Below, piece after piece: positions 1 through 64,000 of a DNA stretch of 64,000 nt. Under the pieces are notes generated by a model. That model made no database searches. It saw only the letters and a program-made list of their open reading frames with translations, and was not told the origin of the DNA. The stretch is from Nitrospirota bacterium (GTDB lineage Bacteria; Nitrospirota; Thermodesulfovibrionia; Thermodesulfovibrionales; JdFR-86). Made by a program: the position numbers and the translations under genes. The first letter of the stretch is position 1. Each line of letters opens with the position of its first letter. Location of the stretch: contig CAVRJY010000004.1 in assembly GCA_963721805.1 (NCBI GenBank), positions 224,001 to 288,000 of the forward strand, read 5' to 3'.

Positions 1-630
1 CGTGGGACCGGGGTCTCCGTTTCCGCCGGACGTGGGCGGCCAGAAAAGCGCGCCAGCACTGCCATTGGAACCTCCCGCACCAACGCCGACGATGCTTACT
101 CCTCCAGCACCGCCAGAGACAACTGGAGCTGTTGGGGGAGTCGAGGGGAGCGGGGTGGGTTGTGTTATTTGTTGCTGGAGGGTCGTATCCAACTCGTCAT
201 ATGTAAAGGTCGTTGTATAACCGAGGCTGGTGATAGTCGCTTGAAAGGTGCCCGCATTAATACTGTCGATGTAGAATGCGGTAGGAGGAGTGGCGTTGTT
301 ATAGAATGTTTGACCTGCTGTTTTCACAAGATAATCATAGCCGTCAGCCAATTTAACAAAAGAGACAGCTCCGCCGGTGCTGGCCGGATCATATATAAAA
401 CCGCTGACAGTAGTGTTCTGCAGAGTTATCGGATTGTAGACCGTTTCTCCAATAGTAGAGTTCCACAATGGAAGAGGCGCGGATTCGGCCCACGAGGCCA
501 TTGACATTGACAGGAACAATAAAATGAGAAACGCCTGCCATACAATCGAACCCGAACGACTCCGCGACGAGATACCGTCTGATCTGAAAAGCCTCCGCAG
601 AGCGGTCCCTGTGTTTTTTACCTCACTCAT
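1..630 (-). CDS. Secreted Gly/Thr/Pro-rich surface protein, possibly an autotransporter/adhesin passenger (runs off the window, 3' end missing)
   Basis: Absent from the ORF track. Manual translation from ATG 630 is open for 210 codons: MSEVKNTGTALRRLF...WQAFLILLFLSMSMASWA-ESAP (signal-peptide-like), ending ...VSGGAGGVSIVGVGAGGSNGSAGALFWPPTSGGNGDPGPT. GGGGGA SD-like sequence upstream. Confidence 0.75.
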   Translation of the reverse strand, partial: MSEVKNTGTALRRLFRSDGISSRSRSGSIVWQAFLILLFLSMSMASWAESAPLPLWNSTIGETVYNPITLQNTTVSGFIYDPASTGGAVSFVKLADGYDYLVKTAGQTFYNNATPPTAFYIDSINAGTFQATITSLGYTTTFTYDELDTTLQQQITQPTPLPSTPPTAPVVSGGAGGVSIVGVGAGGSNGSAGALFWPPTSGGNGDPGPT

Positions 631-1028
631 TTGATCCCCCTATATAATTTTGTCTCACCTGTGGGTGAGAATATTCCGCACGATAATCAGGCAGCTATTT
701 CGGTATCGCTACCATGAATCTGACGATAGCGGATTTAAGTAAAAGTATCTTCGTGGAGGTGTGGTTTGGAGATAATCCACTGCCTAATGAATATTCTATT
801 TGGCACTCCTGCCACAATAAGACGTAACTAGAATACTACTGAGCCAGTAGCTTAGCAATATCTATTTGTAATTATCAATATATCTAGAATACCCGAAATT
901 GATAATCGCGCCCTGCATTAGTCCGCCATTTCAAGGCGCGAACAAAATGCGGCTGAACGTCTCAACAAGTTCAATGTGAAGGTGGACGCAAGGGTGATAA
1001 AGACTCAATAGTCAGACTCAGCCAGCTC

Positions 1029-1103
1029 CTGACAGTTACAGTTTAGTGACAGTGATCGGATTTTCAGGTAGAGGGGGGTTGGGAGAAATCCTCCTAACCC
1101 CCT
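1029..1103. other. Putative integration-site (att) arm repeats and hairpin next to the tRNA 3' end
   Basis: Direct repeats AGTTACAGT (1034-1042) and AGTGACAGT (1045-1053), plus CTGACAGT. Imperfect hairpin at about 1072-1103 directly downstream of the tRNA CCA. Base composition shifts across the tRNA. Confidence 0.5.
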
Positions 1104-1111
1104 GATTTTAT

Positions 1112-1197
1112 TGGTGCCGGTGGTGGGAGTCGAACCCACACATGGTTGCCCATAGCGGATTTTGAGTCCGCCGCGTCTGCCATTCCACCACACCGGC
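1112..1197 (-). tRNA. tRNA-Leu(CAA)
   Basis: Reverse complement reads GCCGGTG TGGTGGAATGGCAGACGC GGCGGA CTCAAAA TCCGCT, long variable arm, GTGGG TTCGACT CCCAC CACCGGC ACCA. Anticodon CAA, CCA encoded. Confidence 0.97.
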
Positions 1198-1204
1198 TCG
1201 GTTG

Positions 1205-1234
1205 ATTCTAAAGGATGTTTTGCGCTGCGGTCAA
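1205..1234 (-). promoter_or_regulatory. Sigma70-type promoter for tRNA-Leu
   Basis: TTGACC-N18-TAGAAT, with the -10 box ending 7 nt before the mature tRNA 5' end. Confidence 0.6.
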
Positions 1235-1274
1235 ACCTGGCCCAAACAGCCGTAGCGGGCATCGCCGCGCACGG

Positions 1275-2393
1275 CTATCCTCGCCCCGCGCCTGAGAGCT
1301 CTATGATCAGGGATGAAAACGACTCCACCATACGCTCCATCGAGAGCCGCTCGACCGTCCGCCTCGCACGGGCGGCAAGCGCAGCCCGAAGGCCGGCGTC
1401 GCCAGCCGTGCGCGCGATCGCGGCGCGCAATGCAACAGCGTCGCCGGGCGGCACCAGCAGGCCCGAGACGCCGTCTTCTATGATCTCCGGGATGCCCGAG
1501 GCGCGCGTCGAGACGACGGCGGTGCCGACCGCCATCGCCTCCAGTATGACGTTGGGCAGGCCCTCATACAACGAGGGCAGGACGAGGAAATCGGAGGCCT
1601 TGATGTATTCGGCGGCGTTTCGCCTGTATCCGAGAAACTCGATCCCTCCGAAGCCCTGAAGGACGCCCTCCATGCTCCCATCCCCGATAGCGAGGAAACG
1701 GAAGGCCCGCCCCGGCATCTCCCGCAGCGCGGCCATGAGATATCCGATCCCCTTGCGCTCCTCGATCTTGCCCGCATAGATGCCGTATATCGCGTCGCCG
1801 TCGAGGCCGAGAGAGCGCCTGAGCTCCCTCTTTGGGGGGAGCGCGTCAAAGCGCCTGAGGTCGACGCCATTTTGGATCACGCGGATGCGTCCGGGTGCGG
1901 CATACCCACGCGAGCCGAACTCGCCGGCCACTATGCGCGAGTTCGTGACAACGAGCGAGCCGCGCCTGAAGGCCCTCTTGAATATGAACTTCTTGAGGGC
2001 TCCAAACCGCACCTCGTGGTTGAACATGTGCTCCAGCGAGCTGCGCTCCGAAAACAGGAGCCTGCCGTGCCCGGCCAGGAGCGCCGCTGCGGCCGTGAGC
2101 GTTATCGAGTAACTCAGCCACGACATTATGACTTGCGGCCTGAACGCCCGTATCTCGGCGTACAGCAGGCCGAGGGCCTTTGGCGTATCGCGGCGCATTT
2201 CCTCCCAGTGGCATACGACGTCGAGCCCGGCCGCGCGGGCATCGGCGAGCCTTTGGCCCCCGCCAGCCGTCAGAAACACCCGCAGCTCGAAGCGCTCGCG
2301 GTCGAGCCGCCTTACGAGTTCGAGGAACTGGTGTTCCGCGCCGCCGCCGCCCAGGTGGTCTATCACCGCCAGCAGCCTTACTTTTTTATCCAC
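1275..2393 (-). CDS. Glycosyltransferase, GT4-like
   Basis: N-terminal LGGGGAE; C-terminal VLPSLYEGLPNVILEAM (EX7E). Start set at GTG 2393, which overlaps the end of the amidotransferase gene (ORF track extends to 2441). Confidence 0.9.
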   Translation of the reverse strand: MDKKVRLLAVIDHLGGGGAEHQFLELVRRLDRERFELRVFLTAGGGQRLADARAAGLDVVCHWEEMRRDTPKALGLLYAEIRAFRPQVIMSWLSYSITLTAAAALLAGHGRLLFSERSSLEHMFNHEVRFGALKKFIFKRAFRRGSLVVTNSRIVAGEFGSRGYAAPGRIRVIQNGVDLRRFDALPPKRELRRSLGLDGDAIYGIYAGKIEERKGIGYLMAALREMPGRAFRFLAIGDGSMEGVLQGFGGIEFLGYRRNAAEYIKASDFLVLPSLYEGLPNVILEAMAVGTAVVSTRASGIPEIIEDGVSGLLVPPGDAVALRAAIARTAGDAGLRAALAARARRTVERLSMERMVESFSSLIIELSGAGRG

Positions 2394-4228
2394 GTCTCCC
2401 ACCACCTGAGGAAGAAGTACAGGCCGAAGAGCTTGTGCCATAAATAAGCTCGCCCGGAGCGCTGCGCCTCGGCGAGGCCCTGGATGTAGTCTCGGTTGAC
2501 GTAGGGCTGCGCCGGGAAATCCATCAGCCGCTCGGCGATGCGGGTCTTCCTTAAAAGCGCTCCCGGTATGTCAAAGCCCTTCTTGCGCTCGATGTCCAGC
2601 TCCGCGGGAAGGTGCCTGGCCGCAAGGCGCTTGAGGATATACTTCTTGATCCCGCCCCTGAGCTTGAGGCTGCCCGGGACCCTGCCGAACGCATACTCCA
2701 CGATCCGGTAGTCCAGCAGCGGGCAGCGGACCTCGAGTGAGTTCATCATGCTCGCCCTGTCGACTTTCACGAGGATGTCATCCACGAGCGAGGTCTTGAA
2801 GTCCGCGCGGCACATGCGCGTCACGAAATCCCCGCCCTTGCCCATCATCGACTCCCGATAGGCAGTGGGGGCCGCCAGGTCCATGGCCCTCAGGACGTCG
2901 CGGGTGAAAAGCCTCTGCCGTTGCTCGGGCTTGAAGATCTGCGTGGGGTACGTGAAGCAGGCGTCCTGCCCGCGCGCGATACCGGCCAGGGTGTTCTTGC
3001 CGAAGAACCCCTCGGGCATGGCGGACGACGCCAGCCCTGCGATCCCCTTAAGCGGCGGAAATGCAAGCCTCGCAAACCGCCTGGCGGTTGCGGCCGAGTG
3101 GTAGTGGATATAGCCCCCGAAGAGCTCGTCCCCCCCGTCGCCGGAGATCGCGACGGTAACGTGCCGCCGCGTCTCGCGTGAGAGGTAGTACGTCGGCAGG
3201 AGCGAGTTGTCGTATATCGGTTCGTCGAGCAGCGAGGAGATATGCTCGAGGTCGTCGTCAACCCTCGGCGTCACGACGATCTCGGTGTGGTCGGTCTGAA
3301 GCGCGCGCGCCACGATGGCGGCATACCGCCGCTCGTCGTCCGCGATCCCCTCAAACCCCACGCTGAACGTGCGGATGGTGCCGCTGTGGACGCGCCTCAT
3401 CAGCGCGACGACCAGGCTCGAATCCACCCCCCCGCTCAGAAACGCGCCGAGCGGGACGTCGGAGACAAGCCGCATCCTTACCGCATCGAGCAGCGCGCCT
3501 TCCAGATACTCGAGCGCCTCGGCCTCGGATACCGGCGCGCCCTGCGGCGGGAGGTCCCAGTAGGGACCGGCCTCAAGCCTCCCGGTACGGAGGTCGAACT
3601 CAAGGGCATGGCCGGCCGGGAGTTTCCTGACCCCCTCGGCCAGCGAGAGCTCCCCGGCAGCGTAACCCAGGGACATGTACTGGTTGAGCGCCGGGAGGCT
3701 TATCTCGCGGGGCGTGATCCCGGCCGAGAGTATCTGCTTGAGTTCGGACGCGAAGACAAACGCCCCGTTACGCGCGGCATAAAAAAGCGGCTTCTTGCCG
3801 GCGCGGTCGCGGGCCAGAAACAATCGCTCCTCCAGGGCGTCATAGATGCCGAAGGCGAACATCCCGTTTAGCCGGTCAAGCGCCTTTCGGCCGTGCCGGA
3901 CATATGCGGCGAGCAGGACCTCGGTGTCCGAGGACGACCTGAACACCTCGCCCTCGGCCTCGAGCGACCGCCTGATCTCCTGAAAATTGTATATCTCCCC
4001 GTTGAAGACTATGCGGTAGCGGCCCGAGGGGTCGGCCATCGGCTGGTGGCCGAGGGGGGAGAGATCGAGGATCGAAAGCCTGCGGTGTCCGAGCCCGGCG
4101 CGGCCCGAGGGCGATACGTATACGCCTTCGTCGTCCGGCCCGCGCCTGGCGATCAGGGCGAGGGCCTGCCCGACGAGGTCCTGCGTGACCTCGCCGCCGG
4201 GGCTCAGTATCCCGAATATGCCGCACAT
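2378..4228 (-). CDS. asnB: Asparagine synthase (glutamine-hydrolysing)-family amidotransferase, glycan-cluster type
   Basis: MCGIFG Ntn nucleophile, RGPD, HRRLSILDL, FNGEIYN, LSGGVDSS, SGDGGDE, KVDRASM, KKGF motifs. Confidence 0.93.
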   Translation of the reverse strand: MCGIFGILSPGGEVTQDLVGQALALIARRGPDDEGVYVSPSGRAGLGHRRLSILDLSPLGHQPMADPSGRYRIVFNGEIYNFQEIRRSLEAEGEVFRSSSDTEVLLAAYVRHGRKALDRLNGMFAFGIYDALEERLFLARDRAGKKPLFYAARNGAFVFASELKQILSAGITPREISLPALNQYMSLGYAAGELSLAEGVRKLPAGHALEFDLRTGRLEAGPYWDLPPQGAPVSEAEALEYLEGALLDAVRMRLVSDVPLGAFLSGGVDSSLVVALMRRVHSGTIRTFSVGFEGIADDERRYAAIVARALQTDHTEIVVTPRVDDDLEHISSLLDEPIYDNSLLPTYYLSRETRRHVTVAISGDGGDELFGGYIHYHSAATARRFARLAFPPLKGIAGLASSAMPEGFFGKNTLAGIARGQDACFTYPTQIFKPEQRQRLFTRDVLRAMDLAAPTAYRESMMGKGGDFVTRMCRADFKTSLVDDILVKVDRASMMNSLEVRCPLLDYRIVEYAFGRVPGSLKLRGGIKKYILKRLAARHLPAELDIERKKGFDIPGALLRKTRIAERLMDFPAQPYVNRDYIQGLAEAQRSGRAYLWHKLFGLYFFLRWWETWIKK

Positions 4229-4271
4229 GCCGTCAGTCGCGCGCCTGGCGCCCTGTCACACGAGATGGGGT

Positions 4272-4931
4272 TCATCCATCCTTCATTCCGATAAAGAAAT
4301 ATCCGCTTGCAAACAGACGGTTGTTCTTCCTTCTCCTGAGGATCACGTCGAAATACTTGACCCAGAAAAAAGCGAAACGCGCGATGACCCCGAGCCCCTC
4401 TGAAACATACCTGCTATCCGACTGTGCCCGGAAAAAATCTATGAGGGCCCAGGAGAGCCCCGAGCCGCTCCCCTGCAAACACCCGGAATCGATACGCCTG
4501 AGGCCCGGAAACAGGCGCATCAGCCCCTGCTCCGTGAACCTCCAGTAATCAGCCGGGTCGGGATGGTAGCCCTGCATAAACGGGGCTGCGATATATGCCT
4601 TGCCGCCGGGCTTCAGCACGCGGTGCATCTCGCGCGCCGCCAGCCAGGGGTCTTCTATATGCTCAAGGGTGCCGGTGCAGATCACGCAGTCCGCGCTCCC
4701 GTCCTTAAACGGAAGCTGGTGTATGTCGCCCACCACCTTGGTGTTGCCGGTCACGAACTTGTCGTACGAGACAACTTCCTGGTTTATAAAGCGGCCTCCG
4801 CTGCCGATGTCCAGTATCACGCCGCCGGCCGGCAGCGTGCCCAGAAATCCGTTGAGGTGCGCGTCGCGGGGGAGCGTGAGGTTCGGCATGAAGTGCCAGA
4901 TGCTGAAGCGGGTCCCTTTATAGTAAGGCAT
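4272..4931 (-). CDS. Class I SAM-dependent methyltransferase
   Basis: ILDIGSGG motif I, LPFKDGSAD, LEHI, RVLKPGG, HPDPADYWRFT. Confidence 0.88.
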   Translation of the reverse strand: MPYYKGTRFSIWHFMPNLTLPRDAHLNGFLGTLPAGGVILDIGSGGRFINQEVVSYDKFVTGNTKVVGDIHQLPFKDGSADCVICTGTLEHIEDPWLAAREMHRVLKPGGKAYIAAPFMQGYHPDPADYWRFTEQGLMRLFPGLRRIDSGCLQGSGSGLSWALIDFFRAQSDSRYVSEGLGVIARFAFFWVKYFDVILRRRKNNRLFASGYFFIGMKDG

Positions 4932-4949
4932 TTCGCATGCAACTCCAGT

Positions 4950-5132
4950 TCATATTATGTGCTCGGCCCGCTCGACGAGCATGACAGGGACGTCCCCTTC
5001 GACCGGAAACCACAGCGCGCAGGACTTGCAGACTATCCGCCCGGCGGCCTCCTGGTATTGCACCATGCCTTTGCATTTCGGGCATGCGAGGATCGCGAGT
5101 ATATCAGTCCTGACCGGCATCGTTGCCTCCAT
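4950..5132 (-). CDS. Trm112/YcaR-family protein
   Basis: LAILACPKCKG...CKSC...FPVEGDVPVML, 60 aa, AAGGGGG SD. Confidence 0.88.
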   Translation of the reverse strand: MEATMPVRTDILAILACPKCKGMVQYQEAAGRIVCKSCALWFPVEGDVPVMLVERAEHII

Positions 5133-5156
5133 TTCCCCCTTGGTGCGGCACCGGCC

Positions 5157-6098
5157 CTAGGGCTTTGCCGCCCTGAGCGCCAGGAGCCTCGGAGGGATAT
5201 ATATATCTTTCAGCCCCCGGTCCCTGCACCACTGGAACACCTCCGGGTAGCTGTGCTTCCAGGCGAATTTCGGAGAGTACCAGTCGAACGTATCGAGCCA
5301 CCTCCACTCGGCGTTCGGGTGCAGGCTGAACATGAAAAACTTAAACAGCGGCACCCTCAAAAAACGCGGCAGATGATACAGCGGTACGGGCAGCCACGAG
5401 AGATAATACACGAGCCGCTCGGGCATATGCGCGGTGAATTTTCTGATCATATCGCTTGGGAACTGGGAGAGCCTGAAGTACTCGGCATAGAGCCATACGG
5501 CTATCTCGCCGCCGGGCTTCAGCAGGGGCACCAGGCTGTCGAAGGCCTGCCGGGTGTCGGGCGTATGGTGCAGGACGCCGATCGAGAATATCGCGTCGAA
5601 GACCTCCGGCTTAAACGGCAGCGAGAATATGTCCGCCTGCACTATCTGGACGTTCGGCCTCTCGCCGATATTCAGATAGGCCGCGTCTACGGCGGTCGAA
5701 AGGTCTATGCCCACCACCGTGGCGCCCCAGCGCGAAGCGACTTCCGAGAACCGCCCGGAGCCTATCCCCACGTCGAGCACGAGCTTCCCCTTCAGGGCGT
5801 CAGGCGTCCATCCGGTGGAGTCTTGAAACGTGTCCTCGGACTCCGTCGTCCCGTTGAATATGTCCAGCTGCACCGTCCTGAACCGGTTCCATTCGAAGCT
5901 GAAATTCCCGACGTACTTGTCCGACGAGACGAACCTGGGGATGTGGTTTTCGATGCTGTAGGAATGCCCCTGGGCGCAAAGCAGCTCGCCGCGCTCGATG
6001 CTCTGTGAGGGGTCGGCGGGCGGGGCGCCCGCGAGCCTGAGGGCGGCTCCGCACGCGGGGCACTGAACTATATCAAGGAATGACAGTCTCACGGGCAT
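5157..6098 (-). CDS. SAM methyltransferase with N-terminal Trm112-like Zn-binding domain
   Basis: CPACG...C.QGHSY.I..HIPRF N-terminus; VLDVGIGSG; GVLHHTPD; LKPGG; DTFDWYSP. Confidence 0.88.
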   Translation of the reverse strand: MPVRLSFLDIVQCPACGAALRLAGAPPADPSQSIERGELLCAQGHSYSIENHIPRFVSSDKYVGNFSFEWNRFRTVQLDIFNGTTESEDTFQDSTGWTPDALKGKLVLDVGIGSGRFSEVASRWGATVVGIDLSTAVDAAYLNIGERPNVQIVQADIFSLPFKPEVFDAIFSIGVLHHTPDTRQAFDSLVPLLKPGGEIAVWLYAEYFRLSQFPSDMIRKFTAHMPERLVYYLSWLPVPLYHLPRFLRVPLFKFFMFSLHPNAEWRWLDTFDWYSPKFAWKHSYPEVFQWCRDRGLKDIYIPPRLLALRAAKP

Positions 6099-6204
6099 TC
6101 CCTACGGATATTACGCACCAGGTCAGCATATCGCTTATTATTCACTACAGGGCGCGCAAAAGTCCATGCGGCGCTGCGCTGCGGGCCCTCAGGGTTCAGC
6201 GCGC

Positions 6205-7389
6205 TCAGCCCTTCTCACCGTCGCGGCAAAGGGATTCTATCATTGATTCATACTGTCTGAGGATTTCCGGAGCCGAGAAACGCTCGACCGAGGCGCGGGC
6301 GTTGCGCACAAGTTCCGCCCTGAGCCCGGAGTCGCCGAGCACCATGCGCAGCGCACCGGCCATGCCTTCGGCGTCCCCCATCCGGACGAGCATGCCGGTT
6401 CGGCCGTGCTCTATGATCTCGGACGGCCCGGAGGGGCAGTCGGTCGATATGACCGGGGTGAGGCAGGCCATGGCCTCGACCAGCACGTTGGGGAACCCCT
6501 CGAAGTCCGAAGGCAGCACGAACGCCCGAGCCCGAGCCATGTAGCGGTAAGGGTTTGGCTCGTACCCGGCGAACCTGACGCTTTCGGCGATGCCCATTTC
6601 CATGGCCATGGCCCTCAGGGACGCCTCCTCCTCCCCGGTGCCGAGGATCAGGAGATCGAGGCCGAACTCGTCCCTTACGGCGCGGAAAGCCCTCAGAAGC
6701 AGGGGGATATTCTTCTGCCGGGTAAGGCGGCCGGCGAACATGATATACGGCCTCGCATAATCGGCCGGCTCGTCCATCCGGGCCTCGATGCCGGCGATGT
6801 CCACCGGGTTATATATGAACGAGGTCGCCGCGTTGCGGACCCCCATGCGGAAAAGGTCGTCCGCCACTCCGCCGCAGACCGCGATTATGCGGTCTGCGCG
6901 GCGGTAAAGCCACTGCGTCAGGAAGATGCAGGCCATGCGCTTCATGCGGTTTCTTCCGCACATGGCATCGAGCTTGGACGAGAGGTTGATCCTCTCGCTG
7001 ACCGCAACCCTGTACCCGCCGGGGGAGCCACCGCGGCCCATCAAGGCGACTATATTGGGCTCCCAAAGAAAGCTTACAACCGCCTGCGGGGCTATGGAAT
7101 GCGTGATTTCCCTGTAACGCGAAACCATGGGCAGGAGTTCCCGGCTCAGCTCGTGCCCCGTTATGCCCAGCTCGTATACCGGGACGTCGCCCGGGACCTC
7201 CCCGAGCAGGTCCCCCTCGCGCCGGAACAGGAGCAGGTGGGGCTCGAACCGCTTGCGGTCGAGCCGCTTGAGGATAGTCAGCAGCACCCGCTCCGCCCCG
7301 CCGCCGCGCAGCGCGCTTATGAAAAAAAGGACCTTACACACGCCGAAACCCGAGGCCGACGGGCTCACAGACCGGGTATCGCAGCGCAT
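6205..7389 (-). CDS. Glycosyltransferase, GT4-like
   Basis: LRGGGAERV; FAGRLTRQK; VLPSDFEGFPNVLVEAM; TDCPSGPSEI. Exact start uncertain. Confidence 0.9.
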   Translation of the reverse strand: MRCDTRSVSPSASGFGVCKVLFFISALRGGGAERVLLTILKRLDRKRFEPHLLLFRREGDLLGEVPGDVPVYELGITGHELSRELLPMVSRYREITHSIAPQAVVSFLWEPNIVALMGRGGSPGGYRVAVSERINLSSKLDAMCGRNRMKRMACIFLTQWLYRRADRIIAVCGGVADDLFRMGVRNAATSFIYNPVDIAGIEARMDEPADYARPYIMFAGRLTRQKNIPLLLRAFRAVRDEFGLDLLILGTGEEEASLRAMAMEMGIAESVRFAGYEPNPYRYMARARAFVLPSDFEGFPNVLVEAMACLTPVISTDCPSGPSEIIEHGRTGMLVRMGDAEGMAGALRMVLGDSGLRAELVRNARASVERFSAPEILRQYESMIESLCRDGEKG

Positions 7390-7687
7390 CGCTTGGATTC
7401 ATGCACTATGATAACCGATTTTGTGCGCGGCGATACCGCCGAGGGCTGATCAATGCGCAGATGCAGCACAAATCATTGACACGCTCAGCAGGGGCTATGT
7501 ATTATGTATAATGATGAAGTCAGCCATATGGACTCAGTAATCATCAAGGTCGGATCTTCTTCAATCCGTTACATCTAAAACGATCCATGCCCATAAAATT
7601 TGATTGCATAGCCGTCAGCGCCGGAGCTGCGATATCCGGGCAATCGGCCTGTCTGCACCGTCAGGGCGCAGCGGCCGCCGGGCGCGC

Positions 7688-8896
7688 TTGAGCAGGATTT
7701 TATATATAGCGTCGGACTTTTATCCTTCAACCGGAGGGTATGCCAACGGCTGCACCTCATTCGTGCTCTCGCTGATGGAAAAAACCGGTGTCTCGGTCGA
7801 CGTCATCACCTTCGCGCCGCTCTCGAACGCTGAAGAGTTAAATTATGAGCGGCTCTCGGTCTCGAGGATCCGCCTGCCGTGGCCATTGGGCGGCCTCAAG
7901 CCTTTTTCATTCGACCTGCTGCTTGCGTATCATATCCTCCGCCAGGCCGGGCGGAAACGCTATGACGCCATTTTCTTCGAGACCGCCGAGTACCCCCTCG
8001 CGGGGCTCCTGACCGCCTACCTCGTCAAAGACAGGCCGCGGGTAATGGTTCGCATTCACGCGTGCAGCGAAACGGAATGGGTCCTGTTCAGGCAGCAGTA
8101 CCTGTATCTGGCAAAAAAATGGCCGACGATATTGTTCTTCAGGAAAGTCCGGTTCATCCTCTCAACGACATCATATTATATCGACTTCGCCAGACATCAT
8201 TTTTTCAACGACAACGCGCTCCTGATAGCGTCGAAGCACTATTTCGTCCTGCCCAACATAGTCCGGCAACGGCCGGATCGCGGCCCGGCCCCCGGCCCCG
8301 GCATCGAACCGCTGTTCGAGCCCGGAGACAACATAGTCTTTTTTACGTTGGGGAGGATGGATTTTTTCGGCGAATTGCAGAAAAATTTCATAAGGCTCTT
8401 CATCGGCCTTTCCCTGTTGAAAGACAAGCCTTACTTCGCCAGGATAGTCCTCGCTATTGTCGGAACCGGAGAGATGAGGGGATACTACGAGGGCCTTGCG
8501 GAACGCCTCGGCATCAAATCCGCGGTCAGGTTCCATGACTATCTCTCAAACGGTGCGTTCAACGACCTGCAGAGGAGGTGCCATGGCGTCATCCTGGCCT
8601 CGACGTTCGAGGGCATGTCGATGTTTGCGCTCGAGGGGATGGCAAACGGCGCCCCGCTGCTGTTCTCCTCAAGCGGCGGCCTGAGCGAGCTTGTCGACGA
8701 CCGGAAAAACGGCATACTCTTCGACCCGTTTGACGTCGACGACATAGCGGAGAAACTGGATTATTACATAACGGACATGTTGCCGGATATCGAATCGGTC
8801 CGCGCGAATTCGCGGAATAAATATGAACGGTGCTTTTCGGCGGACCTTACGGCCGGCAGGTTTTTGAAGATCCTCGACATCATAGAGAAGATATAA
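7688..8896 (+). CDS. Glycosyltransferase, GT4-like (divergent)
   Basis: RILYIASDFYPSTGG N-terminus; STFEGMSMFALEGM (EX7E); GGLSELV..NGILF. TTG 7688 chosen as start (ORF track 7604). Confidence 0.85.
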   Translation: MSRILYIASDFYPSTGGYANGCTSFVLSLMEKTGVSVDVITFAPLSNAEELNYERLSVSRIRLPWPLGGLKPFSFDLLLAYHILRQAGRKRYDAIFFETAEYPLAGLLTAYLVKDRPRVMVRIHACSETEWVLFRQQYLYLAKKWPTILFFRKVRFILSTTSYYIDFARHHFFNDNALLIASKHYFVLPNIVRQRPDRGPAPGPGIEPLFEPGDNIVFFTLGRMDFFGELQKNFIRLFIGLSLLKDKPYFARIVLAIVGTGEMRGYYEGLAERLGIKSAVRFHDYLSNGAFNDLQRRCHGVILASTFEGMSMFALEGMANGAPLLFSSSGGLSELVDDRKNGILFDPFDVDDIAEKLDYYITDMLPDIESVRANSRNKYERCFSADLTAGRFLKILDIIEKI

Positions 8897-9035
8897 CCCG
8901 CGAAGCTCCGTGCGCTTGATCTGTTAAAATGATCGGTGGACAGCTCACTGGCCGGACCGCCCGGCCTTGCGCGACGAAGCCCGCGGCCGCGGCCATATGC
9001 GCCGGCTGGGACGTCATGGAGGACTTTTTTAGACA

Positions 9036-9866
9036 GTGAGCGACGGGCAGGGAGATAAGCGTTTCGCCTTTGGCGAGAACTGGCAACGGTTCTTGAGCGT
9101 GCTTGACGACGGCCGGATTGCTGAGGCCGAGGCGTCGATAAAAGACATGCTCGGCGTAGGCACGCTCGAAGGCAAAAGCTTCCTCGATATCGGAAACGGA
9201 AGCGGCCTGTTCTCGCTTGCGGCCAGGCGGCTGGGGGCGCGCGTGCGCTCCTTCGATTACGACGCGCACTCCGTGGCCTGTGCGCTGGAGCTGAAGCGGC
9301 GGTACTTCCCTTCCGACGGCAACTGGAAGATCGAGCAGGGCTCGGTACTGGATGCCGGTTACATGAAGTCCCTCGGGCAGTACGACATCGTTTACTCCTG
9401 GGGCGTGCTGCATCACACGGGCTCCATGTGGCGCGCGCTCAAAAACGCGGGCGATGCGGTAAGCCCCGGCGGGAAGCTCTTCATATCCATATATAACGAC
9501 CAGGGCTCCCGCTCCGTGCTGTGGACCCGCGTGAAGCGCCTGTACTGCTCGGGGCGCATCGGCCGGGCGGTCGTGCTGGGGGCGTGCATCCCATACATCG
9601 TCGGGGTCGAGTTCGTGAAGGACGGCCTCCGCCTGCGAAACCCTCTGAAGCGTTACAGCGAATACAGAAAGAACCGCGGGATGTCCGCGTTGCACGACCT
9701 GGTCGACTGGCTCGGGGGCTATCCCTTCGAGGTGGCGAAGCCGGAGGAGATATTCGAGTTCTACCGCGGGCGGGGCTTCAGCCTAGACAGGCTCAAAACC
9801 TGCGGAGGGACATTCGGCTGCAACGAATTCGTCATGACAAGGTCAGCCGGCCCTCCGGCTTCCTGA
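9036..9866 (+). CDS. Class I SAM-dependent methyltransferase (UbiG-like, glycan-cluster type)
   Basis: RFAFGENW, FLDIGNGSGLFS, YSWGVLHHTG, DWLGGYPFE. GTG start after GGAGG. Confidence 0.88.
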   Translation: MSDGQGDKRFAFGENWQRFLSVLDDGRIAEAEASIKDMLGVGTLEGKSFLDIGNGSGLFSLAARRLGARVRSFDYDAHSVACALELKRRYFPSDGNWKIEQGSVLDAGYMKSLGQYDIVYSWGVLHHTGSMWRALKNAGDAVSPGGKLFISIYNDQGSRSVLWTRVKRLYCSGRIGRAVVLGACIPYIVGVEFVKDGLRLRNPLKRYSEYRKNRGMSALHDLVDWLGGYPFEVAKPEEIFEFYRGRGFSLDRLKTCGGTFGCNEFVMTRSAGPPAS

Positions 9867-9871
9867 GCCCC

Positions 9872-11416
9872 ATGACCGAGACCCCGGCATCGCATCTCGA
9901 GACGGCGGCAAAGGGCATTATCCTTGTCCTCGCAGCCACGGTCCTGAGCCAGCTGTTCTGGTTTCTGAGCAAGCTGTACGTCGCGACCGCGCTAAGCAAG
10001 CAGGACTTCGGGTTGTTCACCCTGGCCTGGACCATATTTTCGATCATAACAGCGGTAGCCACGCTCGGCCTGCCCGAGGGCCTGCTGCGCTTCATACCTC
10101 TTAAGGGCGCGCAGGGGGACCCTGAGGGCGCACGGGCCATGTCGAGGGCGGCCATGCAGATCACCTCGGGCATCTCGCTTTTTCTGGCCGTCCTTCTGTA
10201 CCTGCTTTCCGGGCCCATCGCGGAACGCGTCTTCTACGACAAGGGGCTTGCATACCCTCTTAGGGCCGTTTCGCTCCTGATCCCCTTTATGCTCGTCTTC
10301 AAGACCGTGCTTTACATCCTGCGGGGCTACGGGTTCATCTACGTAAAGGTCTTAAGCGACATAGGCACCCCCGCGCTCTACGGCCTGCTCGTGGTCGCCT
10401 CCGCGTCGCTCATCCCGGGGATTACCGGCGTCCTCGGCGCATTCGTGATATCCCAGATGGCGGTGGCGGTGCTGGTGGTCGCATACGGGTACTCGATGCT
10501 CGGGAGGGCCAGCCTCTCGCCGTTTGGAGGGAGGCACCGGCGGGAGCTGCTGAGCTTTTCGTGGGTGATAATGCTGGTCTCGATCATAGACATGATGCTG
10601 GCCTGGACGGACAGCCTCATACTCGGCAGGTACGTCGACGCCACCAGCGTGGGCATCTACGGGATCGGCATGTCCATCGCCAAGCTCATCACGATGCCGT
10701 ATGACACCCTGTGGTTTATATTCTTCCCCATCGCCGCTGAACTGTGCTCGGGCGGCAAGGACGCCGAGTTCAAGAGGACCTACCATGTCCTGATGAGGTG
10801 GAATTTTTTCCTTACCCTCCCGATATTTTTCGTCTGCTATTTTTTCCCTGAGACCACCCTCAGCATCCTGTTCAGGGACAAGTTCCAGGATGCCGCCACC
10901 CCGCTGAGGATACTCGCCATTGGGTTCCTCTCGCACGCGGTGCTGGGCATCAGCATCATATCGCTTGTGGCATCCGGGTACATGAAGACGCTGCTTAAGA
11001 TCTCCTCGGCCGGGGCCGTCTTTAACATCGCGCTCAGCTATACCCTGGTCAAGTACATGGGGCTCGGGATGAAAGGCGCGGCCCTGGCCACCGTCTCGAC
11101 TTTCATCCTTATCGATACCGTCTATAGCATCGCCTTTTACCGGACGCGTGGCATATTCCCCCTTACGCCGTCGTTCGTCCGCCCGGTCCTGCTGCTCGCC
11201 GTGGTTGGATATTTCACAAAGCTCCTGGCAGGCCTGATGCCCATGAGCGCCCTGCTGCTGCCGGTATATTTCCTGGTGTTTCTCGTGCTGTATTTCGCGG
11301 GGCTGCTGCTCATCAGGAGCATCGAGGAGGAAGACGTCATGCTGGTGAGGCGCATATCCGGGAGGCTCAACATACCTGCCGGGGGCCTGATAAGATTCCT
11401 CGAAAGATTCGTCTGA
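9872..11416 (+). CDS. Wzx-like polysaccharide flippase (MOP superfamily)
   Basis: Many hydrophobic helices; LSKQDFGLFTLA, TDSLILGRY..VGIY, GMKGAALAT. ATG 9872 follows the upstream stop. Confidence 0.88.
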   Translation: MTETPASHLETAAKGIILVLAATVLSQLFWFLSKLYVATALSKQDFGLFTLAWTIFSIITAVATLGLPEGLLRFIPLKGAQGDPEGARAMSRAAMQITSGISLFLAVLLYLLSGPIAERVFYDKGLAYPLRAVSLLIPFMLVFKTVLYILRGYGFIYVKVLSDIGTPALYGLLVVASASLIPGITGVLGAFVISQMAVAVLVVAYGYSMLGRASLSPFGGRHRRELLSFSWVIMLVSIIDMMLAWTDSLILGRYVDATSVGIYGIGMSIAKLITMPYDTLWFIFFPIAAELCSGGKDAEFKRTYHVLMRWNFFLTLPIFFVCYFFPETTLSILFRDKFQDAATPLRILAIGFLSHAVLGISIISLVASGYMKTLLKISSAGAVFNIALSYTLVKYMGLGMKGAALATVSTFILIDTVYSIAFYRTRGIFPLTPSFVRPVLLLAVVGYFTKLLAGLMPMSALLLPVYFLVFLVLYFAGLLLIRSIEEEDVMLVRRISGRLNIPAGGLIRFLERFV

Positions 11417-11574
11417 GACGCCAGGGCCTATGCCGCGTCTTGCGCGGCCCCGCGTCCGCATCGAACAGCCTTCGTACCGCCTCCGCATGCCGTTTTTAGA
11501 CAAACCGCGTTTTTTGTGATATGGTTTGCTTGGGGGGTTCGGCCCCCCTCAAACAACACAAGGAGCGTGCGCAT

Positions 11575-12186
11575 ATGGATACCAGCTGCGGCATAATGAT
11601 CGGCAGGGCGGTGCCGGACTTCAGCATCGAGACGTTCGAGCCGACCAAGGGCGGTTTCGGCACATTCAGCCTCTCGGAGCAGCTCAAGAAGATGAAATGG
11701 ACGATACTGTTTTTCTACCCCGCGGACTTCACCTTCGTCTGAGCGACGGAGTTCGCTGCCCTGGCAGGGCAGTACGACCGCTTCAAGAAAATGGGGGCCG
11801 AGATCATCACGGTCAGCTGCGATACGAAGTACGTCCACCTCGCCTGGCACCGCGACGAGGGCATGCTCAAGGATGTCACTTACCCGATGGGCTCCGACCC
11901 CACCGGCAACCTCGGCCGGACATTCGGCATCCATGACGAGGACAAGGGGCTGCACCTGCGCGGGACGTTCATCATCAGCCCGGCGGGCATACTGTTTAAT
12001 TCCGAGGTGAACTTCTTTAACCTCGGCCGCAACGTGGACGAGCTCATGCGCAAGTTCAAGGCGAACCTCCACCTCGCGAAGAAGACCGCCGAGGCCTGTC
12101 CCTCAAAATGGAAAGAGGAAGGGGACAAGACCTTAAAACCCACGGCCGCGATGGTCGGCAAGGTAGCCGAGGCCATGGCAGGCTAG
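11575..12186 (+). CDS. AhpC/Prx1-type peroxiredoxin, selenocysteine-containing (in-frame TGA at 11740-11742)
   Basis: Track ORFs 11521..11742 and 11791..12186 share one frame. Joined, they read FFYPADFTFV-U-ATE, with TGA at the peroxidatic Cys of FTFVCPTE. Also RGTFII, GRNVDE and resolving EACPSKW. AAGGAG SD before ATG 11575. Confidence 0.92.
11753..11777 (+). promoter_or_regulatory. Candidate bacterial SECIS hairpin of the peroxiredoxin
   Basis: TCG-CTGCCCT-GGC-AGGGCAG-TA-CGA; G-starting apical loop about 20 nt after the UGA. Confidence 0.7.
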
Positions 12187-12221
12187 CGGATCACATACCT
12201 TTAAAGGAGGACGAAACGAAT

Positions 12222-12659
12222 ATGGCCGCTATCAAGGGAAGCAAGCAGTTGCTAGAGATGCTCAACAAGGCCCTCGAGATGGAGATGGCCGTTAGCATAC
12301 AGTACATGTGGCAGCACATCCTGGCCAGGGGCATGTACTCAAACGCGATAGGCCCGACGTTCCGCCTGATCGCGCTTCAGGAGATGCTCCACGGCGAACT
12401 TATCGCCGAGCGGCTCGACTACCTGGGCGGCAAGCCCACGACCGAGCCGGGCAAGATCGTCATAGGCGGCACCGACCCCTTCAAGATGCTCAAGGTGGAC
12501 GTCAAGTCCGAGGAGGACGCGATAACGCTCTACAAAAAGATCATCAAGCTCGCGGACAAGGAAGACGACGTCACGACCCGCAAGATGATGGAGGACATCC
12601 TCCTTCAGGAGGAAAACCACCACAACACCTTTACGAACTTGATCGAAAACCCGATCTAG
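12222..12659 (+). CDS. Bacterioferritin-like / ferritin-like diiron protein
   Basis: E..SIQY..H, QEMLH..IAERLDYLGG.P, EEDAI..Y, D.TTR...EDIL..EENH ferroxidase pattern. AAGGAGG SD. Confidence 0.88.
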   Translation: MAAIKGSKQLLEMLNKALEMEMAVSIQYMWQHILARGMYSNAIGPTFRLIALQEMLHGELIAERLDYLGGKPTTEPGKIVIGGTDPFKMLKVDVKSEEDAITLYKKIIKLADKEDDVTTRKMMEDILLQEENHHNTFTNLIENPI

Positions 12660-12679
12660 TCCAGTGACCGGGGGCTCCC

Positions 12680-13291
12680 TTACTGGGGGCTCCCGGTCAA
12701 CCCCAACATTTGTAAGAGACGTTTCCAGTTCTGCGCCCTCAGGTTCCTGGCCATCGACTGTATGATCTCGTCAGCGGCCATCGAGGCCATGAATTCGTCC
12801 TTCGGCGGGGTGAAGTAAAACCCGAGCGTCATCGCGAAGGCGCGGAGCCTCCAGCCCTCAGCCGGAGTGAGCACGTCAGGCCGCCTGGTATGAAACGGGT
12901 CCTCGCCCTCCCCGCACTGAGCGCCGAATACGATGAACTGCCTGCACGCTATCGGCCTGACGGTATATATCGCGCACGCCCCCTCGACCAGAAACGGGCA
13001 TGCGGCCGAGGGGCCGGCCGTGACGAGGTTGGCGGCCACCGCCTCGCGCAGCGGCGGCCTTAAGCGTTCGACCACATACCAGTTTATGCCCTCGAGCTCT
13101 ATCGGATAGACCGGGATCTCGTGCAGGCCGCAGCAGGTGCCGCAGCCCTTCTTGCATGCGACCGCAGGGCCGCCCAAGGCAAGACGCGAGCGGACGTCAG
13201 CCGCTATGCCGAGGTCCGCGGCCTCGTATGCGTTTAAAAGGAGCGTCAGCCAGGGGTGTTTTAGCTCATCGGCCCTGAACTCGTCGCGCAT
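12680..13291 (-). CDS. YkgJ-family (CxxxCxxCC) cysteine-cluster protein
   Basis: CKKGCGTCC, CPFL, CAIYTVRPIACRQF. ATG 13291 follows GGAGG. Confidence 0.85.
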   Translation of the reverse strand: MRDEFRADELKHPWLTLLLNAYEAADLGIAADVRSRLALGGPAVACKKGCGTCCGLHEIPVYPIELEGINWYVVERLRPPLREAVAANLVTAGPSAACPFLVEGACAIYTVRPIACRQFIVFGAQCGEGEDPFHTRRPDVLTPAEGWRLRAFAMTLGFYFTPPKDEFMASMAADEIIQSMARNLRAQNWKRLLQMLGLTGSPQ

Positions 13292-13434
13292 CGGGGATAT
13301 CCTCCATGGGGTGCTGCGGGCGCTGCGCGGAGCTGACGCGCCGGGATGCCCGCGCAAATAAATATTCAGTTGCATCTTAACAATTTTGTCTTTACAGTGT
13401 AAAATAGGCCTGAACGTACAGGGGAGGGTATCGG

Positions 13435-14249
13435 GTGCCGAGCATTGACAATACGTCAAAGGGCCTTCTGCCGGACGAAGAGAAGACTGCGGCCGCGGCC
13501 GACCCCGAAAGGACGCGCGAGCTCCTGCTCCTTAACCGCCACCACATGGAAACCCTCGGCCGCCTCTCGGCCGGCATCACACACGAGATCAACACCCCGC
13601 TAACGTACATTAAAGGGAACCTCGAGCTCCTGCGCGCCGGGATGGGCCGCACCCTGCCCCCTGAGCGCATAGCCGAGTTTGAGAGGTTCATCTCGCCGAT
13701 AGCGGACGGGGTGGAGCGCATCGCCGCGACCGTAAATTCGATGAAGGGCCTCGTGGGCGTGATGCGCAGCTACAGGGAGGAGCGATCCGTGAACGTCTAC
13801 TCCACCCTGGTGTACGCCGCACGCCTCTTAAACACCGAGCTTAAGCACGCCTCCCCGCTCTATATAAACGGCAGGCCGTTCTCCATCACGATGGACGCCG
13901 AGGCCGAGACCTGCAAGGCGACCCTCAACGCCACGAACATCGAGCAGGTATGGCTCGTAATCCTCAACAACGCAATCGAGGCCTTCGGCCAGAGCCCCCT
14001 TCCCTTCGAGGAGCGCCGCATCGAGGTCTCGTGCTCAGCACGCGAGGGCGGGGTCCGCGTCCTGATCAGGGACAACGCCGGGCCGATTCCTGATGAGGCG
14101 CTGGGCCGTATGTTCGAACTCTTCGAGAGCACGAAGCAGGGGGCTCGGGCATCGGGCTTCACATGGCAAGGACAATAGTGCAGAGCATGGGCGGCACGAT
14201 ACGCGCACTTAACGATGGGGATTGGGCCGAGTTTGAGGTAGCCGTTTAA
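13435..14249 (+). CDS. Soluble histidine kinase without a sensor domain, frameshifted in a G-run at 14139-14143
   Basis: H-box [12 protein letters not shown]-box [19 protein letters not shown]. Adding one G restores [21 protein letters not shown]...EFEVAV*, ending at TAA 14249. Confidence 0.8.
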
Positions 14250-14272
14250 CGGGCAAGCGAGGGGGAAGCGCG

Positions 14273-15601
14273 ATGTTTGTATCGAAGACGAGGCTAAAGG
14301 AGGCAGAGCGCCGGGGGGAGGCGCTGCAGGGAGATCTGGAGGCCGCGAGGGCCGAGGCCGCGCTATATCGCGAGATAGCCTGCTGCTCGAAGGACGAGTT
14401 TCTGGCGGTCATCGACGCCTCGGGCGAGCTCGTATTCGCGAACGACCGCGCGAAGTCTTTCACCGGATTCGACTCGGTCCTGCGCGAGCTCCGGGTCGGC
14501 AAGAATGAGATCGCGACCGACGAGTTCCGTCTCGTCGTCAAGTCACGGCCCCTCTCGGGCGGGCTCACCGCATACTCGATGTCCGAGGCCGTGATCGTCG
14601 GGGGCGACACCGAGATCATCAACCTCCACCAGGACAGCATCCGAAGCGCGCTGGCCGGCTCGCAGCAGGTCCTAAGCGGGATGCTCGGCAAGTTCGAGGA
14701 GATGATCGAGGAGGCGCGCGACACCGCGCAGAAGGCCACCGAGGGCATCGAAACCTCCGAGGCGATGAGCGGCGGGGTCGAGAGGCTCTCCGCCCTGATG
14801 GACGACGCCAGCCGCCTGATGCAGTCGCTGGGCGAGCGCGGGGACGCAATATCGAGCGTCATCACGCTGATCAACGACATCGCCGAGCAGACGAACCTCC
14901 TTGCGCTCAACGCGGCGATAGAGGCCGCGCGCGCGGGCGAGCAGGGCCGCGGCTTCGCGGTCGTGGCAGGCGAGGTCAAGAAGCTCGCCGAGCGCACCTC
15001 GAAGGCCACCTCCGAGATCCGCACCGTGGTGCAGGGCATGCAGGCCGAGATAATCGAGTCGCGCCGAAGTACCTCGGACATCCACGACATCGTCGGGCAG
15101 ACCAGCGCGAACATCATGGACTTCGGCCACAAGCTCAGCTCGTTTCAGAAAAACTCCTCGCGCGCGGTCTTCGAGGTCCTGGACGTGAGCAACCGCATCT
15201 TCGTCACCTTGGCGAAGATCGACCACGTGGTATTTAAGAACAACGTCTACGCGTTCCTCTTCGGCCAGGCCGACAGCTACAAGCCCGTAGATTTCCATAA
15301 CTGCCGCCTCGGGAAGTGGTACTATGAGGGCATAGGCAAGCGCAGGTTCAGCACCGTGCCCTCCTACAAGAGGCTGGAGGCCCCGCACTCGGTCGTGCAC
15401 GAGGAGGCCAACGCCCTCGTGGCCGAATGCGGCCACGGCCTCAAGGGGCGCTGCACGATCTCGGAGATCGAGGGCCGCATCCGACGGATCGAGGCCGCGA
15501 GCGCCGAGGTCGGCGCGTTCCTCGACAAGATGGTCGAGGAAAAGACCAACGAGCTGATGAAGATGGCGGTAGAAGAACTCTTCAAGGAAGGCAGGAGGTA
15601 G
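14273..15601 (+). CDS. Cytoplasmic methyl-accepting chemotaxis protein with C-terminal CZB zinc-binding domain
   Basis: No TM helices; [30 protein letters not shown] hairpin tip; CZB ligands IDHVVFK, CRLGKWY, PHSVVH. Confidence 0.9.
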
Positions 15602-15609
15602 ACGCGCCG

Positions 15610-15981
15610 ATGATCAACGTCATGGTCATAGACGACGAGCCGCAGATCACCTCGATGATCGAGACGGCCCTCGCGGCCAACAAGGAGCTGCAAGTCTCGG
15701 CCTACAACAACCCGCTAAACGCCATAGCGGCCCTCGCAAGCCGCAGCCCCGACGTCGTGCTGCTGGACATCATGATGCCCCAGATGGACGGCCTTAAGGC
15801 CCTCGACGCGATCAGGGAGAAATGCCCGCGGGCGAAGGTGATCATGATAACCGCGTACTCCACACTGGATAGGGTGCTTTCGAGCCACAAGAAAGGCGCG
15901 CACGACTTCATCATAAAGCCCTTCGACAGCCTCGCGGCCATCGAGAAGAAATGCCTGAGCGCGGCCATCGCCAAGGACTGA
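15610..15981 (+). CDS. Single-domain response regulator
   Basis: VIDDE, LLDIMMPQMDG, MITA, FIIKPF. ATG after AGGAGG. Confidence 0.9.
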   Translation: MINVMVIDDEPQITSMIETALAANKELQVSAYNNPLNAIAALASRSPDVVLLDIMMPQMDGLKALDAIREKCPRAKVIMITAYSTLDRVLSSHKKGAHDFIIKPFDSLAAIEKKCLSAAIAKD

Positions 15982-16058
15982 CCGGGCCACAGACATAAAA
16001 TGGAAAGGGACCCGGAGGCCCCTTCTTGTTTGTCAGTAACGCCGCCGGAACCGGCGGC

Positions 16059-16078
16059 AGGCGGCCTAGCAGCCGCCT
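16059..16078 (-). promoter_or_regulatory. Candidate SECIS hairpin of the zinc-ribbon gene
   Basis: UGA-AGCCCGAU-AGGCGGC-UGCUAG-GCCGCCU: 7-bp stem, loop G 17 nt after the UGA. A second hairpin (GCCGCCGG-UU-CCGGCGGC, 16041-16058) follows. Confidence 0.55.
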
Positions 16079-16257
16079 ATCGGGCTTCAGCCACCGCCGG
16101 AGCCGCCAAGCAGGCTCCCGAAAAGCGAATCCGACCCGTGGGATACTACGTTGTAGCCCCCGCAGACCGGGCAGCAAAGCTCCTCTGACGAGACGACCTC
16201 GCCGTCCTTGAGCTTAAGCCTGCTTCCGCACTGCAGGCAAAGGTATTGTTTTGCCAT
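16066..16257 (-). CDS. Small zinc-ribbon (FmdB-like) protein, probable selenoprotein (TGA at 16087-16089)
   Basis: Absent from the ORF track. MAKQYLCLQCGSRLKLKDGEVVSSEELCCPVCGGYNVVSHGSDSLFGSLLGGSGGG-U-SPIGGC*. Two CxxC pairs; GGAGG SD inside the end of the ArsR gene; ATG 3 nt after the ArsR stop. If TGA is a true stop, the gene is 16087..16257 (56 aa). Confidence 0.75.
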
Positions 16258-16260
16258 TTC

Positions 16261-16671
16261 TTATTTGCCTCCTGATTTAACTTTTTTACGGCGTTTATCC
16301 ATGTATGCCAGAAAGGTCTTCATGTCGCAGCGTCCGGTCTTCTCCTGGAACTCCCGGCAGTCCGCGAGGCTCTTGAGGTCGAGGCCGTAGGCGGCCGCGT
16401 CCTTTAATTCGTCCCTGAGCACCTTCATGACCGCGCGGGCGCGGGGCGGAAGGCGTTTTTTAAGCACGTAGAACACGAGCTTCCCGTCGCGCCGCTCGTC
16501 GACGAGCCCGGCCGCGTCCAGCATGGCCATGTTGCGCGAGACCAGGGGCTGGGAAATCCCGAGCACCGCCATGATCTGGCATACGCAGAGTTCGGCCTCC
16601 CCGAGGAGCATCAGCATCCTCAGGCGCGTCTCGTCCGCGAAAAGCTGGAAGAACCTTGCCGTGTCTTTCAT
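16261..16671 (-). CDS. ArsR/SmtB-family metalloregulatory repressor
   Basis: F..LADETRLRML, ELCVCQI (alpha3 Cys site), SQPLVSRNM..L..AGLV..RRDGK.VFY; two further Cys in the C-terminal extension. Confidence 0.93.
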   Translation of the reverse strand: MKDTARFFQLFADETRLRMLMLLGEAELCVCQIMAVLGISQPLVSRNMAMLDAAGLVDERRDGKLVFYVLKKRLPPRARAVMKVLRDELKDAAAYGLDLKSLADCREFQEKTGRCDMKTFLAYMDKRRKKVKSGGK

Positions 16672-16708
16672 ATAAACCAATTATAATTCGTTTATCTGGC
16701 CGATGTCA
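16672..16708 (-). promoter_or_regulatory. Sigma70 promoter with an overlapping palindromic operator for the ArsR operon
   Basis: TTGACA-N18-TATAAT, then 8 nt to the ATG with no SD. Inverted repeat ATAAACGAATTA/TAATTGGTTTAT (11 of 12 matching, 16672-16695) centred on the -10 box. Confidence 0.8.
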
Positions 16709-16743
16709 AATCCCGGGGCCAGCCCGATGGCCGCAATACGCCG

Positions 16744-18465
16744 CTATCTGCTGGCCTCCACGCGGGCGATCAGCCTCCTTGCGCGCTCGGCCCCGGCCTC
16801 GGCCCCGAGCGCCTCGTAAAAACCCAGCGACTGCCTGAGCCTGAGCAGCGCCTCGTCCATGTTGCCGAGTTCCGCAAACAGCCCCCCGATATTAAATAGC
16901 GCATACGCCGCGCCCGCGCGGTCCCCGGCCGAAGCGAACGCGTCGAGGGCCGAGATGAAGCCCCTCAGCGCCGAGTCGGTATCGCCCGCCCTGCCCCGAA
17001 TCGCCGCGAGGTTTACAAGCGCGCCGGCCTCGCCCTGCCTGTTTCCGGCGGCCCGGAAGCCCTCGAGCGCCTCGTCCAGGCAGGCGGCCGCCTCTTCAGT
17101 CTCGCCGCGGGCCATGCGTATCGAGGCCGCTGTCATCAGCGTCTCGGCCGCGCCCTGCGCGTCACCGGCACCCCGTGCAAGCTCTATAGAACGCGTAGCA
17201 CAGTCAAGCGCGGCCTCAAGCTCGCCCATGGCCTGATGAAGCCCGGCCATGTTCGCGAGCACAACCGCCTCGACCTGCGGGTTATTAGCCTCGCGCGCCA
17301 GTACGATGGCATCGTTGAACACCGCCATCGCGCCCCTGGCGTCTCCCATGCGCGCCGCGATCAAGGCATACTGGTTAAGGAAATCCGCCTCCGAGTTTTT
17401 AAGGCCGAGCCTGCGGCTCACCTCGATGCCCTGGCGGCACTTCCTGAGGGCCATGTCGCGGCGGCCCTCGATCTCAAGCACGCTTATGAGCTTTCGGACG
17501 AAGCCCGCGAATTCCTTGAGCATCGCCTCGTCGCGCATTGCATATTCATAGAGGTTCTCGGCCGCGACGATCGGGTCCGAGGCCATGAAGCCCTCGTACG
17601 CGAGCTTGTGGCTCCTGACCGCGTCCTCCGCGCTGAGCAGCCCGGAAGCGAATCGCCGCAGCGCGGGGTGCATCGTATAGAGGCCGCCCTCGCGCCTGAG
17701 CATACGCCGCGCAACGAGCCGGTCAAGGGCTGGTTGCACCGCCTCGCCGAACATCCTGTATATGTCCTCGGCGGTAGCCGGGACCATCAGAACCGATAGC
17801 CGCGCAAACAAAAAACGGCCCTCTTCATCGAGCCCCTCATACGCGGACTGAAACCAGTTTTCATCGCACGCCAGCCCGCCCGCCGCGGCGAGTTCAATGC
17901 CAAGCGGAAGACCTATGGGACAGCCGTCGCACTCTTGGCCGCTTACGGCGCGATAGAGCGCCGAGGCCTCTCCGGGCGGCATCGGGCCAAGCCTAAGTCC
18001 TTCGACTCCCGGCACCTCGACGTCGTTCGTAATCATGGCCATGGAGCCCTTCGGCAGCCTGGAGACGAACTCCGTGATCTCACCGGCCTCGGGCACGGAC
18101 TCAAGCTCGTCGATCACGATCAGGGAGGGCTTCGCAACCAGCGCCTCATTCAGCCGGGCCATCTTCCTTGGGATATCCTGCCCGGCGGCAGCATCGCCCG
18201 TTAGCGCACGAAGCAGTAAGCCAAGCAGGCTGTCAAGCCCCATCACCCTCTCTGCTATCGGCTCGATCCCCGCCCCGGCCCATATGACGGAGAGCGCGGC
18301 AGCCTCCCGCATCCTGCACCCTGCCGCTCGAGCGAGGCTGGTCTTGCCGATGCCCGGCTGTCCGCTGATGCATATTGAGTGACCGCCTTTCAGCGCCGCC
18401 TCGATTTTGCTTAGCTCGGCCTCCCGGCCCGTAAACCATGGCTGAGGCACCTCAATTGGGTTCAA
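16744..18465 (-). CDS. STAND (NB-ARC-like) ATPase with C-terminal TPR array
   Basis: FTGREAEL, P-loop GQPGIGKT, Walker B LIVIDELE, GLPLGIELAA, YTMHPALR (MHD-like), then several TPRs. TTG start after AAGGAG. Confidence 0.85.
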   Translation of the reverse strand: MNPIEVPQPWFTGREAELSKIEAALKGGHSICISGQPGIGKTSLARAAGCRMREAAALSVIWAGAGIEPIAERVMGLDSLLGLLLRALTGDAAAGQDIPRKMARLNEALVAKPSLIVIDELESVPEAGEITEFVSRLPKGSMAMITNDVEVPGVEGLRLGPMPPGEASALYRAVSGQECDGCPIGLPLGIELAAAGGLACDENWFQSAYEGLDEEGRFLFARLSVLMVPATAEDIYRMFGEAVQPALDRLVARRMLRREGGLYTMHPALRRFASGLLSAEDAVRSHKLAYEGFMASDPIVAAENLYEYAMRDEAMLKEFAGFVRKLISVLEIEGRRDMALRKCRQGIEVSRRLGLKNSEADFLNQYALIAARMGDARGAMAVFNDAIVLAREANNPQVEAVVLANMAGLHQAMGELEAALDCATRSIELARGAGDAQGAAETLMTAASIRMARGETEEAAACLDEALEGFRAAGNRQGEAGALVNLAAIRGRAGDTDSALRGFISALDAFASAGDRAGAAYALFNIGGLFAELGNMDEALLRLRQSLGFYEALGAEAGAERARRLIARVEASR

Positions 18466-18503
18466 TTCGTCTGCTCCTTCAGAGTAATTTCAGCGGCAAG
18501 CGG

Positions 18504-19577
18504 TCAGTCCGCTATCTGTACCATGTGATGCGCGATAGCCCCGAGCGGGAGGACCTTCTCCACGGCCTCGAGCTTTATCGCCTCCTTGGGCATCCCGAAC
18601 ACCACGCAGGACTCCTCGTCCTGGGCTATCGTGTATGCCCCGGCATCCCTCATCTCCTTCATCCCGTGCGCGCCGTCGTCGCCCATGCCGGTCATGATGA
18701 TCCCTATCGCATTGCTGCCGGCATACAGCGCGGCGGACCGAAACAGGACGTCCACTGACGGGCGGTGGCGGCTCACGAGCGGGCCGTCCTTGACCTCGAC
18801 GTAATAACGCGCCCCGGAGCGCTTAAGCAGGGTGTGGCGGTTTCCGGGCGCGATCAGCACCTGCCCGCGTATGACCGTGTCGTTGTCCTCGGCCTCCCTG
18901 ACCGTCACGCGGCAGATCGAGTCCAGCCTCCGCGCAAACGCGGTCGTGAAGTGCTCGGGCATGTGCTGCACCACGACGATGCCGGGGCTGTCGAGCGGCA
19001 GCGCCTCTAAAAACTCTCTCAGCGCCTCGGTCCCGCCGGTCGAGGCCCCGACGACTACGACCTTCTCGGTCGTCCGCGCCATGGCCCTGGATCTGGCCGG
19101 CCTCTCGATCACCGCGTCGGCCGTGAGCTTGGGGGCCACGTGCATGCTGTGCGCGGCTATGCGCCTCACCTTCGCGACGGACGCGGCCTTCACGGCATCG
19201 CATATCAGAATCCTGTTTTCCTCTAAAAATCCCTTAACGCCCATCCGGGGCTTCGTAATTACGTCCACCGCGCCGTATTCGAGCGCCTTCATCGCGCTCT
19301 CTGTGCCATCGCCGGTGAGGCTCGAGCACATCACGACAGGGATCGGGTGCTGGCTCATGATTTTTTGAAGGAAGGTGATCCCGTCCATGCGGGGCATTTC
19401 GACGTCCAGCGTGATGACGTCCGGGGCGGCCTCCCTCATGCGCTCGGCCGCGACGTACGGGTCGGCCGCCGTGCCGATCACCTCTATGCGGGGGTCGGTC
19501 GAGAGGAGTTCCTGGAGGGTCTGGCGCACCACGGCCGAGTCGTCGACGATGAGCACCTTTATCCTGTTTTCAGCCAA
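18504..19577 (-). CDS. cheB: Chemotaxis response regulator methylesterase CheB
   Basis: REC domain plus [25 protein letters not shown]. Confidence 0.96.
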
Positions 19578-19600
19578 GCGGTCCCTCTCTTAGATTGGTT

Positions 19601-20461
19601 TTAGATGCGCCGGTATACGGTCGAGCCCACGGCCCTGAAGGGTACGTCCAGGCCGGTGATGGTCTCGGAATGGCCCATGAACAGGAAACCGCCCGGCTCG
19701 AGGTGGCGCGCGAACTTGTTAAGCAGGCGCTCCTGCGTCGGCCGGTCGAAGTATATTACCACGTTGCGGCAGAAGATGACGTCCATCCGCTCCCTGAAGC
19801 CGAAGTCCTCGTCCATGAAGTTAATCCGCCTGAAATGCACGCGCTCCCGAAGCTCCGGAACGATGCGCGCCATCTGCTTCGAGCGGTCCTTGCTCCGCAT
19901 GACGTAGCGCTTCATCATCGCCGGCGGCACCGGCTCGAGCTTGCTCTGGTCGTATATCCCGGCCTGCGCGGCATGCAGCACGCGGGTCGAGATGTCCGTG
20001 GCCAGGATGAAGAAATCGAACTGTCCGAGACGCGTCCCGTAGTCGTCGAGCACCATGCCGAGCGTATACGGCTCTTCGCCCGTCGAGCACCCGGCGCTCC
20101 ATACGCCGAGCGGCCGCCGCGTGCCCGCGCCGGACTCCCTCTCGAGAGCCGGAAGGGCATGCTTGACCAGATGTTCGAAGTGGCTCGGCTCGCGGAAAAA
20201 GTCGGTCTTGTTCGTCGTTACGACGTCGATCATGTTTATAAGCTCGCCCTGCTCTCCAGCAGGGCTGAAGACGAACTCGATGTACTCGGCGAACGACTGC
20301 ATCTCGAGCGTGCGCAGCCGCTTTTGCAGCCGCGCCTCGATCATCGTGAGCTTGACGTCCGGCATCTTAATGCCAAGCTCCCCCTGGATGAACTCAGCGA
20401 GCCTCCGGAACTCACGGGCCTGGAGCCTCACGCCCCTCGATGTATTCTCTTCGGTGTCCAT
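19601..20461 (-). CDS. cheR: Chemotaxis methyltransferase CheR
   Basis: TTNKTDFFRE, WSAGCSTGEEPY, ATDIS, IFCRNVVIYF, GHSE. Confidence 0.96.
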   Translation of the reverse strand: MDTEENTSRGVRLQAREFRRLAEFIQGELGIKMPDVKLTMIEARLQKRLRTLEMQSFAEYIEFVFSPAGEQGELINMIDVVTTNKTDFFREPSHFEHLVKHALPALERESGAGTRRPLGVWSAGCSTGEEPYTLGMVLDDYGTRLGQFDFFILATDISTRVLHAAQAGIYDQSKLEPVPPAMMKRYVMRSKDRSKQMARIVPELRERVHFRRINFMDEDFGFRERMDVIFCRNVVIYFDRPTQERLLNKFARHLEPGGFLFMGHSETITGLDVPFRAVGSTVYRRI

Positions 20462-20516
20462 ATGGCGCTTTATTATCCCACAGATTTATTTTATAATACT
20501 AACCGGTGACTGATTC

Positions 20517-21290
20517 ATGCTAATGGCATCAGAGAGCGACCTGCTGAAGGCCTGCTCGGTCTTATTCGGGTCCGGCACGGACCTCGGCCGCGATTTTCTC
20601 TATTACCTCCAGCCTTCAGGCATAAAGACCGCATACCGAAGGCGCGCCCTCCTGACCCATCCCGATACCGCCGCGCACCGCGAGGGCCAGTCCGACAGCC
20701 TGACGGAGCAGTTCATCGAGGCCTCAAACGCATACGAGCAGTTGCTGGGCTTCGTGCTTAACCGCGACCGCGTGCGGCTCGTGCCCGGCACAGAGAAACC
20801 AGCGCCGCGCCCGGCGCAACACCGACGCCAGCACGCCGGCCGCGTCCATACCCCCCCGCGCCGCGAACATGCAAGCGGCATCTACTGCGGCTCGGTCCCA
20901 AAGCGCAGCCTCCTGTTCGGGCAGTATCTGTTCTACACCGGCGAGGTCCAGTGGGAGGCGCTCATCCGAGCCATCATATGGCAGCGCCGTCAGCGCCCGC
21001 GCATCGGGGATATCGCGCTTAGGCAGGGTCTGCTCGACGAACGTCAGGTCAAAGACGTGCTGGACGCACGGAAGCTCGGCGAGCACACCGGAGAGGCCGC
21101 AATGAGGCTCAGATACCTCAGCCGCGCCCAGCTCCATTACCTGATCCTGCACCAGAGGCGGCAGCAGCTTCCGTTCGGGGAGTTCTTCGTGAGGGAAAAC
21201 CTGATCTCGCGGCCGAGGCTGTTTAGGGTGCTATCGGAGTTCAACGCGCATAACCACATCTACACGGACAAGGGCCAGCCCTTCTCCTAA
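20517..21290 (+). CDS. J-domain (DnaJ-like) protein with C-terminal MshEN-like repeats
   Basis: IKTAYRRRALLTHPD...F.EAS.AYEQL, followed by four roughly 24-aa [FIT]G...Q-type repeats. Confidence 0.85.
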   Translation: MLMASESDLLKACSVLFGSGTDLGRDFLYYLQPSGIKTAYRRRALLTHPDTAAHREGQSDSLTEQFIEASNAYEQLLGFVLNRDRVRLVPGTEKPAPRPAQHRRQHAGRVHTPPRREHASGIYCGSVPKRSLLFGQYLFYTGEVQWEALIRAIIWQRRQRPRIGDIALRQGLLDERQVKDVLDARKLGEHTGEAAMRLRYLSRAQLHYLILHQRRQQLPFGEFFVRENLISRPRLFRVLSEFNAHNHIYTDKGQPFS

Positions 21291-22078
21291 AGCACCTCGC
21301 GAAGTCTGTCTATCGTCGCGCGTGAGCCCACGATGAACCCGGCGTGCTTGGGCATTTCTTTATTGTATGCGAGCTCTTCGATCCCCTGCATATCCGTGAC
21401 GACGCCGCCCGCGCCCTTGACGATCGCATGCCCGGCCGCGGTGTCCCACTCCCACGTCGGGCCGAAGCGGGGGTACAGGTCAGCGAGGCCCTCGGCCACG
21501 AGGCAGAACTTAAGCGCGCTTCCTGATGATATCCGCTCCCTCACAGCGATGCGCCCGAGGAACGCCTCTAAGGCCTCCGATCCGTGCGAGCGGCTCGCTA
21601 CTATGGTGTATCCGCCGGCCGGGGGGGTGCGCATCGATATCGGCACCGCCGATGTGCCTGATGAGCGGAACGCTCCGATGCCCGGCCCGCCCCAGTACAT
21701 CGTCCCGCGCGCGGGCACGCCCATCACGCCTATGGCCGGAGCGCCGCCGCGCATGAGCGCGATGTTTACGGTGAACTCGCCGTTGCGGTTTATGAACTCC
21801 TTCGTGCCGTCAAGCGGATCGACGAGGTAGAACTCGCCCCATGATTTTCGCTCCTCATACGGCACCGAGATGCCTTCCTCCGAGAACACGGGGATGCCGG
21901 GAGTGAGCTTGTAGAGGCCCTCGGCGATGATCTCGTGCGAGCGACTGTCGGCGAGGGTCAGCGGCGAGCGGTCGTCCTTGAAGTCGACCGTGAAGTCCGT
22001 ACCGTAGATCTCCATGATCGCGTTTGCGGCCTTGCGCGCCAGCGCGGCGATACCGGCGATGAGCACCGGGGCGTCCAT
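21287..22078 (-). CDS. cysQ: 3'(2'),5'-bisphosphate nucleotidase CysQ
   Basis: KDDRSPLTLAD, VDPLDGTKEFI, EFTVNIAL, ASRSH, WEWDTAAG. ATG overlaps the cysC stop (TGATG). Confidence 0.93.
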   Translation of the reverse strand: MDAPVLIAGIAALARKAANAIMEIYGTDFTVDFKDDRSPLTLADSRSHEIIAEGLYKLTPGIPVFSEEGISVPYEERKSWGEFYLVDPLDGTKEFINRNGEFTVNIALMRGGAPAIGVMGVPARGTMYWGGPGIGAFRSSGTSAVPISMRTPPAGGYTIVASRSHGSEALEAFLGRIAVRERISSGSALKFCLVAEGLADLYPRFGPTWEWDTAAGHAIVKGAGGVVTDMQGIEELAYNKEMPKHAGFIVGSRATIDRLREVL

Positions 22079-22680
22079 CAGATCAGCAGGAGGAAGCGCT
22101 TTTGCTCTAAAAATCGCAGCACCGCGTCGATGCACTCCTCGACGTCCATCGCGTCTGTATCGAGCACCAGCTCGGGGTTCTCCGGCTCCTCGTACGGGGA
22201 GTCCACGCCCGTGTAGTTTTTGATCAGCCCGGCGCGGGCCTTCTTGTACAGCCCCTTGGGGTCGCGCTTCTCGCATATGGCTATGGGACACTTGACGTAG
22301 GCCTCGAAGAAATTATCGTCTCCGACCGTGTTTTTCACGTATGCGCGGTCCTCGCGGTAAGGGGAGATGAAGGCCGCGAGCACGACTATCCCGGCGTCGA
22401 CGAACAGCCTTGAGACCTCGCCTATGCGCCGGAGGTTCTCCTTGCGGTCGTCGCGGGTGAAGCCCAGGTTTGAGTTGATGCCGTGGCGGACGTTGTCGCC
22501 GTCGAGCACGTAGGCCCTGATGCCGCGGTCGAACAGGGCCTTCTCGAGGTGGTGGCATATCGTGGACTTGCCGGAGGCCGAGAGGCCGGTAAACCAGATC
22601 AGCCCGCTGCGGTGCTTGTTCATGCGGTTGCGCTCGGACTTGTTGACCATCGTCTCGTGCCAGATGACGTTATCGCTCAT
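22078..22680 (-). CDS. cysC: Adenylyl-sulfate kinase
   Basis: WFTGLSASGKST, LDGDNVRHG, FISPYREDR, RDPKGLYKKA, SPYEEP. Confidence 0.96.
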   Translation of the reverse strand: MSDNVIWHETMVNKSERNRMNKHRSGLIWFTGLSASGKSTICHHLEKALFDRGIRAYVLDGDNVRHGINSNLGFTRDDRKENLRRIGEVSRLFVDAGIVVLAAFISPYREDRAYVKNTVGDDNFFEAYVKCPIAICEKRDPKGLYKKARAGLIKNYTGVDSPYEEPENPELVLDTDAMDVEECIDAVLRFLEQKRFLLLI

Positions 22681-22800
22681 ATGAAATAATAACAAAACAG
22701 CATGCCAGAGTGGAAGGAACAGGGGCCGCGCTGGCGCATATTGCACTTTCCAGCCTGGAATGTCAAAATTGACCGTACGTCTACAAGGAGGCTATGGCAT

Positions 22801-24177
22801 ATGGATGATGCGCGGGGCTTCAGGGTCGAGAAGGATTCTATGGGCGAGGTGCTGGTTCCGGCCGACGCGCTCTATGGGGCGCAAACCGCGCGCGCGGCCG
22901 GGAACTTCCAAATAAGCGGCTCGACTATGCCGCCGGCGCTGATCCACGCCCTCGGCATGATCAAGGCCGAATGCGCGCGCGCAAACGCCGGGCTCGGCCT
23001 GCTCGACCAGGCGCTCGCGGACTCGATCGCAGAGGCCTCGGACGAGGTCGCCGACGGGCGCTGGGACGCGGAATTCCCGATAGACATATTCCAGACCGGC
23101 TCGGGCACATCGACCAACATGAACGCCAACGAGGTCATCGCCCGGCGCGCCTCGATGCTCGCCGGGGGACGCGATGTCCACCCCAACGACCACGTGAACC
23201 TCGGGCAGTCCTCAAACGACGTGATCCCCTCGGCCATTCACGCAAGCGCCGCGATAGCGCTGGCGGGCACGCTCCTGCCTGAGCTTGACGCACTGCGCAC
23301 GTCGCTCGAGCGCCGCGCGGCCGAGTGCCGGGGAGTCATAAAGACAGGCCGGACGCACCTGATGGACGCGATGCCCGTAAGGCTCGGGCATGTGATCGGG
23401 GGCTGGGCTGCGCAGATCGCGGATGCGTCCGTAAGGCTCCAGCTCACGCTGCCGCGCATCGGGAGGCTCGCGCTCGGCGGTACCGCGGTCGGGACCGGCA
23501 TCAACGCCCACCCGGAGCTCGCGGCCCGCGTGGCCGACCTCCTCACCAAACGCACAGGGGTGAGGTTCACGGAGGCGCCGAACCACTTCGCCGCTCAGTC
23601 GTCGATGGACAACGCGGCGGAGCTGAGCGGGCAGCTAAAGACGCTCGCCAGCTCCCTGATGAAGATCGCGGACGACCTGCGGTGGATGAACTCCGGGCCG
23701 CTTGCGGGATTGGGCGAGATCAGCCTCCCGGCGCTCCAGCCGGGGTCGAGCATCATGCCCGGCAAGGTCAACCCCGTGGCCTGCGAGGCCGCGATGATGG
23801 CCGCCGCACAGGTCATCGCGAACGACCTGGCCGTAACTATCGGAAACGAGCGCGGGAACTTCGAGCTCAACACTATGCTCCCGCTGATAGCGCGCAACCT
23901 GCTTGAATCGCTGAGGCTGCTTGCGGGGGCGTGCAGCACGCTTCGGCGGCTCGCGATAGACGGGTTCTATGTCAACGAGCCGCGCATGCGCGAGGCCCTC
24001 GATAAAAACCCGATACTCGTCACCGCGCTCAACGGGGTCATCGGGTACGACCGCGCGGCCGAGATCGCCAAGCGCGCATACGCCGAGGGCCGCCCCATAC
24101 GCGAGGTCGCAAGGGAGATGACCGAGCTCAGCGATTCGGAGCTCGCCCGGTTCCTTGACCCCGGCGGCATGGCCTAG
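22801..24177 (+). CDS. fumC: Fumarate hydratase class II
   Basis: GAQT.R, QTGSGTSTNMNANE, HPNDHVN.GQSSND, GRTHLMDA, GSSIMPGKVNP. Confidence 0.93.
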   Translation: MDDARGFRVEKDSMGEVLVPADALYGAQTARAAGNFQISGSTMPPALIHALGMIKAECARANAGLGLLDQALADSIAEASDEVADGRWDAEFPIDIFQTGSGTSTNMNANEVIARRASMLAGGRDVHPNDHVNLGQSSNDVIPSAIHASAAIALAGTLLPELDALRTSLERRAAECRGVIKTGRTHLMDAMPVRLGHVIGGWAAQIADASVRLQLTLPRIGRLALGGTAVGTGINAHPELAARVADLLTKRTGVRFTEAPNHFAAQSSMDNAAELSGQLKTLASSLMKIADDLRWMNSGPLAGLGEISLPALQPGSSIMPGKVNPVACEAAMMAAAQVIANDLAVTIGNERGNFELNTMLPLIARNLLESLRLLAGACSTLRRLAIDGFYVNEPRMREALDKNPILVTALNGVIGYDRAAEIAKRAYAEGRPIREVAREMTELSDSELARFLDPGGMA

Positions 24178-24189
24178 CGCTGAGGCTGG

Positions 24190-25857
24190 ATGACGCAACC
24201 CGATAAGATCTGCGAGGCCGTGAAGGCCAAAAACGGCGCGTGGTCCATGCATCTGCGGGCCGAAGACGGCACGGCACGGGCGGCCCACAGCATCTACGAG
24301 CCCGAGGCCGAGGCCACAGCTATGGCCGGGGCGTTAGAGTTCGGCGGCGAGGGGCTGCTGGCCGTGCTCGGCGCTGGCATGGGCCACCACATCCGGGCTC
24401 TCATGGCGCGCTTCCCCTCGGCCGAAATCGTCGTGATAGAGCCGCTCCGCGAGATTTACGATACAGCTGTGGAGTGCGGCGCGCTCCCGGAGGGCCTGCG
24501 GTATGTCGTCGGCGCGGCCGCGGCCGATGCCCTGCGCGAGATCGCATCGCTTCAGGCTGGCCGAGGCATCAAACCGCTCGGGCTTTTCGTGCTGACCGCG
24601 GAGGCCTCAGCCTTCCCATCCCAATTCAACCCGCTGATCGAACCGCTTCGGAGGACCGTCTCGGTACGCCTGTGGGAGCGGTTGCGCTACGCGAAGTTCC
24701 AGGGCGGGCGGGTGAGCGTGCTCGTGTTCGACAGCGACTACTTCCTGGTGCGCGAGATCGTGAATGCCTTAACGAGGCTCGGCCACGAGGTGCGGCGCAT
24801 CGCCGTAGGCAAGGACGTGCGCCCCGATGCGATGATCGAGGCGCTGATCGGCGGCATCGTCGTGTTCAGGCCGGATTTCGTGCTCACGGTCAACCACCTG
24901 GGCTTCGACGAGCAGGGCGTGCTCACTGAGTTCCTGCGCTCGATAGAGATGCCCGCCGCGTCGTGGTTCGTTGACAGCCCGCGCATCATCGTCGGCGACC
25001 ACAAGGGCAACGTCTCACCGTATATGGTGATGTTCTCGTGGGAAAAGACATACACGGCCCGCATACGGGCGATGGGCTTCGAGCACGCTTATTACCTGCC
25101 GCTCGGTACTGACGAGACCGTGTTTAAGCCGATCAAGCCGAGCGCCAAGCAGCGCAAGAGATACGGCGGCGCTGTCGGGTTCGTCGGGGACTCGATGGTG
25201 AGGCCTGCCGCAAAGAAACTGGGCGAGCTGCCCGAACGCCTGCGGCCTATGGTCGAGGCTGTATCCGTGCTATTTGCGCGCTCTCCGCGATACGTTTCCA
25301 TGGACGCCATCATGCGTGAGGCAGCGCCCGATGCCCTGGCGCTCGAAGGCCCGGAGCGCACCGCGTTTGAGGCGGCCGTGACCTGGCGCGCGACACTGCT
25401 CTATCGGCTTGCTTGCGTGCGGAAGCTCGACGGCGGGCTCGTGATCTACGGAGACGTCGAGGGCTGGCGGACGCTCGGCCCCGGAGCCGAAATACGGCCG
25501 CCGGTCAGCTATCACGATACGCTCCCTCTGCTCTATAACTCCTGTGCGGTGAACTTCAACGCGACCAGCCTCCAGATGCCGAGCGCGGTAAACCAGCGCG
25601 TATTCGACGTCCCAGCATGCGGGGCGTTTCTGATGACCGACCACCAGGGCGCTCTCGACGAGCTGTTCGAGGCGGGCCGCGAGGTCGTCACCTACGGCTC
25701 GGCCGACGAGATACCCGAGATGCTGAGTTACTACCGCGACAGGCCGGAGCGCCGCGGCGAGATCGCGAGGCTCGGGCGCGAGCGCGTGCTCAAGGAGCAT
25801 ACCTACCTGCACCGCCTCGCAGAGCTCACAGCATGGATGCGCAGGGCTTTCGCCTGA
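24190..25857 (+). CDS. CgeB-like glycosyltransferase-family protein with Maf-like N-terminus
   Basis: HSIYEPEAEA..GAGMGHH N-terminus; SWFVDSP; NATSLQM..AVNQRVFDVPACG.F; LKEHTY.HR C-terminus. Confidence 0.75.
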   Translation: MTQPDKICEAVKAKNGAWSMHLRAEDGTARAAHSIYEPEAEATAMAGALEFGGEGLLAVLGAGMGHHIRALMARFPSAEIVVIEPLREIYDTAVECGALPEGLRYVVGAAAADALREIASLQAGRGIKPLGLFVLTAEASAFPSQFNPLIEPLRRTVSVRLWERLRYAKFQGGRVSVLVFDSDYFLVREIVNALTRLGHEVRRIAVGKDVRPDAMIEALIGGIVVFRPDFVLTVNHLGFDEQGVLTEFLRSIEMPAASWFVDSPRIIVGDHKGNVSPYMVMFSWEKTYTARIRAMGFEHAYYLPLGTDETVFKPIKPSAKQRKRYGGAVGFVGDSMVRPAAKKLGELPERLRPMVEAVSVLFARSPRYVSMDAIMREAAPDALALEGPERTAFEAAVTWRATLLYRLACVRKLDGGLVIYGDVEGWRTLGPGAEIRPPVSYHDTLPLLYNSCAVNFNATSLQMPSAVNQRVFDVPACGAFLMTDHQGALDELFEAGREVVTYGSADEIPEMLSYYRDRPERRGEIARLGRERVLKEHTYLHRLAELTAWMRRAFA

Positions 25858-25901
25858 TCTCAGCGTAAGGCGCGGGCAGAGCTGGGCAATGCCCTAAATG
25901 C

Positions 25902-27260
25902 TTAATAGTACCTCAGCCAGATATACAGCGCCGATATCCCCACGCTCATCAGCATCACCGGCATCCCGTAGAGCATGAACCGCAGGAACGTGAGCCGGTA
26001 TCCCGCGCGCTCGGCCATCCCGACCACTATCACGTTCGCAGAGGCCCCTATCGCGGTGCCGTTTCCGCCGAGGCAGGCCCCGAGTGCGAGCGACCACCAA
26101 ACGGGCATCAGCTCGCTGTGCTGAAGGAGCGCCGCACCTGACTCGCCGGGCCAGAGCCGGCTAGCCATGTCCGCGATCAGCGGGTTCATCGTGGCCACGA
26201 AGGGGATGTTGTCGACCAGCGCCGAGGCGAAGGCCGAAAACCAGAGCACAAGCATCGAGGTGCCGAGCATGTTGCCCTGCGTTATAGCCAGCGCCTTGGT
26301 ACTCATCCAGGTGATGAGCCCGACCTTCACTACCCCGCCTACGATGATGAAAAGCCCGATGAAGAAGAAGATCGTCGGCCATTCGACCTCCGCGAGCGCG
26401 CGGTGCAGGTCGTCGCGCTCACGCGAGATCAGCATCATCACCGCCGCGCCGAAGAGTGCGACCGAGGCGGGCTCGTATTTAAGCGTCCTATGAAGCACGA
26501 ATCCAACAAGCACCAATCCGAGCACCACGAGCGAGCGCTTGAGCATGACAAAGTCCTTGATCGCAGAGGCGGCGTCCATCGCCATGACCTTGCGCCTTGT
26601 GGGTTCGCTCGCGCGTAATTGTTTACCCCAGATGATCCTCGCCATGACGATGAACACGGCCATCGAGATCACGGCCACGGGCGCGACGTTTGTGATGAAG
26701 TCCATGAACCCGAGCCCGGCGCGCGATGCGATCATTATATTTGGTGGGTCGCCGATCAGGGTTGCGGTGCCGCCGATGTTGGACGAAAGCGCGCAGGCCA
26801 GAAGGTACGGCACGGGCGACACGCCGAGCTCCCCGGCTATCAGCAGCGCCACAGGCGCGATCAATAGCACGGTCGTGACGTTATCGAGTAGCGCGCTTAA
26901 CAGGGCCGTGACGACCGAGAATATCAGCAGTATGCGCACCGGCTCGCCGCGCCCTATGTGCGCGCACTTGATCGCGACATACTCAAACACCCCGGTCGGG
27001 CGCATCAGGTTTACGATTATCATCATCGAGATCAGCAGGAATATGACGTTCCAGTCCACGCCGAACGCGGCGGTATTGAACGCCTCGTGCTGGCCGAGCA
27101 CGCCAAGCGCGATCATAAGCGATGCCCCGGCAAGGGCGACCGCTGTCTTGTGCGCCCAGTCCATGACAATAGCGAGATATGAGAGCGCGAATATGGCGGT
27201 CGCGGCCCAGAATATCGCGTCCATTACAACGGGCTGCGCCCCGGCTGGCATCGTTGTCAT
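25902..27260 (-). CDS. ArsB/NhaD/CitMHS-family (IT superfamily) transporter
   Basis: SALLDNVTTVLL, SNIGGTATLIGDPPN, SALVDNIPF, ACLGGNGTAIGASAN; many TM helices. Substrate unknown. Confidence 0.88.
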   Translation of the reverse strand: MTTMPAGAQPVVMDAIFWAATAIFALSYLAIVMDWAHKTAVALAGASLMIALGVLGQHEAFNTAAFGVDWNVIFLLISMMIIVNLMRPTGVFEYVAIKCAHIGRGEPVRILLIFSVVTALLSALLDNVTTVLLIAPVALLIAGELGVSPVPYLLACALSSNIGGTATLIGDPPNIMIASRAGLGFMDFITNVAPVAVISMAVFIVMARIIWGKQLRASEPTRRKVMAMDAASAIKDFVMLKRSLVVLGLVLVGFVLHRTLKYEPASVALFGAAVMMLISRERDDLHRALAEVEWPTIFFFIGLFIIVGGVVKVGLITWMSTKALAITQGNMLGTSMLVLWFSAFASALVDNIPFVATMNPLIADMASRLWPGESGAALLQHSELMPVWWSLALGACLGGNGTAIGASANVIVVGMAERAGYRLTFLRFMLYGMPVMLMSVGISALYIWLRYY

Positions 27261-27293
27261 CGGCAGGCCTTCTTCATAGCAGCTATTATAAGG

Positions 27294-27333
27294 CAAAAAG
27301 AATAGCCCCCGCATGCTCGTGCATGCGGGGGCT
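27294..27333 (-). terminator. Rho-independent terminator after cheW
   Basis: Perfect 13-bp stem AGCCCCCGCATGC/GCATGCGGGGGCT with a 4-nt loop, followed on the minus strand by ATTCTTTTTG. Confidence 0.75.
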
Positions 27334-27355
27334 CCATAGCTTTTATTGCTACGCC

Positions 27356-27841
27356 TTACTCTCCTGCGGCAGAGACCGCTTGAAGCTCCACCTCCGAAAA
27401 CACCCTGTCGATGTCCAGCAGCAGGATGAAGTTGTCGTTGTGCTTGCCCATCCCCTTTAAAAACGCGGTGTTAAGGTGAGTCCCGATCCGGGGCGCGGGC
27501 TCTATCTGCTCCGGCGAGAGGTCAAAGACCTCACGCACAGAGTCCGCCATCGCCCCGATCATCGCGTGCTCGTCCCCGAGCGCGACCTCGGTGATTATGA
27601 TGCAGGTGTTTATGCCACGCTCGGTGCGCGGCATCCCGAACTTGAGCTTCAGGTCCACGACCGGCACCACCCCGCCGCGCAGGTTTATCACCCCGCGCAT
27701 GAAATCCGGCGTCTGCGGCACCTTCGTCGGCTCGGTATAGTCCAGCACCTCCCTGACCTTCGATATGTCCAGCGCAAAGACCTCGCCCCCCAGCGTGAAG
27801 GACAGGTACTGCGACGTCTGCGTTATGTTAGCCACGCTCAT
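27356..27841 (-). CDS. cheW: Chemotaxis coupling protein CheW
   Basis: QYLSFTLG.E.FALDI..VREV, VPQTPDFMRGVINLRG.VVPVVDL. Confidence 0.95.
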   Translation of the reverse strand: MSVANITQTSQYLSFTLGGEVFALDISKVREVLDYTEPTKVPQTPDFMRGVINLRGGVVPVVDLKLKFGMPRTERGINTCIIITEVALGDEHAMIGAMADSVREVFDLSPEQIEPAPRIGTHLNTAFLKGMGKHNDNFILLLDIDRVFSEVELQAVSAAGE

Positions 27842-27843
27842 GG

Positions 27844-29511
27844 TTATAACCTCTCGAACTCGTCGTCGCTGCGGTCGCGTGCCCCGGTCATGTCGATGCG
27901 CACCCCGCCGGGCTTGGGCGCGGTCTTCGCCAGATGGGCTATCGCGACATGTTTGGGAGCCGCCTTAGGCGCCATCGGCCTCCGCGCCTGGCGCTTCGCA
28001 CCAGCGGTATCGACCTTGAAGAAACTTATCGTATCCTGGAGCTGCTCGGCCTGCGAGCTGAGCTCCTCGCTCGTCGAGGCCATCTCCTCCGAGGCCGAGG
28101 CGTTTTGCTGCGTGACCTGATCTAGCTGCTGAATAGCCTTGTTGATCTGCTCCGCCCCGATGTTCTGCTCCCTGGATGCCGCGCTGATCTCGGCCACGAG
28201 CTCGGCGGTCTTCTGTATGTCCGGAACGAGCTTTGCGAGCATCTGCCCGGCGTTAGCCGCGATGTCCACGCTAGTGGACGAAAGCTCGGTGATCTCCCCG
28301 GCGGCCTGCTGAGAGCGCTCCGCGAGCTTGCGCACCTCGGCCGCGACGACCGCGAAGCCCTTGCCGTGCTCCCCGGCGCGCGCGGCCTCGATGGCCGCGT
28401 TTAGCGCAAGCAGGTTCGTCTGGCGGGAAATCTCCTCAATTATGCCTATCTTATCCGCTATCTGCTTCATAGCGGCTACGGCCTGCACCACCGACTCTCC
28501 GCTTTCGTGCGCGTCATCGGCCGCCTTCCTTGCGATCTTCTCGGTCTGCATCGCGTTATCAGCGCTCTGCTTGATGTTGGAGGCCATCTCCTCCATCGAG
28601 CTCGAGGCCTCCTCGGCGGCCGAGGCCTGCTCCGTCGAGCCCTGCGACATCTCCTCGGAGCTCGCGCTTAACTCCTCTGCCCCGGAGGCGACGTTGTCGG
28701 CCGCACCTGCGACCTCGACCACTACCTCGCGTAGCTTCTCGGCCATCGCCTTCATCGCGGCCAGGAGCTTCCCGGCCTCGTCATGCCTGTCGACCGCGAT
28801 CTGGACGTTGAGGTCGCCCTCGGAGAGCCTCGTAGCTGCGGTGACGCTCTCGCCTATCGGAACTGTTATGCTGCGGGTAAGGAAAAGCGCGAACAGGGCC
28901 GAGATGGCGAGCGCCGCGCCAGCGATGCCGAACATCAAGGTGCGGGCGGTATTATAGCTCGAGACCGCCGCGCTGTAGCGCTCTTCGTTGCGCTCCCTCT
29001 GGTAGGCGATAAGCCTGTCGACCCCCTCTATCCATGCACGGACAGCTGGCCTCGCCTCCTTGTTCATTAATATGACCGCGTCGGAGTCCTTGCCGGCCAT
29101 CGAGAGGTCCGTCACCTTGTTGTTGAGCGGGCGGGCCTTATCTTGTAATTCCTTGACCTTATTTATTATCTCAAGCCCCTTTGAATCGTCCCTGGCCGTC
29201 ATGTCCTCGACCTTTTTGAAGGATGCATCATATTTTTCACGCTGCTCGCCTATCGCCTTGAGCTGTTCCTGCCGTGACTCGGCGTTATTAGTGAGCACTA
29301 TGTTTCTGAGGGCGATCGAGACCTCCCTTACCGCCTCGTTCATGTTGTTGGACTCATCGGCCCTGACATTATTGATCTTGACTATGCGGTCGAGGTGCTC
29401 CTGGATCGTGGACATGCTGTTTAAGGCAAGGCCCACCAGCAAGACCATCAGCACCATCACCGCACCGAATCCCGCGCTCAGACGCACACCTATCTTGACG
29501 TTCTTAAACAT
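27844..29511 (-). CDS. Transmembrane methyl-accepting chemotaxis protein (4HB sensor, HAMP, signalling domain)
   Basis: Two TM helices, HAMP (DE.G.L), [29 protein letters not shown]-terminal EFERL pentapeptide-like tail. Confidence 0.95.
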
Positions 29512-29570
29512 TTAAACCCTCCATGAAGTTGGCTCGCTCACTGATGCCCGGGCCGTATTGACCAGGAGCA

Positions 29571-29599
29571 AGCATAAACGAAAAAAACATTATTGTCAA
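29571..29599 (-). promoter_or_regulatory. Sigma70 promoter for the MCP-cheW unit
   Basis: TTGACA-N17-TATGCT in an AT-rich divergent region that also holds an AATAAATAT...ATATTTATT inverted repeat. Confidence 0.55.
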
Positions 29600-29666
29600 T
29601 AAATATATAAATATTATATTTATTCTGCCGGTGCTATAATGAGACCACGTCAAAGGAGGGTTCGCA

Positions 29667-29870
29667 ATGTCAGAGGTAGGCTCAGCGACGGATTCGTCCT
29701 CAGCGCTCAGGGATGCGCAGCAGCAAGCTCAGCAACAGCAGGCGCAGCAGCAGGTTCAGCAGCAACAGCAGGCGCAGCAGCAACAGCAGACGCAGGACAG
29801 GCAGAGACAGGCCGAGCCCCGCGCAGAAGAGGCCCCGGAAAAGGGAAACGGCGTCAGCGTTTACGCCTGA
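29667..29870 (+). CDS. Small poly-Gln protein with a YjfB-like C-terminal GxxVxVYA motif
   Basis: Strong SD AAGGAGG; TGCTATAAT extended -10 upstream; 67 aa ending EKGNGVSVYA. Confidence 0.7.
   Translation: MSEVGSATDSSSALRDAQQQAQQQQAQQQVQQQQQAQQQQQTQDRQRQAEPRAEEAPEKGNGVSVYA
29715..29795 (+). repeat. Imperfect CAG/CAA trinucleotide repeat encoding poly-Q
   Basis: GCGCAGCAGCAAGCTCAGCAACAGCAGGCGCAGCAG... with CAGCAACAGCAGGCGCAGCAG repeated. Confidence 0.85.
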
Positions 29871-30589
29871 GGCGGGTCGAAGGCGATCAGCTCCTTTATG
29901 TGATCGTCGAGCAGCGCCGTAGCCTCGGCGCTGAGCCCGGTGAAGCGCACTGCCATGCCCGGCGGCACCGTGAGGCTCTCTGAAGAGACTTCCTTGAAGT
30001 ATATGACCTCGCCCCTGACGTGCATCGGCCGGTCGATCGGGAGGATGACCTCGACCTCTGTGCCGGTAGGGTAAGGGGGGTTGCGCCTGATGTATATGCC
30101 GCCCTTCGAGAGCGTGACTGAGTAGCAGATCTCGGGCTTTCCTCCGTCAACCACCAGGCCGACCTTGCATTCGTACGAGATGCGGATCTGCTCGCGCCGG
30201 TTGGAGCCGCTCGGGACCAGGCTTTCCTGCAGGATGCCGTGCAGGGTCTCGGCCGTGAAGGGCTTTTTTATGAGTCCGGCGCAGCCCAGGGCAGAGGTCT
30301 CGACGTACATCCTTTCGTCCGGAGAGGACGAGACCAGCACGACGGGGATGTCCGCGGTCTCGGCGGTGCCCTTCATATGCCTCAAGGTCTCGATCCCGCC
30401 AAGGCCGGGCATATTGACGTCCATCACCACGATATCCGGACGCCAGAGCCTCAGGAGCTTCAGGACCTCGATGCCGTTTTCGGCGATGATGGTCTTGGTG
30501 AAACCCATCTTCCTGAGCAGCAGCGCGATGTAGGATACGTATGTGCGGTTGTCGTCAACGAGCAGAATCTTCTTCGGCCTGTCCCCCAT
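29861..30589 (-). CDS. Response regulator with C-terminal PilZ domain
   Basis: ILLVDD, VMDVNMPG, KPF; RREQIR (RxxxR), TLSKGG (degenerate D/NxSxxG), GMAVRF. Confidence 0.88.
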   Translation of the reverse strand: MGDRPKKILLVDDNRTYVSYIALLLRKMGFTKTIIAENGIEVLKLLRLWRPDIVVMDVNMPGLGGIETLRHMKGTAETADIPVVLVSSSPDERMYVETSALGCAGLIKKPFTAETLHGILQESLVPSGSNRREQIRISYECKVGLVVDGGKPEICYSVTLSKGGIYIRRNPPYPTGTEVEVILPIDRPMHVRGEVIYFKEVSSESLTVPPGMAVRFTGLSAEATALLDDHIKELIAFDPPQA

Positions 30590-30713
30590 ACGCCTCAAGA
30601 ATATGCCGATCAGGGGGCGCATGTCAAGCACGCCGGGCAGCTCATGAGGCACGTCCGGGGCGGCTCCGCGGGTTAGATGAAAGGGGCGCGGGGTGAGCTG
30701 ACAGGAGGCGGTA

Positions 30714-32825
30714 TCAGTCGATTCTGGAGGCTGACTCCACGGTCTCGGCCGCGGCGTACAGGGCCGGGAGGTCCAGGATTAGCGCCACCGTGCCGTCGCC
30801 GAGGATCGTCGCGCCGGAGATGCCGTTTATGTCGCGGTACATGCGCCCGAGGGTCTTGATGACCGTCTGGTGCTGCCCGATCACCTTGTCCACGGCGAAG
30901 CCCACGCGCTGGTCCTCGACCCTTCCGATCACGACCTGCTCGATGTCGGGCTGCGGGCCGTCGATTATGAAGTGCTCCCTCATGCGGATATACGGGACTA
31001 CCTCGCCCCGGACGTTTACGGTGTGGCGGCCGTGGGCCGAGGCGATGTCAGAGCGGCTCAGTTCGACGCACTCCTCGACCGCGCCAAGGGCGATGACGAA
31101 GCGGCCGCCGCCGACCTCCACGAGCAGGCCGTCGATGATCGCGAGCGTAAGCGGGAGCCGCAGCGTGATCGTGGTGCCGAGCCCCCGTCTGCTCGTGACA
31201 TCGATCCTGCCGCGCAGGGCGTCGATGCCGCGTTTTACGACGTCCATCCCAACACCCCGGCCCGATACGTCCGTAACCTTACTGGCTGTCGAGAAACCGG
31301 GCATGAAGATGAGGGCGAATGTCTCTTTTTCAGAGAGCGCGGCGTCGGGCTGTACGAGGCCCTTCTCGACCCCCTTGGCGCGGATCACGGCCGGGTCGAT
31401 GCCCGCGCCGTCATCGACGATTTCTATAAGCACGTTCGCGCCGGAGTGTCTCGCCGAGAGGTGTATCGTTCCTTGCGGGGGCTTTCCGGCGGCTGCGCGC
31501 TCGTCCGGCATCTCGACCCCGTGGTCTATGCTGTTTCGGATCAGGTGCACGAGCGGGTCGTTCAGGCGCTCGATGACAGTTTTGTCCAGTTCGGTCTCGG
31601 CCCCTTCGGTCGTGAGCTGTATGTCCTTGCCGAGCTGGGCCGAGAGGTCGCGCACGAGCCGCCGGAACTTGCTGAAGGTGCTCCCGATCTGCACCATGCG
31701 GATGCTCATCGTGTTGTCGTGGAGATCGGCCGTCAGGCGCTCGACCTCCTCGGCGATGGCCCTGAGCACGTCGTCGTCGCGGCCGAGCGCGGTCTGCGTC
31801 AGGCTGGCCTGCACGGTGACGAGCTCCCCGACGAGGTCAACGAGGGTATCGAGCTTGCTCGACGGCACGCGGATCGTAGAGGCGGTCTCCTCCTTACGCC
31901 GCTCCTTGCGGATCTCCTTGACGGCCTTCTGCTCCTCGAGGGCCGAGGCTATCGCGCTCTCGGGCACTATGCCCTCGTCGACGAGGAGCGCGCCTATCGG
32001 CCTTTGCCGCTTGAGCATCTCCTCGAGGCGCTCGCGGGTGATGTCGCCGCGCGCCACCAGTATCTCGCCAAGCCGCATGACCTCCTCGTCCTCCGCCACG
32101 TCGTCGATGAGGTCGATGCGGACCTCCGAATCATCCGCGACGAATATGAAGACGTCCCTTATCGCGCCAATGCCGGTGTCCGTCGTGAGTATGACGTCCC
32201 ACCACGCAAAGCAGCCCTCGGGCTCGATCTCATCGAGCGCCGGCACGTCGGTCATGTGCACGACGACCCTGCACTCGCCCAGGGCGCGCAGGTCGTTAAG
32301 CAGGTATACGGGATTGCTCCCCTGCATGAAGATAGAGGCGGCGGGCTTGAAGCGGATCCTGTAGGTATGCATCCCTGAAGCGGCGGGCCCCTGCGCCGCC
32401 GGGCCGGTTTCGAGCGCGGCCTCTGGCTTTTGATCGTCCGGCATCAGGGTCCGCAGGCCCTCGAGTATCGTGCGGCCGATGGCCGCATCGCCTTCGGATA
32501 TCGCTCCCCGGTCCGCATCGAGCAGGACGCGGATGTGGTCGCGTGCGCCCAGGGTGAGGTTAACGAGTTCGCGGCTGACCTTCATCCGTCCGCCGCGTAC
32601 CAGGTCATAGACCGTCTCTATGTTGTGCGTGAAGGCCGCGATGTCGTCATATCCGAACATCGCCCCGGAGCCCTTGATCGTGTGCATCGCACGGAAGACC
32701 CGCCCTACGATGTCCATGTCCTCGGGCCGCTCCTCAAGCGCAAGCAGCGAGTCCTCGAGCTCCGAGAGGTATTCGAGGGCCTCGTCCCTGTATGCGTCCC
32801 TGTGCTGGTCCTGTGGCGTGGGCAT
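30714..32825 (-). CDS. cheA: Chemotaxis histidine kinase CheA with an MshEN-like insertion
   Basis: HPt FRAMHTIKG, LDTLVDLVGELV, HLIRNSIDHG, DDGAG, SGRGVGMDVV, C-terminal CheW domain. Confidence 0.96.
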   Translation of the reverse strand: MPTPQDQHRDAYRDEALEYLSELEDSLLALEERPEDMDIVGRVFRAMHTIKGSGAMFGYDDIAAFTHNIETVYDLVRGGRMKVSRELVNLTLGARDHIRVLLDADRGAISEGDAAIGRTILEGLRTLMPDDQKPEAALETGPAAQGPAASGMHTYRIRFKPAASIFMQGSNPVYLLNDLRALGECRVVVHMTDVPALDEIEPEGCFAWWDVILTTDTGIGAIRDVFIFVADDSEVRIDLIDDVAEDEEVMRLGEILVARGDITRERLEEMLKRQRPIGALLVDEGIVPESAIASALEEQKAVKEIRKERRKEETASTIRVPSSKLDTLVDLVGELVTVQASLTQTALGRDDDVLRAIAEEVERLTADLHDNTMSIRMVQIGSTFSKFRRLVRDLSAQLGKDIQLTTEGAETELDKTVIERLNDPLVHLIRNSIDHGVEMPDERAAAGKPPQGTIHLSARHSGANVLIEIVDDGAGIDPAVIRAKGVEKGLVQPDAALSEKETFALIFMPGFSTASKVTDVSGRGVGMDVVKRGIDALRGRIDVTSRRGLGTTITLRLPLTLAIIDGLLVEVGGGRFVIALGAVEECVELSRSDIASAHGRHTVNVRGEVVPYIRMREHFIIDGPQPDIEQVVIGRVEDQRVGFAVDKVIGQHQTVIKTLGRMYRDINGISGATILGDGTVALILDLPALYAAAETVESASRID

Positions 32826-32831
32826 ATCGGG

Positions 32832-33182
32832 TTATGCCGCCGGGGCCGGGTTCCAGCAGCACCGCACGGCGCCGCCGGAGAAGCAGCTGCGGCTGCGGGC
32901 GAAGCCGATCTCGTCGGCAAGCGACTGGACGCAATCCCCTGAGTTTCCTGCGAGCGCGAACTCCCGGCCTTCCTTTACGGCCTTTTTGTGGGCCGCGCAC
33001 AGCAGCTGGAAGAACGACAGGTCAGCATGGCTCAGCTCGGAGAGGTCGACCGAGACAGGCCCCGGAGACTGAAACGCGCGGAGCAGGGCATCGCGGATAA
33101 GCGCCGCGGATCGCACCGTGGCCTCGCCGGAGATAATCACGTTCGCGCCCTCTACGCGCAGCCGTGGCGTATCAGAATCCAT
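32832..33182 (-). CDS. STAS-domain protein of the chemotaxis operon
   Basis: VSVDLSELSHADLSFFQLL; lies between cheY and cheA; Cys-rich C-terminus (SCF...CCW). Confidence 0.8.
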   Translation of the reverse strand: MDSDTPRLRVEGANVIISGEATVRSAALIRDALLRAFQSPGPVSVDLSELSHADLSFFQLLCAAHKKAVKEGREFALAGNSGDCVQSLADEIGFARSRSCFSGGAVRCCWNPAPAA

Positions 33183-33200
33183 TTCCGCCCCGCATCGGAA

Positions 33201-33566
33201 TTACCTGAGGAATCTCTGCACAACGCTCAGGAGCTGTTCGGGCTTGAACGGCTTCACTATCCAGCCGCTTGCGCCAGCGGTCTTGCCCTCGGCCTTCTTC
33301 GTATCCTGCGACTCGGTCGTGAGCATCACGATCGGGGTGAACTTATATGCAGGCATCTGACGGAGCTGGCGTATAAGCTCGAGGCCGTCCATCTCAGGCA
33401 TGTTGAGGTCCGTCACGACCATATCGACCTTCGCGCCGGCCGCCTTGCCCACGGCGTCCCTGCCGTTTACGGCGGTGAGCACCGTATAGCCTGCGTCCTT
33501 GAGAGTGTAATCCACGAGCTGCCTCATCGAGGCGGAGTCGTCCACGATCATTACGGTCTTGCCCAT
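33201..33566 (-). CDS. cheY: Chemotaxis response regulator CheY
   Basis: IVDDS, VTDLNMPEMDG, MLTTES, GWIVKPF. Confidence 0.93.
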   Translation of the reverse strand: MGKTVMIVDDSASMRQLVDYTLKDAGYTVLTAVNGRDAVGKAAGAKVDMVVTDLNMPEMDGLELIRQLRQMPAYKFTPIVMLTTESQDTKKAEGKTAGASGWIVKPFKPEQLLSVVQRFLR

Positions 33567-33601
33567 ATCCATCCCCTCATGATGTTGTGTTCCCCCCTGA
33601 G

Positions 33602-34822
33602 TCAAAACAGCGTGACGTTATCCTCGGCAGCCTCCCCGGCCGCCTGAACGCCCGGTGCGGCGGAGCCCGCCAGCGCCCGCTTCATCGCATCGCGCTCGGA
33701 TTCCATAGTATACTGGGTCTCGAGCCATTTTACATTATCTTCCGAGGCACCGTCCCATTCGCTAATCTTCACGCCGAGGCTCTTGAGCCGGCCGAGCGCC
33801 TCGCTGAAATCCTCGCGCATCGCCACCAGCGGGCCGCTGACGTGCTCGATCCTCTGGCGCGTGATGTCCTGAAACTGCATGCTCGTGATGACCGCGCTGA
33901 TGTCGTGGGCCAGGCCCTCGGCCTCGCGCTTGAGCGTGTCGAGGTCGGACTTGGTATCGGACATTATTCCGTCCATCTTGATCATCGTGTCCGAGACGAC
34001 CTCGGCAGCGCGGGCGATGTCCTCGTGCGACTCGTCCGAGATGGACGAGGTGCGGCGGTACATCGCGTCTACGTCGTGCTCGACCGACTGGATGAGCTTG
34101 CCTATGTCGCTGGCTGCCACGTTGGAGCGCGACGAGAGCTTCCTGACCTCGTCGGCCACGACCGCGAAGCCGCGCCCGTGCTCCCCGGCCCGCGCGGCCT
34201 CTATCGCCGCGTTGAGGGCCAGCAGGTTCGTCTGGTCCGCTATGTATTCGATATCCTGGAGTATCCGCCTGATGTTGACGACGTCCTTCTGCACGGCCTT
34301 CATATCCTCAATGGTCTGGGCCTCGGCCTCGGCCATCTTCGACACTACGGTCACGACATCGGTCAGCGCCGTGCGGCTGATGTCCAGCAGCGAGGTGTCT
34401 CCGTCGCCGCCCGTGAACCTGCCGAATGCGGACGAGGCCTGCCCGGCCTGCTCGCGCGCGCGGCCGGCGATGTTCATGAAACGCTCACCGATCTCTATCG
34501 ATGCCTGCTCGGTGTGGTCCGTGACCTCCTTGAGCTGCTCGACCATCACCGGGATGGCGTTCATGCGGCTCATGATCATCCCGCCAAGCGGGGCGACGTC
34601 ACCCCTCAGTTCGGACAGATGAGAGTGCTTCTCCTCCTCGTGCTGGCTGCGCTGCACCCCAATGCGGTGCGCCATCAGGGCGTATGCCGCCGCGCTGGCG
34701 GCCAGCATTATCAGAACGGTCAGCCCCGCCCTCAGCCACGTGCCGCCTATGAAAGAAACAGCGACAAACGGCACGAGCAGCAGTGCGACCTTGAGTATCA
34801 GTTTGTAGTCGGCCCTCTCCAT
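33602..34822 (-). CDS. Methyl-accepting chemotaxis protein without a periplasmic sensor
   Basis: Two adjacent TM helices, [57 protein letters not shown]-terminus. Confidence 0.9.
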
Positions 34823-34931
34823 TTTCCCATCTCCTGACGCTAAGAATCCGTTAGTATACACGGCGTATTAAAGAAATAATAGTATTGATTGTACACCATT
34901 GCAAGTCCGGTCGAATGTGACCGGCGTCACA

Positions 34932-35909
34932 CTATCCCCCTATTGAGGACATCGAGACGTGGGATGCCCGCTCAGGGCCGTTTGAGAGGTAATTGCCCTC
35001 GGGCTTTGCGATTATAGCGAGGCCGAACAGCCTCGCGAGTTCCGCGTCATCGGCCCCGCGGCGCAGCGGGCCCAGGACGTCGATCTCGGTGCTTGAAAAC
35101 AGGCACGGCCTTATGCGGCCGGCCGCGCTGATCCGAAGCCTGCTGCAGCTTGAGCAAAACCCGTGGCTTACAGGGCTTATGAATCCGACCACGCCAGAGG
35201 CGCCCTTGATCCGGTAGTTTCTGGAGGTCCCGCCCCCCCTGAAAGGCAGCCGCTCCAGCGGCCCGTGCGCGGCCTCGACGCGCCCCATGATCTCAGGGAC
35301 GCGGACGCAGCGCTCTTCGCTCCAGCCCCGCCCGGCCGTGGGCATGAACTCGATGAACCGCACGTGCACCGGCTCTGCCAGGCTGAGGGCCGCAAACTCG
35401 GGTATCTCGCCGTCGTTCACCCCGCGCATCGGGACCATGTTGATCTTGACCGGCGTGAGGCCCGCGTCTTTAGCTGACGCGATCCCCTCAAGCACCCGCC
35501 CAAGCTCGCCGCCGCCCGTTACCGAGCTGAACCGCCCCGGCTCGAGCGAGTCGAGGCTCACGTTTACGCGGTCGAGCCCTGCCGCGGCAAGCGGCCCGGC
35601 CATCGCCCTGAGGCGCGAGCCGTTGGTCGTGAGGCTCAGGTCGCGCACGCCCAGGCGTTTTAAGCAAGAGACGATATCGATGATGTCCGGCCTCACGAGC
35701 GGCTCGCCGCCGGTGAGCCTGATCTTGCGGACGCCGAACCCCAGCGCGACCGAGGCTATGCGGCCGAGCTCTGCCGGGGTGTAGATATCGGCCTCGGCAA
35801 AGCGCGCCGGAGGCGCGGCGGGCATGCAGTAGACGCAGCCCATGTTGCAGCGGTCAGTGACCGATACGCGCAGGTAGTCTATCCTTCTGCCAAATCCGTC
35901 GATAGCCAT
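34932..35909 (-). CDS. moaA: GTP 3',8-cyclase MoaA
   Basis: YLRVSVTDRCNMGCVYC, RLTGGEP, RFIEFMP, FCSSCSRLR...PCLF, terminal SIGG. Confidence 0.95.
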   Translation of the reverse strand: MAIDGFGRRIDYLRVSVTDRCNMGCVYCMPAAPPARFAEADIYTPAELGRIASVALGFGVRKIRLTGGEPLVRPDIIDIVSCLKRLGVRDLSLTTNGSRLRAMAGPLAAAGLDRVNVSLDSLEPGRFSSVTGGGELGRVLEGIASAKDAGLTPVKINMVPMRGVNDGEIPEFAALSLAEPVHVRFIEFMPTAGRGWSEERCVRVPEIMGRVEAAHGPLERLPFRGGGTSRNYRIKGASGVVGFISPVSHGFCSSCSRLRISAAGRIRPCLFSSTEIDVLGPLRRGADDAELARLFGLAIIAKPEGNYLSNGPERASHVSMSSIGG

Positions 35910-35914
35910 TATTG

Positions 35915-35943
35915 ATTCTACCTTAAACCGGACCGCATGACAA
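35915..35943 (-). promoter_or_regulatory. Sigma70 promoter implying a leaderless moaA transcript
   Basis: TTGTCA-N17-TAGAAT-CAATA-ATG; no SD. Confidence 0.6.
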
Positions 35944-35975
35944 AACGCCCCTATGTTCCATTATAAAAATTGCTT

Positions 35976-36088
35976 AAAAGGAAGGGGGGCCCTGAGGGGG
36001 GTAATCTCAGGGCCCCGTTGTGGAAGCGTCCCGGCCTAATTCCAGCCACCCGGGAGGGCGGCCGTAATATGGACCTTGGCCGGGATGC
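35976..36088 (-). ncRNA. Candidate structured small RNA or ftsZ 3' element ending in a terminator hairpin
   Basis: Long interrupted hairpin GCAUCCCGGCC...GGCCGGGACGC with apical CGGCCGCCC-UCCC-GGGUGGCUG, then an 11-bp hairpin GGGGCCCUGAG/CUCAGGGCCCC and CCUUCCUUUU. Confidence 0.4.
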
Positions 36089-36171
36089 GGGGTAAATATT
36101 AACTGTCAGCTATAAGCCGCGTCCCACCCCGCATGCCTTCCGCGGGGCGAACAATCTTTTCCCGTAACCGC

Positions 36172-37485
36172 CTACAATGACGTCGTGCGGGCCGCAGGAG
36201 CGGAGATCGGCTTGCGCAGGAAGGTCGGGATATCGATCGGGTCATCCGAGTCGAGATCAAACGCGAGCGACTTCGAGAGCACGCGGCCCGAGCCCTTAAG
36301 CGAGACATGTGGCTGAGCTATGCTGCGGCGGGGCGGCTCTGGGGTCACGTCCTCGACTATCACCCCGAGGGCCTCGGCCACGGCCTGAGATATCGAAGGT
36401 GCAGCGGGCTTCGCCTCGGCCTGTGCTACATGGGCTGCTACCTTCGCGGCCGTTGCGCTCAGCGCCTCGCGCGTCATCGGGGTCCAGGCCTTCACGGCAG
36501 GGACCTCGGCCTTGCGCGGGATGTCCTTAAACCCGGTGGCGATGACCGTCACGCGCATCTCGTCCTCCATGTTGGGGTCGATCACAGCGCCGACGATTAT
36601 GTTGGCCTCGGGGTCCGCGCTCTCGTGCACCATGCCCATCGCGTCCTGCACCTCGTCGAGCGAGAGGTCGAACCCCCCAGTGATGTTCACGAGTATGCCC
36701 ATCGCGCCCTCTATCGAGTTGTTCTCTATCAGGGGGTTTAAGATCGCACGCTTTGCGGCCTCGTGCGAGCGCTTCTCGCCCTTGCCCACGCCCATGCCTA
36801 TGACCGCGCGGCCCCGGTTTTCCATGATCGTCTTTACGTCGGCGAAGTCCACGTTTACGAGCCCAGTGCGCAGGACGAGGTCCGATATCCCGGCCACCGC
36901 GTTTCTGAGGACGTCGTTTGCGACCTCGAAGCACTTCAGTATCGGCGTGCCGCGCTCGACGACCAGAGAGATCTTGTCGTTGGGGACGATGATGATCGCG
37001 TCCACCCGGTTTTGGAGCTCGGCGATGCCGCGCTCTGCGTTGGCGCGGCGCCCTCCGCCCTCTATCGTGAAGGGCCTCGTTACGACCGCGACCGTCAGCG
37101 CGCCCATCTCCTTTGCGACTTCCGCGACCACCGGAGAGGCCCCGGTGCCGGTGCCGCCGCCCATCCCGGCCGTGATGAAGACCATGTCCGCGCCCTCGAG
37201 GCAGCGGGTGATCAGCTCGCGGTCTTCGAGCGCGGCGTCGCGGCCGACCTCGGGCTTCATGCCCGCGCCCAGCCCGCGCGTGACGGTGCTTCCGATATGC
37301 ACCTTGTGCGCCGCGAGCGAGGCCTCGAGCGCCTGGGAGTCCGTGTTTATCACGACGAACTCCACGCCGCCTATGTGCGAGGCTATCATGTTGTTTACGA
37401 CGTTTCCGCCGGCCCCGCCAACGCCTACGACCTTGATGTTGGCCACCAGCCCGCCTACGGAGTTTTCACCGAGCTCGAATACCAT
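36172..37485 (-). CDS. ftsZ: Cell division GTPase FtsZ
   Basis: GVGGAGGN, NTDSQ, GMGGGTGTG, NVDFADV, C-terminal IDIPTFLRK. Confidence 0.98.
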   Translation of the reverse strand: MVFELGENSVGGLVANIKVVGVGGAGGNVVNNMIASHIGGVEFVVINTDSQALEASLAAHKVHIGSTVTRGLGAGMKPEVGRDAALEDRELITRCLEGADMVFITAGMGGGTGTGASPVVAEVAKEMGALTVAVVTRPFTIEGGGRRANAERGIAELQNRVDAIIIVPNDKISLVVERGTPILKCFEVANDVLRNAVAGISDLVLRTGLVNVDFADVKTIMENRGRAVIGMGVGKGEKRSHEAAKRAILNPLIENNSIEGAMGILVNITGGFDLSLDEVQDAMGMVHESADPEANIIVGAVIDPNMEDEMRVTVIATGFKDIPRKAEVPAVKAWTPMTREALSATAAKVAAHVAQAEAKPAAPSISQAVAEALGVIVEDVTPEPPRRSIAQPHVSLKGSGRVLSKSLAFDLDSDDPIDIPTFLRKPISAPAARTTSL

Positions 37486-37554
37486 CTTTTACTACCCCCT
37501 TGTATATGGTTAATGTCCAGAGCCGTCCCAATCCTGAGACAGGCTCATTAATGC

Positions 37555-38796
37555 CTATGCCTTGAGCGTCCGGCCTACAGCGCCCTTGATCGTCTTTATG
37601 TCGAAGAGCCCGCGGATAGAGGCCGCGCGCTCCCTGATGCCGTCGATGAAGCCGTCGTAAGAGTTCCGCTCGGTGCGCATCCCGTGCAGGACCAGCCCGA
37701 CCGCGGTCGAATAAAGCGGCGTCCTGGCCTCGTCCCCAAGCGAGAGCGAGAGGGCCTCGTACGGCGCGCCGCAGCGCACCGGCACACCGAAGACGAGCTC
37801 CGCAATGCGGTCCGCGCCGCGGAGCATCGAACCCCCGCCGGTGAGCACGACGCACGAGGGGCGGTCGCGGAGCATCTCGCCCTGCACCTCGCCAAGCAGC
37901 ATCCCCATGATCTCCTCGCAGCGCGGCCTGATGATCTCGGCGATCATCGAGGTGGCCATCGTGCGCCGCCTGCCGTCCATGCCTGTCACCTCCACGTGCT
38001 CCGGAAGGCCCGGCTCGAACAGCGCATACCCGCAGAGCTTCTTGATCCGGTCGGCCTCCTTGTGCGCTATGCGCAGGCCGATCGCTATGTCGTTGGTCAC
38101 GTTGTTGCCGCCGGCCGGCACGACCGAGGCGTGGCGCAGCATGCCGTCTTTATATAGCGCGAGGTCCGTCGTGCCGCCGCCCATATCGACTATCAGCACG
38201 CCCTCGCTCATCTCTTCCTCGGTGACCACCGCGCGCGCCGAGGCTATCGGCTCGAGCACGGTGTCCATAACTTGCAGCCCCGCCCGCTCGCAGCAGCGGA
38301 CGAGGTTTTCGACCGCCGAGTGCGCGGCCGTGATCACGCGGACATTTGCTTCAAGTTTGACGCCGGACATCCCAAGCGGCTGCACTATGCCGTCCTGGCC
38401 GTCGACTATGAAGTCAGACGGCAGCACGTGCAGGACGTCGCGGTCCAGCGGCACGTAGACCGACGATGCGGACTCTATCACCCGGTCGAGGTCGCGCGTC
38501 GAGATCTCGCGGCCCTTTATCCCGGTCGCCCCGAAGCTCTTCCTGCACTCGACATGGCCCCCGGCCACACCTATGTGCACGGTCTTGATCTCGACGCCGG
38601 AGCGCTCGGACGCGATTCGCACGGCCTCGGCCACGCACCCGGTCGCCGCGTCCATGTCCACGACCACGGCCTTCTTGATCCCCTGCGAGGGGGCCATCCC
38701 GACGCCTATGATCTCGGCGCGTTTGCCTCTGAGCGAGGCCACGACCGCGCATATCTTCGTGGTGCCTATGTCAAGCCCCGCTATATACCGGGTCAT
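37555..38796 (-). CDS. ftsA: Cell division protein FtsA
   Basis: GLDIGTTKI, P.GMSG.KLE, DMGGGTTD, LTGGGS; position in the dcw cluster. Confidence 0.96.
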   Translation of the reverse strand: MTRYIAGLDIGTTKICAVVASLRGKRAEIIGVGMAPSQGIKKAVVVDMDAATGCVAEAVRIASERSGVEIKTVHIGVAGGHVECRKSFGATGIKGREISTRDLDRVIESASSVYVPLDRDVLHVLPSDFIVDGQDGIVQPLGMSGVKLEANVRVITAAHSAVENLVRCCERAGLQVMDTVLEPIASARAVVTEEEMSEGVLIVDMGGGTTDLALYKDGMLRHASVVPAGGNNVTNDIAIGLRIAHKEADRIKKLCGYALFEPGLPEHVEVTGMDGRRRTMATSMIAEIIRPRCEEIMGMLLGEVQGEMLRDRPSCVVLTGGGSMLRGADRIAELVFGVPVRCGAPYEALSLSLGDEARTPLYSTAVGLVLHGMRTERNSYDGFIDGIRERAASIRGLFDIKTIKGAVGRTLKA

Positions 38797-39680
38797 ATCT
38801 TCCTCACCCTGGAGGGCCGGGCCTTCGTGGCCTTGTCCTTGGAGGATTTCCCCTTCGGGGATTTCTCGTTTGAGGGGTTCTCCCCGGGGTTCTTCTCCAC
38901 AGTTGCGTCTCCGGTCGCGTCGGCCGTGGCTATGTGCCGGACCACCACGCGGCCCTCGAACCTAAGGTCTACGTACTCAACAGCGATATCGAGCTTCGCG
39001 ATCTGGTCCTTGATCTCGTCGAACGCGGCGAGTTTTTCCTTAAAACGGTCCTCGCCGATCTTTATGTTGAGCCCGTTTAGGGTTATCGTAAGTTCGTGCG
39101 CCCCGTGCTCCATCCCGCTGATCTCGACCCCTCCGGTGTCCTTGCCCATGCCCATGTCGCGAAGCACGCCGGCAAGCTCCACGGCCTTGAGGTATGCCGC
39201 GGGGTTCGCGCCCCTGTCGCCGGTGATCACCGGCAGGAACACGGTCGGCCTGCCCGAGAGGCTCTGGAGCACCTTGCCATCGGCGTCAACAATGTAGGAG
39301 TTCCCCCGGTCCTGGAGCACGGCCTGCGGCGCGGACTCCTCGATCAGGAATATCATCCTGTGCGGGAACTCCTTGCGCACCCTGACCGAGCGGATCCATG
39401 GGGAGCTGCTCAGGCAGCCGGCGAGACTGGCAGAGGAGGTCCTGAAGATGTTCTCCCCGCCGTTTACGTCCATGAGCCTCATGAGTTCGGCATCCGAGAG
39501 ATAGCGGTTGCCGCGAAACTCGTAATCGCGTATCGAAAACAGGCTGCTCGTAAGCGCAAACCAGAGCACCCCGCCCGCAACAAGCGTGACGCCGGACGCA
39601 ACAGCGAGCCTGACCCACCAAGGCGTGCGCCTCGCGTTTTCGTTGGCCTTCGGGGCCTTCTTCGGTGCGCTCTTTCTCAA
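38793..39680 (-). CDS. ftsQ: Cell division protein FtsQ/DivIB
   Basis: Single TM, POTRA (PWIRSVRVRKEFP), YVDLRF; between ddl and ftsA. Confidence 0.9.
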   Translation of the reverse strand: MRKSAPKKAPKANENARRTPWWVRLAVASGVTLVAGGVLWFALTSSLFSIRDYEFRGNRYLSDAELMRLMDVNGGENIFRTSSASLAGCLSSSPWIRSVRVRKEFPHRMIFLIEESAPQAVLQDRGNSYIVDADGKVLQSLSGRPTVFLPVITGDRGANPAAYLKAVELAGVLRDMGMGKDTGGVEISGMEHGAHELTITLNGLNIKIGEDRFKEKLAAFDEIKDQIAKLDIAVEYVDLRFEGRVVVRHIATADATGDATVEKNPGENPSNEKSPKGKSSKDKATKARPSRVRKI

Positions 39681-40570
39681 CTTCGCAGCGCCTCTTTCAG
39701 GATCTCGTTAATCAGGGCCGGGAAGTCCAGCCCGGCCGATGCGGCTATCTTGGGCAGCAGGCTCGTCTCGGTCATGCCGGGTATCGTATTGACCTCAAGG
39801 ACGTACGGCGTGCCCGCCTTGTCTATTATCAGGTCCACGCGCGTGGCCCCCCGGCAGCCGAGCGCCTCGTGCGCGCCGAGCGCGGCGAGCTTCGCGGCCT
39901 CGTATGCCGCCGCGTCTATCGCGGGCGGGATTATGTAGTCCGTCCGGCCAGCGGTATATTTGTTTTCATAGCTGTAGAACCCCGAATGGGGCCTGACCTC
40001 GACCCCGCCAAGAGGCCGGCCGCCCATTATCGCTATCTGCACCTCGGCCCCGGCTATGTAGTCCTCGACCACAGCGCGGCCGTCAAACTCCGCCGCGGCC
40101 GCAAGCGCGGCCTTAAGCTCGTCCGGGCCGCTTACGATGAATACGCCGACGCTCGAGCCCTCGCGGCTCGGCTTCACGACGAGCGGGAAGCGCTCAGAGG
40201 CGTATGGCTCGCCCTTTGATACGACCGCGTAGCCAGGCACGTTGAGGCCGGCAGCGCGGAACATCACCTTCGATGCGGGCTTGTCCATCGCGAGCGCCGA
40301 GGCCAGCACGCCCGAGCCTGTATAGGGAATGCCCAGCACGTCGAGCAGGCCCTGTATGGAGCCGTCCTCGCCGACCCCGCCATGAAGCGCGATGAACGCG
40401 GCATCAATGGCCTCGGCCTTAAGCCGCGCGCATACGTCAGGGCCGGCGTCTATGTCGATGACCGTATAGCCGAGCCCCCGGAGCGCCTTCGAGACGGCCT
40501 GTCCGCTTTTAAGCGAGACCTCGCGCTCTGACGATGTGCCTCCCATCAGGACCCCGATGCGCCTCACCAT
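39677..40570 (-). CDS. ddl: D-alanine--D-alanine ligase
   Basis: GGTSSEREVSLKSG, LHGGVGEDG, VKPSREGSS, EVNTIPGMT. Confidence 0.96.
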   Translation of the reverse strand: MVRRIGVLMGGTSSEREVSLKSGQAVSKALRGLGYTVIDIDAGPDVCARLKAEAIDAAFIALHGGVGEDGSIQGLLDVLGIPYTGSGVLASALAMDKPASKVMFRAAGLNVPGYAVVSKGEPYASERFPLVVKPSREGSSVGVFIVSGPDELKAALAAAAEFDGRAVVEDYIAGAEVQIAIMGGRPLGGVEVRPHSGFYSYENKYTAGRTDYIIPPAIDAAAYEAAKLAALGAHEALGCRGATRVDLIIDKAGTPYVLEVNTIPGMTETSLLPKIAASAGLDFPALINEILKEALRS

Positions 40571-41481
40571 CTTCCGACCATCCTTATCTCGGGCTCAAGC
40601 TCCACGCCCGCTGCCTCGGCCGCGCGCTGTGCGACCAGGTCCATCAGCCGCCGGAAGTCCGACGCTGTGCCCCGGCCCCTGTTTATGAAAAAATTCGCAT
40701 GAAGCGTGCTCACCTCTATATCGCCGACCCTCGCCCCCTTAAACCCGAGCGTGTCTATGACCTGCCCGGCGCTGAGGTCCGGGGGGTTTTTAAAGACGCA
40801 ACCCGCGGAACGCTCCCCAACCGGCTGCGTGAGTTTCTTTCTCGATAAATACCCGGCCATCCGCTCGCGGATCGCGGCCGGCGCGTCCGTCTTTAGCCTG
40901 AGCCTGGCGCCGAGCACCACAGAGCCCTGCGGGATCAGCGCCCGCCGGTACTCGAAGCGTATCTCGTCGAGCCCGGCCTCTCTTACGCTGCCATCGCGGT
41001 GGAAGATCGTCACGTTCGCGATGAAGTCCTTGATCTCGGCCCCGAACGAACCGGCATTGCCCGCTATCGCGCCGCCGAGCAGCCCGGGTATCCCGGCAAG
41101 CCCCTCGAGCCCGGCAAGGCCCGCACCGGCGGTGTAATTCAGCAGCCTCTGAAGCGGGACCCCTGCACCGGCATGCACCACGGCCGCATCCTCGTCGCGG
41201 GAGATGATTTCCACGCTATCGTTAAATCCCATCGCCAATACCACGCCCTCGATGCCCAGGTCGCTTACAAGGACGTTCGAGCCCCCGCCAAGCGGCGTGA
41301 CCTGCACACCATGGTGGGCCGCGAGCCTCATCAACTCAAGCAGCGCATCGGCGCTGTGCGGCGCGATAAACAGATCGGCCGGGCCTCCGATGCCGAGCGT
41401 CGTATGGCCGGACATCGGCTCCCCTGGCAGCGATGTCGCCTCCAGCGCGCCGAATACCTCTATCAGAGATGCGTCAGCCAT
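40564..41481 (-). CDS. murB: UDP-N-acetylmuramate dehydrogenase
   Basis: HTTLGIGGPA, GGGSNVL, GIPG..GG..GNAG, SAGCVFKNP, HANF, LEPE. Confidence 0.95.
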   Translation of the reverse strand: MADASLIEVFGALEATSLPGEPMSGHTTLGIGGPADLFIAPHSADALLELMRLAAHHGVQVTPLGGGSNVLVSDLGIEGVVLAMGFNDSVEIISRDEDAAVVHAGAGVPLQRLLNYTAGAGLAGLEGLAGIPGLLGGAIAGNAGSFGAEIKDFIANVTIFHRDGSVREAGLDEIRFEYRRALIPQGSVVLGARLRLKTDAPAAIRERMAGYLSRKKLTQPVGERSAGCVFKNPPDLSAGQVIDTLGFKGARVGDIEVSTLHANFFINRGRGTASDFRRLMDLVAQRAAEAAGVELEPEIRMVGRW

Positions 41482-42847
41482 CGCCGAGCTCACGAAGGAG
41501 TTCCTCGCCCGCTGTGTATATGTTCCCGGCCCCGAGCGTCAGCACCACGTCGCCGGACTTCACTATGCCCAGCGCGATGCGCGCTGCCTCGTGCGGGTCC
41601 TTTGCATGATATGTCCCGGCGCCGGACTTGATCTTCCTGATAAGCGCCTCGGCCGTGACGCCCTCTATCGGGCGCTCGCCGGCCGGGTATATGTCGGTGC
41701 ATATGAGCACGTCGGCCGCGCCCTCGAACGCCGAGGCGAACTCGTCCATCAAATCGCGTGTGCGCGTGTAGCGGTGGGGCTGGAATATCACGACCAGCCT
41801 GCGATGGCCGAGCGCGTCCTTGGCCGCCCCGAGCGTGGCCCTGATCTCTGTGGGGTGGTGGCCGTAATCGTCATATACCATGATGCCTTTGGCCTCGCCC
41901 TTGAACTCGAAACGCCGCTGTATGCCCTCAAACCCGGCAAGCGCCTCTTTGATGCGCTCGGCGGGGATTTGAAGCTCGAGCGCGACCGCTATCCCGGCCA
42001 GCGCGTTACGGACGTTGTGCTCCCCGCTGGCAGGGATGCGGAACATACCGAGCTTAACTCCCTTGAACTCGACATCGAAATCCACGCACATAAAACCCTT
42101 CTTCAGGCTGGAGGCGCGGAGGTCCGCGTCGGCCGAGAGCCCGTACGTCAATACCTTGCGGTGCACCATAGGCAGGAGCTCGCGGACGTTCGGGTCGTCT
42201 ATGCAGAGCACCGATACGCCATAGAACGGGACCTTGTTCATGAACTCCAGAAACGCGGCCTTGAGCGCCTCCATCGTCTTGAAGTGCTCCATGTGCTCGC
42301 GGTCTATGTTGGTGACCACGCCTATCGTCGGGCTCAATTTCAGAAAAGACCCGTCCGACTCGTCAGCCTCCGCGACCATAAACTCGCCGCGGCCCAGGCG
42401 CGCGTTCGTGCCGAAGGCCTTCAGCCTCCCGCCTATCACGACAGTGGGATCAAAACCCGCCTTGGCAAGTATCGTTGCGACTATCGAAGTCGTGGTGGTC
42501 TTGCCGTGCGCGCCGGCCACGAGCACCGCGTATTTGAGCCTTCCGAGTTCAGCGAGCATCTCGGCGCGCGGGATGACCGGGATCTGCTGCCTGGTGGCCT
42601 CGACGACTTCCGGGTTGTCCTGCTTCACGGCCGATGAGATCACGACCACGTGCGCGCCGTTTACGTTCTCGGCGCGGTGGCCCTCGTATACCTTTACGCC
42701 GAGGCCGATCAGGCGCTCGGCGCTCTCGCCTATCTTCAGGTCCGATCCCGTGACCTCGTAGCCGAGGTTATATAGCACCTCGGCGATGCCGCTCATCCCG
42801 ATGCCGCCGATGCCTACGAAGTGTATGACCCTGTAGCGCTCAAACAT
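41474..42847 (-). CDS. murC: UDP-N-acetylmuramate--L-alanine ligase
   Basis: FVGIGGIGMSG, GAHGKTTTT, EADESDG, DDYGHHPTE, FQPHRYTRT. Confidence 0.97.
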   Translation of the reverse strand: MFERYRVIHFVGIGGIGMSGIAEVLYNLGYEVTGSDLKIGESAERLIGLGVKVYEGHRAENVNGAHVVVISSAVKQDNPEVVEATRQQIPVIPRAEMLAELGRLKYAVLVAGAHGKTTTTSIVATILAKAGFDPTVVIGGRLKAFGTNARLGRGEFMVAEADESDGSFLKLSPTIGVVTNIDREHMEHFKTMEALKAAFLEFMNKVPFYGVSVLCIDDPNVRELLPMVHRKVLTYGLSADADLRASSLKKGFMCVDFDVEFKGVKLGMFRIPASGEHNVRNALAGIAVALELQIPAERIKEALAGFEGIQRRFEFKGEAKGIMVYDDYGHHPTEIRATLGAAKDALGHRRLVVIFQPHRYTRTRDLMDEFASAFEGAADVLICTDIYPAGERPIEGVTAEALIRKIKSGAGTYHAKDPHEAARIALGIVKSGDVVLTLGAGNIYTAGEELLRELGDG

Positions 42848-43946
42848 TGCCGTGCCTCCCGCGGACTAAGGCCACGGCCATGTCGACTACGCGCGCGGCG
42901 GCATCCGGCCGGCCGAGGCTCTTCGCGTTTCGGACCATCTCGGCTCTCGCCTCCTCGCTCGATGCGATCTCGCGTATCACGGCCCCGAGCGACGGGCCGT
43001 CGAGGCGGGAGTCCCATATCACGCGGCAGGCCTCGGCCTCGAGGAGCTTTTTGGCGTTTAGCTCCTGATGCCCGCTCGCGTGCGGGTATGGCACGAGCAC
43101 CGAGGGCTTCCCGAGCGCGGTGAGCTCGGCGAGCGTCGAGGCCCCGGCGCGCGCCACCACGAGGTCGGCCACGGCGTATGCCTCGGCCATTTTATATATG
43201 AAGGGGGCGACCATCGCCTTAAACCCGAACTGCCTGTATGCGGAGCGGACCATGTTGTAGTCAGCCTCCCCGCTTTGGTGCAGAAACTGTATGTCGTCTT
43301 TGAGGTCCGCAAGCGTCCCGAGCGCCCCGGCTATCGCGGCGTTGATGCTGCGCGCCCCGAGGCTCCCGCCCATGATGAACACCGTAAAGCGGCCCTCGGC
43401 GAGCTCGAACAGCCTGAGGGCGGCATCGCGCCTTCCCTTGAGTATCGCCTGTCTGACCGGGTTGCCGGTCAGCCGCGTCCTGTCGCGCCTGAAGAACCCG
43501 GCGCTGTCGTGGTACGTGATAGCGACCCCTGAGGCCAGCCGCCCGAGGAACCTGTTGGCCAATCCGGGCATCAGGTTTTGCTCCATTATCAGTGTCGGGA
43601 TCGCCATGCTCCATGCGGCCACGACCGGAGGGACCGAGACATAACCGCCAGTACCCAGCACGATATCGGGTCTGACGTTGCGGAGTATTTCCCTCGCGCC
43701 GAAGACCGAGAGCCCGACGCCCAACATGGCCGAGAGCTTCCCGGCCAGCGAGCGGCCGAGCACGCCCTCGGCGCGGATGAACTGTATCGGGAAGCCCTCG
43801 CGCGGGATAACGCGCGCCTCGATCCCCCGCTCGGTGCCGATGAACATGACCTCGCCCTCGGGGTCGCGCCGCTTGAGCTCCTCGGCAACCGCGAGGCCGG
43901 GGAATATATGGCCGCCGGTGCCTCCACCGGCGATCACCATCCTCAT
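42840..43946 (-). CDS. murG: Lipid I GlcNAc transferase MurG
   Basis: GGGTGGHIFP, GGYVS, EQN, GNPVR, GGSLGA, HQELNA. Confidence 0.97.
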   Translation of the reverse strand: MRMVIAGGGTGGHIFPGLAVAEELKRRDPEGEVMFIGTERGIEARVIPREGFPIQFIRAEGVLGRSLAGKLSAMLGVGLSVFGAREILRNVRPDIVLGTGGYVSVPPVVAAWSMAIPTLIMEQNLMPGLANRFLGRLASGVAITYHDSAGFFRRDRTRLTGNPVRQAILKGRRDAALRLFELAEGRFTVFIMGGSLGARSINAAIAGALGTLADLKDDIQFLHQSGEADYNMVRSAYRQFGFKAMVAPFIYKMAEAYAVADLVVARAGASTLAELTALGKPSVLVPYPHASGHQELNAKKLLEAEACRVIWDSRLDGPSLGAVIREIASSEEARAEMVRNAKSLGRPDAAARVVDMAVALVRGRHGNV

Positions 43947-45127
43947 GGCGCCTCCCTGTATATCGAACGCCGGGCCTTCTTGCGCCGAAGCGCCATCACC
44001 GCGTCCGTCGAAGGGTCCTGTCCGAAAGGCATGTGCCTCGGCCTCGAGAGGTTCAGCAGGATGCCTACCGCCGCCATGTTGACGAGCAGCGACGAGCCGC
44101 CGTAGCTCAAAAATGGAAGCGGGAGCCCCTTGGTAGGGAGCATCCCGGTAACGACGCAGAAGTTTAGCATCGCCTGAAGCCCGACCATGATCGAGATGCC
44201 GAATGCCAGGTAGTGGCTGAATTTCTCCTCATTGCGCTGCGCCACGCGTATGCCCCTGATAAACAGGAACGCGAACAGGCCTACAACGATCACCGCGATC
44301 ACAAAACCGAGTTCCTCGCCCACGACCGAGAAGATGAAGTCCGTGTGCGCCTCGGGCAGGAAATCGAGCTTCTGGCGGCTCTTGCCCAGACCCACCCCGG
44401 CGAGCCCGCCGCTTCCAAGCGCGATGAAAGACTGCACTAACTGGAAGCCGCTCCCCGAGGCCTGCTCCCACGGGTTTAAAAACGTGGTCATGCGCTTGAG
44501 CCTGTAGGGCTCCATCGCGAGGTAGACGACCGCCGGGATAGCTAGCGTCATCAGGTATCCTATGTAGCGGAGCCTCACCCCGGCCAGAAACAGCATCGCT
44601 ATCGTGATGAAACCGAGGCTCATCGTCGCGCCGAAGTCCGGCTGTCTTATGCACACCGCCTGAAACAGGGCCATCACGCCTATAGGCACCAGGAAGCTCT
44701 TTAAGCTCTCCGGGTTGAACTTCGGCGACGAGAGGTACTTGGCAAGGAATATCACCATCGCGAGCTTTGCGAACTCCGAGGGCTGAAAGGTCGTCACGCG
44801 CAGGTTCAGCCACCGCCGCGCACCGTTCGCCTTCACCCCGATGCCGGGCACGAAGACCAGCGCGAGCAGGATGAACGCCACGACCATCAGCGCTGTGGAG
44901 TTCTTCCGGAACCACTCGGGCTCGACCCTGTAGAGCCCCATCATTATAAGCGCGCCCATAGCCATCGTGATCAGGTGCTTTTTGAAGTAGTAAAACTCGG
45001 TGATGTTCCTCTTTTGGAAGACCGGGGTCACGACCGAGGTCGAACTCAGGACCATGAGCGTGCCGAAGCCGATGAGGATCAGCGTCACGATCAGCAGCCA
45101 CCTGTCATACCTGTTTATCTGGATCAC
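43943..45127 (-). CDS. ftsW: SEDS peptidoglycan polymerase FtsW
   Basis: NGARRW, QPSEFAK, QPDFG, LPEAHTDFIF, PTKGLPLPFLSYGGSS. GTG overlaps the murD stop. Confidence 0.96.
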   Translation of the reverse strand: MIQINRYDRWLLIVTLILIGFGTLMVLSSTSVVTPVFQKRNITEFYYFKKHLITMAMGALIMMGLYRVEPEWFRKNSTALMVVAFILLALVFVPGIGVKANGARRWLNLRVTTFQPSEFAKLAMVIFLAKYLSSPKFNPESLKSFLVPIGVMALFQAVCIRQPDFGATMSLGFITIAMLFLAGVRLRYIGYLMTLAIPAVVYLAMEPYRLKRMTTFLNPWEQASGSGFQLVQSFIALGSGGLAGVGLGKSRQKLDFLPEAHTDFIFSVVGEELGFVIAVIVVGLFAFLFIRGIRVAQRNEEKFSHYLAFGISIMVGLQAMLNFCVVTGMLPTKGLPLPFLSYGGSSLLVNMAAVGILLNLSRPRHMPFGQDPSTDAVMALRRKKARRSIYREAP

Positions 45128-46474
45128 AGCGCACCCACTATCCGCTTGAACTGCCGCCCACGGTCCTCGAAGTCCCGGAACATGTCGAAGCTCGCGCACG
45201 CGGGCGAGAGGAGCACCACGTCGCCGGGGCTGGCCATCGAGCGGGCCAAGGCTACCGCCTCATCGAGCGCCCCTGCATCGACGCACTTCGTCTTGCCCTC
45301 AAACGCGCGCCGGAGCTTCCCCTTCGCCTCGCCGATCAGTATGATCGCTTTTAATCTCTTGCCCACTGAACGGGCGAACGCATCGAAGTCACCTGCCTTG
45401 TCGCGGCCCCCGGCAATCAAGATCACCGGCTCCTTAAAGCCCTCGACGGACTTGATCGCGGCATCGACGTTAGTGCCCTTTGAGTCGTTTATATACCGGA
45501 CGCCGCCTACCTCGCGCACGAACTCCATGCGGTGCTCAAGGCCGGCAAAGGTGCGGAGCACCGAGGCTATCGCGTCGGGCTTCACCCCTGCCGCGCACGC
45601 CATAGCAGAGGCTGCCATCGCGTTTTCCAGATTGTGGACGCCGGGGATCGCGATCTCGGAGGTATCGATCACGAGTCCCCGGCCGTCCATATCGAATGAC
45701 ACCGAGTCGCGCTCGGCAAACACGCCCTTGACAGCCCCCCTGCGGCTGAAGAAAAAGACCTTGCCGCGCATTGAAGCCTTGCGGGCGTCGTATAGCGCCA
45801 TCGACAGCGGGTCGTCCGCGTTTAGTACCGCGAAGTCCTCTGCCGTCTGATTCATAAACACGTTGAACTTCGTAGCACCGTAGGATTCGATAGATCCGTA
45901 GCGGTCGAGATGGTCGGGCGTCACGTTTAAAAGCGCGGCCCCATGCGCGCGGAACTTAGAGATGGCCTCGAGCTGGAAGCTCGAGACCTCGACGACCACG
46001 CATTGCGGTCTCGCATCCTCCCCGATCCTCACTATCTCCTCAGAGAGGGCGTTTCCGATATTCCCGGCGATCAGGCTGCGCATCCCGGCGGCTTCGAGCA
46101 TCAGGTGCAGGAGCGTAGTCGTAGTGGACTTCCCGTTCGTCCCGGCGACGGCGTAATAAGGCACCTCGGGCATCGCGCGGTATGCGAGTTCTAGCTCGCC
46201 TATGACCTCGACGCCCGCGTCGATAGCGGCCTGCACCGCAGAGAGCGAGACCGGCACTCCGGGGCTCAGCACCACGAGGTCAGCGCCGGTGAATGCCTCC
46301 ACCGGGTGCCTGCCAAGTATGAGCCCGACCCCTTCGGGGAGCTCCGCGAGCCTTGTCCCGAGCGCCTCTTCGGTCCTCATGTCCGTTACCGTAACCTCCA
46401 TGCCGATCTTCCTCAATAACTTCGCGGCCCCTACTGCCGCTCCTTGCGAGCCCCACGACCAGCGCGCCCGGCAT
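45124..46474 (-). CDS. murD: UDP-MurNAc-L-Ala--D-Glu ligase, with one extra base near 46435
   Basis: N-terminus MPGALVVGLARSG in one frame continues as VGAAKLLRKIG in another; SPGVP, GTNGKSTT, EVSSFQL, NDSKGTN, SPACASFD. Confidence 0.93.
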
Positions 46475-46475
46475 A

Positions 46476-47558
46476 TCAGCGCACCTTGAGCGTGGCGAGG
46501 CTCAGGAGCGCCAGCAGTATGCCCACGACCCAGAACCTCACTACGACCTTGTTTTCGGGCCAGCCCAAGAGCTCGAAGTGATGGTGTATCGGGGCCATCC
46601 TGAATATCCGTTTGCCGGTGAGCTTAAACGACGCCACCTGAAGCACGACCGATAGCGTCTCTACAACGAATATCCCGCCCACGACCAGCAGGACGAGCTC
46701 GTGCTTGGTTATCACCGCGAGGGTGCCGAGCGCTCCGCCCAGCGAGAGCGAGCCCACGTCGCCCATGAATACCTCGGCCGGGTGGCAGTTAAACCACAGA
46801 AACCCGAGCGCCGCGCCGAACATCGCGCCGCATACCACGGTCAACTCTCCGGTGCCGATCAGGTATAGCACCTGCAGGTAGTCCGAGAGCCCCTTGTGGC
46901 CCGAGAGGTATACCAGCACCCCGTTTGCGAGCACGGCGACCGCGACTAGCCCTATTGCCAGCCCGTCGATGCCGTCGGTGAGGTTAACCGCGTTGGAGCT
47001 GCCGACGATCACGAAAATCGCAAACGGCAGGTAGAACCATCCTAGGTATATAAGCCAGTTTTTGAAAAATGGCACGCTCAGCATATCGACGTACTGGTCG
47101 TGCGGGTTCATATAAAGGAACAGGCCAATGCCGAGCGCGATCAATACCTGCCCCAGGAGCTTGGTGCGAGCGCTCAGGCCCCTGGAGTTGCGCTTGCTGA
47201 CCTTCAGGTAATCGTCCGCGAATCCGATAGCCCCGAACCCCAGCAGCGAGCCTAACATCACGAGGACATAGGCGTTAGAAAGGTCTCCCCACAAGAGCAC
47301 CGAGACCGTGATCGAGAGTATTATCATGATCCCGCCCATTGTAGGGGTGCCTTCCTTTGAGAGGTGGCGCTGCGGGCCGTCGTCGCGGATATGCTGCGTG
47401 AGGCTGAGGCTGCGGAGCCACTCGATGATAGCCGGGCCCCATATAAAACAGATCAGCACCGAGGTGAGCACCGCAAGCGCGGAGCGAAACGTGATGTATC
47501 GAAATACGTTAAAAGGCGAGTAAAAGGCGCTAAGGCTGAAGAGGAGTTTATAGAGCAT
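46476..47558 (-). CDS. mraY: Phospho-MurNAc-pentapeptide transferase
   Basis: KEGTPTMGG, DDYLK, NAVNLTDGIDGL, FMGDVGS, MAPIHHHFE. Confidence 0.98.
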   Translation of the reverse strand: MLYKLLFSLSAFYSPFNVFRYITFRSALAVLTSVLICFIWGPAIIEWLRSLSLTQHIRDDGPQRHLSKEGTPTMGGIMIILSITVSVLLWGDLSNAYVLVMLGSLLGFGAIGFADDYLKVSKRNSRGLSARTKLLGQVLIALGIGLFLYMNPHDQYVDMLSVPFFKNWLIYLGWFYLPFAIFVIVGSSNAVNLTDGIDGLAIGLVAVAVLANGVLVYLSGHKGLSDYLQVLYLIGTGELTVVCGAMFGAALGFLWFNCHPAEVFMGDVGSLSLGGALGTLAVITKHELVLLVVGGIFVVETLSVVLQVASFKLTGKRIFRMAPIHHHFELLGWPENKVVVRFWVVGILLALLSLATLKVR

Positions 47559-48888
47559 CTATCGCTCCCTCCATCGCCATGCCGCGCGAGCCCTTCACCA
47601 GCACTACGTCTCCGGGCCGAAGCTCGCTTGAAAGCAGCGCGCGCGCCTCAATCGCGCTCGAGGTCCTAAGCGCGCGGCCGCCCTTTGCCTCGAACTCTGC
47701 CGCTGCATGCGCCATGCCCGGCCCCACGGCTATGAGGCAGTCTACCGCGCCCTGCATCCATGCGCCGAGCTCCGCGTGTATGCGGTCACTGTCCGGACCG
47801 AGCTCTAGCATGTCGCCAAGTACGGCGATAGCGCGGCGCTGCCTCATGCGCGCAAGCTCGGTTATCGCCTCGCGCATCGAGCCGGGATTGGCGTTATATA
47901 CGTCCGCCAGCAGCACCGCGCCGTGATACTCGCTTCGCTCAAACCTCATGGGCACGGCTTGGAAGCCCTCAAGGGAGCGGCCGATCTCGGCGGCTGAAAG
48001 CCCGAAGGCCACCCCAACGCCCGCAGCGGCAAGCGCATTTAGGACATTGAACCGTCCGGTGACGCCGAGCCTAACGGCTGCGGAGCCGCCGGCTGTTATG
48101 AGAGTGAAGGACGCGCCGGTATCTTTAAGCTCGATATCCCGCGCGCAGACATCGGCGTTTTGGGCCTCGATCCCGAAGCCGATCGCTCGGCCCTTGTATG
48201 AGCGCGCCCCTTCGATCAGGAACGCGTCGTCCGCGTTGAGCACGGCCACCGGCACGAAGTCCAGCAGTTCGAGCTTTCCGGCGCGGACGCCATCGATGCC
48301 GCCGAAACCCTGGAGGTGCGCCTGGCCTATGTTCGTAATCACCCCGACGTCCGGGAGCGCTATCTCGCAAAGTCCGCGTATCTCGCCAATCGCGCTCGCG
48401 CCCATCTCGAGCACCGAAACCTCGTCCGCTGGCTCGAGCTTGAGCATGCTTTGAGGCAGGCCGATCTGGTTATTGAGGTTACCGGCGTTCTTGTGCACCC
48501 GCATCCTCGATGAAAGTATCGCTGCTGTCATTTCTTTAGTGGTGGTCTTGCCGTTTGAGCCGGTGATGCCGACGACCTTCATGCCCAGCTTCCTGCGCAT
48601 ATGTCGGGCGAGCGTCTGAAGCGCCCTAAGCGTATCGGGGACAAGGATGACAGCCCTGCCTGCGGGGGGCGCGACCGGCGGGACCGAGACCACGGCGCCA
48701 GCGCCAATGTGCAGCGCCGCGGCCACGAAATCATGGCCATCGAAACGGGGGCCGCGCAGGGCGAAGTACAGCTCACCGGGCGCGATAGTGCGCGAGTCGG
48801 TAGAGTACCCGTTCACCGGGCCATCGGCCCTGCCGTGTATGATGCGGCCGCCTATGGCCGCAGCTATCTCTTTTATCGTGAGTTCCAT
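47548..48888 (-). CDS. murF: UDP-MurNAc-tripeptide--D-Ala-D-Ala ligase
   Basis: TDSR, GSNGKTTTKE, NLNNQIG, YNANP, GDMLELG, KGSRG. Confidence 0.96.
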   Translation of the reverse strand: MELTIKEIAAAIGGRIIHGRADGPVNGYSTDSRTIAPGELYFALRGPRFDGHDFVAAALHIGAGAVVSVPPVAPPAGRAVILVPDTLRALQTLARHMRRKLGMKVVGITGSNGKTTTKEMTAAILSSRMRVHKNAGNLNNQIGLPQSMLKLEPADEVSVLEMGASAIGEIRGLCEIALPDVGVITNIGQAHLQGFGGIDGVRAGKLELLDFVPVAVLNADDAFLIEGARSYKGRAIGFGIEAQNADVCARDIELKDTGASFTLITAGGSAAVRLGVTGRFNVLNALAAAGVGVAFGLSAAEIGRSLEGFQAVPMRFERSEYHGAVLLADVYNANPGSMREAITELARMRQRRAIAVLGDMLELGPDSDRIHAELGAWMQGAVDCLIAVGPGMAHAAAEFEAKGGRALRTSSAIEARALLSSELRPGDVVLVKGSRGMAMEGAIDAL

Positions 48889-48889
48889 A

Positions 48890-50348
48890 TTATCTTCGGT
48901 TGCCCGTTATTTCCTCTAGTGCCAGGCGCGCGGCCGCGCGGTCGCTAAACGGATGACGAACGCCCTTGATCTCCTGGTATTCCTCGTGGCCCTTGCCCGC
49001 GATCACTACCGAGTCCCCGGGGGCTGCCATTGCAATCGCCTCGCGGATCGCCTCGCCACGGTCCGGGATTGTCTTGTAGGTCGAGCCCGCGGCTACGCCC
49101 TCGACGATCTGGGCGATAATCGAGGCCGGCTCTTCGGAGCGAGGGTTGTCCGAGGTGATGATCGTTATGTCGCTGAGGCTCGTTGCGACAGCGCCCATGC
49201 GCGGACGCTTAGTGCGGTCGCGGTCCCCGCCGCAGCCGAATACCGTGATTACGCGGCTTGCGGTTATCTCCCGAACCGTGCGTATAAGCCGCTCGAGCGC
49301 ATCCTCGGTATGCGCGTAGTCCACGACGCAGAGGAACTCCTGCCCGGCCTCTACGCGCTCGAACCTCCCGGCCACCTGCGGCATTTGCTCAAGCCCGGAG
49401 GCTGCCTCATCGAGAGTCATCCCGAGCCCGCTCGCCGCGCCTGCCGCGGCGAGCGCGTTATAGACGTTCACGATGCCGGGTATCGGTACCCTTACGGATT
49501 TCTCTATTCCTTTATAGCGGAGCATCATGGACGAGCCTCGCGCGTCCATGCGCAGGTCCGATACGGTCAGATCGGCCGGCCCGTTTATCCCATATGAAAC
49601 GACATTGCCTTTATTAATCAGCAGACCCGCGAGCCTGGGCCCGTAAGGGTCGTCTGTATTGATGACCGCCGTGCCAGTCAGCAGTTCCGTAAAGAGCCGG
49701 GCCTTGGCAGCGAAGTACTCTTCCATAGTATGGTGGTAGTCGAGGTGCTCGGGGGTGAGGTTCGTAAATACCGCGACACTTAAACTCGGTGCCCTCGACC
49801 CGGGACTGCATCAGCGCGTGCGAGGAGACCTCGGTTACGGCGTGCGTGCATCCCGCATCCCGCATCCTCGCAAGCAGGCCCTGGAACTCGGGGGCCTCCG
49901 GGGTGGTGTGCGGCGCGGGTATGACCTCGCCGCATATATCGTATTCAATCGTGCCGATGAGCCCGGCCGAGCTTCCGGCGTGGTCGATGATAGACTTGAT
50001 CATCCGCGTGGTCGTCGTCTTGCCGTTCGTGCCGGTGACGCCGACGACCTTTAAGGCGCGTGACGGATAGCCGTAAAACGTGTTTGATATCCTCGCCATC
50101 GCGTGGCGCGAGGACTCGACAGAGACGTCCGGCACGCTCAGGGCCATCTGCCCCTCGTGCACCACGGCCGCCGCGCCCCTGGCTATCGCGTCTTCGATGA
50201 ATGCGTGGCCGTCGTACGCGCCGCCGCGCAGCGCGATGAACAGGTCGCCCTGCCTCACCCTGCGCGAGTCGTACGCTATGCCAAGCACCTCGGTATCCAT
50301 AATACCCCCACTCACGCCCGCTGCCTCTGCGAGCAGCCCGAGCCTCAT
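48890..50348 (-). CDS. murE: UDP-MurNAc-dipeptide--meso-DAP ligase, with one extra base near 49780
   Basis: Two track ORFs join: GTNGKTTT, TTP, EVSSH, then VAVFTNLTPEHLDYH, DYAHT, FGCGGDRD, DNPR (DAP specificity), GKGHE. Confidence 0.93.
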
Positions 50349-52075
50349 TGCCCGGCCGCGGCCGCGGCGGGCCTTCCCTGAACCATCAGCGTGTTGTTTT
50401 TGAAGTCGTCGTCGCGCGGCACGTTTAGGTATGAAAGCGTCTGGTCCGCGATGCTCTTAAAGGTCGGGGCCGCGACGAGGCCGCCGTATATCCTGCCCTT
50501 GGGCTCGAAGACCACGACGATCAGGGCGATCTTCGGGTCGCTGACCGGCACGAAACCGACGAACGAGCCCACGTACTTGTTTTCGGAATAGCGGTGCAGC
50601 TTCGTATCAAAGAGCTTGGCGGTGCCGGTCTTCCCAGCGACGTCGTTGCCGTCGATCTCGGCGCCCTCGGCCGTGCCGCCCTTCTGCGTGACCGACGTCA
50701 GGATCTGCTTCATCGTGGCCGCGGTGCGCGCCGAGATGACGCGCTTCAGCTCGCCCTGTGCGAACTTGTACTGCTCGATGCCGTCCTGCGACACTATCGA
50801 GTCCACGACGTGGGGCTTGACGAGGTATCCCCCGTTGGCCACGACAGAGTACGCCCTGAGGATCTGCAGAGGCGTCACGGAGATGCCGTAGCCTATGCTC
50901 GATGAGGCGAGCGAGACGTCGGACCAGTTTTTAAGCGGCAGCACCAGGCCGCCGCTCTCGGCCGGGAGGTCCACGCCGGTCGGTGAGCCGAAGCCGTAGG
51001 CCTTGATGTATTTATAAAGCCTCTGCTTGCCGACCTTCATCCCTATCTGTATCGTGCCGACGTTTGAGGACTTCTGAATGATCTGGCTAACGGACATGTA
51101 GCCCATGCGGTGTACGTCCTTAATCGTGTGGCCGCCTACCGTGATAGAGCCTCGCGAGCAGTCGAAGTGCGTATCGGGCGTCACTACGCCCTCCTCCAGC
51201 GCGCACGAGCTCGTTACGACCTTGAAGGTCGAGCCCGGCTCGTAGGGGTCCGTCAGCGCGCGGTTGCGCCTGTTGTCCGCGTCCGTTTTCCCGGGAGCGT
51301 TGAGGTCGAACTCAGGGTCGTTGGCCAGCGCCAGGATCTCGCCCGTCATGGGGTCCATCATCACGGCCGAGACCGATGCGGCCTGCCAGGTCTCGCGCGC
51401 CTTCTTGATCTCGGTCTGGGCGATGTATTGGAGGCCCTCGTCTATCGTGAGGTGCACGTCGCTTCCGACGCTCTCGTACTCCACGCCGTCGGAGAGCGTA
51501 TTGCCGCCAGAGTCGCGCGCGACCTCGACCTTCTCGGCATGCCCGGCGAGGTACTTGTCATACCTGTGCTCGATGCCCTCGACACCCTTGTTGTCATACC
51601 CGACGAAACCTATGACGTGCGAGGCGAGCTCGCCCTTGGGGTATACCCTCTCGTGCTCGGTGATCATCCCGAGCCACGGGTCGCGCTTGGTGTCGACGGT
51701 AGCCGCGAAGGCCGGGGGGAGTTTTCTCTTTAGCCATACGAAGCCGCGCTCGGAGCGGAGTTTCTTTGCGGCCTCATCCGTGCTGAGGCCGGTGAGCCGC
51801 GCTATCTCGGACGCGGCGCGGTCGTGGTCCTGTGGGTCTATCTGCATCGGGTTGGCGAAGAGGGATACGACGTCGACGTTCACGGCGAGTTCGCGGCCCA
51901 TGCGGTCCAGTATCTTGCCCCTCATGGGGTCGATCTGCTGCTCGGCGTTCTGCTGGCCCTCGGCGCGGCGCATCAGGCCCTGGTGCTCAAGCAGCATCAA
52001 GTCCCCGAGCCTGAGCACGACGAGCGCGAAGCCGCACAGGATGCCGGCCACGAGGATCGATGCGCGCAGGCTCAT
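50345..52075 (-). CDS. ftsI: Class B penicillin-binding protein FtsI/PBP3
   Basis: RGKILDR, R.YPKG, EPGSTFK, SSN, KTG. Confidence 0.95.
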   Translation of the reverse strand: MSLRASILVAGILCGFALVVLRLGDLMLLEHQGLMRRAEGQQNAEQQIDPMRGKILDRMGRELAVNVDVVSLFANPMQIDPQDHDRAASEIARLTGLSTDEAAKKLRSERGFVWLKRKLPPAFAATVDTKRDPWLGMITEHERVYPKGELASHVIGFVGYDNKGVEGIEHRYDKYLAGHAEKVEVARDSGGNTLSDGVEYESVGSDVHLTIDEGLQYIAQTEIKKARETWQAASVSAVMMDPMTGEILALANDPEFDLNAPGKTDADNRRNRALTDPYEPGSTFKVVTSSCALEEGVVTPDTHFDCSRGSITVGGHTIKDVHRMGYMSVSQIIQKSSNVGTIQIGMKVGKQRLYKYIKAYGFGSPTGVDLPAESGGLVLPLKNWSDVSLASSSIGYGISVTPLQILRAYSVVANGGYLVKPHVVDSIVSQDGIEQYKFAQGELKRVISARTAATMKQILTSVTQKGGTAEGAEIDGNDVAGKTGTAKLFDTKLHRYSENKYVGSFVGFVPVSDPKIALIVVVFEPKGRIYGGLVAAPTFKSIADQTLSYLNVPRDDDFKNNTLMVQGRPAAAAAGQ

Positions 52076-52081
52076 CAGGCG

Positions 52082-52408
52082 CTAGTTTCGCCTTCTGAAG
52101 GATGCGGCCTGAGGCACGGCCGATGTATCGCGCTTTACGATGAAGACCTTGCGCCTGTCAGGGTCGGTCAGCGCCAGCTGGTTTTCGTCGACGCGCGAGC
52201 GGGCCTTCAGGGACGAGAGGTCGGCCTCCAGCCCCTTTTGCTCAGTGAGTGCGGCCACCCGCTGGTGCTCGAGCGCGCCGATGCGGTATTCCATCGACGT
52301 GACGTTGGAGCGCAGCATGATGAGCCCTATGACCGCGGCCGGCAGCACCGCGCAGCCCAGAAACGCGTTAAGGTACGGCACGAGCCTGTTGCGCACCGGA
52401 TGATTCAT
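52082..52408 (-). CDS. ftsL: Cell division protein FtsL-like
   Basis: Short N-terminus, one TM and a coiled coil; located between rsmH and ftsI. Confidence 0.75.
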   Translation of the reverse strand: MNHPVRNRLVPYLNAFLGCAVLPAAVIGLIMLRSNVTSMEYRIGALEHQRVAALTEQKGLEADLSSLKARSRVDENQLALTDPDRRKVFIVKRDTSAVPQAASFRRRN

Positions 52409-53292
52409 CTGGTCACCTCCGCCGCCCTCAGCTTGGCGCTGCGCGCCGAGGGGTTTTCCCTTGTCTCGTCCTGCGATGGCACGATAGGTTTTTTAGTTAG
52501 CACGCGCAGCTCTCCGCGCTGCCCGCCGTCTTTCATGAAATGCTTGACCACCCGGTCTTCGAGCGAGTGGTACGAGATCACGACGAGCCTCCCCTGCGCC
52601 GCGAGCACGGAGACCGCCTCGCCGAGCGCATGCCGGAGCTGCCCGAGCTCGTCGTTAAGTTCTATCCTCATGGCCTGAAACGTCCGCGTGGCCGGATGCG
52701 ACCGGCCTCCGCCCTTGCCTACCGCCTGAAGCACGGTGTCGGCCAGTTCGCGGCAGGTGCGTATCGGGGCCTCGGCGCGGCGCGCCACTATCCGGCGCGC
52801 TATGCGCCTGGCGCGGTAGTCCTCGCCGTAGTCGCGTATGACGCGCTCAAGCTCCCGCTCCGTGTATTCGTTAACGATATCCGCGGCGGTCCTGTCAGTC
52901 GAGCGGTCCATCCGCATGTCCAGGGGCTCGTCGGTCTGAAAGCTGAACCCGCGTCCCTCGCCCTTTAGCTGGAACATCGAGACGCCGAGGTCCATCAGCA
53001 CCCCGTCGATCCTTCCAGCGAGTTCCAGCGAGCGGGCGACTTCACCGAGTTCGGAAAAAGGCGAATGCACCGGCCTGAACCTCTCCGGGTCCTGAATCCG
53101 CTGACGCGCGAGCGCGAGCGCCTCTTCGTCCCTGTCGATTCCGATCACCCTGCCCTCCGGGCCCACAAGCCGAAGGATTTCCCCGGAGTGCCCCCCGAGC
53201 CCCACAGTCGCGTCCAGATAAATACCCCCTGGACGCACGCCCAAAAACTCGACCACCTCCCCGGTCATTACAGGGAGATGCACTACCCCCAT
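52405..53292 (-). CDS. rsmH: 16S rRNA C1402 methyltransferase RsmH
   Basis: HLPVM, DATVGLGGHS, DLGVS, PLDMRMD, HPATRTFQA, YHSLEDR, NPSARSAKLR. Confidence 0.97.
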   Translation of the reverse strand: MGVVHLPVMTGEVVEFLGVRPGGIYLDATVGLGGHSGEILRLVGPEGRVIGIDRDEEALALARQRIQDPERFRPVHSPFSELGEVARSLELAGRIDGVLMDLGVSMFQLKGEGRGFSFQTDEPLDMRMDRSTDRTAADIVNEYTERELERVIRDYGEDYRARRIARRIVARRAEAPIRTCRELADTVLQAVGKGGGRSHPATRTFQAMRIELNDELGQLRHALGEAVSVLAAQGRLVVISYHSLEDRVVKHFMKDGGQRGELRVLTKKPIVPSQDETRENPSARSAKLRAAEVTR

Positions 53293-53301
53293 GAGCCGCT
53301 T

Positions 53302-53754
53302 CTACAGTCCCAGATCGCTGAGGGACTTTTCGTATGTCTCGTTGCCGGCTGCGTCGAACTCAGTGCTGCGCTCCCACGCCTGCCGGTCCCATACCTCTAT
53401 GCGCTCGAGCTGCCCGACGATCACAATATCGCCGGTTATGCCGAGGTCCTGCCTGAGCGAGGCCGGAAGCTGGATGCGGCCCTGCCTGTCACACGCGGCC
53501 TCGACCGCCGAGCCTATGACCTCGCGCATGAAGCGCTTGACGCTCTTGTCGTTGCGCGGAAGGGATCGAACCCGCCCGAGCAGCTCGATCCATTCCTCGT
53601 GCGGGTAGACCTGTATGCAGCTGTCCACCGCGGCTACGGTGACGTAGAGCTTGGGGCTTGGGGCCGAGGCAAGTATCTCCCTGAAGGCAGCGGGGATCAT
53701 CACCCTGCCCTTAGGGTCCACGTTGTAGTAATATTTTCCGGTAAACGCTGCCAT
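53302..53754 (-). CDS. mraZ: Transcriptional regulator MraZ
   Basis: F.G.Y...VDPKGRVMIPA.FR and DRQGRI (tandem DxxGR), RIEVW. Confidence 0.95.
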   Translation of the reverse strand: MAAFTGKYYYNVDPKGRVMIPAAFREILASAPSPKLYVTVAAVDSCIQVYPHEEWIELLGRVRSLPRNDKSVKRFMREVIGSAVEAACDRQGRIQLPASLRQDLGITGDIVIVGQLERIEVWDRQAWERSTEFDAAGNETYEKSLSDLGL

Positions 53755-53755
53755 G

Positions 53756-53824
53756 CTCACCACTTTCAACCCTTATGTGACACTTTCTACCACTTACTAT
53801 ATAGGGAAGCACCTATAAAGTCAA
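53756..53824 (-). promoter_or_regulatory. dcw promoter with MraZ-box repeats
   Basis: TTGACT-N17-TATAGT, followed by units at 10-nt period: AAGTGGTAGA AAGTGTCACA TAAGGGTTGA AAGTGGTGAG. Confidence 0.8.
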
Positions 53825-53922
53825 CGAATTTTTGGATGGCACTATATTTTGTGGTTAATTGGCCGAGTTGGCACTAAATATGGGATTGACGCAGAGGGTC
53901 GGGCGTAACAGCCCGGAGAGGC

Positions 53923-54756
53923 TCAAAAATCAGAAAACGGGACAGGCGTGAAGGTGATGACGAAGATAGCAAAAGCGCCCCACCCGGCGACCTTCCGGCT
54001 GAGGGGGAGCTCCGGCTCCCAGTCCGAGACAGGCGGGTGCCCAACGCCCAGAAAAAGCATGAGCACGGCCCATACCGCCCAGCCGGGCCAGTAATAATAC
54101 CCCAGCACCCCGAGCGCGACGACCAGCGCGATGCTCAGCTTCCTGTGGGCGCGGCCGAACATCGCGAACGCGACGTGGCCGCCGTCGAGCTGCCCTATCG
54201 GGAGCAGGTTTAAAGACGTCACGAAAAACCCTATCCATCCGGCGAACGCAACCGGATGGAGCAGGACGTCGAAGCCCTCGGGCACGCGGCCCAGGATCAT
54301 GCGCGAGAGCCCCGTAAAGAGCAACGAATCCCCGAGCGTGAGGCCTGGGTGGATCCCCCCGGCCGGGACGACCTTGGACATCGTAAGCCCTGCCACCGAA
54401 GCGACGCACGAAAACAGAAACCCTACTATCGGGCCCGAGGCCCCGATGTCCACGAGAGAGCGGCGGTCGGCTATCGCGGTCTTCATCTTTATAAACGCCC
54501 CGAAGGTGCCGATGAACGAGGGCGCGGGGATGAAATACGGAAGCGTTGCAACCGTATTGTGCAGCCTTGAGGCGAAGTAGTGCGAGAGCTCGTGGCTCAT
54601 CAGGATCAGCATCAGCGTGGCGGCAAACGGTATGCCCTCCACAACCCGCAGGGGCTGGCTGAATATGTCCACGCCCTGCTGGAGCGCACCGGCCACGGTC
54701 GTGGACATGCACGTCAGCAGAAACAGCGTTATGTGCAGGTACGGGGGCTTCTTCAT
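53923..54756 (-). CDS. Site-2 protease (M50) family intramembrane metalloprotease
   Basis: HELSH (HExxH), GTFGAFI, SGPIVG, NLLPIGQLDGG. Confidence 0.92.
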   Translation of the reverse strand: MKKPPYLHITLFLLTCMSTTVAGALQQGVDIFSQPLRVVEGIPFAATLMLILMSHELSHYFASRLHNTVATLPYFIPAPSFIGTFGAFIKMKTAIADRRSLVDIGASGPIVGFLFSCVASVAGLTMSKVVPAGGIHPGLTLGDSLLFTGLSRMILGRVPEGFDVLLHPVAFAGWIGFFVTSLNLLPIGQLDGGHVAFAMFGRAHRKLSIALVVALGVLGYYYWPGWAVWAVLMLFLGVGHPPVSDWEPELPLSRKVAGWGAFAIFVITFTPVPFSDF

Positions 54757-56060
54757 GCGGGCTCGGACTCCAGGTCGTAGTCGAGCGCGCGGGTGATGCG
54801 CACATCGACGAAATCGCCGCGCTTAAGGGCACCGGGGTTGTGTATGACCGTCATGCCGTCGATCTCGTGGGCCTGTGTGGCGATCCTGCCTATCGCGGGC
54901 GCGCCGCCGCCCATCGCCTCCTCGACCAGCGCGCGAAGCGTCATCCCTACCAGCGCCTGGTTGGCCTCCAGCGAGATCCCCGCCTGCAGCGTCATCGCGC
55001 GATGAAAGCGCGCGTCCTTGGTGCGCTTCGGGACCTGGCCCTTGAGCCGGGAGGCGGGAGTCCCCTCCTCGCGCGAATATCTAAAGACGCCCATGCGGTC
55101 GAACCTGGCGGTCTCTATGAAATCCAGCAGCCCTAAAAACTCCTCCTCGGTCTCGCCCGGGAACCCTACGATGAAGGTCGTGCGCAGCGCCACTGCGGGC
55201 ACCGCGCGCCTGATGCGGCGCACGAGCGCAAGCAGGCTCCTGTGCGTCTCCGGACGGCCCATCGCCTTGAGCACGGTCTGCTCGGAGTGCTGAAGCGGCA
55301 TGTCGACGTACGGCACGACCTTTCCGCCAGCAGCGAAGACCTCAAGCAGCGCGTCGTCTATCCCCGAGGGGTGCAGGTACATCGGCCGCACCCAGAACTC
55401 CCCGCTGATCGAGGCTATCTCGCTGATTAGCTGCGCAAGCCCGTAGCCGGTGCCGCGGCCGTATGCTGTGAGGTCCTGCGCGACCAGCACGAGCTCGCGC
55501 GCACCGGCGCGGACGTACCGCTCGGCCTCGCGCAGTATTTCCTCCGGCTGCCGCGACGCAAACGGCCCGCGGATAGATGGTATGACGCAATAGGTGCATC
55601 TGCGGTCGCAGCCCTCCGCGACCTTTATCGGCACGGAGGGCGCGCTCAGGCCGCGCTCGAGCAAAAGGCTGCTGATGGCAGTAATTGAACGCGCCTTGGG
55701 CGCTTCGGCCCCTCCGCGCAGGTAGTCCACAATGGCGTCCTCGTCGGCCACGCCGAAGAAGGCGTCGACCTCGGGGAGCTCGGCCGAGAGCTCGGCCCCG
55801 TACCGCTTGGCCAGGCAGCCCATCACGATGAGCCTCTGGCCGGCGTGGCGCGTCGAGGCCGCGCCCAGAATCGCGTCTATGGATTCGCGCTTCGCGTCCT
55901 CGATGAACCCGCAGGTGTTTATAACGACCGCGTCGGCCATCCCGGGGTCGGACTCGTAGACGATACCGGCCTCCTCGGAGAGCCTGCGGATGAGCGACTC
56001 GGAGTCCGCGGTGTTCTTGGGGCAGCCAAAGCTTATGAGGCCTATACGCTTAATACCCAA
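54753..56060 (-). CDS. rimO: Ribosomal protein S12 methylthiotransferase
   Basis: SFGCPKN, NTCGFI, GCLA, EGCDRRCTYCVIP, IVGFPGE, TRAM domain with AHEIDG. TTG start after GGAGGG. Confidence 0.93.
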   Translation of the reverse strand: MGIKRIGLISFGCPKNTADSESLIRRLSEEAGIVYESDPGMADAVVINTCGFIEDAKRESIDAILGAASTRHAGQRLIVMGCLAKRYGAELSAELPEVDAFFGVADEDAIVDYLRGGAEAPKARSITAISSLLLERGLSAPSVPIKVAEGCDRRCTYCVIPSIRGPFASRQPEEILREAERYVRAGARELVLVAQDLTAYGRGTGYGLAQLISEIASISGEFWVRPMYLHPSGIDDALLEVFAAGGKVVPYVDMPLQHSEQTVLKAMGRPETHRSLLALVRRIRRAVPAVALRTTFIVGFPGETEEEFLGLLDFIETARFDRMGVFRYSREEGTPASRLKGQVPKRTKDARFHRAMTLQAGISLEANQALVGMTLRALVEEAMGGGAPAIGRIATQAHEIDGMTVIHNPGALKRGDFVDVRITRALDYDLESEPA

Positions 56061-56149
56061 ACAATCCCTCCAGAAGGGTTCAAACAAAAGGGGCCTTCAC
56101 GGCCCCCCGGCGATGCCACTTAAACTATATACCCCCGATGGCGCGGCGT

Positions 56150-56548
56150 CTACGCGTGCAGGCCGAGCTTCTTGATCTCGGAGAGCAACTCCCTGGTGTT
56201 GATCGGCTTGACCACATAAGAGGTCGCCCCGGCCCGGTACAGCGAGTCCACTACGGTCTTCGGATCGTTGAGCGCGGTGGTCATGATGACCTTTACCTCG
56301 TCTACGGCTGACACCCCCGAGTCCTTCTCGCTCTTGCGGATCGCCTTGAGCGCCGAGATGCCGTCTATGTGGGGCATCATGATATCCATGCATATGAGGT
56401 CATACGTACGGCCCTCGCCTGCCGCGAGCCTGACGGCCTCGATGGCCTCCCTGCCGTCCACCGCGATGTCGCACTCGCCGAATTGCGAGAGGGTCTTCTG
56501 CAGGAGCTTCCTGCTGATGAAATCGTCCTCTACGATCAGAATCCTCAT
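56150..56548 (-). CDS. Single-domain response regulator
   Basis: MRILIVEDD, CMDIMMP, MTTA, VVKP. Confidence 0.9.
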   Translation of the reverse strand: MRILIVEDDFISRKLLQKTLSQFGECDIAVDGREAIEAVRLAAGEGRTYDLICMDIMMPHIDGISALKAIRKSEKDSGVSAVDEVKVIMTTALNDPKTVVDSLYRAGATSYVVKPINTRELLSEIKKLGLHA

Positions 56549-56582
56549 TAGGCGGCCTTTCCTCTTGATCTGTTGCGGCGGC

Positions 56583-59500
56583 TTATGAGTCCGCAGGGCC
56601 GTGCCGCAGGCTGGCGCGGAGCACCTCTGTAAGTCTATCAAACTCAGAGTTCAGAAGTCCATGAACTACGGCGGCCGCAGCCTCGATGTCCCCGGCCGAC
56701 GCGGCGCGTTCAACCCCGGCCGAGGCCGCGCTCACCGCGGAGCCCCCGATGCTTGCGCTCGCGCCCTTGATCGAATGCGCGATGCGCCCGGCTGATGCGG
56801 CGTCGCCTTTTTCGATTGCCTCGCGCAGGATCCGCAGCTCGCCCGGCATCTTCTGAAGATAGTCGGCCCACAGCTCACGCAGGAGCCGCCCGTCGCCCTC
56901 TAACCTTTTTAGCGCGGCCCCGCTGTCGAGCACTGCCGGATGTCCGATCGAAAGCCCGTCTATGACCTCGGCCACCTCTCGCACGTGAAAGGGCTTGGGG
57001 AGGTAGGCCGAAAAGCCGCTCTCAAGCAGCCGCTCGCGGTCGCCGGCCATCGAGTAGGCCGTAAGGGCCACTATCGGTATCGCCGGATCATAGCATGGCG
57101 ACGAGGGGTCGCGGATCAGGCGAGTGGCCTCTACCCCGTCCATGAGGGGCATCTGTATGTCCATGAGTATCGCGTCGAAGCGGCCGGTTGAGAGCAGGTC
57201 AAGGGCCTCCTGCCCGTTAGCAACTATCACGGCCTCGTGGCCGAGGTTGCCAAGCACGCTTAGCAGCAGCTTTTGGTTTATTGTGTTGTCCTCGGCGACC
57301 AGTATGCGCCTTCCGGTGGCCCTGCGGCCGGGCCGGCGGGCGGGCGGCCTGCCCGCCTTCGCGTGTCTGCACCCCGAGCCGTCAGCGGCCTTCAGCAGCG
57401 CACCGCTGAGCTCGTCGATGAAGACTGGCTTGCTTACGCAGTCCCATACGCCAAGCTCGTGGCACCTCGCCGAATCGCAGCGCATCGAGGCCGGGGTGAC
57501 GAGTATGACCAGGGGCGGCTCCCTCCGGCTGTTAGGCTTGATCCGCGCTACGTCCATCGTGGCGTCCAGCAGCAGCGTGTCAGGAGCTTTTTCGAATGCG
57601 CATGTCAGCTCAAGGGCGTCCGAGACGTCGACCGCCTCGGTGACATCGGCCCCCCAGCCCTCGAGGGCCTCTCGGAGCATCGCGCGGACGTGGGAGTTGT
57701 CGTCGACCACGAGCGTGGAGCAGCCGTGCATGTCCGGCACGCTACTATGGGCACTTACATTGCCGTCTTCGGGGATGCCGAACGCGACGGTGAAGCAAAA
57801 CCTGCTGCCCTTCCCCTCCTCGCCCTCGGCCCATATGCGGCCGCCCATCGCCTCCACTATCCGGCGCGATATCGCAAGCCCGAGCCCGGTGCCGCCGAAC
57901 CGCCTCGTCGTCGAGCTGTCGGCCTGCGTGAAGGACTCGAATATTACCTCGCGCTTTGCGGCCGGGATGCCGATGCCCGTGTCGCTGACGCTGAACATAA
58001 GCCCTGCGCCAGAGGGGCCGCCTGCGCGTCCGTCCAGGCTGGCTTCGAGCAGCACATGGCCGTATTCCGTGAACTTCACCGCGTTGCCGACGAGGTTAAG
58101 GAGCACCTGTCTGAGGCGCGCCGCATCGCCTGATACGCGGCGGGGCACGTCCGGCCTCAGGTGCACGACCAACTCGAGCCCCTTGCCCTCGGCCTGAAAC
58201 GCGAGCGGCTCGAGCGCGCGGTCGACCGTCTCCCAGAGGTCGAACTCCTCCTGCTCGAGCTCGACCCGGCCGGACTCGATCCGCGAGAAGTCCAGGACGT
58301 CGTTTATGATCTTAAGGAGCGTGCCGGTGGAGTGCTTTATAAGCGAGACGTACTCCTGCTGCTCCTCGTCGAGGCTGCTTTCCACCAGCAGGTCCGTCAT
58401 GCCGATGATGCCGTTTAGGGGGGTGCGCAGCTCGTGGCTCATGTTGGCGACGAACTCGCCCTTGGCGCGGCTCGTGGCCTCGGCGATCTCCACGGCCTGC
58501 TGCAGGGCCTCCTCGGTGCGTTTGCGGGCCGTTATGTCGTCGAATATCCAGATCGAGCCCCGTGAGGGGTCATCGCTATCTATGACGGACTCCCGGATCG
58601 AGACCCAGAGCTGCGAGCCGTCCCTGGTCCTCATGCGCGCCTCGGAGCTGATCGAGGAGCCCTCTGCGGCGCGTTCGGCCCCGGCCCGCCCGAGCTTCCC
58701 GAATTCAGCGGCCGAGGCGAAGAACCCCTCCATGCCGAGGCTCGCGGCCTCCTTGCGCGGCCAGCCGAACATCTGCTCGAACCTCCTGTTTACGCGCACG
58801 ACCTGAGCGTCGCGCAGATAGGCTATGCCGACCCCGGCGTTCTCGAGTATTATGTTCAGCTCGACCAGGACGCCCTCCAGCGTCTCTTCCGCCTTCTTGC
58901 GCTCTGTGATATCGCGCACGATGCCGCTGAAGAAGACCTCGCCCCCGGAGCTCCACATCCCGAGCGAGAGGTCGACCGGAAACCGCCCGCCGCCCTTTCT
59001 GAGGCCCGCAAGCTCTACGGTCTTGCCGATCAGGTGCGGCGCGGCCGGCTGCGATCTGAGGCGGGACATGCCCTTGGTGTGCAGGTCGCGGTACTCATCC
59101 GGGATGATGGTCGTCAGCGGCATGCCGATGATCTCATCGGCCGCGTATCCGAAGATCGCCTCCGCGCCGCTGTTCCAAGAGACGACGCGCAGGTCCCTGT
59201 CCGCGATGATTATCGCGTCCGAGGCCGACTGCACGACCGAGCGGAACCGCTTCTCGGACGCGGCGAGCTCGGCCGACATCCTCCGGCGCTCGGTCACGTC
59301 CCGAAGCGCGAAGACCATGCCGTGCACCCTGCCGGACTCGCCGGCAATCGCCGATACCGTCAGGTCGACCTCGATCTTCCCGCCGTCGCGGTCTATCAAT
59401 ATATAGTCGCCCGTGAGCTCGTGGCCCTGTCCGCCGCAGGCCCTGGCGGTCAGGTCGTCGATGAAGACCGCAGCGCCCCCGGATTCGATCCTGAGGATGC

Positions 59501-60065
59501 CCTCGATATTCTTGCCCTCGGCCATGGCCATGTTTATGCCGAGCATGTTTTCGGCGAGCGGGTTTAGGTAGGTTATGAGGTCGTCGGTGTCGGTCGTGAT
59601 TATCGCCTCGTGTATGCTGCGCAGCGTCGCGGCCATCCAGCGCTCGCGCTCCTTGAGCTTGAGGTTGATCTCGTGGCGGCGCAGCGCGACCTCTATCGCT
59701 ATCCTCAGGTCGTTTTCCTCGAAGGGTTTTAGCAGGTAGGCGTCGGGCTCGGCCTCCTTGGCGCGCTGGAACGTCTGCTCCTCGGAGTTCGCGGTAAGGA
59801 AGATAACCGGTATGTCGCGCTCGCTGCGGATGGCCTTGGCCGCGTCGATGCCGTCCATCGGGCCCTTGAGCATGACGTCCATCAGGACGAGGTCCGGGGG
59901 GTCGGCCGCGGCGGATTTAATCGCATCGCCGCCGGAAGCGACCGAGTCCGTGACCCTGTAGCCCAAGCGCTCGAGGCGCATGGCTATATCGGCCGCAACG
60001 AGGCGCGAGTCCTCGACCACGAGGACCCGCGAGGGGTTGCCCTCTATCCTTATCCTGTCGGGCAC
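56583..60065 (-). CDS. Cytoplasmic hybrid histidine kinase (REC, 3 PAS, HisKA, HATPase, 2 REC, HPt)
   Basis: FVANMSHELRTPL, NLVGNAVKFT, DTGIG, GGTGLGL, MDIQMP, AHSIKGAS. Confidence 0.93.
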   Translation of the reverse strand: MPDRIRIEGNPSRVLVVEDSRLVAADIAMRLERLGYRVTDSVASGGDAIKSAAADPPDLVLMDVMLKGPMDGIDAAKAIRSERDIPVIFLTANSEEQTFQRAKEAEPDAYLLKPFEENDLRIAIEVALRRHEINLKLKERERWMAATLRSIHEAIITTDTDDLITYLNPLAENMLGINMAMAEGKNIEGILRIESGGAAVFIDDLTARACGGQGHELTGDYILIDRDGGKIEVDLTVSAIAGESGRVHGMVFALRDVTERRRMSAELAASEKRFRSVVQSASDAIIIADRDLRVVSWNSGAEAIFGYAADEIIGMPLTTIIPDEYRDLHTKGMSRLRSQPAAPHLIGKTVELAGLRKGGGRFPVDLSLGMWSSGGEVFFSGIVRDITERKKAEETLEGVLVELNIILENAGVGIAYLRDAQVVRVNRRFEQMFGWPRKEAASLGMEGFFASAAEFGKLGRAGAERAAEGSSISSEARMRTRDGSQLWVSIRESVIDSDDPSRGSIWIFDDITARKRTEEALQQAVEIAEATSRAKGEFVANMSHELRTPLNGIIGMTDLLVESSLDEEQQEYVSLIKHSTGTLLKIINDVLDFSRIESGRVELEQEEFDLWETVDRALEPLAFQAEGKGLELVVHLRPDVPRRVSGDAARLRQVLLNLVGNAVKFTEYGHVLLEASLDGRAGGPSGAGLMFSVSDTGIGIPAAKREVIFESFTQADSSTTRRFGGTGLGLAISRRIVEAMGGRIWAEGEEGKGSRFCFTVAFGIPEDGNVSAHSSVPDMHGCSTLVVDDNSHVRAMLREALEGWGADVTEAVDVSDALELTCAFEKAPDTLLLDATMDVARIKPNSRREPPLVILVTPASMRCDSARCHELGVWDCVSKPVFIDELSGALLKAADGSGCRHAKAGRPPARRPGRRATGRRILVAEDNTINQKLLLSVLGNLGHEAVIVANGQEALDLLSTGRFDAILMDIQMPLMDGVEATRLIRDPSSPCYDPAIPIVALTAYSMAGDRERLLESGFSAYLPKPFHVREVAEVIDGLSIGHPAVLDSGAALKRLEGDGRLLRELWADYLQKMPGELRILREAIEKGDAASAGRIAHSIKGASASIGGSAVSAASAGVERAASAGDIEAAAAVVHGLLNSEFDRLTEVLRASLRHGPADS

Positions 60066-60069
60066 GCGG

Positions 60070-60897
60070 TTATTTTATGTCCCTTCTGAGGAAGGCGATA
60101 GTCCCTCCGGCGAGCACCATCGCCGCGCACAGCAGCTGCCCCATGCTGAAGGGGCCGACGATGAACCCAAGCTGGACGTCCGGCTCGCGGAAGAACTCAA
60201 GGACGAAGCGCACGACGCCGTACCCGGCGAGATACAGCGAAAGCTGGAATCCCGAAAACGGCCTCAGCCTGCGAAGCGGCCAGATCAGCAAAAACAGCCC
60301 GAGCCCCTCAAAGGTAGCCTCATACAGCTGCGAGGGGTGGCGCAGCTGGCCGGTCGGGTCGGAAGGGAAATACATCCCGAGCGGAGAGTCGGTCGGCCTG
60401 CCGTAGAGCTCGCCGTTTACGAAGTTGCCGAGCCTCCCGAACATATACCCAAGCGGTATCGCAGGGACGACGAAGTCCGCGAAGTCCCAAAAGTTCACCT
60501 TGTGCCGCCTGAGGCAGAGCCACCCGGCCAGCACGACGCCCACGAGACCGCCGTGGTATGACATCCCGGCGATGCCCGTGTACTTTATCCCCTCCGGCGT
60601 GTACTCAAACGGAAGGAACGCCTCGAGCGGGTGCGCGGCGTAGTATCCGGGGTTATAGATGAAGACGTAGCCTATCCTGGCCCCTGCGACGAGCCCTACA
60701 GCGACCCAGAAGATGAAGTCCTCGAGCACGCGGGGGTCAAACGGCGCGGCCTCGCGCTTGATCCTGTAAAGCGAGAGCAGGTATACGGTGGCGAAGGCCA
60801 GGACGTACATCATCCCGTACCAGCCGACGCGGAAGGATCCGATATGGATTATGTAGGGGTTCATATGCGACGGCAGGTCGCTCCACCACGTGTGCAT
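60070..60897 (-). CDS. lgt: Prolipoprotein diacylglyceryl transferase
   Basis: WYGMMY, GARIGY, GMSYHGG, GRLGNFVNGELYG, RHPSQLYE, EFFREPD. Confidence 0.96.
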   Translation of the reverse strand: MHTWWSDLPSHMNPYIIHIGSFRVGWYGMMYVLAFATVYLLSLYRIKREAAPFDPRVLEDFIFWVAVGLVAGARIGYVFIYNPGYYAAHPLEAFLPFEYTPEGIKYTGIAGMSYHGGLVGVVLAGWLCLRRHKVNFWDFADFVVPAIPLGYMFGRLGNFVNGELYGRPTDSPLGMYFPSDPTGQLRHPSQLYEATFEGLGLFLLIWPLRRLRPFSGFQLSLYLAGYGVVRFVLEFFREPDVQLGFIVGPFSMGQLLCAAMVLAGGTIAFLRRDIK

Positions 60898-60899
60898 CG

Positions 60900-61379
60900 C
60901 TATTGCCCCTCCTCCTCGTCATCGTCGCGGCATCCGCCCTCGCGCCGGAGCCTGCACGCGGCCGCGTGCACCGCGAAGTATGACGCCACCGAAGCGATCA
61001 GCCCGACTATCGCGGTGCCGACCAGTATCGGGACGAACATCTGCCCGAGGCCGTCTATCATGTTGGTCACGTTGAAGATCGTCCAGTCGAGCTGCGGCAC
61101 GACGATGCTCCGGCCCATCACATAGAGCCCCACCCAGAGGCAGAACGAGTATATCGGGATCACGGTCCAGGGGTTGGTGACGAGCACCGCGGCGATGAGC
61201 ACCGCGCGGTTGAGGTTCAGCAGCCAGGATACGGCGAGCGCCAGGAGTATGTGCAGGCCGAAAAACGGCGAGAGTCCGATGAACAGCCCTATCGCAAAGG
61301 ACGTGGCGATGCGGCGGGGGCTGTCCTTGACGCCCAGGACGCCCCGTATACGGTCGGCTATCGTTATCCGCCCGCTCAT
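60900..61379 (-). CDS. DUF2062-family membrane protein
   Basis: DSPRRIA.SFAIGLFIG.SPF.G.H, LNR, VTNPWT. Confidence 0.8.
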   Translation of the reverse strand: MSGRITIADRIRGVLGVKDSPRRIATSFAIGLFIGLSPFFGLHILLALAVSWLLNLNRAVLIAAVLVTNPWTVIPIYSFCLWVGLYVMGRSIVVPQLDWTIFNVTNMIDGLGQMFVPILVGTAIVGLIASVASYFAVHAAACRLRREGGCRDDDEEEGQ

Positions 61380-61386
61380 CGCGCGA

Positions 61387-62379
61387 TCACCCGAAGTGGC
61401 GGTAGCCCGCAGGCTTGAGCCGCGTTGTACGTCCGTCAGCGCGCCTTAGCCGCAGCCCGTCAGCCTGCGCCGTTATCCGGCCTATTGCCACCGCGCCCCC
61501 GGGCGGCCTGACGTTATGCGGCATCGTAAAGAGCAGCTCGTAGTCCTCGCCGCCGTCGAGCGCCAGAGTTAATGGATCCAGCCCAAGAGAGCCTGCGGCC
61601 TCGCGCAGCGCGCCGGAGAGCGGGACAGCCCCCTCCTCGATCCTCGCGCCGCGGCCGCTTTCCTCGCAGAGCCTGAACAGGTCTATCGAAAGCCCGTCGC
61701 TTATGTCCATCATCGCGTTAACTTTCCCCTCGGGCGCGCTTCTGGCCTCGGGCATCAGGTGCCTTGCGATCAGGGGCCTTACGACGTCCCACCGAAGCGA
61801 CCCGATGCGCTGCCTTCGCGCAAGCTCAACCGGCCTCCCGTGGCGCTTCATGAGCTGCAGCCCGCATGCGGCATCCCCCAGCGGGCCCGTCACATATATT
61901 ATATCTCCAATGGCGGCCCCGCTTCTGAGCACCGGCCGCCTGGCGTATCCTATCACCGTGGCCGAGAGGCAGATGCCCCCCGTCGAGGCCGAGACGTCGC
62001 CCCCGACTAACGCGATATTATACCGCCCAAGCCCTTCTGAAACGCCCTCGAATATGCGGTCTATCACGCGGGCGGCGGTATCTCCGGGTGCGGCGAGGCC
62101 GACCAGGAGCGCCGAGGTCGCGCCGCCCATCGCGCTTATGTCGCTTACGTTAGCCGAGACGAGCTTGATAGCCCGCCTGCCGGGGCGTGCAGTATGCGAG
62201 GTCGAAGTGCACGCCCTCGAGCATCATGTCCGTAGAGACCAGGAGCCTCATGCCCTGCGGCGGGCTCAGCACCGCCGCGTCATCGCCGATCCCGGTGAGC
62301 ACGCCAGCCGCACGGGCGCCGGAGGGAAAACCCTCGCGGATGCCGCGGACGAGCCGGAGTTCGCCCCGCTGAGAAAGCC

Positions 62380-62383
<4 letters not shown>
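61387..62383 (-). CDS. thiL: Thiamine-monophosphate kinase, with one extra base near 62167
   Basis: [21 protein letters not shown], then after the shift [34 protein letters not shown] overlaps the lon stop (ATGA). Confidence 0.92.

Positions 62384-64000
<1,617 letters not shown>

Follow-up and report, generated by a model that had tools for sequence, protein, structure and literature searches.

A stretch of 64,000 nucleotides from a Nitrospirota bacterium of the Thermodesulfovibrionia (hereafter the window; GenBank assembly GCA_963721805.1, contig CAVRJY010000004.1, positions 224,001 to 288,000) carries a two-gene unit on its minus strand, in which an arsR gene is followed by a short gene that, with high confidence on comparative evidence, specifies a real selenoprotein of 63 residues. 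The predicted product is a small zinc ribbon with selenocysteine (Sec) in a flexible C-terminal arm, and its position behind arsR recurs in related genomes as part of larger operons. The features of the locus, in the order of transcription, are the following.

16680..16709, minus strand: sigma-70-type promoter, 12/12 match (TTGACA at 16709-16704, 18-nt spacer, TATAAT at 16685-16680)
16669..16698, minus strand: candidate ArsR operator CAGATAAAC-N12-GTTTATATG (9-12-9; 8/9 complementary), from the sequence and homologous loci
16672..16695, minus strand: 11/12 palindrome ATAAACGAATTA|TAATTGGTTTAT, inside the candidate operator
16261..16671, minus strand: arsR, 136 aa, TAA stop at 16263-16261
16268..16272, minus strand: Shine-Dalgarno sequence GGAGG of the mini-ORF, read directly inside the arsR 3' end; the mini-ORF ATG (16257) follows 10 nt later
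16066..16257, minus strand: mini-selenoprotein gene, 63 codons (16257..16069) and TAG (16068-16066)
16087..16089, minus strand: in-frame TGA, read as selenocysteine (residue 57) from the comparative alignment
16069..16086, minus strand: SPIGGC tail, in frame after the TGA by translation
16059..16078, minus strand: hairpin 1, the SECIS candidate of the first-pass annotation, AGGCGGCU-GCUA-GGCCGCCU, -14.8 kcal/mol
16041..16058, minus strand: hairpin 2, the SECIS candidate preferred here, GCCGCC-GGUUCC-GGCGGC, -15.6 kcal/mol
16004..16025, minus strand: terminator-like hairpin, 9 pairs, with T-rich tail CCATTTTATG, -15.7 kcal/mol

The first-pass annotation, made from the window alone, had pointed to an open reading frame missing from the gene track, and rechecking of the sequence bears this out: the 63 codons start at an ATG (16257) lying 3 nt past the arsR stop and are preceded by the GGAGG motif. 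Each element that it had read in the product is also present in the sequence, namely CLQC (C7, C10), CPVC (C29, C32), a GGSGGG linker, the in-frame TGA (U57), SPIGGC and the TAG stop. Beyond the two genes lie the end of a convergent response-regulator gene (15981) and that of an unrelated 573-aa gene (16744), and the terminator-like hairpin likely marks the end of the arsR/mini transcript. The neighbouring genes likewise agree with the earlier statement that the usual arsenic genes are missing, as none of arsB, acr3 or arsC is found in the arsR/mini operon of the window.

Judged by its motifs and its relatives, the mini-protein is a divergent FmdB-like (Zn_ribbon_8) zinc ribbon with a flexible Gly-rich C-terminal arm. 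Its scores against the FmdB model TIGR02605 (15.9 bits, cut-off 31.3) and the Zn_ribbon_8 model PF09723 (17.2 bits, cut-off 34.4) are both below threshold, and its relatives grade into the family: of 11 close homologues, 10 match TIGR02605 and two pass its cut-off. The FmdB-type layout is present, with two N-terminal CxxC motifs about 17–18 residues apart followed by a Gly/Ser-rich low-complexity stretch, and the AlphaFold2 model, of mean pLDDT only 63.5, has three short strands and a disordered tail. Matches in the ESM Atlas were solely to unnamed or unrelated zinc-ribbon clusters (0.88–0.90). Sec tails are also seen on canonical MPIYEY-type FmdB proteins of the same phylum and of the window's own genome.

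The reading of the TGA as a Sec codon draws on the genome's coding capacity, the conservation of the codon and its tail, the residue found at this position in relatives without the TGA, and the hairpin that follows. The Sec machinery on which the first-pass reading depended is encoded in the same genome, where selA (576 bits), selB (380 bits), selD (356 bits) and tRNA-Sec (71 bits) all score above curated cut-offs, and where selD itself contains one in-frame TGA. About 60 homologous genes in related Nitrospirota share a single in-frame TGA, a short Cys-ended tail and a stop. A homologue occurs in 11 of 41 genomes (the window's own and 40 relatives), with an aligned TGA in 11/11, followed by x-P-x-(x)-x-C and a stop in all of them except one that ends in TPFV. 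One TGA is likewise found in each of the best 13 matches from a 401-genome sample of the phylum, and 20 further loci comprise 16 with G-U-x3-5-C-stop, two ambiguous cases and two Cys forms. Among 50 genomes with TolC-type ArsR operons, 33 gave a match, and each of the 31 strongest matches contains exactly one TGA. In every gene read, the frame beyond the TGA stays open for 4–7 codons and then stops; the canonical FmdB paralogue of the window's genome has an 8-codon tail.

The codons used in these tails indicate that the tail is translated. The proline two residues past the Sec is encoded by CCC (7), CCT (5), CCG (4) and CCA (3), so that all four codons are in use; of 27 genes, 23 use TGC and three use TGT for the terminal Cys, and in 26/27 a stop comes directly after it. 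The Pro, Gly and Cys of the tail are thus kept despite synonymous codon changes, within a subfamily motif G-U-x-P-x(1-2)-G/S-C in which the arm reads U-x5-C in the window and U-x4-C in most relatives. Purine runs resembling Shine-Dalgarno sequences precede the homologues as well. Furthermore, when 10 Cys-form FmdB proteins are aligned with the window protein, their G-C-x-P tail falls on U57 and P59, and selB is present in 3/3 Sec-form genomes tested and in 0/2 Cys-form genomes (99% and 96% complete). Within the ArsR-linked subfamily no Cys form was seen, all Cys forms being canonical MPIYEY-type FmdB proteins. Position 57 is TGA in the ArsR-linked homologues seen and Cys in the Cys-form canonical FmdB proteins, the tail and its hairpin are conserved, and the hidden zinc-ribbon mini-selenoprotein proposed at first pass gains support from these patterns together with the Sec machinery. 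Decoding of UGA-57 as Sec is very likely on this comparative basis. A different genetic code or read-through as Trp was considered and rejected, because the Sec system is complete and relatives have Cys as the paired residue.

A hairpin lies 18–24 nt after the UGA in 26/26 homologues (29 nt in one). An initial MAFFT alignment of post-UGA sequences gave no consensus structure. In an alignment centred on each sequence's best hairpin, a choice that in itself favours pairing, 77% of cells are paired, compared with 57% in shuffles (0/500 shuffles reach 77%), covariation scores 0.518 where shuffles give 0.203, and compensatory changes occur in 7/8 pairs. Stems of 5 bp or more that carry a G-G/U loop occur in 23/27 genes and in 8% of 10,800 random windows. 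This pattern-based set left out L025, L029, L059 and L060, which have no Gly within two residues before U; read by eye, the hairpins of L025 and L029 match the pattern.

Two hairpins follow the UGA in the window, and bacterial SECIS rules comprise a UGA-to-loop spacing of 16–37 nt and a published energy rule, the latter passed by both hairpins. The first-pass annotation had proposed hairpin 1, and its description stands as to stability (0/200 shuffles as stable as -14.8 kcal/mol) and as to the loop G 17 nt after the UGA. Its spacing in family-wide numbering, 15–16 nt, is nevertheless marginal, at the lower edge of the rule; the TAG stop falls in or beside the loop, and the loop has G followed by C, not by G or U, and so departs from the G-G/U pattern. 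Hairpin 2, which directly follows, has a stem of 6–7 bp and a loop read as GGUUCC or GUUC that begins GGU, as in family hairpins. It conforms to the bacterial SECIS rules at a spacing of 34–35 nt, compared with 18–24 nt in relatives. Hairpin 2 is more likely than hairpin 1 to be the SECIS element of the window, since it is closer to the hairpin conserved in homologues, and in this respect the earlier assignment gives way. A short covariance model built from the homologues (R1) brought neither hairpin to an E-value of 10 in the 64-kb window, its best hits lying elsewhere (E 0.13–10); the four best of 20 such hits that were read have no Sec context and look like chance. In a local scan, hairpin 2 was the best match to this short model, at a weak 5.6 bits.

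The regulator is a clear member of its family (PF01022, 53.7 bits, cut-off 22; NF033788, 78.2 bits, cut-off 55). The first-pass description of its cysteines is accurate, with an ELCVC α3 site at residues 27–31 and two further residues, C105 and C115, in a C-terminal extension. Across 90 homologues C29 is conserved in 89/90, and C31, C105 and C115 in 90/90. The earlier observation of a consensus promoter overlapped by an 11/12 palindrome also stands: the promoter matches at 12/12 positions (one site in the scan, against 0.2 expected in shuffles) and the palindrome spans 16695..16672. Most of the 78 ArsR homologues that were read have the same layout of TTGACA and AT-rich sequence upstream, and homologous loci carry CATATAAAC-N12-GTTTATATG or near variants in the same place, ending at the ATG. 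The candidate operator of the window, to which ArsR may bind, covers part of the -10 hexamer and runs into the start codon of arsR, whose mRNA is therefore probably leaderless. The mini gene is probably co-transcribed with arsR and most likely under ArsR control.

The association of the two genes extends well beyond the window. The first-pass annotation had raised the question of whether homologues follow arsR, and they do: in 33/37 loci with enough DNA, the operon begins with an ArsR of this four-Cys subfamily, eight further loci being cut by contig ends. The commonest arrangement runs from ArsR through TolC, adaptor, RND pump and YgaP-like protein to the mini-selenoprotein; the succession ArsR-TolC-adaptor-RND-mini was found in 7/10 loci of one set and 19/28 of another, and the YgaP-like protein precedes the mini gene in those pump loci that were read for it. 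Five loci have a NapH-like Fe-S membrane protein between ArsR and the mini gene, and among Fe-S-type ArsR operons the mini gene is present in 4/26 within the DNA examined, most being without it. ArsR stands directly upstream of the mini gene as a two-gene unit in the window and in one relative (G003), where a divergent ACR3 gene beside the pair is the only direct link to arsenic found. No ArsR was found within 6.5–9 kb of the mini gene in G002, G006, G343 and G412. The RND pump fits multidrug models (487 bits) better than CusA/CzcA models (294 bits), with both scores below cut-off, and a metal substrate is therefore not indicated. By gene order, the window carries a shortened version of a regulon that is conserved among Thermodesulfovibrionia-type Nitrospirota. 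The idea of a minimal two-gene system consequently holds for the window itself, where there are two genes, and is qualified by the relatives, in which the pair belongs to a larger operon with TolC, adaptor and RND pump or with the NapH-like Fe-S protein.

The explanation that best accommodates these observations, and that on balance is probably correct as a whole, is that of an autoregulated and probably leaderless arsR translationally coupled to the 63-residue selenoprotein. UGA-57 would be decoded by SelB and tRNA-Sec under the guidance of the hairpin just 3' of the short tail. A thiophilic effector, which we infer to be a metalloid, a soft metal or a reactive species of sulfur or selenium, would reach the ArsR cysteines and lift repression. 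The selenolate/thiolate arm of the selenoprotein might then capture or reduce the effector, and the protein would either buffer it, in the two-gene form, or hand it over to an efflux or redox partner. Within this account, binding or reduction of a thiophilic effector by the arm is the tentative component, possible without being the more probable outcome.

The strongest competing explanation, though rather unlikely, is that the protein is a redox selenoprotein instead of a metal(loid) binder, with the U...C arm cycling between selenol/thiol and selenenylsulfide and ArsR sensing redox state or persulfides in the manner of BigR/SqrR. Its targets could be oxidised or persulfidated ArsR cysteines, the pump or Fe-S partner encoded in the operon, or reactive sulfur and selenium species. 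Thiol-type redox selenoproteins are usually recognised by a Sec that is paired with a Cys close by (review text and Table 1). A second Cys lies 4–6 residues past the Sec in 26/27 Sec forms and most Cys forms end without one, which fits a resolving residue. The genomic setting is congruent with redox chemistry, given that a YgaP-like membrane protein, of a family named for the membrane rhodanese, adjoins the mini gene in pump operons, that a NapH-like Fe-S membrane protein is its partner in others, and that the hosts, as judged by record titles, are related to sulfate or sulfur reducers. ArsR also matches the models of BigR (41 bits, cut-off 155) and TsoR (42 bits, cut-off 115), which points the same way, but these matches are weak and far below threshold. 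The ELCVC α3 site, moreover, is best known from sensors of As(III), Sb(III) and Cd, an ACR3 gene adjoins the pair in G003, and no thioredoxin fold or reductase gene is encoded in the operon.

A second competitor places the action of the mini-protein on the regulator, as a co-sensor or anti-repressor bound to the ArsR dimer, or as a factor that delivers or removes its effector. Such a role would explain why ArsR and the mini gene are the sole constant pair while other genes vary: they form the invariant core of three operon layouts and are the only genes of the operons in the window and G003. FmdB was also first named a putative regulatory protein, although this concerns the family name only. 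This role is very improbable, as most Fe-S-partner operons of the ArsR subfamily are without the mini gene, and the repressor therefore works without it, while four mini genes have no ArsR nearby. A complex prediction for two ArsR chains and the 56-residue product, run with the tail-less form and no alignments, scored 0.00, a value that speaks neither for nor against binding.

A simpler proposal, that the TGA is an ordinary stop closing a 56-residue zinc ribbon ending in GGG, with the hairpins as transcript-end structures and the tail untranslated, retains hardly any probability. Gene callers do end the product at the TGA (the 56-aa P0002, and 54 representatives ending in ..GG(G)), the hairpin spacing in the window is atypical, and a T-run follows the hairpin in G005, G002 and G121, where it could also terminate transcription. 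Against it stand the tail of exactly 4–7 codons in all genes read, its Pro, Gly and Cys preserved through synonymous variation, and the Cys at the TGA position in relatives that, where tested, have no selB; most homologue hairpins, in turn, have no T-run, the window has a separate terminator-like site, and a loop motif at constant spacing is a feature of SECIS elements, not of terminators. The idea of a RiPP or bacteriocin precursor with the pump as its exporter was discarded as well, as modification and peptidase genes are absent from the operons read and the protein begins with a folded ribbon, not a leader.

The ArsR-controlled selenoprotein that we favour has several implications. On the one hand, it represents a selenoprotein subfamily missed by annotation, current gene calling truncating it: of 95 short proteins among the best 150 representative hits, 54 stop exactly at the Gly run, as if cut at the UGA that comes next, and 23 have C-x-P tails. 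On the other hand, it defines a testable regulon in environmentally important anaerobes, composed of one ArsR subfamily, a conserved putative operator, an efflux pump and a selenoprotein, and opens questions on the use of selenium in metal(loid) or sulfur stress. The tandem hairpins and the unusually long spacing of the window also provide a natural test case for bacterial SECIS geometry.

The exchange of Sec and Cys bears on the FmdB family at large, which to our knowledge is very widespread and has no known function. Among 13 open-access papers naming the family, three of them on selenoproteins, the titles and abstract openings yield no functional study of it. Sec, as far as we know, normally replaces only Cys residues critical for catalysis or ligand binding, so that the conserved tail Cys (G-C-x-P) is likely the functional centre of FmdB. 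A bolder extension, doubtful and offered as speculation, is that FmdB-like ribbons are general 'fishing-rod' carriers, in which a rigid ribbon and a long, flexible Gly-rich arm present a single (seleno)cysteine for the capture of thiophilic species; the Thermodesulfovibrionia would use a selenium-tipped version as the cytoplasmic capture and hand-over module of ArsR-controlled efflux and, where it stands alone, as a buffer resembling a seleno-metallothionein. If true, this would be the first function for the FmdB family and a case of a selenoprotein metallochaperone feeding an RND pump.

Comparison with known systems helps to place the window protein. It shares with FmdB proteins (TIGR02605, CxxC_CxxC_SSSS; PF09723) a small size, an N-terminal CxxC pair and a Gly/Ser tail, and the G-C-x-P of the canonical tail aligns with the G-U-x-P of the window family. 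It differs in having no MPIYEY start, in scoring under both cut-offs and in belonging to a distinct ArsR-linked subfamily with Sec in every member seen. Selenoproteins of the 'FmdB family' have been predicted computationally in the GOS metagenome, with two Sec sequences and 807 Cys homologues (Zhang and Gladyshev, 2008; PMC2398784, Table 4), a situation similar to the present one in domain family and in the abundance of Cys homologues. Their Sec, however, lies in the first zinc knuckle (MPIYEYSUQEUG, ...KCSNUG; PMC2398784, supplementary file 2), and FmdB selenoproteins are given as UxxU or CxxU in reviews of 2022 and 2026; in the window protein all four knuckle positions are Cys, the first knuckle being CLQC, and Sec is in the C-terminal arm. 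By the rule of the 2026 review that a different Sec position defines a distinct subfamily, the window protein therefore belongs to a subfamily apart. The tail-Sec, ArsR-linked FmdB form looks unlisted, FmdB Sec being solely of the first-knuckle type in the catalogues consulted.

Among other small selenoproteins, NF041197 (CxxC_Se_CxxC) also combines two CxxC motifs and one Sec, but it gave no match to the window protein at E up to 1, and a true member encoded elsewhere in the genome (contig C1, 483129-483284) has its Sec between the CxxC motifs and not in a C-terminal tail. HgcB (GVGU), SaoC (Cys-Sec-COOH) and UXX-star are small tail-Sec selenoproteins of metal or organometal contexts, and tail Sec has been proposed to act as a metal ligand or as a mobile redox arm (2026 review, Table 1 and text). 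As in the window protein, their Sec sits in a flexible stretch, a few residues short of the C-terminus, with transport or resistance genes adjoining; the window scaffold is instead a zinc ribbon with G-U-x-P-x(1-2)-G/S-C, and no sequence relationship was found, none of their models being among the displayed profile matches. The Gly-Cys-Sec-Gly tail of animal thioredoxin reductase likewise places Sec near the C-terminus on a flexible stretch.

The regulatory half of the unit recalls the As(III)-responsive ArsR of plasmid R773 type, whose α3 site is ELCVCDLC. Both share the HTH_5 domain and ELCVC, the layout of the window, with a palindromic putative operator over the arsR promoter, suggests autoregulation, and one relative of the window locus has an ACR3 neighbour. 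The third Cys of the R773 site is, however, absent from the window ArsR (ELCVCQIM), whose subfamily instead has the conserved C-terminal extension with C105 and C115, and the usual ars genes are missing from all loci of the window family but one. A parallel in organisation is the cyanobacterial SmtB/SmtA pair, in which an ArsR/SmtB repressor controls a small Cys-rich metal-binding protein. The window similarly sets an ArsR-family repressor beside a Cys-rich, zinc-finger-like protein of about 60 residues. The genes are co-directional and coupled in the window and divergent in SmtB/SmtA, the window protein has one ribbon site and a single Sec/Cys arm in place of the multi-metal cluster of SmtA, and in most relatives the mini gene is the last gene of an efflux operon. 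Reduced to two genes, the unit in the window could, like SmtB/SmtA, buffer a thiophilic ion.

In the window, arsR encodes a protein with the ELCVC motif at residues 27-31 and additional cysteines at positions 105 and 115. Directly 3' of it lies a 63-codon zinc-ribbon reading frame (the mini), whose product reads MAKQYLCLQCG...CCPVCGG...GGSGGG up to an in-frame TGA. The elements of this locus are as follows.

16709..16680, minus strand: arsR promoter, TTGACA-18-TATAAT, 12/12 match
16695..16672, minus strand: palindrome upstream of arsR, 11/12 positions complementary
16671 (ATG) to 16263-16261 (TAA), minus strand: arsR, 136 aa
16272-16268, minus strand: GGAGG, within the 3' end of arsR
16257, minus strand: ATG of the mini, 3 bases downstream of the arsR TAA
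16089-16087, minus strand: in-frame TGA of the mini, followed by six in-frame codons, SPIGGC
16068-16066, minus strand: TAG stop of the mini
16078..16059, minus strand: hairpin 1, -14.8 kcal/mol, an energy reached by 0/200 shuffles
16058..16041, minus strand: hairpin 2, -15.6 kcal/mol, an energy reached by 0/200 shuffles
16025..16004, minus strand: terminator-like hairpin with a T-rich tail, separate from the two post-TGA hairpins

The first-pass annotation had described the ORF anatomy, the GGAGG, the TGA-SPIGGC-TAG end, the promoter and the palindrome from the sequence, and its description proved exact in every detail; arsR and the mini form a coupled transcription unit whose promoter and candidate operator are conserved. 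A 573-aa ORF (16744-18465, minus strand), which begins like a P-loop NTPase and contains TPR-like repeats, terminates a short way before the arsR promoter and looks unrelated to the operon. As judged from ORF translation alone, a CheY-like response regulator gene (15427-15981, plus strand) converges on the mini, preceded by a methyl-accepting-chemotaxis-like gene (14273-15601, plus strand).

The annotation had made its proposal of a selenoprotein depend on the presence of Sec machinery and on what homologues carry at position 57, the residue at the in-frame TGA (U57). The genome encodes selA (576 bits), selB (380 bits), selD (356 bits, with one in-frame TGA of its own) and tRNA-Sec (71 bits), all above curated cut-offs, and can decode Sec. 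A six-frame search of this genome and 40 relatives located a mini homologue in 11 genomes, and in 11/11 the DNA has TGA at the equivalent alignment column, followed by x-P-x-(x)-x-C and a stop, with one gene ending in TPFV instead. When a profile of these homologues was run against 401 genomes of the phylum, 13/13 best rows held one TGA, and 20 further loci comprised 16 with G-U-x3-5-C-stop tails, two ambiguous cases and two Cys forms. A match was also present in 33 of 50 further genomes chosen through their ArsR loci, with exactly one TGA in each of the 31 strongest rows. The proline two residues past the TGA (P59 in the window protein) is encoded by all four of its codons (7, 5, 4 and 3 times), while across 27 genes the terminal cysteine is written TGC 23 times and TGT three times and is followed directly by a stop in 26, a pattern of conservation that marks the tail as subject to protein-level selection. 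Furthermore, ten FmdB proteins of the Cys form have a G-C-x-P tail with which U57 and P59 line up in an explicit alignment. In a representative library of 1.8 billion proteins, the profile matched 397; among the 95 short proteins in the best 150 of these, 23 have C-x-P tails and 54 break off at ..GG(G), the point at which gene calling would take the UGA for a stop. selB was present in 3/3 Sec-form genomes tested and was not found in either of the two Cys-form genomes tested (99% and 96% complete). Sec machinery, a conserved TGA, tail selection and Cys replacement together make up the standard comparative case for a bacterial selenoprotein; by this comparison the codon is very likely a UGA of the Sec type, its tail and hairpin being conserved, and a plain stop is very unlikely.

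A short hairpin that begins within the terminal stop codon or immediately 3' of it was present in 26/26 homologues analysed, four loci (L025, L029, L059 and L060) having been left out by the regular expression used. The UGA-to-loop distance is 18-24 nt, with 29 nt in one gene as picked by script, and the loop centre is G-U/G-N in 25/26. In an alignment excluding the window, in which each sequence is centred on its own best hairpin, a choice that favours pairing, 77% of cells are paired vs 57% in shuffles (a level attained by 0/500), the covariation score is 0.518 vs 0.203, and compensatory changes occur at 7/8 pairs; all of these measures fall when the partners are slid. Under a single uniform rule, a G-G/U loop on a stem of 5 bp or more occurs in 23/27 genes, compared with 8% of 10,800 windows drawn at random from these loci. 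A few homologue hairpins carry T-runs 3' and could double as terminators; neither post-TGA hairpin of the window has a T-run. Hairpin 1, the SECIS candidate of the first-pass annotation, has a spacing of 15-16 nt and a loop, GCUA or UGCUAG, that make it fit SECIS rules only marginally. The family-type loop, GGUUCC, is found instead in hairpin 2, whose spacing of 34-35 nt lies within the published range of 16-37 nt and is comparable to those of selD (~32 nt) and of a canonical FmdB paralogue (28 nt) in the same genome. Locally, a covariance model of the homologues scores hairpin 2 higher, though weakly (5.6 bits), and over the whole window it singles out neither; hairpin 2 is tentatively favoured as the SECIS of this gene.

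ArsR and the mini are linked in 33/37 informative loci; the 37 leave aside eight loci interrupted by contig ends and include four (G002, G006, G343 and G412) with no ArsR in the 6.5-9 kb of DNA around the mini. Three layouts recur: the mini directly after ArsR (the window and one relative, G003); ArsR, Fe-S protein and mini (G020, L067, L070, L091 and L095); and ArsR, TolC, adaptor, RND pump and mini last, 6.2-6.9 kb from ArsR, which accounts for 7/10 and 19/28 loci in the two sets examined and in which a YgaP-like TM protein precedes the mini wherever this was read. As for the pump, it belongs to the generic ACR_tran proteins, and multidrug models outscore CusA/CzcA on it, both below cut-off. 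In G003, two genes diverge from arsR-mini (L023, locus coordinates ~1340-2258): a gene for ACR3 arsenite efflux, which is cut by the contig end and scores 237.6 bits over its available portion, and a 71-aa ORF with a sub-threshold match to NF049942 (DF family (seleno)protein; 41 bits vs a cut-off of 70).

Among 115 confirmed ArsR relatives in species-representative genomes, 80 loci were examined; 77 are named as Nitrospirota/Nitrospirae (Nitrospiraceae, Nitrospira, Thermodesulfovibrionales, Dissulfurispiraceae, Sulfobium), one as Chloroflexota and two only as 'bacterium'. ArsR is followed by a TolC-like gene in 52 of these loci and by a NapH-like 4Fe-4S membrane protein in 26, while two have neither; the NapH-like genes of L095 and L104 look broken, with first ORFs of 70 and 55 aa, which could reflect frameshifts or assembly errors. 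In a 90-sequence alignment, C29 is retained in 89 and C31, C105 and C115 in all 90. The upstream layout of the window recurs, with TTGACA, an AT-rich palindrome CATATAAAC-N12-GTTTATATG and the ATG at the palindrome end. The arsR mRNA is hence probably leaderless, with the candidate operator overlapping the -10 hexamer. In nearly all homologues (L063-L142; window 16669-16709) the ATG is the last palindrome triplet, with no space for a Shine-Dalgarno sequence before it, which suggests leaderless arsR mRNA across the whole subfamily. The genome has a single ArsR of this subfamily, and the two-gene unit of the window therefore stands alone.

Synteny between ArsR and the mini is conserved, and the mini-selenoprotein is predicted to be embedded in a conserved ArsR regulon. 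In the mechanism we propose, ArsR would keep the unit repressed until its cysteines are engaged by a thiophilic effector, and the flexible arm of the selenoprotein, with its selenolate and nearby thiolate, would then bind or reduce that effector, buffering it in the two-gene form and, where the operon is longer, handing it on to the pump or the Fe-S partner. The main competing account is a purely redox role; a role as a partner of ArsR is a weaker one. The core first-pass reading, a hidden ArsR-linked zinc-ribbon mini-selenoprotein, was right.

The window protein matches FmdB (TIGR02605) and Zn_ribbon_8 only below cut-off, while 10/11 homologues match the FmdB model, two above cut-off, and the homologues grade into that family. 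Canonical MPIYEY-type FmdB genes of the phylum also have ...GGGU-G-x-S-S-C tails. One of three in this genome does so: L157 (contig C1, 257011-257160, minus strand, outside the window) ends in ...GGGGGU-GVSRGCGC and TGA, with a hairpin CUGAG-CGUGA-CUCGG ~28 nt past the UGA; L156 and L158 have ordinary tails. Two other FmdB genes end in ...GGG-TGA-G-A-TGA (L048, G222) and ...GGG-TGA-G-S-stop (L056, G091), either a plain stop or a Sec placed two residues short of the C-terminus, like that of the 'UXX-star' pattern. The open-access literature searched by text held no description of a tail-Sec FmdB-like form; Table 1 of a 2026 review of 119 families gives FmdB only with Sec in the first knuckle (UxxU) and has no entry that fits a G-U-x-P...C tail on a zinc ribbon, and the NF041197 (CxxC_Se_CxxC) and NF041211 models do not match the window gene. 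A different small zinc-ribbon selenoprotein of the same genome, L031 (C1 483129-483284, minus strand, outside the window), is an NF041197 member (dual CXXC small selenoprotein; 42.9 bits vs a cut-off of 40) whose single in-frame TGA falls between the two CxxC motifs. The mini represents a tail-Sec subfamily of FmdB-like zinc ribbons that is real and probably uncatalogued: whereas the 'FmdB family' selenoproteins of the GOS survey carry Sec in the first knuckle (PMC2398784; supplementary sequences, Table 4 and text), the window protein is predicted to carry it in the C-terminal tail.
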